Part shown: one piece after another, positions 1-42,697 of the stretch | Layout: every line of letters begins with the position of its first letter | Position numbering within the stretch: position 1 is the stretch's first letter | Source of the DNA: a virus | Virus record (IMG/VR): IMGVR_UViG_2639762614_000001 | Coordinates: 1 to 42,697 of that record | DNA length: 42,697 bases | Direction: 5' to 3' (one strand) | Notes under the pieces: generated by a model | Told to the model about the DNA's origin: nothing | The model's input: the letters and a program-made list of their open reading frames with translations, nothing else | Database searches by the model: none | Position numbers and translations under genes: made by a program

Positions 1-249
1 TCCTCCCGGACATCCGCCACCGGCGTCTCGAGGATCTCGCCACAAGCGCTGACGTGCTCGCTTCCTTCGAAGTGCATCGAGGCGTGCCAGGTCTCGTCGA
101 GATCTTGGACCCAGCAGTGGACGCCGTCGTCGGTGCCGAAGTGATCCGAGGGAACGCCGTGGCGGTCCTCGAGCGAACAGTCCTTACAGACGCGACGGCC
201 GGGGGCGGTCGGCAGCCCACACTGCGTGCACTCTCTACTCATCGCCATC
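1..249. repeat. Left copy of the exact 249-bp terminal overlap (circular closure or terminal redundancy)
   Basis: Identical base for base to 42449-42697. Contains a 5'-truncated duplicate of the N-terminal coding part of CDS 41833..42696(-). Confidence 0.95.
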
Positions 250-381
250 ACCCGTCTCGGGGCGTGCGATCAGGATCTCGTCGTCGCCGTTATCGACGAG
301 GATAGCGTCGCCGCCGATGTCGCCCATCGAGTTGGCGACGCCGCGATCGAGGGATCCAACGACTTCGTAACGGGCGGTCAT
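235..381 (-). CDS. Small acidic hypothetical protein (48 aa from ATG 381)
   Basis: Same frame as track ORF 235..429. ATG 381 forms an ATGA overlap with the stop of the upstream gene (378-380). Its 3' end overlaps the start of the next gene (42696 = 248 on the circle). Confidence 0.5.
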   Translation of the reverse strand: MTARYEVVGSLDRGVANSMGDIGGDAILVDNGDDEILIARPETGDGDE

Positions 382-1635
382 GCTTCCACCCCGCTGTCCT
401 CGCCGGCTTTGTCGGCACAAACGATGCACAACTCTCGGTCACCGATTTTCTCGAGATCGCGCTCTGGTTCGCGCCCACACTCGTCACACTCGGCCGCCTC
501 TTTACCCACGTCACCAAGAAGCGCTTGCATGTCATCTTCGATGACTTCGGCGAACGGCAGCAGTTCGTCGACGATGAACCGGACGCCTCGAGACGGAATG
601 TCAGTGTTATGGAGCGCAACGTAGCCACCCTCGTAAACGACGCCGTTGATAATCGTCCCGTTCCAGCCGCGTGTGAATCCGAGTCCGATCGTCGCGGCAT
701 CGGTGGTGCTGGCTGCCTCGTGATACTCGATTGTCGCACCATCACCGGCGTCGGCCCCGCGCATCCAGACGTCGGTTAGATCGCCACTGTTCGTCCACTC
801 CATCTGGAGCTGTTCGATGTCGACCCAAAGCCGATTGATTTGATGTCCGGTGGCTGCGGAAAACAGATCCAGGGGGAAGTCGAGTGGCCCATCACCGGCG
901 ATGGACTCGATGATCAGCAGGCCCGAGCCGGTCACGTCGGCGACCCAGTCGGTTGGTGCTGGCTGCCTCGTGATACTCGATTGTCGCACCATCACCGGCG
1001 TCGGCCCCGCGCATCCAGACGTCGGTTAGATCGCCACTGTTCGTCCACTCCATCTGGAGCTGTTCGATGTCGACCCAAAGCCGATTGATTTGATGTCCGG
1101 TGGCTGCGGAAAACAGATCCAGGGGGAAGTCGAGTGGCCCATCACCGGCGATGGACTCGATGATCAGCAGGCCCGAGCCGGTCACGTCGGCGACCCAGTC
1201 GGGGACGCGCTCTTCGACAGTAGTGATCCCGGCCGGCTCGCCGTCTTCGACCATGACCTCGGGCCGTTGTTCGGCGGTTTCGGACCGATCGGCGGCCATG
1301 CCGCGCTGGACAGGACGATCGTCGAAACTGGTCTGCGTGTCGTCGACACTGATCCCCGGCAGGTCGAGGCCTTGGTACGTCGACTCGAGCGGTTCGTCGG
1401 CGGGCTCCTCAAGTACAACAAGTGTACCTGCGATCATTGTGGAAAGCATCGTCAGCTCGTGTTTGGTGAACTGACCGGCGCGATCCTTGTTCTCCTGGTC
1501 CCAACTGGGGTCGCTGATACCTGCGATGTTGTCGATATCAGATCGGATGTCGGCCGCGTCGTTCACTTCGCAGATCGCCGCTGCCTTCGCCTCGAAAGGC
1601 CAGTCGTCGGCCTTGTCGGGAATGGCGACCGTCAT
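378..1635 (-). pseudogene. Hypothetical protein with C-terminal zinc ribbon, frameshifted by a 250-nt tandem duplication (335 aa if one copy is removed)
   Basis: Track ORFs 892..1635(-) and 378..995(-) share the peptide DWVADVTGSGLLIIES...IEYHEAAST, read in the same relative frame. 1258 - 250 = 1008 nt restores a single ORF. C-terminal motif is CDECG...CIVC. Confidence 0.7.
704..1202. repeat. Perfect head-to-tail duplication: 704-952 = 954-1202 (249 nt) with 1-nt spacer t953
   Basis: Direct comparison of the sequence lines shows period 250 with no mismatch inside the copies. Confidence 0.95.
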
Positions 1636-1949
1636 GCGCGATCACCCCCGTCGAACCCGACCCCGACGACGTAGTTGCTCTCGATCCACTCGTCGTCGGT
1701 CTCGCCCTCGATATGGTAGCACTGTGCGCCGGCCAACGGGCCGCCTTCGAGGGGCTCGAGCGTGTCGGCCGCGGCTTCAGCGTCGTCGAAGCGCTGGGCG
1801 ATCTCGAGGCGTTGGACCAGTTTGGCCGCCTCGTCGATCTCACCGTCGTCCGCGAGGCGCTCGAGGGAGCTGCGGACGACTCCGGGAAGGGTGGTGTTGG
1901 TACTATTCGATCCGTTATCGTCTTCTGTATGGTTGTCGTCTGCGTACAT
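1632..1949 (-). CDS. Acidic hypothetical protein (105 aa from ATG 1949)
   Basis: The track ORF 1632..2096 has an Arg/Pro-rich N-terminal extension that is unlikely to be coding. ATGA overlap with the downstream gene at 1632-1635. Confidence 0.6.
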   Translation of the reverse strand: MYADDNHTEDDNGSNSTNTTLPGVVRSSLERLADDGEIDEAAKLVQRLEIAQRFDDAEAAADTLEPLEGGPLAGAQCYHIEGETDDEWIESNYVVGVGFDGGDRA

Positions 1950-2232
1950 GGTTACGGATGTGCCGGGGCGGGAATCTGCCCCGGATGGTTGTCGTCTGTA
2001 ACCCGCGGACAGCCGGGGCGCGATCAGTTGGTACCTGGGACCGCGCCTCGGCGGTGGCCGCGAGTGGCTGATTCTGCTGTTGGACCCGATACGCACTAAA
2101 AGTATCCTGCCTCATTTCCAAATAGCAGCGCGCGGGTAATCGCTTACTACCGGCCGCGCTGGCCGCTGTAGCCGCCGCGTAACTATATTCGGATTTGGCG
2201 TCTGTGATCATGCGTACCGTGCCTTTGGCCGA

Positions 2233-2255
2233 GTCGGGTGCTGGTGACACCCGGC
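2233..2255. promoter_or_regulatory. Conserved hairpin / inverted repeat GTCGGGTG-N7-CACCCGGC (copy 1 of 2)
   Basis: The same 8+8 nt arms with a different 7-nt loop recur at 6705-6727. Both copies sit at the head of minus-strand gene sets. Confidence 0.4.
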
Positions 2256-2277
2256 TCATTTCAGTTTAGTTGGCGAG

Positions 2278-2505
2278 CTATGCGTCCGCCTGCTGGTTCT
2301 CGTCAGAATCGAACTGCTCAGCCATCCGCTTGAGCAGTTCTGTATACGACTCTTGACCTCGCTTCATGGACCGGAGCCGATCTCGAAACTCCTTCGTGAC
2401 CGTAATCGTGGTCCACTTAGAGCCGTCCGGCGATTCAGTCTCTGTCGTCACGAGTGATTCTATAACGCTACACCTACATAACTCTAATGCAAAGGCACTA
2501 GGCAC
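2278..2505 (-). CDS. Ribbon-helix-helix (CopG/Arc-like) DNA-binding protein; start uncertain (GTG 2505 or GTG 2451)
   Basis: KWTTITVTKEFRDRLRSMKRGQESYTELLKRMAEQ fits a beta-strand-helix-helix RHH pattern. Divergent from a second RHH gene across an AT-rich spacer. Confidence 0.6.
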   Translation of the reverse strand: MPSAFALELCRCSVIESLVTTETESPDGSKWTTITVTKEFRDRLRSMKRGQESYTELLKRMAEQFDSDENQQADA

Positions 2506-2552
2506 CTCTATATCAATAACACTAATGTATCATGCATTCGTACACCTCCGGT
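2466..2552. promoter_or_regulatory. AT-rich divergent promoter region between two RHH genes
   Basis: TATA-like tatatcaa at 2510-2517, and ttatgtag / ttataga on the minus strand. It is the only AT-rich stretch in this neighbourhood. Confidence 0.45.
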
Positions 2553-2747
2553 ATGAGCAGCGATAAGAAGCAAGCCGCGGCACGGGTCGAGGAGGAGAAA
2601 TACAACAAACTCCGTGCACATGCGGCTGGTCAGGGGATGTCTTTGGCTGACTGGATCCGGGAAGCGATGGAGGAAAAGGCAGAGCGAGAAGGAGTCGATC
2701 TCGAGGGAAATCCGAAGGCAGTGGCGAAAGCAGCGACAGCTGACTAA
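2532..2747 (+). CDS. Ribbon-helix-helix (CopG-like) DNA-binding protein; possible alternative start ATG 2553
   Basis: AARVEEEKYNKLRAHAAGQGMSLADWIREAMEEK fits the RHH pattern. Convergent with, and directly abutting, the stop of the Orc1/Cdc6 gene. Confidence 0.6.
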   Translation: MHSYTSGMSSDKKQAAARVEEEKYNKLRAHAAGQGMSLADWIREAMEEKAEREGVDLEGNPKAVAKAATAD

Positions 2748-3824
2748 CTACGCCGCCAGGAACACGAAGTCGAGATCTACCTCTGCCTCGAGGTCGGGAT
2801 CAATCACGACGCACCGCCGACTCTGGGTTGCTCCTCGCCGCTCGATCAGGTCGTATTTCTCGAGTTTCTCTAGATAGTTGCGTACCTGCCGCCAGTTGAC
2901 GGGATCGCGGTGGCGGCCGGCGTAGATCGTCTCGCGGTGGGCCCGGTACACTTGTTTCAACTCGGAGTTGTAGACCGTCGGCCCGAGCCGGCGGACCAGC
3001 TCGTAGATCGCGCGATGGGAATAGGAGAGGCTATCTAGATTCGACGCCCGCATCTTCGCTTTCGCGCGATCGAAGCAGGCGTCGATATCGTCGTCTTGAA
3101 CCATGTCGTGGCCGCGCTCTTCGGCGATCTCCGCGGCGGCCCAGACGGCCTTGATCCCGTAGCGGGCAACCCCGTCGGTTTCCTTCGCGATCCGTTCGAG
3201 CTGATCGTGGGAGAACGCGTCGTAGTTCAAGCCCAGTCGGATCCGCGGCTCGAGGATCTCGACGAGCTCAAGCGGACCGTAGGGCTGGAACTCGATCGCG
3301 GCCTCGATATCGAAATTCCCAGTGACCGAGTCGTTCAGGTGGCCAAGCCACTCCGTCTTGTCGTGGGCGATGACGATGACGGACACTCCACTGATCTCGT
3401 CCAGGTCGGCGAGGATCTCCTGGTCGGCGATCGAGTCCGCTTCGTCGAGGACGAGGACGTACGGCCGATCTCCGACGGCCCGCTCAAGTGCACTCTTGAG
3501 GCGGTTGGGCTTCCAGTTGAGTTGGACGTGGATATCTCGAGGGTGTTCGACCGCGGCCTCCTTGAGGAGCATGTTCCGGGTCTTGTCCCCGCAGCGGACT
3601 TGCGCCCAGGCGACGTCGGCATGATCTGGCAGTTTCCGCGCGAGAAAGTGGCGGGTCGTCGCGGTTTTCCCGACCCCGCTCGAGCCGTAGATCAGGACAT
3701 CCTTCGCCTCCTGCCCGACGGTCGCCGGACCGAGCCGCCGGGATAGCTGCTCGAGTTCCGTGTTCCGATTCGGGAGCTCGGCAGGGGGCCACGAATCCTT
3801 GAACACTTCCGTTCTCGAAATCAT
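2748..3824 (-). CDS. cdc6: Orc1/Cdc6-family AAA+ replication initiator
   Basis: Walker A GSSGVGKTAT, Walker B YVLVLDEADS, C-terminal winged helix (VRNYLEKLEKYDLIERRG). ATG 3824 lies ~25 nt downstream of a TATA-like ttttaca on the minus strand. The track ORF extends to GTG 3845. Confidence 0.9.
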   Translation of the reverse strand: MISRTEVFKDSWPPAELPNRNTELEQLSRRLGPATVGQEAKDVLIYGSSGVGKTATTRHFLARKLPDHADVAWAQVRCGDKTRNMLLKEAAVEHPRDIHVQLNWKPNRLKSALERAVGDRPYVLVLDEADSIADQEILADLDEISGVSVIVIAHDKTEWLGHLNDSVTGNFDIEAAIEFQPYGPLELVEILEPRIRLGLNYDAFSHDQLERIAKETDGVARYGIKAVWAAAEIAEERGHDMVQDDDIDACFDRAKAKMRASNLDSLSYSHRAIYELVRRLGPTVYNSELKQVYRAHRETIYAGRHRDPVNWRQVRNYLEKLEKYDLIERRGATQSRRCVVIDPDLEAEVDLDFVFLAA

Positions 3825-3979
3825 AACAGTGTAATTCGAGGACACATGTAAAAGGGCTATTGGGCATCATTTCCAAAAGGTCGACTCGCCGATCGTGACG
3901 TAACCGCCGGGATTCCTTCAGACTGTCGGCAAAGGCTACAGTGCAGTACTATTTTAAATCTCAGTTACACATACGGCGT

Positions 3980-5083
3980 ATGGCAGTCACAGACCACGTT
4001 CCGCTGATGAAGCCTGGTGCAACGATACGAAACGTCTTGGTGGGCGTTCTCTATTTCGTCTTACTCCCGTTCGTGATAATCGCACTCCCATTCTATTTGG
4101 CGTACGCAATCGGGACTAACCGAAACGGATTCGGTGACGCAGTCGCGAACTCACCGCTCGGGTCGATCCCCGGTGTCGGCGGCGGTGGCTGGAGCGCGGC
4201 GATCGTCGTCTTCGTGATCATCATCGTTGCACTCGGCGCGGTCGGTGCTGTCCTCCCGGAGACTGAGAACCCTGATACCGGTGATGCCGAACCGCAAGCT
4301 AACGGGAACGGTGAGGATCCAGCCGCCGATGATAGTGGGGGCAATGGGAATGGCGACACTGACGATACCGATGGATCTGGCGGCGAACCAAGCGACGACT
4401 CCAACGAAGGCGATCCCGGCGATGGTGGGGGATCCACTGATGGGGCAGCTGACGACGGAAGCAACACCGACGATAGCGGTGGGCAAGACGAGCCGGCAGA
4501 CAATCCCGATGACGATGGCGGTACTACCGAATCCGAGCCGGCCGACCAGCCCGAGACGATGACCTTCAGCGGGAGCGGTGCGACCGTCGAGGAAGGTGTC
4601 TCGATCGAGGGCGGGCTCACCGTCGTCGAGGCAAGTCACGAGGGCGAACGGAACTTCCAGGTCAGTCTTGTCGATGACAGCGAATACGATGATCTGTTTG
4701 TCAACCAGATCGGCGACTATGACGGCGAAACAGCCGCTCTGGTCGAATCTGGCGAGTACATGCTCGACGTCGAAGCTGATGGCGACTGGGAGATCGAAGT
4801 CCGTCAGCCACGTGCAAACTCTGGTGACGAACTCCCGCAGTCGCTCTCGGGTGAGGGCCCAACCGTCGTCGGTCCGGTCGAGTTTGACGGAACACACGTC
4901 GCAGAAGGCAGCCACGACGGCGAGCGAAACTTCCAGGTCCACGTCTACCCTGCCGAAGGCCGATTCGGTGAGCTGGTGTTCAACGAGATCGGGACGTACG
5001 AGGGTGAGACGACGTTCAGCCACAACGGCGTTGGCTGGGTCGTGATCCAGGCCGACGGCGAGTGGACGGTCGAACTCGAGTAA
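3980..5083 (+). CDS. Multi-TM membrane protein with an acidic Gly/Asp/Asn-rich linker and two tandem ~90-aa beta-rich domains
   Basis: N-terminal hydrophobic segments (VLVGVLYFVLLPFVIIALPFYLAYAIG; AAIVVFVIIIVALGAVGAV). Internal repeat H(E/D)GERNFQV...GDWEIEV / GEWTVEL. TATA tattttaaat at 3951-3960, ~25 nt before ATG 3980. Confidence 0.75.
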   Translation: MAVTDHVPLMKPGATIRNVLVGVLYFVLLPFVIIALPFYLAYAIGTNRNGFGDAVANSPLGSIPGVGGGGWSAAIVVFVIIIVALGAVGAVLPETENPDTGDAEPQANGNGEDPAADDSGGNGNGDTDDTDGSGGEPSDDSNEGDPGDGGGSTDGAADDGSNTDDSGGQDEPADNPDDDGGTTESEPADQPETMTFSGSGATVEEGVSIEGGLTVVEASHEGERNFQVSLVDDSEYDDLFVNQIGDYDGETAALVESGEYMLDVEADGDWEIEVRQPRANSGDELPQSLSGEGPTVVGPVEFDGTHVAEGSHDGERNFQVHVYPAEGRFGELVFNEIGTYEGETTFSHNGVGWVVIQADGEWTVELE

Positions 5084-5103
5084 CTCCAGAAAAGAAGCTG
5101 ATT

Positions 5104-5307
5104 TTATTCGCCGATCGCGACGCCGTCGGCAGTCTCGAGGCCGACGTGGGCGACGATCGCCCGACCGACACACCGCCACTCGCCGTTGCGGCGTTCGTAC
5201 TCTTCTCGGTCGTAGCCACCGACCGAGCGGGGCTCAAACACGATCTTCCGAGCCGGACCGCAAGGCGGTGTCCACCGGACGGCGAAACTATCTCGCCGGT
5301 CAGTCAT
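5104..5307 (-). CDS. Hypothetical small protein (67 aa)
   Basis: Last gene of the coupled minus-strand operon 6684->5104. Its ATG lies inside the stop region of the upstream mini-ORF (ATGACTGA). Confidence 0.55.
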   Translation of the reverse strand: MTDRRDSFAVRWTPPCGPARKIVFEPRSVGGYDREEYERRNGEWRCVGRAIVAHVGLETADGVAIGE

Positions 5308-5419
5308 CGCCGTCCTCCAAGTGGTCGGCGATCGCCCGGCAGCGCTCGGCGACTTTCTCCTCGGTCAGCGGCCGCTCGAACGTGAGCGTCATCTTGGCTT
5401 CGTCGCCAGCAGCCGCCAT
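5300..5419 (-). CDS. Hypothetical 39-aa acidic miniprotein (not in the ORF track)
   Basis: Hand translation: MAAAGDEAKMTLTFERPLTEEKVAERCRAIADHLEDGDD. TGATG overlap with the upstream gene and an 8-nt overlap with the downstream gene. Confidence 0.45.
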   Translation of the reverse strand: MAAAGDEAKMTLTFERPLTEEKVAERCRAIADHLEDGDD

Positions 5420-5853
5420 CACGCGGTCACCTCCTCCCAGACGCCGGCACGCTCGGCGGCCTTCTGGTGGCACTGCAGCCAGTCTCGCGCTTCGTGGACA
5501 GCCGGCTCGACGTTCTCGTCGTCCGTGTGGTCGATCCAGACCCCCTCACGGTTCGCGACGGTCGCGCACACCTCTGCGACCAGAACATCGAGGTGGTCCT
5601 CGAACGTAGACTCGAGACTCTGGACTGCATCATCGGTCGTGGTGTGGAGGTCGTCCTGCCAGCCGTACCGCTCGTCGGTTCCCTCGGCAGCGTGCTGTGC
5701 GTTCGCGATCGCCTCCGCGTAGTAGTGAACGAGCTCGTCACCGTCGTCGACGGAGTGCATCCAGTTCTCGAGGACGCGACTCTCGAACTCGTCGACGCGA
5801 TCACTGACGGCGTCGCTGACGACCTGGTTCGCGCGGTGGCTCCGTCGCACCAT
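5419..5853 (-). CDS. Acidic hypothetical protein (144 aa from ATG 5853)
   Basis: The track ORF 5419..5913 has an Arg-rich N-extension. ATG 5853 overlaps the stop of the upstream gene (TGATG). Confidence 0.65.
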   Translation of the reverse strand: MVRRSHRANQVVSDAVSDRVDEFESRVLENWMHSVDDGDELVHYYAEAIANAQHAAEGTDERYGWQDDLHTTTDDAVQSLESTFEDHLDVLVAEVCATVANREGVWIDHTDDENVEPAVHEARDWLQCHQKAAERAGVWEEVTA

Positions 5854-6302
5854 CAGGCATCCCCCTCCTCGCCGGCGTCGGCGGGCTGGATCTCCCGCAG
5901 CTGCTCGCTCCACTCGTCAGCGTGCTCGAGGACCTGATCCATCTCCGCGGCCGCGTGGGTGGCGTTGCGCCCCTTCGCTTTGATCTTGATCTCGTCCTGG
6001 TCGCGCGTCCCGCTTCCGCGCTTGAGCTTCGCAGTGATCGAGACGCCCGAGTGAATCTGCTCGCGCGTGTCGATATCGCTCTCGCCGCCACCGTCGGCCC
6101 GAATCTCTCGCCCGGAGATCGCGTCGGCTTCGCGGGCGAGGTCGATATCCTCCTGGGCCTGGCGTTCGCGAGCCTCGGCGGCTCGAGCTTGCTGTTCGCG
6201 TCGGTCGACGATATCGGCACACCGGTTACAGAGGCCGCGGGCGTCGAGCGGTCGGGGTACATCGCACCGCTTACAGCCGACCGGGTCGTGTCCGGTAATC
6301 AT
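5853..6302 (-). CDS. Zinc-ribbon protein with a coiled-coil/charged C-terminal region (149 aa from ATG 6302)
   Basis: CKRC...CNRC at the N-terminus. The rest of track ORF 5853..6680 overlaps the better upstream gene in another frame. Confidence 0.65.
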   Translation of the reverse strand: MITGHDPVGCKRCDVPRPLDARGLCNRCADIVDRREQQARAAEARERQAQEDIDLAREADAISGREIRADGGGESDIDTREQIHSGVSITAKLKRGSGTRDQDEIKIKAKGRNATHAAAEMDQVLEHADEWSEQLREIQPADAGEEGDA

Positions 6303-6303
6303 C

Positions 6304-6684
6304 TTAGAGCCCCTCCTTGAGGATGTCCTGTGCCTGGTCGGCCGCCGAAACGGGGCGTTCGGCCCACCCGCCACACTCCTGGTCGATAAACGCGATCCAG
6401 CGCCGGAGATCGTCGCCACCGGCACCGTTCGACGCGAGCACGATACTCTCCGCGTGCAGGATCGGTCCCTCCAGTGAGAACACCGGCACGCCACCGGAGT
6501 CGTCGCGATCCGCGCGGGCGTTCGTGACGACGATGCGCTCGAGCTTGCGGTCGACATGATGGTGGCGGCCGTCGCTGTCCTGGCCGATGTACGCGTAGTT
6601 CCACGAGCGGCGCTCGAAGAGGTCGTTGGTCTGAGTCTGTGCGTCAGTCGAAACCGTTTCGTCGGTCGGCGTTTGAACACTCAT
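6304..6684 (-). CDS. Hypothetical protein (126 aa from ATG 6684), first gene of the leftward operon
   Basis: Track ORF 6304..6702 (GTG start). ATG 6684 is preferred. Acidic composition. Confidence 0.6.
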   Translation of the reverse strand: MSVQTPTDETVSTDAQTQTNDLFERRSWNYAYIGQDSDGRHHHVDRKLERIVVTNARADRDDSGGVPVFSLEGPILHAESIVLASNGAGGDDLRRWIAFIDQECGGWAERPVSAADQAQDILKEGL

Positions 6685-6861
6685 TGTCCTGGGATAGGAC
6701 ACAGGTCGGGTGTTGCAAGCACCCGGCCGAGAATCGTTTTCCCGACCACCCTGCGTCTCTACCCTACAGTAATGGCCCTATCCACTTATAGTTTACTGTC
6801 GTCAATTACATAGTCCATTACAGTAGCAAACTATTTACAGGAGTAAAGACAACAGTCAACT
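6685..6861. promoter_or_regulatory. Divergent promoter/operator region between the leftward operon and the wHTH regulator gene
   Basis: AT-rich. ACAGTA(A/G) occurs at 6766-6772(+), 6793-6799(-) and 6820-6826(+). 7-bp inverted repeat gtaatgg 6769-6775 / ccattac 6815-6821. Hairpin GTCGGGTG-N7-CACCCGGC at 6705-6727. Confidence 0.5.
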
Positions 6862-7344
6862 ATGGCGGCAGAAAACCACGGCCCAATGGGCCTTGATCGA
6901 AAAGAGATCGACGACAAGATCCTCGACGAACTGCACGACGGCCGGAACGTCCCGTCGAACCTCGCTGACGAACTCGATGTCTCTCGACAGTATATCAGCC
7001 AACGACTGAAGTTGCTCGAGGCAGCCGATCACGTCGAGAACGTCGGCCGTGGCGTCTACGAACTCGTGGACGATCCACGCCAATCTCAGGGGTACAACAA
7101 GATCGGCGAGGAGCTTGATTGGGAAAAGCTCGGCCCCGTTACTGTCTACGATGTGGACCGTCTCGAATATGTCCTCGAAGCGCTCCAGGAGAGCGAGGAG
7201 TTAGCTGAGGGTCTGACATGGGAGACCGAAGTAGTCGATACGCCAAAATACACCCTCACTATTGAGGAGGTCCTTGGCGGCTTAGGCGAATCAAAGCACC
7301 TCCTCGAGTACGCTAAAGGGCTGAAGGAGGATCTAAATGAGTAG
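6862..7344 (+). CDS. Winged helix-turn-helix transcriptional regulator (candidate repressor)
   Basis: ILDELHDGRNVPSNLADELDVSRQYISQRLKLLEAADHVENVGRGVYEL is a typical archaeal MarR/TrmB-like wHTH. Sits at a divergent promoter. Confidence 0.75.
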   Translation: MAAENHGPMGLDRKEIDDKILDELHDGRNVPSNLADELDVSRQYISQRLKLLEAADHVENVGRGVYELVDDPRQSQGYNKIGEELDWEKLGPVTVYDVDRLEYVLEALQESEELAEGLTWETEVVDTPKYTLTIEEVLGGLGESKHLLEYAKGLKEDLNE

Positions 7345-7401
7345 CGCCCAGCAGACCGACGGCGGCCGTGAGATCGACTGGCCTCGAGGGGTGAGCCAGT
7401 A

Positions 7402-7863
7402 ATGCCGCCAGAACCCCAGAACCATGCCACGCACTACTTCAAGCGGGGCTATGAGTTTTGGCGAGACACTCAGAATGATACAGAGGTCTCCGTTCACCAA
7501 CTGCTCGCGATCGCCGACGGGTTCGATCCGCATGAGGTGTTCGACCCCAACACCAACGTCCACCACACCACTGGATGTGGATTGGATAACCGCCCTGGCG
7601 TCCTCGATGTTCTATCTATCAGCGAGCACGTGAAGGAACATGACCAGCACAAGGACGCCCCTTGGCGAGATGGTCAGACGCTTCGGCGACTTCACTGGGG
7701 GGAGGGCCTTTCGACGCGCGAAATGGCCGATCGCCTTGGTTGTGGCCGTACTGCTATCCGGAGGTGGATGGACAGGAATGAAATCCCACGCCGGTCAAAG
7801 TCCGAAGCGGCGAAGAAGGCCGGAGTGGGTGGCTACGGAGGTGGTCTGACCAATGAGTCTTGA
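7402..7863 (+). CDS. HNH endonuclease with C-terminal HTH domain
   Basis: NVHHTTGCGLDNRPGVLDVLSISEHVKEH (H-N-H spacing), followed by STREMADRLGCGRTAIRRWM. Confidence 0.7.
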   Translation: MPPEPQNHATHYFKRGYEFWRDTQNDTEVSVHQLLAIADGFDPHEVFDPNTNVHHTTGCGLDNRPGVLDVLSISEHVKEHDQHKDAPWRDGQTLRRLHWGEGLSTREMADRLGCGRTAIRRWMDRNEIPRRSKSEAAKKAGVGGYGGGLTNES

Positions 7864-8488
7864 CGCGTGGCCCCGCGGACATGACCGAACGCCAGCTGAA
7901 GACCGCGAGCCTTACCCGGGCGATCTCTCACCCACGCGCAAGGAGTCGTTCCAGAGCGTCGTCGACGAGCTCGAGAAGTGGGAAGCCACCGAGGGCAGCG
8001 TCCGGATCGAGACGGCCTCCCAGCACTACGTCGACCGGCCGAACATCCCACATCAGCACGACAAGCCCGATGACGTCGGCGTCGCGGCGTACTTCCGACG
8101 CGAGGGCGAGGCCGCCGACGAGGAGTTCGGCGTCTCCTGTGACTGCTGGGAGACCCAACGCGAGAACGCCCGCGCGATCGCACTCTGGGCCCGCCGGCAG
8201 CGCCTGGCCGAACGGTGTGGGGTCCAGACGGCAGCCGATACCGTCGAGACCGCGCGGCTGCCCCCAGCTGACGAAGAGGCGATTGCGGCGCCGCCGGCTT
8301 CGAGCAGTGATGGTCTCGACGAGGAAGCGCACGAGATCCTCGGCGTTGCACCGGACGCTCCTGACGACGTCGTCGAAGCGGTCGCCCGGCGACTGTCGGC
8401 GAACGTCCATCCCGACAGCGACGATCCCGACGTCGGCGAGTACAAGAAGATTCAACGGGCGAAAGACACGATGCTCAGCGATGACTGA
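7853..8488 (+). CDS. J-domain (DnaJ-like) protein with an unknown N-terminal domain
   Basis: The C-terminus HEILGVAPDAPDDVVEAVARRLSANVHPDSDDPDVGEYKKIQRAKDTMLSD matches the J-domain consensus, including the HPD tripeptide. Confidence 0.75.
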   Translation: MSLDAWPRGHDRTPAEDREPYPGDLSPTRKESFQSVVDELEKWEATEGSVRIETASQHYVDRPNIPHQHDKPDDVGVAAYFRREGEAADEEFGVSCDCWETQRENARAIALWARRQRLAERCGVQTAADTVETARLPPADEEAIAAPPASSSDGLDEEAHEILGVAPDAPDDVVEAVARRLSANVHPDSDDPDVGEYKKIQRAKDTMLSDD

Positions 8489-8583
8489 GGGCGGGATCGA
8501 GGTTGTCGAGCAGCAAAAGCGTTGAAGCGATTGCGACAAACGAGTCAGCCTGATTTATTTATCCCCGAACAGAGATCAGGTCT

Positions 8584-8988
8584 ATGTACAGACAGGCAAT
8601 TCATTTCGGAACTATAATAGACAGAATTGAATCCTATCACGAGAATTCAGATTATGAGGACGACATCACGACGGGCGTCGGCAAACACCTCTTTGCTGTA
8701 TGTGACTCGCTAAAACGGGGAGTAAACACGTCTGGGCAAGCTGATGACTGTTATTTCTATATCAACACCGAGTTTTTCGAAGAGGTAATTGCCGAATTGG
8801 AGGAACAGCCACCACACAATCGCGGAATAGTCGTTCAACCAGAACAGTACTTTGGCCGCCCAGTTCGACCGAACGAAACGATGCCGAAAAACAGGCTACT
8901 TCTGACATCCCCCGATGCTGTTACACTTGGCGGAAAGGTGGTCGATCCAAACCATATCGGACTGGGGACAGTACTGCTTGACAGCTAA
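8584..8988 (+). CDS. Hypothetical protein (134 aa) in an AT-richer segment
   Basis: ATG 8584 is preceded by the TATA-like atttattta (8553-8561) inside a 6-bp inverted repeat cctgat/atcagg. The promoter resembles those of the small paralog family downstream. Confidence 0.6.
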   Translation: MYRQAIHFGTIIDRIESYHENSDYEDDITTGVGKHLFAVCDSLKRGVNTSGQADDCYFYINTEFFEEVIAELEEQPPHNRGIVVQPEQYFGRPVRPNETMPKNRLLLTSPDAVTLGGKVVDPNHIGLGTVLLDS

Positions 8989-8998
8989 CCCTGCCGAG

Positions 8999-9030
8999 TT
9001 TTATCCCGGAAGCCGCGGCCAACGCCGGCG
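8999..9030 (+). promoter_or_regulatory. Promoter/5' element of paralog A1 (TATA-like ttttatcc plus the conserved 21 nt aagccgcggccaacgccggcg)
   Basis: A 24-nt string including the ATG (9010-9033) is identical at 9489-9512 and 10636-10659. TATA-to-ATG distance is ~27 nt in all three copies. Confidence 0.55.
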
Positions 9031-9249
9031 ATGTCTCTCACCGATCGACAGGAGGGCCTCCTGATCGCTGTCGCACTAATCGAGTTCTTAGTCCACTACG
9101 AGAGCGCTGATCTCGAACTCTCGAGCAAAGCGTGGCAGCTGGCCGCCGACCGCCTCGTCGATCACGATGTCGGGCCGCGGAAGGCCCGCAACCAGAACCA
9201 GTTATCGTTCGGCAAATGGGCCAACAAATTGATACGATACCAATTCTGA
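9031..9249 (+). CDS. Small helical protein, paralog A1 (72 aa)
   Basis: MSLTDRQEGLLIAVALIEFLVHYESADLELSSKAWQLAADRLVDHDV is paralogous to 10657..10851. Confidence 0.65.
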   Translation: MSLTDRQEGLLIAVALIEFLVHYESADLELSSKAWQLAADRLVDHDVGPRKARNQNQLSFGKWANKLIRYQF

Positions 9250-9256
9250 GTAGCAA

Positions 9257-9445
9257 ATGGCGAGAGATGAGGATTCTGTCGGCACCCAACTGAATCCGAC
9301 TTCGAGGCATACTGCTCTCTCGCCGCCCTGAGATCGTTCATTGTCAATAGCCATATTGTCACCCGATCTCAGACCCGCTACCCACCGTTTGCCACTTCAT
9401 CAAATGGATGGGGGCTCCAACGCTGGCCTCTGGCCGGCGTTTCTT
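9257..9445 (+). ncRNA. R element copy 1: ~185-nt repeat with two conserved hairpins and a T-run (candidate structured 3'UTR or sRNA)
   Basis: Stem-loop 9328-9336/9364-9372 (9 bp). GC hairpin 9419-9428/9432-9441 (10 bp with one G-U, triloop), followed by tcttg. Homologous to 9682-9860 and 10252-10437. Confidence 0.4.
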
Positions 9446-9478
9446 GAACGACTAAACTCATCGTGATAGGTCCTACTG

Positions 9479-9509
9479 TTTATATACCAAGCCGCGGCCA
9501 ACGCCGGCG
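9479..9509 (+). promoter_or_regulatory. Promoter/5' element of paralog A2 (tttatata plus the conserved 21 nt)
   Basis: See 8999..9030. Confidence 0.5.
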
Positions 9510-9596
9510 ATGCCTCTCACCGATCGTCGCGAAGACCTCCTGATCGCCGTCGCCCAGGAAAAACCGGATTTGGATGAAAACGAGAGCGGCGAATAA
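9510..9596 (+). pseudogene. Truncated paralog A2 (28 codons: MPLTDRREDLLIAVAQEKPDLDENESGE)
   Basis: The first 15 codons align with A1/A3, then the sequence diverges and stops early. Confidence 0.5.
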
Positions 9597-9681
9597 TCGA
9601 TCCGTGATTAGCCATTCCGACCGGTAACGGCCCTGGATCCCCACTATGGGGCCAGTAGAGTTAATTGGTTACAGTACTGAA

Positions 9682-9860
9682 ATGCTGGCGACGAGAGATG
9701 GGGGGATCCGGTCGAACACCCATTCCCAGATCCGCTCCGAGACATACCTCTCGTCACTCCTGAGATCGGTCTACCGAACGCCACCGGCCCCCGATTTCAG
9801 ACCCCACCCGACCACTTGAGGGCTGGGGGTTCCGACGTCGGCCTCTGGCCGGCGCTTCTT
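9682..9860 (+). ncRNA. R element copy 2
   Basis: Stem-loop 9760-9769/9791-9800 (10 bp with one G-U). GC hairpin 9836-9843/9847-9854, followed by cttctt. Confidence 0.4.
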
Positions 9861-10251
9861 GAGAGAATTGAAATGAAATGTCCGGCATGGTTAGGGTGCT
9901 ACGACATCTGCCGGACACCACGGTAAGATGCCAACAGGCGCTGATTGGATCGATCGGGGTGTCACGCACAGCGGAGTTGCGCGACAACGAAGATGTTCGG
10001 CTTGACTATTATCAACTTCCACCCGATTCCCAATCACTCGAAATCGTCTGTCCGCTTGAATAAGGGACCTCATGGATACTGCTGTGATCATCGATCGACA
10101 GACGGCATAAAATGCGGAAGTCTGGTGACGGACTGCGCTCCACGACGGACGAGACGTGGAGGCGTTCCGCTATATTCTGAACATAGCATTATTGGTTGGG
10201 TTCATTCTCAGATGGCCAATACATTCATGCGATGAGATAACTATGGGTCAG

Positions 10252-10437
10252 ATGGCGGGGGAAGGTTCAGTCATTCAACTAAGCCCGCCTGTCCACCACG
10301 ACAGGCCAATCCTGCCTTCGAGATCGTCCCAACGAGGGGTCAATAACCATATTGCCACACACGATCTCGGACCCACCCAGATCGGACACCCACCATCAGG
10401 TTGGGAAGCTTCAACGCTGGCCACTGGCCGGCGTTTT
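10252..10437 (+). ncRNA. R element copy 3
   Basis: Stem-loop 10317-10326/10362-10371 (10 bp, one G-U, one compensatory C:G replacing U:A of copy 1). GC hairpin 10413-10422/10426-10435, followed by tt. A degenerate promoter-like ctatattctgaa lies at ~10170. Confidence 0.4.
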
Positions 10438-10625
10438 CTCTCGAGAGAACCAAATCACGTTGGGGACACCGATATAATCCTGACGGCGCTACGTAGGAGT
10501 ACGGCAGGGTTCCACATCATCACCTGCGCCAGACACGCATACTGCCCTGCCAGCGTACCCCCCTTCATAACCACCAAATCTTTCCTTTTATCGAGCGACC
10601 ACGTCCAGTAGCGCTGAGCCTGATG

Positions 10626-10656
10626 TTTATATTCGAAGCCGCGGCCAACGCCGGCG
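10626..10656 (+). promoter_or_regulatory. Promoter/5' element of paralog A3 (tttatatt plus the conserved 21 nt)
   Basis: See 8999..9030. Confidence 0.5.
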
Positions 10657-10851
10657 ATGCTCACCGATCGACAAGAAGATTTCCTGGTCGCCGTCGCACT
10701 GACCGAGTTCTCGGTTCACTACGAACGTGCTGAGCCTGAACTCTCGGAAGAAGCCTGGCAGCTGGCCGCTGATCGCCTCGTTGATCGCGACGTCGAGCCT
10801 TCCGAGGCCATCGCGGAACTCGAAATCGACAGCCGAGATCACGCTACTTGA
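10657..10851 (+). CDS. Small helical protein, paralog A3 (64 aa)
   Basis: MLTDRQEDFLVAVALTEFSVHYERAEPELSEEAWQLAADRLVDRDV. Its 3' end overlaps the convergent gene 10839..11321 by 13 nt. Confidence 0.65.
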   Translation: MLTDRQEDFLVAVALTEFSVHYERAEPELSEEAWQLAADRLVDRDVEPSEAIAELEIDSRDHAT

Positions 10852-11321
10852 AAACCCTTGTACTTGTCGCGAAAATGGGTGAGCTGATGCGCTCTGTCGA
10901 TCTTTTCCTGTGCGCGTTCTTTATTTTGCTTGATCCTGGACATCGGTTGCTCCAGGAAGGATTCAAGCATGGAATCATCTAACCGGTCAGAGTGAACATA
11001 CGCTTCTGCCTCATCCTCACTCAGCAGGCCCTCCTCAGTTAACTTTTCCACCCTCTTACCGGACGTATTCTCCTCCCGCAAAATACCGATCGTCACCTCT
11101 GCTTTTTCAAATATTGCTTCCGCGGTTTCTAACTCCCCCTTGAGTTCAGCCTCGGGTGTATCGAATACCGTTTCGGCATCCTGTTTGGGTGGATCCATGA
11201 TTGTGAAATAGACGTATGCTTTCGCTTGATCTTCGTCATGGAGTCTGATTTGAAATAACTCGTCAGCGATATCGTTCGGATCTGAGTTGCGAACGCTCCC
11301 TTTGTCCATACCCAGACACAT
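10839..11321 (-). CDS. Hypothetical protein (160 aa; alternative start ATG 11309)
   Basis: Long ORF in an AT-richer segment, acidic with coiled-coil-like composition. The TATA-like aaatatttt upstream fits a leaderless start at 11309. Confidence 0.6.
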   Translation of the reverse strand: MCLGMDKGSVRNSDPNDIADELFQIRLHDEDQAKAYVYFTIMDPPKQDAETVFDTPEAELKGELETAEAIFEKAEVTIGILREENTSGKRVEKLTEEGLLSEDEAEAYVHSDRLDDSMLESFLEQPMSRIKQNKERAQEKIDRAHQLTHFRDKYKGFQVA

Positions 11322-11416
11322 GCAGCGTATGACAAAATATTTGCTGAGATCACCGGTTCGGCCGAGAGGCCATAGCCGACGGAACTCTTATCACGAAACC
11401 ATCCAATCGAGGAGAC

Positions 11417-11959
11417 ATGAACCGGCGGAAGCTCTTGCTTGGAAGTGGTGCTGCATTCTCGACGATCCTCGCCGGCTGCTCGAGCGATGAGACCAGCGAC
11501 GGAAACGGGAATGGAAACGGCCAGACCGAGTCCACTGACGACTCCGGGAATGGCGGCAGTGCCGAGGCCGACTTCGCAGTCACCTACAACTGGAAACGGT
11601 ACGATCGGTTCACTACGCCAGAGAACGAAGACGTCTACTACAAGTCTGATGACGAGACGCAGTACGTCGGCGCCCAACTCCAGGCAACGAACCAGACCGA
11701 CGAAGAACTCTCGCTCGGCGAGTTCGAACTCTCGGTCCTCGTCGGCGGAGATACCGACGATGTCTCGATCCACGCCCAGAGTAAGACCGAGCCGCTCGAG
11801 GCGATCGGCGCTGGCGAGACCGCCGAGACGTGGCTTTTCTTCACAGTGCCCCCCGAGGCTGAGGATATCGAGTTTGGGACCACGCAGTGGACCGAGCACT
11901 CGTTCGATCTGACCCACGACGAAGATCTCGAGATCGCGCTCGAGGAGTACGAGGAGTGA
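11417..11959 (+). CDS. Secreted Tat-lipoprotein with a DUF4352-like Ig-fold domain
   Basis: MNRRKLLLGSGAAFSTILAGCSS has a twin-arginine motif and a lipobox Cys. This is followed by an acidic GNGNG linker and a beta-rich domain ending ...AETWLFFTVPPEAEDIEF. Confidence 0.75.
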   Translation: MNRRKLLLGSGAAFSTILAGCSSDETSDGNGNGNGQTESTDDSGNGGSAEADFAVTYNWKRYDRFTTPENEDVYYKSDDETQYVGAQLQATNQTDEELSLGEFELSVLVGGDTDDVSIHAQSKTEPLEAIGAGETAETWLFFTVPPEAEDIEFGTTQWTEHSFDLTHDEDLEIALEEYEE

Positions 11960-11996
11960 CCGCTCGCACACTTTCGAGCAGCAGTAGCATACACAG

Positions 11997-13301
11997 TTAG
12001 CCCTTCTGCAGCAGTTCGAGGACAGCACTGTACGGATTCGAGAGGCGCTCCTCGCGAGATATTGACCAGCCGGTGAGGATGTACTCACCGTTTTCGACAT
12101 CAGAGTCAGGCGGTGCTCCGAGGTCACAGGTGAGTTCTTCGCCAGGCAGCGTATCGACAGCGATATTCGATCCGTCAGGAACCGATCGGATTTGAGTCGC
12201 TTCGACGCGGCTCCCGATCGCGAACAGAACTGACGCCAGCGCCCCGTCGAGCATGACCTCGAGAGAGAGCTGTGTGATTCCCGAGTTAGATTCGTATTCG
12301 ACAGGCCGGACAGCGCGCAGTGGGAGGTTAAGCGTCTCGACTGGCCAGGCCAGCGTCCATGGCGAGTCGGTGACTGTGATATCTGTCACGTCTTCGCTAC
12401 CGGAAGCCGTCGCGATCGCGCGGTACAGACCAACATCGTCCCCCTCCGGCGTCCATCTCAGCGTGATGTCCGTCGTCGATTGGACATCGAGCGAGACGCG
12501 CTGCTCGTCGACCACCATCGGCTCGGGATCGATCTCTGGCGGCTGGCGGGGACGGGGCTCCTCGAGGCCGACGTCGAGTTCAAGCTCGTATCGCCGTGGC
12601 GCCGCCTCGGCTGCGCTGAACGACTCCGGGACCACCGCCCGCTCGCTGAACGGCGGCGAGAGTTCACTAGGAGGTATGATCGTCAACGGCTCGGTTCCGT
12701 CACGGGGGATGCGACGAAATGCACCGTAGGCCGTCTCCTCACGATCGACATCTGTCCCCTGATAGCGCTCGAGATCGTCGACCTTCTGTCGCGCGACGGT
12801 CGCTGAAAAGGCGATACGATCGTGATCGGTTTCAATACTCGCTGGAGTGAGGAGGACCATCCGATCCGCATCAACTGATGTCGGGAGCGACCAGGCGGTC
12901 GGCGCCGTCCACTTCGTCGAAGCGACCCCAGATCCGGTGGCGACCGTCGTCCGTGAGGATGAGGGGATCGATCGGCGTACCGAGGCTGCTCCGGCGCCGT
13001 GTGCGGTCGTAGTCCGCGTCCCATCGAGTGTCCGGCCTGTCACGCCGGCGCCGCCCGGGGTCTCCCCATGGACCGAACGCGGGCCGTCGAACGCACGGGT
13101 GACCGAAGCGTCCGATGTCCCGCTCGCGATAACCTGACGTGTCCTGACGTCGACCATGACGGTCGTACTGGCCGAGTCGTCCGGCGACGCCGTCGTCGCT
13201 GTCCAGTCTCCGTCGTCGGAGGTATCGGAGTCCCAGTTGAGGGTGATCCGCTTCGTCGACTCGGCAGCGGTTTGGACGCTTTGACTATCGACCTGTGGCA
13301 T
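11997..13301 (-). CDS. Distal tail / baseplate-region structural protein (434 aa), last gene of the morphogenesis operon
   Basis: Position at the end of the tail module. Ser/Thr/Asp-rich beta-type composition. Confidence 0.6.
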   Translation of the reverse strand: MPQVDSQSVQTAAESTKRITLNWDSDTSDDGDWTATTASPDDSASTTVMVDVRTRQVIASGTSDASVTRAFDGPRSVHGETPGGAGVTGRTLDGTRTTTAHGAGAASVRRSIPSSSRTTVATGSGVASTKWTAPTAWSLPTSVDADRMVLLTPASIETDHDRIAFSATVARQKVDDLERYQGTDVDREETAYGAFRRIPRDGTEPLTIIPPSELSPPFSERAVVPESFSAAEAAPRRYELELDVGLEEPRPRQPPEIDPEPMVVDEQRVSLDVQSTTDITLRWTPEGDDVGLYRAIATASGSEDVTDITVTDSPWTLAWPVETLNLPLRAVRPVEYESNSGITQLSLEVMLDGALASVLFAIGSRVEATQIRSVPDGSNIAVDTLPGEELTCDLGAPPDSDVENGEYILTGWSISREERLSNPYSAVLELLQKG

Positions 13302-13302
13302 C

Positions 13303-13506
13303 TTACTGTTCCTCGACGGTTAGGGTGACATCTTGAGTCCCCTCACCGCCGACGTTCTGCACTTCGACGTCGACCTCGAGGGTCTGGCCGGCCTCGACGG
13401 GGGAGTTCGTCGAGATGATTGTCACATGATAGTGCGGCTCGTCTTCGCCCCACGGACCGGTCCCCCATCCGCGGCGGCCCCATCCGGTATACTGTCCGTC
13501 GGTCAT
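13303..13506 (-). CDS. Small tail-module protein (67 aa)
   Basis: Tightly packed in the tail operon. Beta-rich ...HYHVTIISTNSPVEAGQTLEVDVEVQNVGGEGTQDVTLTV. Confidence 0.55.
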   Translation of the reverse strand: MTDGQYTGWGRRGWGTGPWGEDEPHYHVTIISTNSPVEAGQTLEVDVEVQNVGGEGTQDVTLTVEEQ

Positions 13507-13509
13507 CGA

Positions 13510-13785
13510 TCACTCCCTCCCGCGATCGGGCCCGCCGCCCGGGCCTCGACCGCGACCTCGCTCGGCCTCCTCACGATCGGCCTCGAGTTCCTCGACCCGG
13601 CGAAGGAGGTACTCTTCGAGTGGCGTCAGGTCGGAGAAGTCGATCAACTCCTCGAGCTCCTCGAGGCGATCGCCACCGACCTCGATCGACCCGTCGTCGC
13701 GGCGGCTTGCGCGACGTTTCTTGACGTGATCCGGTGGACCCGCATGATCCGGCGGGCCAGCACCATCTGGGGGCCCTTGGCTCAT
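13510..13785 (-). CDS. Small charged tail-module protein (91 aa)
   Basis: ATGA-type overlap with the upstream gene (13782-13785). Contains a GPPD(G/H)A repeat and a charged helix. Confidence 0.5.
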   Translation of the reverse strand: MSQGPPDGAGPPDHAGPPDHVKKRRASRRDDGSIEVGGDRLEELEELIDFSDLTPLEEYLLRRVEELEADREEAERGRGRGPGGGPDRGRE

Positions 13786-14234
13786 GCTGATACCACCTCG
13801 ATTTCGAGAGTCCTTGTGTTTTGAAGGTTCTCTGCTTCTGCTCGCACCTCAATTACGCTGCCCGCCGATGCAGTTGACGTAATGCTCTCGGTCACACTCT
13901 CACCGTCTATCGCCACCTCGAAGGGGTCCCCGCCAACCAGTAGAGTCGCGCTGTGGTCACCCTCCGTAGGAGTCGACAGTGTGACGGCCACTGTGTCTTT
14001 GCCGTCGTTGACGATCGTTCCGCTTGACAGTTCAATGTCCATCGGCGGATCGAGCCGACTGTATTCCCAGTGAGGTATTTTTTCATGTGCGGCTGGACCA
14101 TCGACATATTCGACACTCGCAACTTCATCACGAACGTCTTTAGGCCCCGTTTCCCAGTTGCCGAATCTGGTTACTACACGACCCTGATCATCAAGCAAGT
14201 ATCCGTTCGGCTTTTCTATTTCTATTTGTGTCAT
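13782..14234 (-). CDS. Tail-module protein (150 aa), downstream of the fibre gene
   Basis: Operon position. AT-richer than the rest of the structural block. Confidence 0.6.
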   Translation of the reverse strand: MTQIEIEKPNGYLLDDQGRVVTRFGNWETGPKDVRDEVASVEYVDGPAAHEKIPHWEYSRLDPPMDIELSSGTIVNDGKDTVAVTLSTPTEGDHSATLLVGGDPFEVAIDGESVTESITSTASAGSVIEVRAEAENLQNTRTLEIEVVSA

Positions 14235-14243
14235 TGTATTCTA

Positions 14244-15101
14244 TCAGTTGGTAAGTTCTTGCTCCCACCAGTCAATCAGTGAAGTGTCAGCTGTAGATGA
14301 GGGAGACGCCTCATATTCCCATCCATCAGGAACTGTTGCAGATACTGTAAAAGTTGTTTGAGTAGATAAGTTGGCATTTTCATGAGCGATTGCAATTTTA
14401 TCTACACAGTCAGAAAAAGTGCTTAAATTAGATGATGCAACATATAGACCCGCCTCAAAATAACCATCGGGCGAATTATCTAACTCAATCAGGACTTTTA
14501 CCTCTATTGGATCGCCTGTTGTATTTTGATATATAGTGGAGAAATTCCTATCTGAAGTCTTCGAAACATACCCTTGTGGGTCGAAGCCACTAACAGCATC
14601 TGACCAATTTGCAACGTTTCCATCGGTCGTTAATATCTGCCCAGCAGTCCCACCTGAACCAGCCAGATCGGCAGCGTCGACGTCTCCTTCGACAGCGCTG
14701 CGAATCTCGGAGTTGGTCCGTATGTCGTTTGTCCCGGCGACATCGCCGTTACTCCCGTGTACGGACGTCGCGTTTTCGTGGTCCGAGAGGAAGGTGTCGA
14801 GCGCCGAGATATCGTCCGAGTTGGTATCGGCAAGCGACTCGACAGACTCGAGCCGCGTCGTCAGGTCCGACTTCCCCCACGAGTTACCGTCGCCCTCGTA
14901 CCAGTCGCCGGTATCCGTCTCATAGTACAGCGCGCCGGCGTGCGGCGTGTAGTTGGATCGATTCGAGTTCGTGTTCCTGACGACGACTTTGTCCTCGAGC
15001 GGCGAGACGAGCTCATTGATGATGGTGTCGCCCCAGTTATCGACGTGATCCCCCTGCTGGAGCAGCGGGAACTCGTGATTGTCGGAGTTATTATGTGCCA
15101 T
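14244..15101 (-). CDS. Tail fibre / receptor-binding protein candidate (285 aa)
   Basis: Position after the distal tail proteins. Asn/Ser/Thr/Asp-rich. The C-terminal third (about 14244-14640) is conspicuously AT-rich compared with its own 5' part. Confidence 0.6.
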   Translation of the reverse strand: MAHNNSDNHEFPLLQQGDHVDNWGDTIINELVSPLEDKVVVRNTNSNRSNYTPHAGALYYETDTGDWYEGDGNSWGKSDLTTRLESVESLADTNSDDISALDTFLSDHENATSVHGSNGDVAGTNDIRTNSEIRSAVEGDVDAADLAGSGGTAGQILTTDGNVANWSDAVSGFDPQGYVSKTSDRNFSTIYQNTTGDPIEVKVLIELDNSPDGYFEAGLYVASSNLSTFSDCVDKIAIAHENANLSTQTTFTVSATVPDGWEYEASPSSTADTSLIDWWEQELTN

Positions 15102-15491
15102 TTAGACCACCTCCGGAAGCTCGACCGTGTGCACGATTTCGAGTTTGTCGTTACTGTCGACGATCGCGTTCGCCCCCTGAAAGAGGTCCTCGTGCATCGG
15201 GCTCGTATCGGCGAGCGCGGCACCGGTGGTGACATCGGCGCTGTCCGTATACAGCGCCGAGCCCTGAAACTCGGTCGGAGTCGAGATATCGCCGTCCAAG
15301 CCGGCGATGTTGATCGTCAGGTCGATCGGGTTGTTCGCCGGGTCCGACCACGACGCCCGGGAGTCGTTATGAATATCGATCACCGCCTCGATCACTCCGT
15401 CGGCGTCGACGAGGCCGGCGTGCGTCCAGCCGCTCGTCGAGACGACGTAGCTTCGTAGGTCTTCGTAACCGTACGCTTCGAAATCGCTCAT
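15102..15491 (-). CDS. Tail-module protein (129 aa)
   Basis: The start of the next gene directly abuts its stop. Operon position. Confidence 0.6.
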   Translation of the reverse strand: MSDFEAYGYEDLRSYVVSTSGWTHAGLVDADGVIEAVIDIHNDSRASWSDPANNPIDLTINIAGLDGDISTPTEFQGSALYTDSADVTTGAALADTSPMHEDLFQGANAIVDSNDKLEIVHTVELPEVV

Positions 15492-15522
15492 GTATTGTTT
15501 CTATCTGGTGGGTTTGCGGGCA

Positions 15523-16557
15523 TTACCGGCCCGACAGCGTTAGTTTCCGATTCGAGAGGAGGACGTCGACCTTGTCACCGCCATCATCGATCGTCCGATC
15601 GGCCTCGATCACCCGAACCTCGGTATCGGTCCCGTAGGCAGGGAGTTCGAGCGGATACCGATCGCCGACCTCAGGTATCTCGCCGAGGAGCACCGGATCG
15701 AGTGTCGTCTCAACCTCGAGATACTCCGGCTCTTCAGCGTACTCGTTCGCGAGGCGAGTTGCTCGCGCCTGGAGTCGTGAGGAACTCGTCGAGCGGATCC
15801 GATCGACATGCCAGACTTCCCGTTCCCCGACGGCTGTCTCGATCGCGACTGCTTCCTCGTAGATCGATTCGTCACCCTGGGAGACTGCACGGACGTTCGT
15901 CACCTCCTCGCGGAGTGTCTCACGGATCCGTGGGCTCGAAACGACGGCGCCAGCTGACGGAGAGACCACAGTGTTGCGATTGATACCACGCCGCTCAAGG
16001 TAATCGACAGTCCCATCTGGATGGTACCGAACCTCGGCACCGGTCGACTCTCCGAGCCGGCGGAGCATCTCCGATGGAGAGACGTGCGTTTGGTCGAAAT
16101 CAATCGAGCCGATCGTCTGATCGATAATCCCTGCCGTCAGCGGCGCCGGCATCTCGTCGATGATCGCCGCCGCGATCACGTCATCGGACTCGCCGGTCCG
16201 TTCGAACGCTGGGAGTGGCGTGGCGTCGAGACCGTCCCGCTCGAAGGAGTCGATCTGAACCGACACCATCGACCCTGAAAACTGCCAGTCGTCGAGGCGG
16301 CCCCCGAAGACATCCGTCCCGGTGTCGTCCTCGACGTAGAGCTCGTCGTTTCGCCGGTCCAGTATGTCGACGACGTCGAGCCACGAATTACGAAAGACAG
16401 CGGCTTCGCAGCGAGCGACCTTGTCGAGTGCGCGCTCGATAGTGATCGTCGCGAGCGTGACGTCGCCCTCGTCGATCGCGACCGGCGTCGGGACGACCAG
16501 CCTGGAAACCTCGCCAGTGACATGCTCGATCCGGAGCGTGAGATCGGCGTCTGTCAT
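15523..16557 (-). CDS. Distal tail (Dit-like) / minor tail protein (344 aa)
   Basis: First gene after the tape measure, with a 4-nt overlap to it (16554-16557). Confidence 0.6.
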   Translation of the reverse strand: MTDADLTLRIEHVTGEVSRLVVPTPVAIDEGDVTLATITIERALDKVARCEAAVFRNSWLDVVDILDRRNDELYVEDDTGTDVFGGRLDDWQFSGSMVSVQIDSFERDGLDATPLPAFERTGESDDVIAAAIIDEMPAPLTAGIIDQTIGSIDFDQTHVSPSEMLRRLGESTGAEVRYHPDGTVDYLERRGINRNTVVSPSAGAVVSSPRIRETLREEVTNVRAVSQGDESIYEEAVAIETAVGEREVWHVDRIRSTSSSRLQARATRLANEYAEEPEYLEVETTLDPVLLGEIPEVGDRYPLELPAYGTDTEVRVIEADRTIDDGGDKVDVLLSNRKLTLSGR

Positions 16558-19202
16558 GGGTTAAGTGGATCGCGACCCGAGCGACGGTCCTCAGCGACGT
16601 CCAGCGCTCGGAGGATTTCCTTTTGAGTGACGTCTCCAGCATTGAGGTCGGACACGGCTGCGGTGAGTCGGTCGAGCTTTGAGAGGACCTCGTCAGTCCG
16701 ATCAGCGCTCTCGAGGGCTTGCTCCAGGTCACTGCCGTCATCAGTGTCAGTACTGCGCTCCCTGCGGTCACGGTCAACTTCGGCTTTCGGCACAACCTCC
16801 TCGCCGGCGTGGAGCATGGCCATCCCTGCACCTTCGATCATCCCGCCAGTGTCCAGTTCCGGGACGTCCAGCTGTGGCAGATCGACCGACTCGTCCATCC
16901 CAAGACTCCCGCCTCCGATCGTCTTCGATGGAATCTCTCGGTCAGTTCCGGGTACCGTTCCGCCCCCTATCGTCCTCGAGGGGATGTCGATCTCGAACTC
17001 GAACTCAATTTGCTCGGGCAGTTTGTCGTTGACCCACTGGATCGCGTTGGCGACTGTCTGCTTCATGTCGCCGACGAGCGTGCCCTCGCCAGTGCCAGTC
17101 AAGTAACTGAAGGCGTTTTTCGCGGCCTCGACGAGCGCGCCGTACGCCTTAGTGAAGAGTTTCGATCCACTCTTTGCGATCCAGTCGGCGAGCGTCCCCA
17201 AAACGGTGGCAACGTCGCGGAGTAACGTTCCTTCACCAGTGCCGATCAGGTAGTTGAGTGCTACCTTTGTGGCCTCGATGATCATCGACAGCGCGGCCTT
17301 CATCGCTGGGAGCGCATCGTCTTCCAAGAACGAGGAGATCCGGTCCCAAGTCCGCTCGAGGTAGCCCGAGATGAGATCCCAGGCCTCGCCCCAGTCACCA
17401 CGGATCAGCGCCAACACCGTACGGATGGTCGTCAAGATAGCGTCTGTCGCCTGCGTGATTATCAACTCGATCGCACCGAACACGACTTTGATGATCGTTC
17501 TGATCTCATCGCTCCACTTGTCCCATGCTGTCTGGAGCGTGTTCAGCCACGGTTGGACAACAACCGTCCACAGAAGTGTGAGGTAGCGCTTCACATTATT
17601 GTAGACGGATTTCCACGTCCGGACTGCCTCGTTGACAAGAGCTTTTCCGTGACGATTCCAGAGCTGGAGGATGGATTGAAGCGTGGGTTGGATCAGGTTC
17701 TTCCAGATGAACGTAAGGTAGCGATTGACTGTGTTTTGGATCGTTCTGAACGATGTCCGGACTGTGCTGACGATCTCATCTCCGTGTTGGTTCCACCACG
17801 CCGAAATCCGGTCCAGGACAGTCCCGATGAGATTCTGAACGAACGTCAAGGCCCGCTTCGTGTGCCCGCGGATATCCATGAAGTTCGTCTGCCACGCGCC
17901 GGCAAGCAGCGCGATCGCGGCGATGACGACGCCGATCGGGCCGGTGAGAACCGTCAGCGCACCTCCGACAGCGCTCGCCACTGCCGACATGCCGCCGAGT
18001 GCAGATACCGCGGAGGCAGCGGCGACAGCGAAGCCACCGAGCGCAGTCGCGACGAGGCCGACCGTTCCGAGGAGGCCGTCGGTCTCCTGGTTAAGTTCGC
18101 CGAATCCGGAGATCGCTCGGTTCACGTAGCTGAGAATGTCCGACGCAACCGGGAGCACGTTTTCGCCGATCTGGATGGCGACGTTCCGGAGCCGATTCTT
18201 CGTGATCTGCAGCTCCGAGTTGAACGTGCTCGAGGCAGCCTCGTACTCCTCTTGGAGGCTTGTCCCGTTCTCCATCTGCTCATTGGCCGTCTCCTGAGCC
18301 TGAGCAAGCCCCTCCATATTCTGCGAGAGTGCCGTGAGCGCCTGCTGAGATGTCGTCGACAGCGTCGAACGAAGGGCGTCAGCCTGATCGCCACCCTCGC
18401 CCATCGTCTCGGCCATCTCGCGGAACAAGGCCGTTGGATTCTCCTCGCGCATCGTCGCGAACTCTTCCGAGCTCATACCGAGCGCCGAGGCGAGATCTTC
18501 GACCTTCTTTGGGTCCTGGATCTCCTGGGACATCCGCCGGAGACGCGTCCCAGCACGCTCCGCAGATTCGCTGGCCTCGTTCATCGCAGCGTTGAGCGCG
18601 AGGATGTCCTCCGAACTCGCACCCATCTGGGAGAGCGTGCCCGAACTCCGGAGTGCGGAGTCGGTAATCTCGCTCGAGGACGTCGCCATCGTGTTCGACA
18701 GTTCGTTGATGACGTTTCCGAGATTGCCGACATTCTCGATCGGCTCGTCCATCAGGGTCGACAGCCTCGCGAAGGACTCGCCGGCCTGCTGGGTCGAGAG
18801 GTCCGTCGCAACACTCATCTTGGAGACCGTCTCGGTGAAGCGCTCGATGTTCTCGGTCCCCTCGATGCCGAAGCGGCCAGCCTGGGCGGTGATATCCGCG
18901 AGTTCCCTCTGAGCAACGGGCATCTGCGCCGCCATTTCCTGGATTGCATCACCCATCTTCTCGGCGGTCTCGGGGTTGGTGACCTTCTCGACCTCGACCA
19001 TCTGCTCCTCGAATGCAGCCGCTTCCTGCGTCGCCTTCGTGAGACCGCCAACAGCAAGCGCGCCGAGTGCCGCCCCGGCCAGCCCAGCCGCCTGCTTGAC
19101 GTTCCCGAGTGCGTCGGTCGCGGTGTCGGCCGCGTCTTGCAGACTCGAGGCGTCGCCACCGATCGCTACTTGAACCTCTTCGGATGCTCCTGTGATTGCC
19201 AT
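16554..19202 (-). CDS. Tail tape measure protein (882 aa)
   Basis: Size, Ala/Gly/Leu-rich helical composition, internal hydrophobic block (LLGTVGLVATALGGFAVAAASAVSALGG...IAAIALLAGAW), and position after the chaperone pair. Confidence 0.85.
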   Translation of the reverse strand: MAITGASEEVQVAIGGDASSLQDAADTATDALGNVKQAAGLAGAALGALAVGGLTKATQEAAAFEEQMVEVEKVTNPETAEKMGDAIQEMAAQMPVAQRELADITAQAGRFGIEGTENIERFTETVSKMSVATDLSTQQAGESFARLSTLMDEPIENVGNLGNVINELSNTMATSSSEITDSALRSSGTLSQMGASSEDILALNAAMNEASESAERAGTRLRRMSQEIQDPKKVEDLASALGMSSEEFATMREENPTALFREMAETMGEGGDQADALRSTLSTTSQQALTALSQNMEGLAQAQETANEQMENGTSLQEEYEAASSTFNSELQITKNRLRNVAIQIGENVLPVASDILSYVNRAISGFGELNQETDGLLGTVGLVATALGGFAVAAASAVSALGGMSAVASAVGGALTVLTGPIGVVIAAIALLAGAWQTNFMDIRGHTKRALTFVQNLIGTVLDRISAWWNQHGDEIVSTVRTSFRTIQNTVNRYLTFIWKNLIQPTLQSILQLWNRHGKALVNEAVRTWKSVYNNVKRYLTLLWTVVVQPWLNTLQTAWDKWSDEIRTIIKVVFGAIELIITQATDAILTTIRTVLALIRGDWGEAWDLISGYLERTWDRISSFLEDDALPAMKAALSMIIEATKVALNYLIGTGEGTLLRDVATVLGTLADWIAKSGSKLFTKAYGALVEAAKNAFSYLTGTGEGTLVGDMKQTVANAIQWVNDKLPEQIEFEFEIDIPSRTIGGGTVPGTDREIPSKTIGGGSLGMDESVDLPQLDVPELDTGGMIEGAGMAMLHAGEEVVPKAEVDRDRRERSTDTDDGSDLEQALESADRTDEVLSKLDRLTAAVSDLNAGDVTQKEILRALDVAEDRRSGRDPLNP

Positions 19203-19224
19203 AGAATGTGGGTGTGGGCGGCGA

Positions 19225-19964
19225 TCAGCCGCTGAAGTCGTCGTTTATTTCGTCGAGAAGTCGATTCCGCTCTGCCTGCTGGCCGGCCCTAATCTCCTGT
19301 TTTCGCGAGGAGACGTTCGGCGAATCCGAAGTCGACTGGCTGTGGTGTTTCTGCCGGCGTTGCTCGTTACGATAGTGGACACCCTCAGCGAATCGGCGGA
19401 TCTCTCCAGCATGTAACTGGGGGATCTCGAAGAAATCGTAGCCGCCCGTCTCGTGGAGTGCGACCTCGATCGCGGCCTGCTCGCTTAGGGACTGTCCCCG
19501 TCCTCGTCGTCCTCCGCGGCCTCGAGCGCCTTCTCCATTAGCTGGTCGCCCGCTCCGCCGACCGCCTCGAGGGCCGCCGCGTTCTCCTTCATCTGCTGCT
19601 TCTGAACCGCCGAGTGCGCTGTAAATCCCGACGAGTTCTTCACCGCCTGGATCAGCGCCGAGACGAGGTAGTCCGGGACGTTCTCGAGGTCGCCCGAGGA
19701 CCCCACACCCTCGGCGATGAACTCCCCGAAGAACTGCTCGACGCGCTCGTCGTCAGCCCGGTCGCTGTTGAGGACGTCGTCGTACCGCTCGGCAGCGCCA
19801 CCGACCAGAGGCTTGACCTTGACCGCGAGGTCAGTCCCTGGGATGCGCTGCTTCTGTGGGACGAGCTCACCGTTGTCGTCGCGGCGGACGCCGAAGTCCT
19901 CCGGTGTCGCAATTTCCAGATCCTCCTCCTCTCCGTCCGCGAATCGTGTTTCTCGTTCAGTCAT
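19225..19964 (-). CDS. Tail assembly chaperone G-T fusion, requiring a -1 ribosomal frameshift near the end of G
   Basis: The -1 frame is open across the G stop and continues for 86 codons of protein-like sequence (SEQAAIEVALHETGGYDFFEIPQLHAGEIRRFAEGVHYRNEQ...LLDEINDDFSG) to TGA 19225-19227. This frame has no ATG or GTG start. Confidence 0.55.
19485..19964 (-). CDS. Tail assembly chaperone (G-like), 159 aa
   Basis: Lies between the major tail protein and the tape measure. Acidic. Confidence 0.7.
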   Translation of the reverse strand: MTERETRFADGEEEDLEIATPEDFGVRRDDNGELVPQKQRIPGTDLAVKVKPLVGGAAERYDDVLNSDRADDERVEQFFGEFIAEGVGSSGDLENVPDYLVSALIQAVKNSSGFTAHSAVQKQQMKENAAALEAVGGAGDQLMEKALEAAEDDEDGDSP

Positions 19965-21205
19965 CAGTTAGCCTCCAGAACGATCGCTGGTTCGCCGCTC
20001 GCTTCGAACGTCTCGCTGATCGAAGCCACGGCCTGGTCGTCAGCTTCGCGTGTTCGCTCGCCCTCGTCGACGTTGGTCGCGTTCGGGAACCGAAGGATCC
20101 CACCCGACACCTCGTGCTCGATGTCGTTCTGGGTCTTCGCGAGCGCCTCCATCATGGAGTCGTGGCTGACCTTCGGGCCCGCTACGTCGGCCTCGACAGT
20201 GACCGTTCGAGACCCGACGTCGACCGACGGGCCCTGCGTATCGTGCAGTGATCCCGTCTCGAGGGAGTTCTCCACGCTCCAGGAACCGCTGTTGAGCCGC
20301 GGCCGGATCGACGTCCCGACAGGTCGTTCGATCCGATCGCCAGTGAAGTACTCGAAGCTGGTGCCGATCTCGGTTGCGCGAGATCCAGCGCCGAGTGCGG
20401 GGACACCACGATCGCCGTCAACGGGTTGGTCATCGTCGCTGTACTCAAGGCCGCCGGTGAGTTCGCAGACGACGGTCTCACTGGTGTCGCCCTCAATGGT
20501 GATGTTGCCCTCCGGTTCGTCCGACAGCCAGATCGCATCGATATCGTCGAAGGTCTCCACGCCGGACCCCCCCATATCGATGTCTTCGCTGAGTCCAGCA
20601 CCTTCGCTCTCGATGGTCACGGTGATGCCAGAGTCCGCATCCGACTCCGTACTCGAAACTGCCAGTTCTTCTGGTTCGGACAGTTGGTGGATCGCGTAGC
20701 TCCGGACCTTCCGCGGCTGGAGGCTATTCTCCAGCAGGATCGGGGCGTTCTCACTCGGGTCGAGGGTCGCCTCGACGGACTCGACTGCCGCGCCGCGGAC
20801 CACCGTGTAGAGTCGCATCCCGGCGTCGTCGTTGCCGCCGGGGACCTCGGTACGCTCCTGATAGAGGATCGTCCCCAGCAGCGCGCCGTAGTCGTCTCGG
20901 AGGAGGCCGTACGCATCCAGCGTCTGCGGGTTGCCGGATCCGTCGACCGGGAACTGCTGCATGTCGTAGGCCACGGTGGCCTCCGGCTCCTCAGTCCCCC
21001 GGTCGTGGCCTTTCGCGTCCGGCGTACCAATGCCGTCGCGACGCTCAAGGTTCGCGCCGGCGGTGGCCATGAACTCGCGCATGTTGTCTGACGGGTGCTG
21101 CCACTCGGGGTCGGTCGGGACCTCCATCGGCGACGGCTCGACGACATATTCATGCCGTCCTGGCAGTGTCCCAGACTCAGGGGTATCGTATTGGTTCGTA
21201 CTCAT
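19964..21205 (-). CDS. Major tail (tube) protein candidate (413 aa)
   Basis: Immediately upstream of the chaperone pair (TGATG overlap). No separate sheath-sized gene is present, so a siphovirus-type tail is inferred. Confidence 0.65.
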   Translation of the reverse strand: MSTNQYDTPESGTLPGRHEYVVEPSPMEVPTDPEWQHPSDNMREFMATAGANLERRDGIGTPDAKGHDRGTEEPEATVAYDMQQFPVDGSGNPQTLDAYGLLRDDYGALLGTILYQERTEVPGGNDDAGMRLYTVVRGAAVESVEATLDPSENAPILLENSLQPRKVRSYAIHQLSEPEELAVSSTESDADSGITVTIESEGAGLSEDIDMGGSGVETFDDIDAIWLSDEPEGNITIEGDTSETVVCELTGGLEYSDDDQPVDGDRGVPALGAGSRATEIGTSFEYFTGDRIERPVGTSIRPRLNSGSWSVENSLETGSLHDTQGPSVDVGSRTVTVEADVAGPKVSHDSMMEALAKTQNDIEHEVSGGILRFPNATNVDEGERTREADDQAVASISETFEASGEPAIVLEAN

Positions 21206-21393
21206 GTGTCAGTCTCCTTGGGTTCGATACTGTCGTAGTGCTCAACGAGCGCCTCTCCGACCTCTCGCGTGACCTGCGCCGTCCCGTTCTCCGCGAACTC
21301 GACGGGGTCGTCCATCAGCGGCTCGCCGTCTTCGTCGGTGAGGTCATCGTTATAGAGGCGTCTTGTCGCGCTGTTCTGGTTGGTTACGTACAT
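21202..21393 (-). CDS. Small acidic hypothetical protein (63 aa)
   Basis: ATGA overlap with the major tail protein gene. Confidence 0.5.
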   Translation of the reverse strand: MYVTNQNSATRRLYNDDLTDEDGEPLMDDPVEFAENGTAQVTREVGEALVEHYDSIEPKETDT

Positions 21394-21394
21394 C

Positions 21395-21925
21395 TCACGG
21401 AGTCTCTGTGTGCTTTATCCGCGCCACGACGAACCGACGGTAGTGCGTCGGCGACCGCTGGGTGTCGTTGCTCTCGACGGGCGGCTCGGCGTTGACCCAG
21501 CCGTAGCCATCCGGGACCGGCGGACCCTCGTCGGCCTCGTCGGATTCAAACAGCACACGGTGGGTCTCGCGACCGAGCGCGTTCGCAACGACGTCCGGAT
21601 GGCTACCTTCGTTCTGGTAGATGTCCGCGTCGTGCGGGCCGCCCCAGCAGTCTATCTGGACCGACGTGACAACGTCCTGGATGCCGCCCTTGCCGCCGGC
21701 GTCGATCCCCGTCATCCCGGTCTGACCGCCGCCCGGAACCGTCGGATCCTCCGAGGCGATCGCGACCTGCGGATACTCGTTCGCGCCGTCGTAGTCGGCG
21801 AAGCGGATGTCGCCCCCGGCGGTCGGATCGGTGGCGTCGCCGGCCTCGAACGTGACCGGGATCGCGGACGGATCGAAGTGCGTCCGCAGGAACGCGACGA
21901 GATCAGACTTGATGTCTCGAGGCAT
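21395..21925 (-). CDS. Tail completion / terminator-like protein (176 aa)
   Basis: Synteny: between the head-tail adaptors and the major tail protein. Confidence 0.55.
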   Translation of the reverse strand: MPRDIKSDLVAFLRTHFDPSAIPVTFEAGDATDPTAGGDIRFADYDGANEYPQVAIASEDPTVPGGGQTGMTGIDAGGKGGIQDVVTSVQIDCWGGPHDADIYQNEGSHPDVVANALGRETHRVLFESDEADEGPPVPDGYGWVNAEPPVESNDTQRSPTHYRRFVVARIKHTETP

Positions 21926-21928
21926 CGG

Positions 21929-22279
21929 TCAGTCCTCCACGACGGTCAGCACGGTCACGCCGCCGTCCTCGGGTAGCGTGTCGAGCAGTCGGTACGTCTT
22001 GCCGCTTGGGTGCTCGAGCAGCGTCGGATAGCCGTCGGCGCTGCCTGCCTCGCGGAGCGTCGTGGTGTCATCCGGGACCGCCCGGATCTCGAGGTCGGTC
22101 TCGACCTCCTGCCCGTCGGAGTTCGTGACGGTCTGGGGCATCCCGCGGGACTCGAGGACGCCGACGAGCGTGCCGTCGTCGCTATACGACGGCGTCGACC
22201 GACCGCCGCCTCCGCTGGCGTTTCGGAGTTGGTACTCGACGCCTCGCGACTGGACCATCCGCGCGACTGGACCGTGCAT
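21929..22279 (-). CDS. Head-tail joining protein (116 aa)
   Basis: Synteny within the connector cluster. Confidence 0.55.
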   Translation of the reverse strand: MHGPVARMVQSRGVEYQLRNASGGGGRSTPSYSDDGTLVGVLESRGMPQTVTNSDGQEVETDLEIRAVPDDTTTLREAGSADGYPTLLEHPSGKTYRLLDTLPEDGGVTVLTVVED

Positions 22280-22282
22280 CAG

Positions 22283-22657
22283 TTAGCTCACCTTCTCGAT
22301 TCGGATCGAGTTGATCAGCTGCCCAGTGTCGCGGATGTCCTTCCGGTCGGCGACCTCTTTCATCCGGGCCTGGACGGCCAGGGCCGCACACCGGACGATG
22401 TTTTCCTCCGAGATCAGCGGGATGTTCTGGGACTTCGAGATCCGCTCGACCTCCGACTGGAGGTTCGCCTGGACGCGCTCGGCCGCCGGCCTGACGAACG
22501 GCCGGGCCTCGATGTCAGACGTACCGAGTTCCTGGTGGATCGCGTAGTTGACCGTCGGGCCGGCGATGTACGCCGTTCCACCGTCGAAATTAACCGAGAG
22601 TTGGTCGAACATATCGGTGACCGCGTCGAGGCCGGTAATCGACACGCCCCAGCTCAT
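22283..22657 (-). CDS. HK97 gp10-like head-tail adaptor (124 aa)
   Basis: Size, position, and ...IEARPFVRPA...DTGQLINSI... reminiscent of the gp10 family. Confidence 0.55.
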   Translation of the reverse strand: MSWGVSITGLDAVTDMFDQLSVNFDGGTAYIAGPTVNYAIHQELGTSDIEARPFVRPAAERVQANLQSEVERISKSQNIPLISEENIVRCAALAVQARMKEVADRKDIRDTGQLINSIRIEKVS

Positions 22658-23055
22658 GAGTTACCCCCGGTAGAGATGTGGCGGTCAGTGTCCCGGATGA
22701 TCGCACCCGAGTACCCGAACTCGTCGCCGGGATCGAGCCGCCGGACACGGGCCCGGATGTTGTCGATCTCAGCGGTCTCGTAGGTGGTCTGTGTCCGCCC
22801 GGAGGCCACCGATTTGCCACGACGGTCGCGGCCTTCGGCGATCCGCAGCGCTGCGAGCGTCGCTTCGAAGTCCTGGCGGTGTTGGCTGTCCTCGAACGTG
22901 ACCGCGGGATCGTCGTCGTACTCGCGGTCGATGTCGCGCTCGACGCGGCCGAGGATGCCGTCGTCGTCCGGGTCGTCGCTCGCACCTTCGATATCGCTGT
23001 CGTCGAGGTGCGTGTCGATCTCGACGCGGACGTCGGATGCAGTGGCTTCGGGCAT
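22654..23055 (-). CDS. Head-tail connector (gp6-like) protein (133 aa)
   Basis: Synteny downstream of the capsid gene. 4-nt overlap with the next gene. Confidence 0.55.
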   Translation of the reverse strand: MPEATASDVRVEIDTHLDDSDIEGASDDPDDDGILGRVERDIDREYDDDPAVTFEDSQHRQDFEATLAALRIAEGRDRRGKSVASGRTQTTYETAEIDNIRARVRRLDPGDEFGYSGAIIRDTDRHISTGGNS

Positions 23056-23061
23056 AGTGGG

Positions 23062-23406
23062 TTACTCTTTCCGTTCGTCGACGGCGTCCAGCACGCCCTC
23101 GCGCGAGGCCTCCGCTTCGATCGCCTCGAGGTGCTCGTCGACGTCGCCCGACTCGATGTCGGCAACGACAGCGTCCATCGGCGTCCGATCGACGAACTCG
23201 GCGGCATCGAAGTCGCCGCCCGAGTCTTCGGGCCCGTGACCGCCGCGCCTGACGTGGCGGTGCATCGTCAGCAGCTTGTCGGCGACTGCGGGATCCTCGA
23301 CGAACGCGTAGCCGTCCTCGTCGAACTCGAGCGGCGAGTCGTCGCCGAGGATCTGCGAGTTGCGGAGTTCGGCCGCCTCGCCGTCTTCGTGTTTGAGGTA
23401 GGGCAT
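23062..23406 (-). CDS. Acidic hypothetical head-module protein (114 aa)
   Basis: Lies directly downstream of the major capsid gene. Confidence 0.55.
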   Translation of the reverse strand: MPYLKHEDGEAAELRNSQILGDDSPLEFDEDGYAFVEDPAVADKLLTMHRHVRRGGHGPEDSGGDFDAAEFVDRTPMDAVVADIESGDVDEHLEAIEAEASREGVLDAVDERKE

Positions 23407-23412
23407 GATCGG

Positions 23413-24279
23413 TTACGTCTGGATCGCGATGTTCGCCGACGGCTGGGTGGCCGCGAAGCCGACCCGCTCGTCGATCTGCCAGACGGTGCTTTCGATGGAG
23501 TCGTCGTAGTAGCTCGAGACGTCGAGCGCGCGGCGAGTCGACTCCCACCCGAAGTTCGTGGGATCGACGAGGTAGGCCTCGCCCTCGGAGTAGTTGCCGG
23601 TGTTGTCGAGGAAGACCGGGACGTCGCCGGCGACGCCGAGGAACGCCTGCTGGCCGACGAGGTTGCCCTGGGGCAGGATCCCCATCTCGATGACGGAGTC
23701 CCCGAGTTCGCTGGCCTGCGTGAACTTGTCCATGTTCAGCAGGGCGTTCATGTTCTGGCCGCCAGTGAGCAGCCGCAGCTCGCCCATGTCGAGCTCGTCC
23801 TGGAAGGCACGCTGCCGGGCCAGGGTGATGTCCTCGTACTCGAAGACGCCAGCGTTCGCGTTCCCGGCGTCGATCGGGCCGGCGCTGTTGGTGTTGTTCG
23901 ACAGGATGTTGTACGCGATCCCGTCGACGCGGGTCTCCTCGGCGCGGACCAGGTCCTCTTCCTGGTCCATCGTGATGTCGATGACGTTGTCCTCGACGTC
24001 CTCGTCCGGGATGACAATCTCGAGACCGTACTTCGTGTGGGCGACCTGGACCGTGTCATAGTCCTTGGTCGCTCGGGGGAACCCGCTCCCGGGCGGGACC
24101 TCGGCGACGTCGCCGTCGAAGTCGCCATCGGAGATCGGGAACCCGACGAAGTTCGAGTCGTTGTTGGTCGCGTCGTAGTCGCGGAATGCGGTACGACTCT
24201 GGTACTTCTTGTTGCGGATCTTCTCGACGATCGCGCGAACGTCGTCGTCGCTGATGATGTCGGATGCTTTCTGAGCCAT
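23413..24279 (-). CDS. Major capsid protein (HK97-fold type), 288 aa
   Basis: Size and position after the scaffold/decoration genes. Composition typical of caudoviral MCPs. Confidence 0.8.
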   Translation of the reverse strand: MAQKASDIISDDDVRAIVEKIRNKKYQSRTAFRDYDATNNDSNFVGFPISDGDFDGDVAEVPPGSGFPRATKDYDTVQVAHTKYGLEIVIPDEDVEDNVIDITMDQEEDLVRAEETRVDGIAYNILSNNTNSAGPIDAGNANAGVFEYEDITLARQRAFQDELDMGELRLLTGGQNMNALLNMDKFTQASELGDSVIEMGILPQGNLVGQQAFLGVAGDVPVFLDNTGNYSEGEAYLVDPTNFGWESTRRALDVSSYYDDSIESTVWQIDERVGFAATQPSANIAIQT

Positions 24280-24308
24280 GTGTGATCAGGATGAGTCGTC
24301 AGTTAGTC

Positions 24309-24695
24309 TTACAGCAGGACCCACGCGTAGCCGGCCGGGGCGTCCTGGCCGCGCCAGGAGCCGCCGGCGTCCGAGAGGGCGTGGGCAGGGCCTCCCGAAG
24401 AGGTCTCGAGCTCGCCGTCGGCACCGGTCGCCCCGAGGTCGAGATCCTCGCCCGCGGAGACCGAGCCCTCGACGGCCGCCACGGTGGGGCCGCCGACGTG
24501 GACCGGTGCGACGCCGCTGTTCTCAGTGGGTCGGCCCCGAGCCCGAATGCCGAGCAGACTCTCGGTGTCGGTGCCGGGCTCGATCTCGCCGCCAGTGATG
24601 CCGACGGCGTCGCCGGCTTCGGTCGTGTCGCTCGCATCGGAGTAGCCGATGGTGCTGGTACTGTCGCCGCCGTTCTGTCCAGGTTCGCTTGCCAT
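24309..24695 (-). CDS. Small Gly/Ala-rich head protein (128 aa), decoration/DUF2190-like position
   Basis: Lies between the scaffold and the MCP. Confidence 0.55.
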   Translation of the reverse strand: MASEPGQNGGDSTSTIGYSDASDTTEAGDAVGITGGEIEPGTDTESLLGIRARGRPTENSGVAPVHVGGPTVAAVEGSVSAGEDLDLGATGADGELETSSGGPAHALSDAGGSWRGQDAPAGYAWVLL

Positions 24696-26012
24696 TTAGA
24701 GCACCTCCAGTGCGCCGTCGTAGTCGTCCGCGTCCGCGAGGTCGGCGGCCTCCTGCTGGAGAGCCTCGACCCGTTCGTCGGGGAGCGCGCTGCCGACCGT
24801 CGAGATCTTGTCGTCGATCTCCCTGATACGCTGCTTGTCCTCGTCCGTCGGGCCGCTCGAGCCACCCGAGCCACCGGCCGGGCCGCTGCCCGTCTCCGGC
24901 GTCTGAGTGAGCGCCTCGACGTCGAGGTCGCCGTCGTCGGTCTCGAACTCCGAAGCCATCGCGTCGAAGCTCATCGCCTCGACGGTGGCCTCGCGAAGGC
25001 CGAGGTCCTCGGTGAGCGCCTCGGCCATCATGCCTTCCACGATGTCGACGCGCTCGCGCATCGCCTCGGCCTCCTCAGCATCCATGACCTCGGGGTCGTT
25101 GAGATCCGCGGCCTCTTCGATGAGGTCTTCGTGTTCGTCTGCCTGTTCCTCGAGTTCGGTGAGTCGATCGCGCACCTCGGCCTCGACGACCGTCGGGTCG
25201 TCCTTCTGCCGGGCTGCTGCGACCAGCTCCTGCTCTTTGTCAGTTAGGTCCATGTGTAGTGAGTCGTCGTTGGCCGGGGTGCTCTGGCCGTCGCCGCCGC
25301 TGTGGCCGTCATCGCCCGCCGGATGATCGTTCGCCAGTGCTTCGACATCGACGCCGTAGTGAGCCGACAGCGCCTCCGCGGCTTGGGGCCCGATCGCCGG
25401 CGACTGGCCGACGTTGATCTCGTTCGACGGGACGGCTCCGTCAGCAACGAGCGCCACGTCTCGAGCCCCTTGGACGCGAGCGGGTTCGTAGATCGCCTCC
25501 GGATCGCCTTCCTCGCCCTCGACGACCTCGACCTCGCGGATGACGACCGGCGAGATCTGGGCAAGGCCGCTTTCAACGACCTCCTCAGCGTCCCAGTCGG
25601 CGACGAACCCCTCGAAAAGGAGCCCGGTGTCGGGGTCGAACGTCGTCGCCGTGATCTCGCCGACCTTCTCGTCCATCGAGACCGCGCCGGTCAGCGCTGG
25701 CCCGTCGTCGGTCATCGTGACGCCGACGTGTTGCTCGGGATCCAGCGAGTCGGCCATCGTCAGCGGCTTGCCGACGAAGATCTCGTCCACGGCCATCTGC
25801 TCGAGGACGTCCGCGGGCCACCGCGTTCGCTTACCACTGAGACCAGACGTGATGTCATCGACGCCGAAGAGGACGCCGTGGACTGGCAGCTGGTTGTCGG
25901 CCGGTTCAGCTGCGACGGCGGCGACGCCCGCACCGTCGCTCAGGAGTTCGTACGTGGTCATGATGTCATCGTGAAAATCCATGCCGGGAGGGCCTCGCCC
26001 CGGCGGGGTCAT
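24696..26012 (-). CDS. Scaffolding protein, possibly with an N-terminal prohead-protease-like domain (438 aa from ATG 26012)
   Basis: Very acidic coiled-coil C-terminal half (DLTDKEQELVAAARQKDD...LTELEEQADEHEDLIEE...). Position between MuF and MCP. The Arg-rich N-extension of track ORF 24696..26183 overlaps the MuF gene and is rejected. Confidence 0.6.
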   Translation of the reverse strand: MTPPGRGPPGMDFHDDIMTTYELLSDGAGVAAVAAEPADNQLPVHGVLFGVDDITSGLSGKRTRWPADVLEQMAVDEIFVGKPLTMADSLDPEQHVGVTMTDDGPALTGAVSMDEKVGEITATTFDPDTGLLFEGFVADWDAEEVVESGLAQISPVVIREVEVVEGEEGDPEAIYEPARVQGARDVALVADGAVPSNEINVGQSPAIGPQAAEALSAHYGVDVEALANDHPAGDDGHSGGDGQSTPANDDSLHMDLTDKEQELVAAARQKDDPTVVEAEVRDRLTELEEQADEHEDLIEEAADLNDPEVMDAEEAEAMRERVDIVEGMMAEALTEDLGLREATVEAMSFDAMASEFETDDGDLDVEALTQTPETGSGPAGGSGGSSGPTDEDKQRIREIDDKISTVGSALPDERVEALQQEAADLADADDYDGALEVL

Positions 26013-26022
26013 CGGTAGTCGG

Positions 26023-26904
26023 TTAGTTTCCGGTCCAAACCGTGTGTGAGCAACGGCAGTTCGGATGTCGCGGCAGATTGCCGTAGGCCTCCGATGCCTC
26101 GTAGGGGGCACCAGCCGCGTAGGCCTGGCACTGCGCGCAAGCGTCGTTCGCCAGGAGGACGTCGACCTTCTCGACGCCGGCACGCTCCCACTCCTTGAGC
26201 CGCCCCCAGTTGTGGGAGTTCATCAACTCCGTCCGCGAGATCATCGTCGCCCGGTTCATCGCCGCTCGAGGCGTGCCGTCCTCGACCTTCCCGAGGACGT
26301 CGGAGACACCGCGGGCGACCTCGCGTGGCCCGTCGCCACTCGCCAGGCCGTCGGCCAGCTCGCGTCGGACATCCCGTGCGATGTCGTCGGTCAGTCCACG
26401 GAGTTCCGAGAGATTCCGCGAGTAGAGCTGCTCGAGTTGCTCCTGGTGAACAGGCATCCGAATCGACGCGGCGGCCGCCGCCTCGCCGCTGCCGATCCCC
26501 AGCGCGTTCAGTTCAGTCTGGGCGTCCTCGAGGCCCTTGACGTACGCCTGCTCGATGTACTGGTTCTCGCCGCCAAACTGGGTGAGGACCTCGTTCTCGA
26601 GTTGCTTCTCGAGCCAGCGCTGTGCCGCGTCGACCTTCTGGGGGTCCGTCGTGAACTGGAACTGTTGCGCCGTGGGCGCGTCGACCAGCGCCTCGGTCTG
26701 GAGTCCGAGCGCATCGTTCTCGACGATCCCCTTGCGGAGTGCCGAGCGGATATCGGCCAGCCGTCCCCGAAGACCCTGGGCGTAGCGCTGTCGGAGGGAC
26801 TTCGTTCGCGAGGGCTCGTCGCGATCGCGGGCCCGCTCGAGGATGCGTTCGTGTGCCGCCGTCTGGTCCGGAACGCCGGCGTCGGCGTTGGCGGCTGCGC
26901 TCAT
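26023..26904 (-). CDS. Head morphogenesis protein, SPP1 gp7 / Mu F family
   Basis: C-terminal signature ...SRTELMNSHNWG...CAQCQ...LPRHPNCRCSH. Located downstream of the portal gene. Confidence 0.8.
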   Translation of the reverse strand: MSAAANADAGVPDQTAAHERILERARDRDEPSRTKSLRQRYAQGLRGRLADIRSALRKGIVENDALGLQTEALVDAPTAQQFQFTTDPQKVDAAQRWLEKQLENEVLTQFGGENQYIEQAYVKGLEDAQTELNALGIGSGEAAAAASIRMPVHQEQLEQLYSRNLSELRGLTDDIARDVRRELADGLASGDGPREVARGVSDVLGKVEDGTPRAAMNRATMISRTELMNSHNWGRLKEWERAGVEKVDVLLANDACAQCQAYAAGAPYEASEAYGNLPRHPNCRCSHTVWTGN

Positions 26905-27065
26905 CTAAACCACCTAAGGAACCGACTGATGAAACCATCCGAAGGAGGCGACGGTCCGGGCGAACAACCGCCTTTTGGCAACCACTCCATCTTGGCCCGG
27001 CTGTTTCCGTCCTCGTCGGTGACCGTTGCGTCCGTGTCCTCGAGACGAACGAAGGGTTTCTCCAT
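26901..27065 (-). CDS. Hypothetical 54-aa protein between portal and MuF (not in the ORF track)
   Basis: Hand translation: MEKPFVRLEDTDATVTDEDGNSRAKMEWLPKGGCSPGPSPPSDGFISRFLRWFR. TGATG overlap with the portal stop and ATGA overlap with the MuF start. Confidence 0.45.
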   Translation of the reverse strand: MEKPFVRLEDTDATVTDEDGNSRAKMEWLPKGGCSPGPSPPSDGFISRFLRWFR

Positions 27066-28612
27066 CAGTCATCGACCTCCGGACTCGCTTCGTCAGGCAT
27101 GTTGCCGACCATCTCCTGCATGTCCGGCGCCGACTCGTCGACGTCGATCTCGCCGTCGACGAAGACGTCCTCGGGGAGATCCATCGTCGTCTGCAGGAAC
27201 TGCTCGAGGTCGAGGACGGCGTCGATCGGGACGTTGCCGAGCCCCTCGTTCAGCGCCGTCATGAACTGCTCCATCCGCTCGATCTCACCGTCGTCGAGCG
27301 TCGCGATCGGGTTGTCGCTCTCTTTGGGCGCGATCTTGACCTCGAGACCGGACGGGTCGAGCTCCGGATGCCGATCGGCGACCTCGCGGAACGCCTGGGT
27401 CCAGTCGCGCTCGGCGTCGCGGCGCTCCTCGACGATCGTATCCTGGTAGGAGTTTTCCTGTCGGTCCGAGACGTGGTTGGCGATCGACTCGCCGAACGCC
27501 GTCGTGTACTTCGGCGCCGGCAGCGGTGCGAGGATGTCCGCGACGTAGTGTTCGAGGGGCCCGTCAAGTTCCGGGATCGTCGGCTCCCACTGGTCGAGCG
27601 TGATCGAGCCATCGTGGCCGATGATCCCGCCGGCCTCGAGGCCGTCGACGTTGTTGACCCACTCGTCCTGCTCGTCGCTATCCCACGTCTCGACGATCGC
27701 CTCGTTGCTACCCGGGATCTCGGTGACGTCGGTATCGAACTGGGCTTTCCACACACCGTACGCGGTCTTCCGGATCGCCTCGGCACGGTCCCGCTTGATC
27801 TCCCGGTACTCTTCAGCGTCGTCAGCGCACGCCTCGAGGGCCGACGTTCCGAAGATGCCTTCCTCAGTCGCGTCGTCGCCACCGATGTCCGGATCCAGCG
27901 TCCGCTTGAGGACGTCGTTCTGCGAGAGGAGGACCTCATCTTCGTCCATCCCGCCGTTGCGCTGGCCGACGATCGACTGGTCGTCGAACTGGACGTAGGC
28001 CGCGGCCTCATCCCGCTTCGTGATCTCGTCCTCTTCGGCGGTCTCGGTGTCGTCCGGCTCAAGGAGGATATTCTGGTTGGCGTAGGTTCTCGCCGAGACG
28101 GTTTCCGGGCGGATATGCTTGAAGCCGGTGATCGGTCCGTCGGGCTCGGTCTCCTTGCCCTCGGACTTGAGATACTCGTTGAGCGTCGTCCCCTTCGTCC
28201 ATTTCTGGACGATATCGACCTTCAGGTACGGGTAGAACGGCTGGCGCTTCTCGCCGGCCAGGACGGCGCAGTTCTCGAGGAAGCCGCCCTCGGGAGCGAA
28301 GCCCGGTACCTCGCCATCCTCAGGCGCTTCGCCCATGAAGTACGCCTGCGTGGTGTCGTCGTCGGCCTCGATCCGGACACCAGGCTTGACGACATCTCGA
28401 GTGAACTTGTTGAGGTTCGCGCGGATGATCCCGATCTCGCGATAGAGATCGTGGTACTCGTCGATATCCTCGGGCGGGTTAAGGTCGTCGACGTCGCCCG
28501 ACTCGATGTGGATTCGAGAGTTCCGTGTGACCGTTTCGATGGTCTGGGTGATACGTTCTGCGAGCGCCTCGACGCGGCCGCGGATCGGGCCTGAAGATGG
28601 TGTCGTAGACAT
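27065..28612 (-). CDS. Portal protein (515 aa)
   Basis: Size and position between TerL and MuF. Acidic C-terminal tail. Confidence 0.8.
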   Translation of the reverse strand: MSTTPSSGPIRGRVEALAERITQTIETVTRNSRIHIESGDVDDLNPPEDIDEYHDLYREIGIIRANLNKFTRDVVKPGVRIEADDDTTQAYFMGEAPEDGEVPGFAPEGGFLENCAVLAGEKRQPFYPYLKVDIVQKWTKGTTLNEYLKSEGKETEPDGPITGFKHIRPETVSARTYANQNILLEPDDTETAEEDEITKRDEAAAYVQFDDQSIVGQRNGGMDEDEVLLSQNDVLKRTLDPDIGGDDATEEGIFGTSALEACADDAEEYREIKRDRAEAIRKTAYGVWKAQFDTDVTEIPGSNEAIVETWDSDEQDEWVNNVDGLEAGGIIGHDGSITLDQWEPTIPELDGPLEHYVADILAPLPAPKYTTAFGESIANHVSDRQENSYQDTIVEERRDAERDWTQAFREVADRHPELDPSGLEVKIAPKESDNPIATLDDGEIERMEQFMTALNEGLGNVPIDAVLDLEQFLQTTMDLPEDVFVDGEIDVDESAPDMQEMVGNMPDEASPEVDD

Positions 28613-28615
28613 GAG

Positions 28616-30004
28616 TTATCGAATACTCCCGTTGCTGGGCATCGAGCCCGACTTGAAGTGGACCTGAACCGTGTCCCGGGTCTCGTGAGTGAAGATCGCG
28701 TACCGGAGCGCGTCCATGATGTGGTCGTTCTCCTTCTTGGGCTTCTCCGACTCCCGACCGTCCTTGTACTGGTAGGCGTGGAACTCGTTGATCGTCTCCT
28801 GGCAGAGGTCGTGAACCCGGAGCTCGTCACGCTTCGCAGCGACGGCCTTGATGCCCTCCTCGACCGACTTGTCCGACTTCCGAGCGTCGAAGCCGTTCTC
28901 GTTCAGCGCCTCGATCGACTTCGGTTCGGCACTGTCACAGTAGACCGGGCCCGCGCCGTAGTCATCTTCCAGCTGCTCGAGTTCAGCAGCGATGTCGTCG
29001 TTGCCCATTCGCCGGGACTTGCGCTCCTCGACGACGTACCAGCGGTCGCCGTGGATCACGATCGCGATGATCGCCGCGTGGTTCGAGAAGCCCCAGTCGA
29101 CGCCGTAGATCGTCTCGTCCCAGCTGTCCGGCAGCACGTCAGACTCGAGGATGTGATCGTCGCGATCGAACCACGGGTAGACGAGGCCGTCGAACTGCGT
29201 GAACGCACCCTCGACCTCTTGCTCGTAGTACGACCCGGAGTACTCGTCTTGCAACCGCTCGATGTAGTCGTCCGGGTTGTGGGGGTTGAGCCACGACGGG
29301 ACGCCGAAGACGCCACGGACCCGATCGGACTCGCGGACCTCGTAGACGTCGTCGTGGACGATCTCGGCGTCGTCCTCGTAGAACCGATCGTAGACCCAGT
29401 TGAAGCCTCGAGGCGTCCCGGTCAGGAACGCGTTCCGGTAGTTCCCGACGCGGAGACGGCCGGAGAGGACTTCCCAAGCGCGCTCAGCCAGTGACGCCGG
29501 CTCGTCGATCCCGACCCACGCGAGGTTCGGGCCGCGAAGGCGACGGATTTTGCGCTCGTTAGACGCCGTCTGCAGGATGATACGGGAGCCGCTTGGTGTG
29601 TGGACACCGGGTTCTTCGCCCCCGGGCCCGACGTAGTCGCACACCTCGAGGAGGCCGAACTCTCGCATCGTCGGGAGGATGGCGTTCTTGATCGTCGGCC
29701 AGTCCGGCGCGATGATCGCGCCGAGCTCGCCGCGGTTCCAGCGTTCGGCGTTCGCCCAGGCCCGCATGATGAGTGTTGCCGTCTTGCCGGCGCCGAGCCC
29801 CGAGATGATGACGTGGTTCGAGGCATCCGACGAGATCGCAGCGTCGCCGGCGGGCCCAGCGAGGAAGTCCTCCTGGGGAGCCAGGCCGGTGTCCGGATGG
29901 ACGTAGGGGCGGACCTCTCGAGAGTCCCGCTGCCGGTCGAAGATCGTGTAGCTCGGCTCGGGGAACTCGTCGGTGTACGACGCCGAGGATCTGGTTGTAC
30001 TCAT
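28616..30004 (-). CDS. terL: Terminase large subunit
   Basis: Walker A ISGLGAGKTAT, Walker B LAWVGIDEPA, C-terminal nuclease-type motifs (VYCDSAEP, NDHIMDALRYA). Confidence 0.9.
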   Translation of the reverse strand: MSTTRSSASYTDEFPEPSYTIFDRQRDSREVRPYVHPDTGLAPQEDFLAGPAGDAAISSDASNHVIISGLGAGKTATLIMRAWANAERWNRGELGAIIAPDWPTIKNAILPTMREFGLLEVCDYVGPGGEEPGVHTPSGSRIILQTASNERKIRRLRGPNLAWVGIDEPASLAERAWEVLSGRLRVGNYRNAFLTGTPRGFNWVYDRFYEDDAEIVHDDVYEVRESDRVRGVFGVPSWLNPHNPDDYIERLQDEYSGSYYEQEVEGAFTQFDGLVYPWFDRDDHILESDVLPDSWDETIYGVDWGFSNHAAIIAIVIHGDRWYVVEERKSRRMGNDDIAAELEQLEDDYGAGPVYCDSAEPKSIEALNENGFDARKSDKSVEEGIKAVAAKRDELRVHDLCQETINEFHAYQYKDGRESEKPKKENDHIMDALRYAIFTHETRDTVQVHFKSGSMPSNGSIR

Positions 30005-30007
30005 GGG

Positions 30008-30556
30008 TCAGTCCTTCTCCGATGTGAGGTAGACTTCGACGCTGCCGGAGCCGGCGTCGTCGTCATCGTGTTCGCCCCACGACTCGGGGTACCGATTCTT
30101 CAGCACCGAGAGGATCGTCCGGGCATCGCCGTTCTCGCGGGCCATCTCGAGCAGGTCGTCGACGAGCTTCGCCTCGCCGGCCCCGCGTGCGCTCGCGACC
30201 CTGTCCGCGAAATCCGCATAGATGCCTTCGTCCTGGCCGTCGGCTTTCTCGAGCCACTCGTAGAACGTCGTCTGGCCGATGCCGTTACACCGGCAGGCTG
30301 CAGCGACCGAGTGACCGTTCTCGAGCATGTCGGCGATCGACTCTTGACGCTGCTTCGTGAGTTTCGGGTCGCGACCTCGGTGGTTGGGCTCGCCCTCGAG
30401 GATCCCCTTTGCCGACTTCTCACCGAGCATGTGGACGTCGGCGAGTTCGTCGACGGTCGCTGCGAGGACCTCGTCGACGGTCTCGAAGCCGGCCTCCTCG
30501 AGCGCCTCGGCTATCGCTGGTCCAACGCCGTCAATCTCGGTGAGGTCCTTAGTCAT
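30008..30556 (-). CDS. terS: Terminase small subunit candidate (HhH plus HTH DNA-binding protein)
   Basis: LTEIDGVGPAIAEALEEAGFETVDEVL (helix-hairpin-helix) and MLENGHSVAAACRCNGIGQTTFYEWL (HTH). Immediately upstream of terL. Confidence 0.7.
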   Translation of the reverse strand: MTKDLTEIDGVGPAIAEALEEAGFETVDEVLAATVDELADVHMLGEKSAKGILEGEPNHRGRDPKLTKQRQESIADMLENGHSVAAACRCNGIGQTTFYEWLEKADGQDEGIYADFADRVASARGAGEAKLVDDLLEMARENGDARTILSVLKNRYPESWGEHDDDDAGSGSVEVYLTSEKD

Positions 30557-30558
30557 AT

Positions 30559-30819
30559 TCAGTCAGCCTCCGTGAGGTCTTCGTCAACGACATCCTGGGC
30601 GGCCTCGCCGAGGTCCTCCATGCCCCGCTGGATGTCGTCGGCGAAGATCCAAACCAGCGTGACCAGTGTCGCGTAGGCGAGCCAGTTCAGCGTCGGGCCG
30701 CCGGCGACGATCGTCTCGGCGAACTTCGTGTAGCCCAGAAGTGGGAGCGTCGGACTCGAGGCGAGCTGTGTCGTCAGTTGCTTTGCCCGCCGACGTGTCT
30801 GTCCTCGAAGCGAGAGCAT
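30559..30819 (-). CDS. Small membrane protein (86 aa)
   Basis: Hydrophobic segment LNWLAYATLVTLVWIFA. Tightly packed upstream of terS. Confidence 0.55.
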   Translation of the reverse strand: MLSLRGQTRRRAKQLTTQLASSPTLPLLGYTKFAETIVAGGPTLNWLAYATLVTLVWIFADDIQRGMEDLGEAAQDVVDEDLTEAD

Positions 30820-30822
30820 CGG

Positions 30823-31137
30823 TCAGTCTCCGTTGCGACGGTCGCGTACCTCCTCGTACTCAACGTAGTCCTCTCGGACGAGCCACCACTCGAGGATGTC
30901 CGGGCCACTGATGAGGACCGTACCGAAGACCATCGCGACGATCGGCTCGACGCTGGCGTACTCGATGAGGTACAGTACAACGCCGAGGACGACGATGTAA
31001 AACACGTACCGGATTGAGCGCCACATGTTTAGTGAAAGGTTGTAGTGCCGGCACGTACGCTCGACACGGCGGTTGTGTTCTCGAAGCGATTCTGCGATTC
31101 GTGACTGTGATTTTTGCGTCGACATATCATTGGTCAT
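30823..31137 (-). CDS. Small two-TM membrane protein (start ATG 31137 or 31125)
   Basis: IRYVFYIVVLGVVLYLIEY and IVAMVFGTVLISG. The upstream part of track ORF 30823..31317 is Ser/Arg-rich and overlaps the preceding gene. Confidence 0.55.
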   Translation of the reverse strand: MTNDMSTQKSQSRIAESLREHNRRVERTCRHYNLSLNMWRSIRYVFYIVVLGVVLYLIEYASVEPIVAMVFGTVLISGPDILEWWLVREDYVEYEEVRDRRNGD

Positions 31138-31369
31138 CGGACTTTCGGCCGATAACGTAGGCCAGCGTCCCGATCCCGAGCGCCCACCAAGGTTCGTGTA
31201 AGAGAGTCCGGAGTGTGACGCCACGCTCACCGATGAGGAAAGCGATCGCACCGGCGATGATCCCAGCGTGGACCTCGTTGTACGTGATCGGATGGTCGAC
31301 GATCGGGAGTCGCACAAGGACGCGGTCGCCCTTACGGAGTCGATCGTCGATGCACTCGGGTTGTGTCAT
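31127..31369 (-). CDS. Small membrane protein (80 aa from ATG 31369)
   Basis: HAGIIAGAIAFLIG and WWALGIGTLAYVIG. The remainder of track ORF 31127..31687 is non-coding-like. Confidence 0.55.
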   Translation of the reverse strand: MTQPECIDDRLRKGDRVLVRLPIVDHPITYNEVHAGIIAGAIAFLIGERGVTLRTLLHEPWWALGIGTLAYVIGRKSDDQ

Positions 31370-31381
31370 CTGTGGAAAAGA

Positions 31382-31412
31382 CGTCCGTGAGCGGATTTGA
31401 ACCGCTCCCGCG
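31382..31412 (-). other. tRNA 3'-half-like element (T-arm AGCGG-TTCAAAT-CCGCT plus 7-nt acceptor strand plus discriminator); candidate attP core
   Basis: The minus strand reads gggAGCGGTTCAAATCCGCTCACGGACGtctttt, a canonical GGTTCAAATCC T-loop. No matching D arm or anticodon arm lies upstream, so it is not a complete tRNA. Confidence 0.45.
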
Positions 31413-31700
31413 CTCGAGTGGTGTGTCGCTCGTGAAAACCCCGGAGTACCCCTACCCCGAAGTTGACAAGAAACGGTGAGCGCGGCCCGCCTACAGGACG
31501 GACACAGTCGAAAGGGGGTGCGCCGGGTCTCGTGGTGACGCGAGAAGCCTTCCCGGCCTGGTCCCGGCGCGGTCGGGGCGGCCCGTGGATCGCTTAGCAG
31601 TCGCGGGATGGTACCCGCCCCGAAGCGAACAGCGGGAGCGATGACAGTCCCCTTCAGCCCGACGGGGCAGGGGCAACGTCGAGCCACATCGGGGACATCC
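31382..31700 (-). ncRNA. GC-rich, non-protein-coding, highly structured segment (candidate viral RNA and/or att/packaging site)
   Basis: No credible ORF in any frame. Long GC stems: 31573-31581/31615-31623 (9 bp); 31520-31527/31563-31570 (8 bp) enclosing 31528-31532/31541-31545; 31647-31652/31691-31696. The 3' end (minus strand) is tRNA-like and followed by ctttt. Confidence 0.4.
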
Positions 31701-31702
31701 TA

Positions 31703-32077
31703 TTAGACCGAGGCAGGATCGTCGGGAACGACCATGTAGCGATCGTCGTCCTTTTTCGACTCGTCCGACGTCATCCACGGACCAGCCCACTCGATGAGTG
31801 CCTCGTCATCGTCAGCCTGGCTGTACTCTCGCCAGAGCGAGACGTAGCTGTTGAGTTTGTTGACGATCTCGAGGACGTCGTCGTGCTCATCGGGGTCGAT
31901 CGTTGCGACCGAACCGACGTGGCCGTCCGGTTGGACAGTGATAGTAGAGCCACCGGAGATGAGGTGCAGGCCCTCGTACTCGGTGGACTCTCCCATCGGG
32001 AGGTCGCCGTTGATGACGTCGTAGAGGTCGTACTCACTATACGGGTCGATCGGTGCGTCAGGGTCTTTCGGTTCCAT
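31703..32077 (-). CDS. Acidic hypothetical protein (124 aa)
   Basis: Clean ORF with typical halophilic composition. Confidence 0.65.
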   Translation of the reverse strand: MEPKDPDAPIDPYSEYDLYDVINGDLPMGESTEYEGLHLISGGSTITVQPDGHVGSVATIDPDEHDDVLEIVNKLNSYVSLWREYSQADDDEALIEWAGPWMTSDESKKDDDRYMVVPDDPASV

Positions 32078-32083
32078 GGGTGG

Positions 32084-32272
32084 TCAGTTGGTGAGTGGTT
32101 GGATCGACGCTCGGCCGGTCGTGATCCGTGTGCCGTCGGCGTCGACGACGATCTCCGAGCGTGGGTTATTGAACGTCGGCCGCCAGTGGACCTCGTCGAC
32201 GACGCCCTCGAGGCGACGGCCGGCGAACTCGAGTTCGACCGGGACGCCCTCGTCGATCGGGTGAACTGTCAT
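32084..32272 (-). CDS. Small hypothetical protein (62 aa)
   Basis: 4-nt overlap with the upstream gene (32269-32272). Confidence 0.55.
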   Translation of the reverse strand: MTVHPIDEGVPVELEFAGRRLEGVVDEVHWRPTFNNPRSEIVVDADGTRITTGRASIQPLTN

Positions 32273-32817
32273 GGTCGCTTACGAGCTCGCCGAACGCAGA
32301 CCGTCGTTGCGGCCTCGAAGACCTCGGTGTCCAGGCTGGCGTAGTCCTCGAGGGACTTGAGGTGGCCGACGGCGTGCTTGAGGTGGTCCAGCCGGACCGG
32401 CTCGCCGAGTTCTCGGAGACGGTCGCAGAGATTCCGCGCCCTTGAGAGTGCTTCTCGCCGACTCAGCGGGTCCGAATCGGCACGGCCAGCGATCGAGCCA
32501 CAGTCCTCACAGACCGTCCGGACGGGATACTTCGCGATCGCCGTGTTGTCGACCTGGCGCGTTCCCTCGAGTGGGCCCTCGGGGCCGATCTCCCCAGGCT
32601 TGGTTTTGTGGGACCGGATCGACTCGGCCCGGGTGGCCTTGGGTTCGAGGTCGTGTCCAGTAACGCCTGCGAACGCTCGAACGTGGCTCTCGTTGGCTTT
32701 GAGTCGACGAAAGCAACTCGAGCAGATCTCCGGGTTGTTGAACACGTAGCGTCGGAAGACGCGGTCGGGTTCGTCGCGGCCCTGGACCTCGTCGACAGTG
32801 TGGGCTGTGGTGGACAT
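32269..32817 (-). CDS. Zinc-ribbon hypothetical protein (182 aa from ATG 32817), first gene of the long leftward operon
   Basis: CSSC ... CEDC pair. Preceded by a ~240-nt AT-rich intergenic region. Confidence 0.65.
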   Translation of the reverse strand: MSTTAHTVDEVQGRDEPDRVFRRYVFNNPEICSSCFRRLKANESHVRAFAGVTGHDLEPKATRAESIRSHKTKPGEIGPEGPLEGTRQVDNTAIAKYPVRTVCEDCGSIAGRADSDPLSRREALSRARNLCDRLRELGEPVRLDHLKHAVGHLKSLEDYASLDTEVFEAATTVCVRRARKRP

Positions 32818-33091
32818 GGATGTCAGGAAAAGCCGCTGGCTGTCGGCCACCCCCCGACGTCGTCGTTGCCTCGATCGGGGAGCGATAGGAGACAGCCGTT
32901 ACAATCACCAAAGGTGATAGATCAACTTAAACGAATAGATAGGACGCCGTTTTTCGGGAATTATCGGTGGACAGTAGGTCGGTTTCTGCATTTAGGAGAA
33001 CTGTGGAACGCTCAGTAAGTATAGACGGAGAACATACCGTTCTACTACGTTTTAGCGGACTCTAGCTGAGATAGAGTACTGGTTAGATTGA

Positions 33092-33586
33092 ATGTCGTGG
33101 GGGAGAGATCGATGGTGGCTGAATAATATGGTGATCGGTCGAATAATGGATATGATCCAAGGTCAAATCAAGCGGTTGATTGAATTCTTCATCATTGGGA
33201 TCGTATTCGGTGTCTCCGAGGATATCCTCGCTGTCTTGATTGCTACTGATGCAGAACTATCGTTCGATATCGTAGTAGTAGTCGTGGTAATCGCAATTCC
33301 GTTTGCCATATTCTCAGAGCTTATTGTTGATCACCCCAAGTTCCTGCATTTTGAGGAGATATCGATGCGAATCAGTTCATCAATCCTCGGTCACGAGAGT
33401 ATTCAAAACAAGAATCCACCCGGTAACCTTCAGAAAGAGATTGTACCATGGCCACATCATCAGTATTACTGTGACATCTGTAATGTCGAATTCGAAACAG
33501 GGGAACTACTCCAAGAGCATCTTGACCACCAACATTCCGGTGTGCATATCCATTGGTCTGTTCATGCCGATAAAACAAGCCAGTAG
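33092..33586 (+). CDS. Membrane protein with a C-terminal C2H2-type zinc finger, encoded in a strongly AT-rich island
   Basis: Hydrophobic segments (LIEFFIIGIVFGV; FDIVVVVVVIAIPFAIF) and YYCDICNVEFETGELLQEHLDHQH (C-x2-C-x12-H-x4-H). Codon usage is clearly unlike the rest of the genome. Confidence 0.6.
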   Translation: MSWGRDRWWLNNMVIGRIMDMIQGQIKRLIEFFIIGIVFGVSEDILAVLIATDAELSFDIVVVVVVIAIPFAIFSELIVDHPKFLHFEEISMRISSSILGHESIQNKNPPGNLQKEIVPWPHHQYYCDICNVEFETGELLQEHLDHQHSGVHIHWSVHADKTSQ

Positions 33587-33681
33587 TCTAGTAAGGCGTT
33601 CAGTACGCACCCGTACTTACCGAATTGGCCACCTAAATTCAGTCCCTATAATTGGTATAATGGCCGGGTTGCTAACTACTG

Positions 33682-33906
33682 CTATAGCCGTCTATATTGC
33701 CTTTTTCTCGCGTCCTGTGGGTGTGTCCCAATATCGACAAGCCCCTTGCACTCAAGCAGCCGGCCAGAGTCTCGGATCGATTTTTTCGAAAGGCCAGTGC
33801 AGTCGACGATCTCCTCGACAGTCATTGGCCCGTCCTCAAGCGCGAGGTAGACGAGTCGAGCAGCTGGCGGTTCATCGGCGACTTTCTTGGGGAGTTGTTC
33901 AGGCAT
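33682..33906 (-). CDS. Winged HTH DNA-binding protein (74 aa from ATG 33906)
   Basis: ARLVYLALEDGPMTVEEIVDCTGLSKKSIRDSGRLLECKGLVD. Confidence 0.65.
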   Translation of the reverse strand: MPEQLPKKVADEPPAARLVYLALEDGPMTVEEIVDCTGLSKKSIRDSGRLLECKGLVDIGTHPQDARKRQYRRL

Positions 33907-33961
33907 CACTAACACCCCTCCATCGATGTGTTTCCATTTGCAATACCCATAACAGATAGCA

Positions 33962-34348
33962 TCACGCTTCACCTCGCTCGAAGTCGATCGCGACGACGCC
34001 GTCGGCCTCGAGGATCGTCATGTCCAGACGGACTGCGTCCGACCGGCAGATGTACGCGCTCCGATCGGCGCCGTCGATGACCGTGATCATGTCGTCGAAC
34101 GGTCGGAACTCTTCGTGACCGTCGTGGCTCAGCGAGTGGGCCTTGAGTTCGACCCAGCCCCGCGGGATCTCTCGGGCCATGTCGATCGAGATGACGAGGA
34201 CACCATCGCGAGGCTCGTTGCCCAGCTGCTCGAAGCGGTCGCGTGCCTCCTGGAGTATCTCGATCGAGGCCGAACCATCGACGGTCGCGACGTCGTCGTG
34301 TTCGAGGGCGTTTCGCCAGACCTCGAGGGTGTCTTCGAAGACGCTCAT
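33962..34348 (-). CDS. Hypothetical protein (128 aa)
   Basis: 4-nt overlap with the upstream DUF5131 gene. Acidic. Confidence 0.65.
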   Translation of the reverse strand: MSVFEDTLEVWRNALEHDDVATVDGSASIEILQEARDRFEQLGNEPRDGVLVISIDMAREIPRGWVELKAHSLSHDGHEEFRPFDDMITVIDGADRSAYICRSDAVRLDMTILEADGVVAIDFERGEA

Positions 34349-35166
34349 CGGTCTGCGTCACCCCCTCGAGCCTGCTTCGTGATTGCTGGGAGTTCCGGGA
34401 ACTCGCGGATCCGGCGCTGTTCGAAGACGCCCCAGTCCTCGTTCTTGACGGTCAGTCGTGTCCCAGTCTCTGGTCGTGGGCCCGAGCTCTGCTTGAAGTA
34501 GAACGCGACGTCCTCCTCTCGGCACTGCTCGAAGAGATCACGGGCCCACTCGTGTTCCATCTCTCGTCGAGCGTCGGCGGATCCACTTTCGCCACCGACG
34601 ACCGCCCAGTCGATGTGGTCTAGGGCGACTTCGCCGATCGGCTCGATCAGCGGCTCGAAGCTGACCCACTTCGTCGCGACGTCGACGTCACGGAGCTGCT
34701 CGATCCGGTGGGTCGTCGACGGGAACTTTCCTCCAGGACCCGAGCCGACGGAAGTCCCAAGCCAGCAGTTATCCGGCCAGTCGAGCCACCATTCGGCAGC
34801 GTGGTGAGGGCGCTTCGTGAGGAAGATCCAAACGTGTTCCGGGAGCTCTCGGACGCGATCGAGAACCTCCTGAACGAACTCGGGATCGACTTCCCGGTGG
34901 AACATGTCGGTCATCGAGCCGACGAAGACGCGACCGGGACCGTCCGGGAACGTGTATCCGTCGAGATCTTCCTCAAGGCGAGTGCGGTGCATTGTGACGT
35001 TCTCCGAAGCGTTTTCCTGCGTCCATTCCTTCTGTGTGCGGTCCTGACGGAGTGAGAACTCCTCGGCGTAGCAGTTCCAGCACTCAGGGCCAGCGTGACT
35101 ACAGCCGGTGACCGGATTCCACGTGTAGTCAGCCCAACTGATGTTAGTCGTCTGCATCCGGTTCAC
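34345..35166 (-). CDS. Phage Gp37/Gp68 (DUF5131) family protein
   Basis: The N-terminus NISWADYTWNPVTGCSHAGPECWNCYAE is the characteristic family signature (three-Cys motif). Confidence 0.8.
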   Translation of the reverse strand: MNRMQTTNISWADYTWNPVTGCSHAGPECWNCYAEEFSLRQDRTQKEWTQENASENVTMHRTRLEEDLDGYTFPDGPGRVFVGSMTDMFHREVDPEFVQEVLDRVRELPEHVWIFLTKRPHHAAEWWLDWPDNCWLGTSVGSGPGGKFPSTTHRIEQLRDVDVATKWVSFEPLIEPIGEVALDHIDWAVVGGESGSADARREMEHEWARDLFEQCREEDVAFYFKQSSGPRPETGTRLTVKNEDWGVFEQRRIREFPELPAITKQARGGDADR

Positions 35167-35297
35167 CCCCTTCGATTCGCGTAGAGTTCTCAGACTGTGA
35201 AACTGGACGGTCAGTATCGGGCTGTAGTGATCGGTCTCGGGGTATCCCTAACCATGCAGGGACTACGGGGAAATCGATAGTCGGCTGCAGGACTGAT

Positions 35298-35453
35298 ATG
35301 AGAGCCGCACAGGAAGCAAACCGAATCGTGGCCGTCTGTACCGACTGTGGTTCAACATACGCTGCTCGTCTCTGGCCAGATGAAGAGATTCGGCTTATCG
35401 GAACGGGAGCAGACTGTCCCTGTGGCGGAACAGACCTTCGACAAATTAAGTGA
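35298..35453 (+). CDS. Small CPxCG-type zinc-finger protein (51 aa; not in the ORF track)
   Basis: Hand translation: MRAAQEANRIVAVCTDCGSTYAARLWPDEEIRLIGTGADCPCGGTDLRQIK. It has CxxC plus CPCG, as in haloarchaeal CPxCG miniproteins. Confidence 0.5.
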   Translation: MRAAQEANRIVAVCTDCGSTYAARLWPDEEIRLIGTGADCPCGGTDLRQIK

Positions 35454-35471
35454 TCAGTACCGCCCGTGTAC

Positions 35472-35873
35472 TCATCGCTCATCCCAAACACCTCGTAGCT
35501 TCTGGGCCCGCTTGTTCGCAAGTCCGATCACATCGGCACGTCGATTCGACTTGTCGACCCGAGAGAAGTACGTACGGTTCTTCTCGGCGAGTCTATCGGC
35601 GTCATTGATCCCCAGTCGAGTGCGCCCCCCGTCGTCTTCGGCTTCGAAGAGATCGCCGTTGCGGCACGCGGCTCTGATCGCTTTTCGGAGTTCCTCGAGG
35701 CCGTAGTCGCCGTAGCCCGCGCTGTGCAGTGTCCCGATGACCGAGGACTTCTTTGCGAGTGGTGGCTGACGGTGGCCCGAGTTGTAGTCGACAGCGCGGA
35801 TGAGTGCTTCGTAGACCTTTTTCGAGCGCTTGCGCCGTTCTGCTTCCGTCTGGGTGGTAGATGATCGGGCCAT
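35472..35873 (-). CDS. Hypothetical basic protein downstream of MCM (133 aa)
   Basis: Its start abuts the MCM stop. Confidence 0.6.
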   Translation of the reverse strand: MARSSTTQTEAERRKRSKKVYEALIRAVDYNSGHRQPPLAKKSSVIGTLHSAGYGDYGLEELRKAIRAACRNGDLFEAEDDGGRTRLGINDADRLAEKNRTYFSRVDKSNRRADVIGLANKRAQKLRGVWDER

Positions 35874-37976
35874 CTACGTCACCCGCACCTCCTTGTTGGT
35901 CTTCGGCTCGTAGGCGTCGCCTTTCTTTTTCAGCTTCTCGATCTCGTGTTTCGCCTTCTTCCTCGAGATCCCGACCTCTTCGAGCTCATCGAAGACATCT
36001 TCGTAGGGGACGCCGCCGGCCTTCCCGGCCTGGAGCTCCCGGATGACCGCCTTGACGTTCTTGATCCGGTCTCGCTGGGGCTTCGAGGAGTTCGCCTCGA
36101 CGACGTCGGCATCGAACTCGCCATCCTCGTTCATCCCGTAGTCCTGGAGCGACTCGCCGACGTGACGCTTCGCACGCTTGATGTCTTCCTCTTCGATCCA
36201 CTGCGAGAGTCGGGACCGGGCGCTGGCCTCGGCGATCCGGTGCATGTCCTGGAGTTTCCGCAGCGTGATCGGGACTGGCGCATCCTCATCGTAGCCGTTG
36301 ACCCCGCGCATCCGGACGTACGCATCGCGGAGCTTGTTCTGCATCTCCTCGCTGCGGAACCGCGGGTCAGGGAGTTGCCGCGCGTAGGCGACGTACTTCC
36401 GGAGTAGGTCGTGATCAATCACGCGATCGTCATCGTCGACGTCGGTTGCTTCGCCGGCGCGTTTCGCTTTCGCCGTCTCTTTGGTCTCGAGGACGTGTTC
36501 GGCCTTCTCTCGGTCCGTCTCTTCGTCCGGGATGTCCTGCAACTTCCAGATCAAGGCGAATCGAGAAAGGAGCGTCTCGCTCAGTTCGATCTGTTCGTTG
36601 TCGGCGACGTACTCGTCCCAGCGATCGTGCTTTGGGTTGCCGCCGGCGAAGACTGAGGTCTCGGCGGGGAGGGTGGTGTTGATCCCACCCTTGTTGATGT
36701 CGACTTTCATGTCGGCCATCGCGCCGTGCATCGAGTCCTGGACATCTTCGCGAACCTTGTCGATCTCGTCGACGCACGCGAGGCCGTTGTTGGCTTGGAC
36801 CAGCGCGCCGGCGTCGAGCGTCCACTCGCCGTCGGCCCAGTCGTCCTGCTTCGCCGTGGCAGTCATCCCGGCCTCGGTCGCGCCCTTGCCGTTCGCGAAG
36901 ACCGACCGCGGCGCTATCGCCTTCGCCTCGCGGAGCAGCGTGGACTTGCCGGTCGAGGCATCGCCGATCAGCAGCATGTGGAAGACGCCCCGGACCTCAC
37001 GCCCGTTGTCGAGCTCGACGGTTGCACCGCCGATCAGCATCAGGAAGATGCACTCCTTGATGAGGTCGTACTTCTCGCCCGTGAGATCGGGCGCGATACT
37101 GTCGGTGAGCACCTCGAATAGTGGGCCGTACTCGCCGTTCGCGATCGCCTCGATTCGTTGTTTATCCTCGTCGGTGATCTCGAGGTCCTCGAAGTCGGTG
37201 TCACGCACTTCGATGTGGTGACCGTCGATGTAGGGCTTGAACCGTGCGCTCTTCTTGTTGTTCGACCCGTCCTGTTGAAGGCGGAGGCGGCCAGTGACGT
37301 TGACGCGATCGCCCGGTTCGACCTCGTCGCAGAGATCGTCCTCGAGGACGATGTCGATCTTCGTCCCGTCACCGCCGGCGACCACTTCGGGTGGCTCGGC
37401 GACTCGGAGGTGCTGGGCGTCGACGAATTCGGACTGGTCGAAGTTCACGCGGAAGGGGCCCTGCCGCTCACAGCCCTGGCACTCGTGGGGTTCCTGGAAG
37501 TCATCGCCCGTGCCGGACTGCGGGACCCGCGTGATCGAGCCACAGAGCTGGCACTCAAAGGCGGCTTCCTCCACCTTCGGATCGACGTCGGTCGCCTTCT
37601 CGACCTGCCCCTCGATGGTGAGATACGGTGTGTCGTCGTGGCGATCGGTCGGGGAGAACCACCCTGGGTAGAACGAGTCGGTCCCGTTCAGGTTGTGGAC
37701 GCGGACGTGTGCGTTCCCGAGCGAGACGTCGATCGGGAGGTCGTACAGCCGGAGTGCTTCTTCGGCGTACCGCTGGAGTTGCTCCGGCTGCGTGAGGTAG
37801 TCGTCCGCGAGGGCGGGGTCGGACCGGAAGAGGTCCTCCCAGTCGACCTCGAGCGAACGTTGCTCGTTCGGGTAGTGCTGAGCGAGCGTCCGGATCTCGT
37901 CGTCATAGTAGTCGCGGAAGAACTCCTGGAACGAATCCACGAGTTCCGCGTTTGCAGCGTCTGTTGCGGCGGACAT
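35874..37976 (-). CDS. mcm: MCM replicative helicase (alternative in-frame starts ATG 37994, GTG 38027)
   Basis: Zinc motif CQLCG...CQGC, Walker A LLIGDASTGKST, Walker B ACVDEIDK, arginine-finger region LLSRFALIW, C-terminal wHTH. Confidence 0.95.
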   Translation of the reverse strand: MSAATDAANAELVDSFQEFFRDYYDDEIRTLAQHYPNEQRSLEVDWEDLFRSDPALADDYLTQPEQLQRYAEEALRLYDLPIDVSLGNAHVRVHNLNGTDSFYPGWFSPTDRHDDTPYLTIEGQVEKATDVDPKVEEAAFECQLCGSITRVPQSGTGDDFQEPHECQGCERQGPFRVNFDQSEFVDAQHLRVAEPPEVVAGGDGTKIDIVLEDDLCDEVEPGDRVNVTGRLRLQQDGSNNKKSARFKPYIDGHHIEVRDTDFEDLEITDEDKQRIEAIANGEYGPLFEVLTDSIAPDLTGEKYDLIKECIFLMLIGGATVELDNGREVRGVFHMLLIGDASTGKSTLLREAKAIAPRSVFANGKGATEAGMTATAKQDDWADGEWTLDAGALVQANNGLACVDEIDKVREDVQDSMHGAMADMKVDINKGGINTTLPAETSVFAGGNPKHDRWDEYVADNEQIELSETLLSRFALIWKLQDIPDEETDREKAEHVLETKETAKAKRAGEATDVDDDDRVIDHDLLRKYVAYARQLPDPRFRSEEMQNKLRDAYVRMRGVNGYDEDAPVPITLRKLQDMHRIAEASARSRLSQWIEEEDIKRAKRHVGESLQDYGMNEDGEFDADVVEANSSKPQRDRIKNVKAVIRELQAGKAGGVPYEDVFDELEEVGISRKKAKHEIEKLKKKGDAYEPKTNKEVRVT

Positions 37977-37999
37977 TACGCGATCGACCTCCATCGACC

Positions 38000-38230
38000 G
38001 GGTGTTGCGGAGGTGTTGCGTCTCCACAACACCGAACGAGAGGTGTGGAACGTTTCGGATGCGAGCGATGCGAGCGATGTGCGAGCGTACCGTTGACTAA
38101 TCGACATTTGCTTTCTTGGGTTACCTCATGGGATTTTCATCCAATCCAACCGTCCTTGTTCTCTGGACGGTCCTGGAGGCGGGGGCCCCCTCATGAGGTG
38201 TTGTGGAACCGCAACACCTCCGCAACAGGT
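38000..38230. promoter_or_regulatory. Candidate replication origin: 34-nt imperfect inverted repeats flanking an AT-richer core, with GGTGTTG iterons
   Basis: Arms 38000-38033 and 38197-38230 match in about 30 of 34 positions when reverse-complemented. GTGGAAC cores at 38045-38051 and 38203-38209. Tandem gatgcgagc repeats at 38058-38086. GGGGGCCCCC at 38181-38190. AT-richer stretch at about 38090-38150. Confidence 0.6.
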
Positions 38231-38232
38231 GT

Positions 38233-38829
38233 TCACTTGGACAACACCCCCTCGTGGATCCGGACGCCGGCGATCGTCTCCGGGAGGTCGGTCGGTGACT
38301 TGACGATCAGTCGCGTGTTCTTCGAACTCGAGCGTGGCTCTTTCTCGAACCGGCAGATGCTCTTGTCGCCGACGATATCCTCGGCTTTCTCCATCACGTC
38401 GTAGGTATCCGTGCGATGGATCTTCTCGTCGCTCGCCTCGAGGACATCCTGAATGCGCCCGGCGTCGTATTCTTCGCGACCAACCGATCCGCTCGTCACG
38501 TTCGCGGCGTGTTTGAGCACGATCGCGGCCTGCCGGTCTCGCTTCGCTGCGGTCTTCCGAGCGATCGGCTGGTAGAACTCCGCGGCTTGGTTCATCTTGT
38601 CAACCTGGTCGCGAAGATCGACCACGCGCTGACGCAGCTGCTCGTTCTCTTCCTCGAGGCCCTCGACACGATCGACGGCGCGCTGGGCGGCCTCGACGGG
38701 CCCGCACTCGGTCGGGTCGATCTCGTCGCCGGCGAGGCCATAGATGAGCTTCCGGAAGGCGACGTCGTTGGCCGCGTCCTCGTCGAGCGACTCGTCGGCG
38801 TGACGTGCGTCGGCGTAGTCGTCGGTCAC
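38233..38829 (-). CDS. Hypothetical coiled-coil protein (198 aa)
   Basis: 4-nt overlap with the upstream gene. Acidic. Confidence 0.65.
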   Translation of the reverse strand: MTDDYADARHADESLDEDAANDVAFRKLIYGLAGDEIDPTECGPVEAAQRAVDRVEGLEEENEQLRQRVVDLRDQVDKMNQAAEFYQPIARKTAAKRDRQAAIVLKHAANVTSGSVGREEYDAGRIQDVLEASDEKIHRTDTYDVMEKAEDIVGDKSICRFEKEPRSSSKNTRLIVKSPTDLPETIAGVRIHEGVLSK

Positions 38830-39164
38830 CGCTGCTCACCTCCGTCGGGATCGTAGACGATCTCACCGGCACGCGCGATCTTGAAGTCCGGTCCGGCGAC
38901 CAACCCGCGGATGCGATTCTTCAGCGTCTCATCGGCCCGAATGTCGGTGTGGCGTCGGTAGAGCTTGTGGAGCCGCTTGATGGGGACCGTTTCCCCGGGG
39001 TCGAGATGCTCGACCACGGCTTCGTCGCGATCGTCGTAATCAGCGGCGGGGTCGTCATCGTCCTCGAGTTCGGCGACACGCTGCTCGAGGTCCTGGACCT
39101 TCGCGAGCGCTCGCTGGGCGACCTCGAGGGCATCCTCTGGGCGGATATCCGGCCCGTCAGACAT
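38826..39164 (-). CDS. Hypothetical protein (112 aa from ATG 39164)
   Basis: The track ORF 38826..39206 is trimmed to the ATG that overlaps the upstream mini-ORF stop (ATGTCTGA). Confidence 0.6.
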   Translation of the reverse strand: MSDGPDIRPEDALEVAQRALAKVQDLEQRVAELEDDDDPAADYDDRDEAVVEHLDPGETVPIKRLHKLYRRHTDIRADETLKNRIRGLVAGPDFKIARAGEIVYDPDGGEQR

Positions 39165-39306
39165 GCCGGACCACCTCGTAATCCTCAGCACAGCCGTCGC
39201 AGGCATAGACCTCGCCGCGTTCGGGGTGATCTATGACGACGTCGGCGTCCGTCCGGCACCCCAGCGTTCCGCAGAACGGGCCGAACCCGTCGGTTGCGGA
39301 ACTCAC
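39157..39306 (-). CDS. 49-aa zinc-ribbon miniprotein (GTG start; not in the ORF track)
   Basis: Hand translation: (M)SSATDGFGPFCGTLGCRTDADVVIDHPERGEVYACDGCAEDYEVVRHV. GGAGGTG lies 7 nt upstream of the GTG. Confidence 0.45.
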   Translation of the reverse strand: MSSATDGFGPFCGTLGCRTDADVVIDHPERGEVYACDGCAEDYEVVRHV

Positions 39307-39342
39307 GCCGCGACACCTCCGGTTACGCCGCTATGAGAATGG

Positions 39343-39462
39343 GCTTTGAACCTGGGGTTCGGATTGCTTGTAAATTCAGAACTATCGGAAACACCGATAC
39401 CCGCAGGTAGAAGCTTTGAACCTAAGGATTTAAGCCAGGGGTGGGCCGGGAACCTCAGGTTC
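39343..39462. promoter_or_regulatory. Repeated GAACC-N3-GGTTC palindromes / gctttgaacct direct repeats in the int-upstream divergent region
   Basis: gaacctggggttc at 39348-39360, gaacctaaggatt at 39418-39430, gaacctcaggttc at 39450-39462. gctttgaacct at 39343 and 39413. TATA-like ttttat at ~39474, about 27 nt before the int ATG. Confidence 0.5.
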
Positions 39463-39503
39463 ATAGCCATAGTTTTATGACTCTCTGATATTTCTAGCGG
39501 TTC

Positions 39504-40721
39504 ATGGGACGGCGAAAACCGCGCAACCGAATCGACGATCTTCGCGATCGAGCCAAGACCGGCGACGGCATTGGTGACCGCGATCAGGAGTACCTCATCG
39601 AGTTCAGCGATCGCCTCGATCTCCTCTCTCAGGAGTACTCTGACTTCCGCCACGAGAAGCTTCTCCGGCACTGCGTCATCATGGCCGAGGAACTCGAGGA
39701 CGATACGCTCGCTGCTGCCTTCGAGGACCGTGACGCCGCCGAGACGATCGTCGCCTGGATCAACCGGAACTACGACAACGAGGAGACCAACCGGGACTAC
39801 CGGAGCGCGATCCGCGTCTTCGCGAAGCGCGTCTCCGGTGACGACGATGAGTGTCCGCCCTCGGTCGAGTGGGTCCCGACTGGGACCTCGCGGAACTACG
39901 ATCCGAGCCCGGATCCCCGAGAGATGCTCAAGTGGGAGGACCACGTCGTCCCGATGATCGACGAGTGCTACAACGCACGCGACGCGGCTATGATCGCCCT
40001 GCAGTTCGACGCTGGCCTCCGGGGCGGCGAGTTCAAGAGCCTCGAGGTCGGCGACATCCAGGACCACGAGCATGGCCTCCAGGTCACCGTCGAGGGGAAA
40101 CAGGGCCGCCGGACCGTCATGCTGATCCCGGCGGTCCCCCACGTCAACCGCTGGCTCGACGACCATCCCGATCGCGACGATCCCGACGCACCCCTCTGGT
40201 CGAAGATCACCAAGTGCGAGCCGATCTCCGACCGAATGGTCTCGAAGGTCTTCGACGAGGCCGCCGATCGGGCCGACGTCGACAAGCCCGTCACGCTGAC
40301 GAACTTCCGGAAGTCGTCCGCCGCGTTCCTCGCCTCGAGGAACCTCAACCAGGCTCACATCGAGGAGCATCACGGCTGGGTCCGCGGGAGCAAGGTCGCT
40401 GCCCGCTACATCTCGGTCTTCTCCGAGGACTCCGACCGTGAGCTCGCGAAGATCCACGACATCGATGTCTCTGAAAGCGAGCCGGACTCGATCGCACCCC
40501 TCGAGTGTACCCGTTGCGGCCGGGAAACGCCCCGGGACGAACCGCTGTGCGTCTGGTGCGGCCAGGCGATGGACCCGCAGGCTGCCGCCGAACTCGACGA
40601 GGCTGACGACCGAGAGGCCGAATCGCTCGCTGACCTCCCGCCGGAGAAGGCCCAGAAGGTCCTCGAACTGGCCGACGTCCTCGACGATCCCGAGGTCCAA
40701 AGCTCGCTCCTCGATCGATAA
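39504..40721 (+). CDS. int: Tyrosine recombinase / integrase with a C-terminal zinc ribbon
   Basis: ALQFDAGLRGGEF (catalytic Arg box), HGWVRGSKVAARYI (H-x-x-R ... Y), and CTRCGRETPRDEPLCVWCG near the C-terminus. Confidence 0.9.
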   Translation: MGRRKPRNRIDDLRDRAKTGDGIGDRDQEYLIEFSDRLDLLSQEYSDFRHEKLLRHCVIMAEELEDDTLAAAFEDRDAAETIVAWINRNYDNEETNRDYRSAIRVFAKRVSGDDDECPPSVEWVPTGTSRNYDPSPDPREMLKWEDHVVPMIDECYNARDAAMIALQFDAGLRGGEFKSLEVGDIQDHEHGLQVTVEGKQGRRTVMLIPAVPHVNRWLDDHPDRDDPDAPLWSKITKCEPISDRMVSKVFDEAADRADVDKPVTLTNFRKSSAAFLASRNLNQAHIEEHHGWVRGSKVAARYISVFSEDSDRELAKIHDIDVSESEPDSIAPLECTRCGRETPRDEPLCVWCGQAMDPQAAAELDEADDREAESLADLPPEKAQKVLELADVLDDPEVQSSLLDR

Positions 40722-40741
40722 ACTACGACGGGCTATAGCTT

Positions 40742-40900
40742 TCATCGGTATCCCCTCTCTTCGAGCTCCTCGAGGAGGACCTCGGCGTCCTGCGCCATCG
40801 GGACATCCTCCTCGATCAGCATCTCGAGCGTGTCTTCGTGTTCGGCGAGTTCTTCCCACGGGTCGCTATCGTCGGTTGGTGGTGTTTTACTCCGGCTCAT
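40742..40900 (-). CDS. Very acidic 52-aa protein (from ATG 40900)
   Basis: ATGA overlap with the upstream gene. Sequence: MSRSKTPPTDDSDPWEELAEHEDTLEMLIEEDVPMAQDAEVLLEELEERGYR. Confidence 0.5.
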   Translation of the reverse strand: MSRSKTPPTDDSDPWEELAEHEDTLEMLIEEDVPMAQDAEVLLEELEERGYR

Positions 40901-41187
40901 TGGTTGATCTGGGATCGGATGTACTGCTGTTCGTCTTGCGAGCGCTGCCACAGCGGGATACAGGTCGTCAGCGTGCCGTCGGCAGCGGCGAGTAACACAA
41001 GCTCCGTTGCCCGGTGGTAGCGGGCGTGCTTCGCCGGCGGGCTCATGCTGGGGTACTCGACCGGGACGGCCTCAAGCCACGCAGCCCGCGGGTTCAGTTT
41101 CGGTCGATCGGACCGTTCAGACCAACGCTCGTAAGCGTGGTTCGACACGCTGATCTCGGTGTAGCTGGGCGACCGCGTAACGCTCAT
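40897..41187 (-). CDS. Hypothetical protein (96 aa) with a DUF4258/BrnT-like HAxERxxER pattern (weak)
   Basis: EISVSNHAYERWSERS...ELVLLAAADGTLTTCIPL resembles small toxin-fold proteins. Judged by eye only. Confidence 0.5.
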   Translation of the reverse strand: MSVTRSPSYTEISVSNHAYERWSERSDRPKLNPRAAWLEAVPVEYPSMSPPAKHARYHRATELVLLAAADGTLTTCIPLWQRSQDEQQYIRSQINQ

Positions 41188-41836
41188 AGCACCACCCCCA
41201 TGCCGGCCAACCCGACCAGGGCAAGGCCGATCGCGAGCACGAGCAGGCCGACCGCCCGCGGGTCGACTGTCGCGCGGTCGGTACTTCCTCCACAGCCTCC
41301 CTCAAGTTCCCGCAGGATTGCGGCCAGATCCGACGAATCGAACATCCCGGCTCCTGTCCGGTGGTCGCGACCGAGTTTCAGCATGATAGCGACCGCAGGA
41401 TTGCGGCCAGATCCGACGAATCGAACATCCCGGCTCCTGTCCGGTGGTCGCGACCGAGTTTCAGCATGATAGCGTCCTTCCGCTCCTGCTTTGACTCGTC
41501 AGCGAGGAAGCCGATCCCGAGTTCTTTGCAGATAAGAGTCACTTCATCGTCCAACAGGGTCTTGTGGCGTTCCGTTCCGATCTCGGCGGCGTAACGCGAC
41601 GGGTCGGATCCAATCTTCTCGGCAATCCGGCGCTTGATCTCGCCGTGATCGAGAGTCGTTGTATCGGCTCGAATCCCGCCGTCGGGCTTGGCGACCGGCC
41701 GGTCGTCGTCATCATCGTTGTAGACGCCGGCACAGACGGCACAGATCACGTCGCCGTCGTCGTTGTGATGGGCGTTCTGCTTCCTGACGTAGCGGTCCGA
41801 GAGCCAACTGTTGCAGTCGGCGCAGTGGGGCATCAC
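41184..41836 (-). pseudogene. Zinc-ribbon protein with a C-terminal TM anchor, frameshifted by an 83-nt tandem duplication (189 aa if one copy is removed)
   Basis: Track ORFs 41378..41836(-) and 41184..41384(-) both contain MLKLGRDHRTGAGMFDSSDLAAILR. 653 - 83 = 570 nt restores one ORF ending in LLVLAIGLALVGLAGMGVVL. Confidence 0.7.
41310..41474. repeat. Perfect head-to-tail duplication: 41310-41391 = 41393-41474 (82 nt) with 1-nt spacer a41392
   Basis: Direct comparison of the sequence lines shows period 83. Confidence 0.95.
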
Positions 41837-42696
41837 ATCTCACCCCCGTCGCGTTTGTTATCCGTGTCTACCGAACGCTCTATGAACTGTGCCGTATTTC
41901 GCAGTTCGTAACCTGCTGGTTCTACGTCTCCGTTCTGTAAGTCTGTAGCCACCCGATCAAGCCTGTTCGCAACCTCTAACAGAAGTTCGTCGTATTCTTC
42001 TGTTGCATCGTGGTAGCCATTCCGATAGGCGTTCATCTCAGAACCGTGTTCACTATCGCTCAAGGATGTCCCGCCGTCGGCGACGGCCCGCTGCTGGACC
42101 GTCTGACAGAACGGGCAGCGCCCGCCGTCCTCGACCGTGACGTGGTTGACGTCGGCCGCCGCCGGGCACTTGTGGGCGACGTGGTCGTGGTCGATCTCGA
42201 GGTCGCTCTGACAGTCGGGACAGCTCGTGATCGCGATCGCGCCGCGGGCGACGACCGTCTGGTAGTCGCAGGGCTCACACACGAGCACGACGAGGTCGTC
42301 GGGATCGCGGCCGCCGTCGGCTCGCAACTCACTGGCCGTCGCGAAGTCCCCGCCGTCGGGGACGGTCGCGTCGTCTTCGGTGTCGGCGTCGGCCTCGAGA
42401 TAGGCCACGCAGTCCTCGCAGGTGTGGGCCTCGGCGAGTCGGCGCGGGTCCTCCCGGACATCCGCCACCGGCGTCTCGAGGATCTCGCCACAAGCGCTGA
42501 CGTGCTCGCTTCCTTCGAAGTGCATCGAGGCGTGCCAGGTCTCGTCGAGATCTTGGACCCAGCAGTGGACGCCGTCGTCGGTGCCGAAGTGATCCGAGGG
42601 AACGCCGTGGCGGTCCTCGAGCGAACAGTCCTTACAGACGCGACGGCCGGGGGCGGTCGGCAGCCCACACTGCGTGCACTCTCTACTCATCGCCAT
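41833..42696 (-). CDS. Cysteine-rich protein with several CxxC zinc-ribbon pairs (287 aa)
   Basis: CTQC..CKDC, CEDC, CEPC..CPDC, C..CPFC. The first 83 codons lie in the terminal overlap. Confidence 0.7.
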   Translation of the reverse strand: MAMSRECTQCGLPTAPGRRVCKDCSLEDRHGVPSDHFGTDDGVHCWVQDLDETWHASMHFEGSEHVSACGEILETPVADVREDPRRLAEAHTCEDCVAYLEADADTEDDATVPDGGDFATASELRADGGRDPDDLVVLVCEPCDYQTVVARGAIAITSCPDCQSDLEIDHDHVAHKCPAAADVNHVTVEDGGRCPFCQTVQQRAVADGGTSLSDSEHGSEMNAYRNGYHDATEEYDELLLEVANRLDRVATDLQNGDVEPAGYELRNTAQFIERSVDTDNKRDGGEM

Positions 42697-42697
42697 C
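42449..42697. repeat. Right copy of the exact 249-bp terminal overlap
   Basis: Identical to 1-249. Confidence 0.95.

Follow-up and report, generated by a model that had tools for sequence, protein, structure and literature searches.

The window, that is, the whole analysed stretch of viral DNA of 42,697 nucleotides, carries three copies of a previously undescribed family of structured RNA elements with a length of approximately 195 nt, designated here as R. The element comprises six helices: P1 encloses P1a, P2 encloses P2b, and P3 and P4 follow. This six-helix structure is conserved in the family, four of the helices are kept by compensatory substitutions, and this is true of the plus strand only. 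R is very likely a functional structured RNA. A search of the whole window against Rfam 15 gave no matches at gathering thresholds, and a search of positions 8900-10700 at E-values up to 10 gave only spurious hits to snoZ185 (20.9 bits, threshold 50) and SgrS (14.2 bits, threshold 37); no tRNA or tmRNA is present. A literature search covering the HJTV viruses, Natrinema sRNAs, the motif sequence, and haloarchaeal type III toxin–antitoxin (TA) systems, among other topics, found nothing on R.

Analysis of every window position using nhmmer and a covariance model detected exactly three copies of R, all on the plus strand (Table 1); the best further match to the covariance model reached 14 bits. 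The copies lie essentially where the first-pass annotation, made from the sequence alone, had placed three homologous elements with two conserved hairpins. Both hairpins (P2 and P4) are present, but the element is larger and contains four more helices (P1, P1a, P2b, and P3); the 5' structural half of R and its tight linkage to a downstream small gene, A1, had been missed. The pairings quoted at that stage can be read in the sequence. In copy 1, P2 is formed by CUGAGAUCG and CGAUCUCAG; in copy 3, the pair c10319:g10369 stands in place of U:A, while in copy 2, g9764:t9796 is a G·U pair and g9769:c9791 an additional pair. P4 reads AACGCUGGCC-UCU-GGCCGGCGUU, with one U·G pair, and is followed by tails of the UUUCU type. 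In addition, P1 of copy 2 shows a compensatory change from G:C to A:U. The only direct repeats found were the three R copies, approximately 415-580 nt apart, and the copies of the A1 promoter and gene. The region of about 1.3 kb had been considered devoid of believable ORFs, which is not entirely the case: it holds a 28-codon chimeric remnant (Table 1) and a 61-codon ORF (9878-10063), which had no match in the two libraries tried, PADLOC and PHROGs.

Table 1. Copies of R and accompanying A1-type sequences in the window. The strands of a helix are separated by a slash; fold z is relative to dinucleotide shuffles; the BRE/TATA-like boxes and promoters are predicted.
Feature	Positions	Strand	Basis
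A1 promoter: TTTTAT box (8999-9004), then conserved AAGCCGCGGCCAACGCCGGCG up to the ATG	8999-9030	+	sequence
A1 gene, small helical protein, 72 aa	9031-9249	+	ORF list
R copy 1, BRE/TATA-like box GGCCAACAAATTGAT	9219-9233	+	stacked upstream regions of 41 copies
R copy 1	9255-9451	+	covariance model, 153 bits; fold z = -5.7
R copy 1, P1; P1a	9259-9265/9318-9324; 9271-9275/9293-9297	+	alignment of copies
R copy 1, P2; P2b	9328-9336/9364-9372; 9343-9348/9355-9360	+	alignment of copies
R copy 1, P3; P4, then UUUCUU	9381-9388/9404-9412; 9419-9428/9432-9441	+	alignment of copies
A1-type promoter TTTATATA (9479-9486) and 28-codon chimeric ORF (9510-9596)	9479-9596	+	tblastn to A1, 9510-9597
R copy 2, BRE/TATA-like box GGCCAGTAGAGTTAAT	9650-9665	+	same fixed distance from P1
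R copy 2	9686-9866	+	covariance model, 112 bits; fold z = -2.1
R copy 2, P1 (GACGAGA/UCUCGUC); P1a	9690-9696/9749-9755; 9704-9708/9729-9733	+	
R copy 2, P2; P2b absent	9760-9769/9791-9800	+	
R copy 2, P3; P4, then CUUCUU	~9802-9809/9820-9828; 9836-9843/9847-9854	+	
R copy 3, BRE/TATA-like box GGCCAATACATTCATG	10214-10229	+	stacked upstream regions
R copy 3	10250-10445	+	covariance model, 128 bits; fold z = -3.9
R copy 3, P1, with two G·U pairs	10254-10260/10310-10316	+	
R copy 3, P2; P2b	10318-10326/10362-10370; 10339-10344/10351-10356	+	
R copy 3, P3; P4, then UUUUCU	10372-10379/10398-10406; 10413-10422/10426-10435	+	
A1-type promoter TTTATATT (10626-10633), conserved GC-rich stretch, and third A1 paralogue, 64 aa (10657-10851)	10626-10851	+	repeat families D1 and D2

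For comparison, 41 distinct copies of R were aligned, originating from the virus HJTV-4, from Natrinema, Haloterrigena, and Natronorubrum replicons, from metagenomes, and from the window. The family spans at least three genera, and a Natrialbaceae genome carries many diverged copies, which are mutually only ~55-70% identical. The first-pass annotation had regarded R as a family of viral RNAs, but it is not specifically viral: only the copies of the window and of HJTV-4 are found in viruses, and the others, which form the majority, occur on plasmids and chromosomes of the three genera named above. Pattern scans and covariance-model searches of IMG/VR detected R only on one HJTV-4-like contig; the 80 matches of the P4 15-mer in that database correspond to chance in GC-rich DNA.

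In the 41-copy alignment, standard pairs accounted for 90.9% of the pair cells, as compared with 29-49% when the partners were slid. Changes on both sides were noted at 25 of the 42 pairs, and none of 500 shuffles reached any of the five measures used (the shuffling was also run on a 35-copy version of the alignment). Model-based alignments are biased towards the modelled structure; the stems quoted in the first-pass annotation, P2 and P4, covary in these and also in a structure-blind MAFFT alignment, with one P2 pair found as CG in 8, UA in 7, and UG in 3 copies. As for the remaining helices, P1a and P3 are hairpins of unlike sequence in nearly all copies. The P2b hairpin is otherwise invariant and is missing from copy 2 and from the Haloterrigena copies; therefore, it is not universally essential. 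A pseudoknot between the 5' strand of P2b (GUCAA) and the P3 loop (UUGAC) was considered and rejected, since it can form in some copies only and the Haloterrigena copies keep the loop without P2b.

The plus-strand assignment had been argued from wobble pairs, which would become A·C mismatches on the other strand. At the level of the family this argument holds: G·U exceeds A·C by 112:37 overall and by 75:9 in P1, P2, and P4 together, and the plus strand is therefore favoured. It does not hold for single-sequence energies, which differ little between the two strands of copies 1 and 3. No conserved ORF was found in the family. The longest open frames change phase and strand between copies, the frame starting from the NUG at the predicted 5' end extends over 3 to 70 codons depending on the copy, and the alignment contains indels of 1, 2, and 7 nt, which are not multiples of three. 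Since frames and indels are inconsistent between copies, R was rejected as a protein-coding gene. The initial description of a plus-strand-specific, non-coding, structured family with compensatory and G·U changes and with a terminal hairpin and U-run was borne out.

Candidate transcription signals were identified by stacking the upstream regions of the 41 copies without gaps at the start of P1. A BRE/TATA-like consensus, gGCCAAtAg..TtAT, is located at the fixed positions -40 to -26 from P1, and the spacer between this box and P1 is not conserved. The box agrees with the haloarchaeal TTWT TATA motif (PMC4983044). The box of copy 2 is alone in the window in matching the family box at three or fewer mismatches, against a chance expectation of 0.03. 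For copy 3, a promoter-like box had been suggested at ~10170; the family-conserved box is found downstream of it (Table 1). At the other end of the element, T3-6 comes directly after P4 in 37 of the 41 copies; these runs are short (U3 and then C in 23 copies), and P4 was not flagged in a scan for bacterial-type terminators. Judged by sequence, R has the parts expected of an archaeal sRNA unit, in which a BRE/TATA element precedes the 5' end by ~26-30 nt and the RNA ends in oligo-U; both predicted transcript ends of R are derived from these motifs. Copy 1 had been described as the 3' UTR of A1. The family, however, has its own box at a fixed upstream distance, and since this box in copy 1 lies within the 3' end of the A1 ORF, with the C-terminal tail of A1 running through it, independent transcription is at least as likely. 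In general, R is probably an independent transcription unit.

The A1 gene preceding copy 1 has homologues (n = 23), mostly 58-67 aa in length, from Natrinema, Haloterrigena, and Halostagnicola. The AlphaFold model of A1 contains three helices (pLDDT 78.7). Foldseek gave no significant PDB match for this model (best E-value 4), and a PDB profile search was also negative; no matches were found in Pfam, NCBIfam, PADLOC, or PHROGs, and no RNA-binding or nuclease fold was recognisable. The geometry of the A1 promoter is that of a leaderless mRNA, and the same TATA-to-ATG layout was noted in ~20 A1 copies elsewhere; PMC4983044 describes the layout of haloarchaeal promoters and how often mRNAs are leaderless. 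The 28-codon ORF between copies 1 and 2 is chimeric: its N-terminus is A1-like, and its C-terminus (...AQEKPDLDENESGE) resembles the tail (...AQEKRDLDEDDSDESADE) of B1, a small zinc-finger protein whose gene is found upstream of R in other loci.

An A1 start is located 34-70 nt downstream of R on the same strand in 26 of the 41 copies (~63%), mostly at 34-41 nt, and within ~420 nt in 31 copies; 9-10 copies have no A1 nearby. In a sample centred on A1 (10 distinct loci), R was directly upstream in three, nearby in two, and absent in five. A1 thus occurs without R as well, and its own promoter is then kept. Where the two adjoin, R and A1 are separated by the hairpin and U-run, and the A1 TATA box, at most ~10 nt past the predicted R terminator, is at leaderless distance from the start codon.

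We propose that R is an independently transcribed structured sRNA, inherited with A1, that may act in trans through a protein partner. The conserved sequence geometry suggests that each copy is its own transcription unit: the box at -40 to -26 would place the start of R at a conserved purine or NUG just 5' of P1, and the GC-rich P4 hairpin with U3-6 would form the 3' end. Synteny suggests that R and A1 are inherited as a two-gene cassette, in which A1 would encode, in a leaderless mRNA, a three-helix protein of ~60 aa. These cassettes may duplicate into arrays (R-A1-R-A1 or R-B1-R-A1), and two related temperate tailed viruses, that of the window and HJTV-4, would have acquired them. In the least certain step, R RNA would work in trans, either as a scaffold that binds protein or as a protein's partner, with contact sites in its invariant exposed parts, namely, the J1 strand (CCGAGACAU), the P2b hairpin (GUCAAUAGCCAUAUUGUC), and the P3 loop (UUGACACACCAC). 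The likeliest partners would be small proteins inherited together with R, such as A1, and the relationship would be antitoxin-like or one of sequestration; P4 may also shield the A1 promoter from read-through. Taken as a whole, with most of the weight on the first two steps, this explanation seems to us to have an even chance of being correct, while an RNA–protein partnership of R with A1-type proteins is put forward tentatively. Several of the observations above speak against it: the short U-runs and the negative terminator scan, the linkage of R and A1, which is incomplete from either side, the separate promoter of A1 and its lack of a recognisable RNA-binding or nuclease fold, the loss of P2b in some copies, and the bias of the model-based alignments. 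More speculatively, R-A1 and R-B1 could represent an unrecognised class of RNA–protein cassettes on haloarchaeal mobile elements, in which R and a helical or zinc-finger micro-protein of ~60 aa form a specific complex that serves in addiction, exclusion, or anti-defence. Co-evolution of their specificity would keep diverged paralogous pairs separate, and the cassettes of temperate viruses would stem from host plasmids.

Among the other explanations, the one that survives best, although it is rather unlikely, regards R as a cis-acting 5' leader of A1 that resembles an attenuator or riboswitch: transcription would start at the R box, P4 and the U-run would be a regulated terminator, and read-through would yield a leadered A1 mRNA. 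In its favour, both lie on one strand, and the A1 ATG follows R at a tightly fixed 34-41 nt in ~20 loci. Moreover, AACGCCGGC, immediately in front of the A1 ATG, is complementary to the 3' arm of P4 (GCCGGCGUU), by which read-through RNA could mask the A1 start, and Haloferax has genes with both leaderless and long-leader transcripts (PMC4983044). However, a canonical TTTATATA box stands downstream of P4, at leaderless distance from the ATG, R-less A1 copies keep this promoter, and about one quarter of the R copies have no downstream A1. The motif CCAACGCYGGC occurs both in P4 and in the promoter-proximal sequence of A1, yet, according to a by-eye reading, the P4 variants do not track the promoter variants, and covariation between the two was rejected. 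R has no significant complementarity to the 5' coding region of A1 either: the energies of duplexes with the first 45 nt of the adjoining A1 mRNA were no better than those of shuffles (z from -2.4 to +0.9, mostly ~0). As a result, R was also dismissed as an antisense RNA of A1; a 7-nt match, GAGACAU/AUGUCUC, does not covary.

Quite improbable is the view that R is a structured 3' UTR, or a terminator or insulator, of the upstream gene (A1 for copy 1, B1 elsewhere), which would stabilise the mRNA and stop read-through into the next cassette. Copy 1 does begin 6 nt past the A1 stop codon, the element terminates in a hairpin and a U-run, and a small same-strand gene precedes several copies, namely B1 in five loci (L088, L089, L090, L092, and L114). 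Other copies have no same-strand gene upstream, as in the case of the first HJTV-4 copy, which follows a divergent gene, and of locus L084, where R follows minus-strand genes. The fixed box at -40 to -26 with its non-conserved spacer resembles a promoter, and a terminator needs far fewer than the six helices, covarying or conserved, that R has within 195 nt.

The fold could conceivably be adopted by single-stranded DNA and provide a strand-specific promoter or initiation signal when a plasmid enters the cell in single-stranded form. Such elements, Frpo and ssi, are strand-specific folds that recur in one orientation ahead of small early genes, close to genes of the ArdC type, where bacterial conjugative plasmids have their leading regions. 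By analogy, the fold of R is strand-specific (G·T is tolerated in DNA too), its copies are repeated in one orientation upstream of small genes, and ArdC-like or ImmA genes are close to several R loci of plasmids typed as MPF_T by PLSDB. Nevertheless, this reading is very improbable. Frpo and ssi are single long hairpins with the promoter inside the stem, whereas R has several separate helices with flanking promoter-like and terminator-like signals of its own. R is also found in tailed double-stranded DNA viruses and at chromosomal sites with ordinary neighbours, the genes downstream of it have normal double-stranded TATA promoters outside the fold, and single-stranded DNA transfer is not established for the replicons that bear it.

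Hardly more credible is the suggestion that R is a translated RNA, either a toxic RNA similar to CreT or the mRNA of a small peptide, in which a leaderless AUG, a rare arginine codon, and a stable structure would stall ribosomes or sequester a rare tRNA. CreT is a tRNA-sequestering haloarchaeal RNA toxin, paired within cas loci with creA, a degenerate mini-CRISPR; its mini-ORF has an efficient start codon and two minor codons in a row, and a stable stem-loop comes after it (PMC8501985). Like CreT, R is a haloarchaeal small RNA with a stable stem and a start codon soon before a rare arginine codon: NUG is present at the predicted 5' end in 35 of the 41 copies (AUG in 22), followed by GCG or ACG and then by AGG or AGA in ~33 of the 41 according to a by-eye count. 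However, in R a single AGG/AGA is found at codon 3 and G-rich codons come next; many copies have a weak start codon or none at all, and the fold is much larger. The rare codons belong to the 5' side of helix P1 and covary with the opposite strand of this helix, the ORF length varies as stated above, and no cas genes were found near R in 14 annotated neighbourhoods.

The possibility that R is non-functional, that is, recently duplicated intergenic DNA, decayed coding sequence, or chance similarity, could draw on the long open frames present in every copy (copy 3 lies within a 151-codon ORF), but it is already contradicted by the covariation counts: these copies of low identity, spread over several genera, keep their pairing by both-sided changes, and their open frames are consistent neither in phase nor in strand.

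With respect to the proposed sRNA with a protein partner, one of the closest known arrangements is that of type III TA systems (ToxIN, CptIN, and TenpIN). These likewise have an RNA gene, a hairpin terminator (a predicted one in the case of R), and a small protein gene in this order on one strand; they, too, are found on plasmids or prophages, and a genome may hold several diverged paralogues. In type III systems, however, the RNA consists of short tandem repeats processed by the toxin, while R is a single 195-nt multi-helix fold; no tandem array was detected in 8900-10900 by TRF. The type III toxin is co-transcribed from the RNA promoter, whereas A1 has a predicted TATA box of its own. The toxin is also an endoribonuclease of ~170 aa, and the ~60-aa, three-helix A1 has no match of the ToxN/AbiQ, CptN, or TenpN type in Pfam, NCBIfam, PADLOC, PHROGs, or PDB. 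Finally, the linkage of R and A1 is partial, unlike that in type III TA systems.

GOLLD, ROOL, and HEARO are Rfam families of covarying multi-helix RNAs that are enriched on prophages and plasmids and whose function was not known when they were found. R differs from them in its smaller size, its restriction to archaea (Natrialbaceae), its multiple copies, and its association with a small protein gene. To our knowledge, the intergenic sRNAs mapped in haloarchaea are mostly genome-specific and have no shared covarying multi-helix structure or multi-copy distribution. Similar to the sRNAs mapped by dRNA-seq in Haloferax volcanii, R would be a short transcript, in its case a predicted one, between protein genes, with a TTWT box ~26-29 nt before the predicted start (PMC4983044). 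Because no paper or Rfam family was found for R, no mapped haloarchaeal sRNA appears to match it.

R is supported by 41 copies, with four helices held by compensatory changes. We know of few lineage-specific structured RNA families with covariation support in archaea, and of fewer linked to viruses or plasmids. The multiple copies of R and its fixed position relative to the gene of an uncharacterised micro-protein offer a concrete, testable RNA–protein hypothesis. In the window, R is located in the accessory region of a temperate virus, and both its relative HJTV-4 and the host of the latter, Natrinema thermotolerans A29, are in culture. Even if its function is modest, the family can serve as the seed of a new covariance model, with which annotations of Natrialbaceae and haloviruses could be cleared of spurious ORFs, the frame over copy 3 being one example.

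Several other identities were considered and rejected. R is not a box C/D sRNA: the snoZ185 hit is below the threshold, UGAUGA precedes P1 in some copies only, and the length is 195 nt against ~50-70 nt. The geometry of UGAUGA...CUGA does not fit a K-turn or box C/D motif, because CUGA is base-paired inside P2. A MITE and an integron attC-like recombination site were rejected because terminal inverted repeats (the only inverted repeat found is the internal P1 stem), a single long hairpin, and near-identical copies are all lacking. The flanks of R lose similarity directly outside the box and P4 unless A1 or B1 comes next.

According to repeat finding, nhmmer, and a covariance model, three copies of the R element are present in the window where the first-pass annotation had placed them (Table); with the covariance model scored at each window position, the best further match reached 14 bits. 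Repeat finding additionally showed that the 3' hairpin shared by the copies occurs three times in the window, as does the promoter with the 5' coding region of A1, a gene family for helical proteins of ~60 aa. All base pairs quoted in that annotation agree with the window sequence, and the fold z-scores against dinucleotide shuffles were -5.7, -2.1, and -3.9 for copies 1, 2, and 3, respectively.

Table. Features of the R array and its surroundings in the window
Feature	Position	Strand	Remark
MarR-like HTH protein	6862-7344		upstream of R array
HTH_17-like HTH protein	7402-7863		upstream of R array
A1 TATA-to-ATG stretch	9010-9030
A1 C-terminal extension	9203-9249		GKWANKLIRYQF
R1 box	9219-9233	+	inside A1 ORF 3' end
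R copy 1	9255-9451	+	153 bits, nhmmer and covariance model
A1 TATA-to-ATG stretch	9490-9509
28-codon ORF	9510-9596		behind full A1-type promoter
Degenerate palindrome	9621-9640		ccggtaacggccctggatcc
R2 box	9650-9665	+	upstream stack
R copy 2	9686-9866	+	112 bits, nhmmer and covariance model
~110-nt segment	9937-10048		between R2 and R3
A1-like stretch	10085-10100		TGATCATCGATCGACA, repeat family D4
R3 box	10214-10229	+	upstream stack
R copy 3	10250-10445	+	128 bits, nhmmer and covariance model
A1 TATA-to-ATG stretch	10637-10656

Minimum-free-energy folds, obtained independently for the three window copies and two copies from the related tailed virus HJTV-4, were concordant in architecture. The two hairpins described earlier both exist (as P2 and P4), but the architecture is larger. 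Helix P1 (GGCGAGRG with CYCUCGCC) closes a domain with the variable hairpin P1a and the conserved single strand J1, CCGAGACAUAC. P2 encloses P2b, a small near-invariant hairpin, GUCAAUAGCCAUAUUGUC, that is missing from copy 2; the variable hairpin P3 (CCCACC... with ...GGAUGGG) frequently has the loop UUGACACACCAC, and P4 is followed by U3-6. A pseudoknot between P2b and P3 was rejected, the complementarity being found in some copies only. The P3 loop reads GAUCACCU in seven copies (L193, L216, L205, L206, L092, L087:3045-3247, and L094) and ACACACCAC in others; the former is also the sequence at the 3' end of 16S rRNA (anti-Shine-Dalgarno region), which may be a coincidence.

A covariance model built from 30 R copies with a 42-pair structure set by hand was used to align 41 distinct copies. 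Standard pairs made up 90.9% of pair cells in this model-based alignment, a kind that is biased towards the modelled structure, and fell to 29–49% when the 3' partners were slid by 1–3 columns. Changes on both sides were found in 25 of the 42 pairs (98 cells in total), so that the covariation first noted in the window holds among the collected homologues; none of 500 shuffles reached any of five pairing measures. The paired cells amounted to 97% in P1, 96% in P2, and 98.5% in P4, with both-side changes in 5 of 7, 4 of 7, and 4 of 8 pairs, respectively; for P1a and P3 the values were 78% (5 of 5 pairs) and 73% (6 of 8). P2b is paired in 97% of cells and, being almost invariant, is uninformative on covariation. 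A structure-blind MAFFT alignment showed covariation in P2 and P4 as well (one P2 pair occurring as CG 8, UA 7, and UG 3 times), and P1 pairing was seen in a 30-copy MAFFT alignment. Folded alone, P1a and P3 form hairpins of differing sequence in nearly all copies. Across all helices there were 112 G·U against 37 A·C, and in P1, P2, and P4 together 75 against 9, indicating that the fold is selected on the plus strand, in line with the strand argument of the first-pass annotation; single-sequence fold energies did not separate the two strands.

As for coding potential, some long open frame is present in each R copy, as expected at such GC content. The phase and strand of these frames vary among copies, the frame from the 5' NUG ranges from 3 to 70 codons, and between conserved blocks there are indels of 1, 2, and 7 nt; because of these inconsistencies, the 151-codon ORF that covers copy 3 is considered spurious. 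R is a non-coding element of several helices, conserved and strand-specific, under selection for pairing.

Transcription signals were analyzed in an ungapped stack of the 70 nt located 5' of P1 in all 41 copies. The stack contains a conserved box, gGCCAAtAg..TtAT, at -40..-26 from P1, an unconserved spacer 3' of it, and a conserved purine with UG immediately 5' of P1. At -29..-26 the copies read TTAT or TTAA, in agreement with TTWT, the TATA motif of haloarchaea (PMC4983044), and the Natronorubrum copy has the canonical TTTTTATATT at this position. For copy 3, the family-conserved box supersedes the one previously placed at ~10170. The T-run after P4 recurs as T3-6 in 37 of the 41 copies, and a scan for bacterial-type terminators left P4 unflagged. 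The predicted promoter and terminator of its own suggest that R is a ~195-nt sRNA. NUG is found at the 5' end in 35 of 41 copies, AUG in 22 (R family alignment A8; window 9256-9267 and 10251-10262). GCG or ACG comes next, and after it AGG or AGA in about 33 of 41. AGG/AGA is a rare arginine codon, and the NUG-AGG/AGA bases double as the 5' strand of P1. If the RNA starts at this NUG, R would resemble a leaderless mRNA to the ribosome.

An A1-family start lies 34–70 nt (mostly 34–41) past the R end on the same strand in 26 of the 41 copies and within about 420 nt in 31, and R-A1-R-A1 arrays occur at L087, L113, L109, and in the window. The linkage is incomplete: no A1 was found near 9–10 R copies, and among 10 distinct A1-centred loci R is directly upstream in 3, nearby in 2, and absent from 5. 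This synteny suggests that R and A1 are co-inherited. The junction follows a fixed pattern (GGCGUUUCU, ~8 nt, TTTATATA, AGCCGCGGCCAACGCCGGCG, ATG), a layout that points to a leaderless A1 mRNA with its TATA box abutting the R terminator. The 20 nt from TATA to ATG, AGCCGCGGCCAACGCCGGCG, are near-identical in the three window paralogues, and most A1 copies in other genomes conserve them too; they contain the palindromes GCCGCGGC and GCCGGC and resemble the 5' arm of P4, CCAACGCUGGCC. Such conservation is unusual for a TATA-to-start spacer, which suggests a putative repressor operator.

The 23 A1 homologues, mostly of 58–67 aa, belong to Natrinema, Haloterrigena, and Halostagnicola, and all are annotated as hypothetical. 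The AlphaFold model shows three helices (pLDDT 78.7); fold and profile searches against PDB gave no significant match, and Pfam, NCBIfam, PADLOC, and PHROGs gave zero matches. The window A1 has 72 aa, more than nearly all homologues, and its ORF seems to have extended into the adjoining R1 element, since the extra C-terminal residues are encoded by the R1 promoter-like box. In addition, the A1-like stretch between R2 and R3 has 88% identity to the 5' end of the coding sequence of the third A1 and may be a relic of another copy.

We tentatively propose that R RNA binds protein in trans, the exposed invariant segments J1, P2b, and the P3 loop being the possible contact sites. The micro-proteins inherited with R would be the most plausible partners, the relation being antitoxin-like or one of sequestration, and P4 might also shield the A1 promoter from read-through. 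That R serves A1 in cis, as a leader or attenuator, seems improbable, and a role as 3' UTR or insulator for the gene preceding it somewhat more so. The first-pass annotation had also read the wobble pairs as favouring RNA over DNA; G·T is tolerated in DNA too, so that the G·U excess alone does not tell RNA from ssDNA. The flanking promoter-like and terminator-like signals argue for RNA, and an ssDNA structure seems very improbable. Pairing of R with A1 mRNA was rejected after a negative test, and covariation of P4 with A1 promoter-proximal sequence on reading of the sequences. R departs from type III toxin-antitoxin systems, CreT, and box C/D RNAs in features that define them.

The window belongs to a tailed virus or provirus of haloarchaea. 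Its relative HJTV-4, which infects Natrinema thermotolerans A29, shares 92% identity with it in the terminase region and patchy 79% identity over 8500-11500. HJTV-4 carries two unannotated R copies upstream of the A1 homologue ORF44 and is the only R-bearing member of the phage collection; in IMG/VR, R was found on a single HJTV-4-like contig only. PLSDB plasmids contain R in 11–16 records, at up to 29 places, nearly all from Natrinema. Pattern scans gave 12 true matches (all Natrinema) and 9 chance matches in GTDB genomes and 3 true matches in metagenomes, and A1-centred loci revealed diverged copies in Haloterrigena and Natronorubrum. Neighbours in non-viral settings, chromosomal loci included, encode an MFS transporter, PAS kinase, ParA, Orc1/Cdc6, ArdC-like protein, and ImmA. 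Because many copies have such contexts, R is a Natrialbaceae family mainly of cellular replicons, captured by two related viruses; of the initial description as structured viral RNAs, the structure stands and the viral character does not. Neither Rfam families nor tRNAs were found across the 42.7 kb, no annotation underlies the R matches in phage and plasmid records (the plasmid gene table holds no RNA genes), and no paper on the element was found in the literature collection searched; we regard R as a new family among orphan structured sRNAs of mobile elements.

An unrelated viral contig, IMGVR_UViG_3300027819_000009 (74.7 kb; L056, L024, L082), has exact matches to the 15-mer GGCCTCTGGCCGGCG at six or more places, four of which fall within 4.7 kb; nhmmer detected no R there, so this repeat is a different family. 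Upstream of the R array, within 6862-8488, a 211-aa protein is J-domain-like at its C-terminus (DnaJ, E = 2e-5, slightly under the Pfam cut-off); if true, this would be uncommon cargo in an archaeal virus.

A second small-protein family, B1 (~55–71 aa), is encoded upstream of R at L088 (3596-3760), L090 (3592-3807), L092 (3580-3744), L089, and L114. Its cysteines and histidines are spaced C-x5-C-x12-H-x4-H, as in a C2H2 zinc finger, and its tail is acidic; PADLOC and PHROGs gave zero matches. The 28-codon ORF of the window is a chimera of the A1 N-terminus, MPLTDRREDLLIAVA, and a tail, QEKPDLDENESGE, resembling the B1 C-terminus, and was probably left behind by a deletion in an A1-B1-R array. 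In one subfamily, the palindrome GGTAAC-N8-GTTACC, degenerate in the window, is located past the B1 stop codon and ahead of the R box, about 70–50 nt upstream of P1 in L087, L090, and L092; it could be a B1 terminator or a protein-binding site. The ~110-nt segment between R2 and R3 has ~70% identity to L091 (4437-4538) and L114 (3983-4049), where the matching segments lie downstream of A1, and to L093 (3508-3576), upstream of an R copy. The tblastx signal was weak and came from both strands. The segment may represent a small gene or a further conserved non-coding piece.
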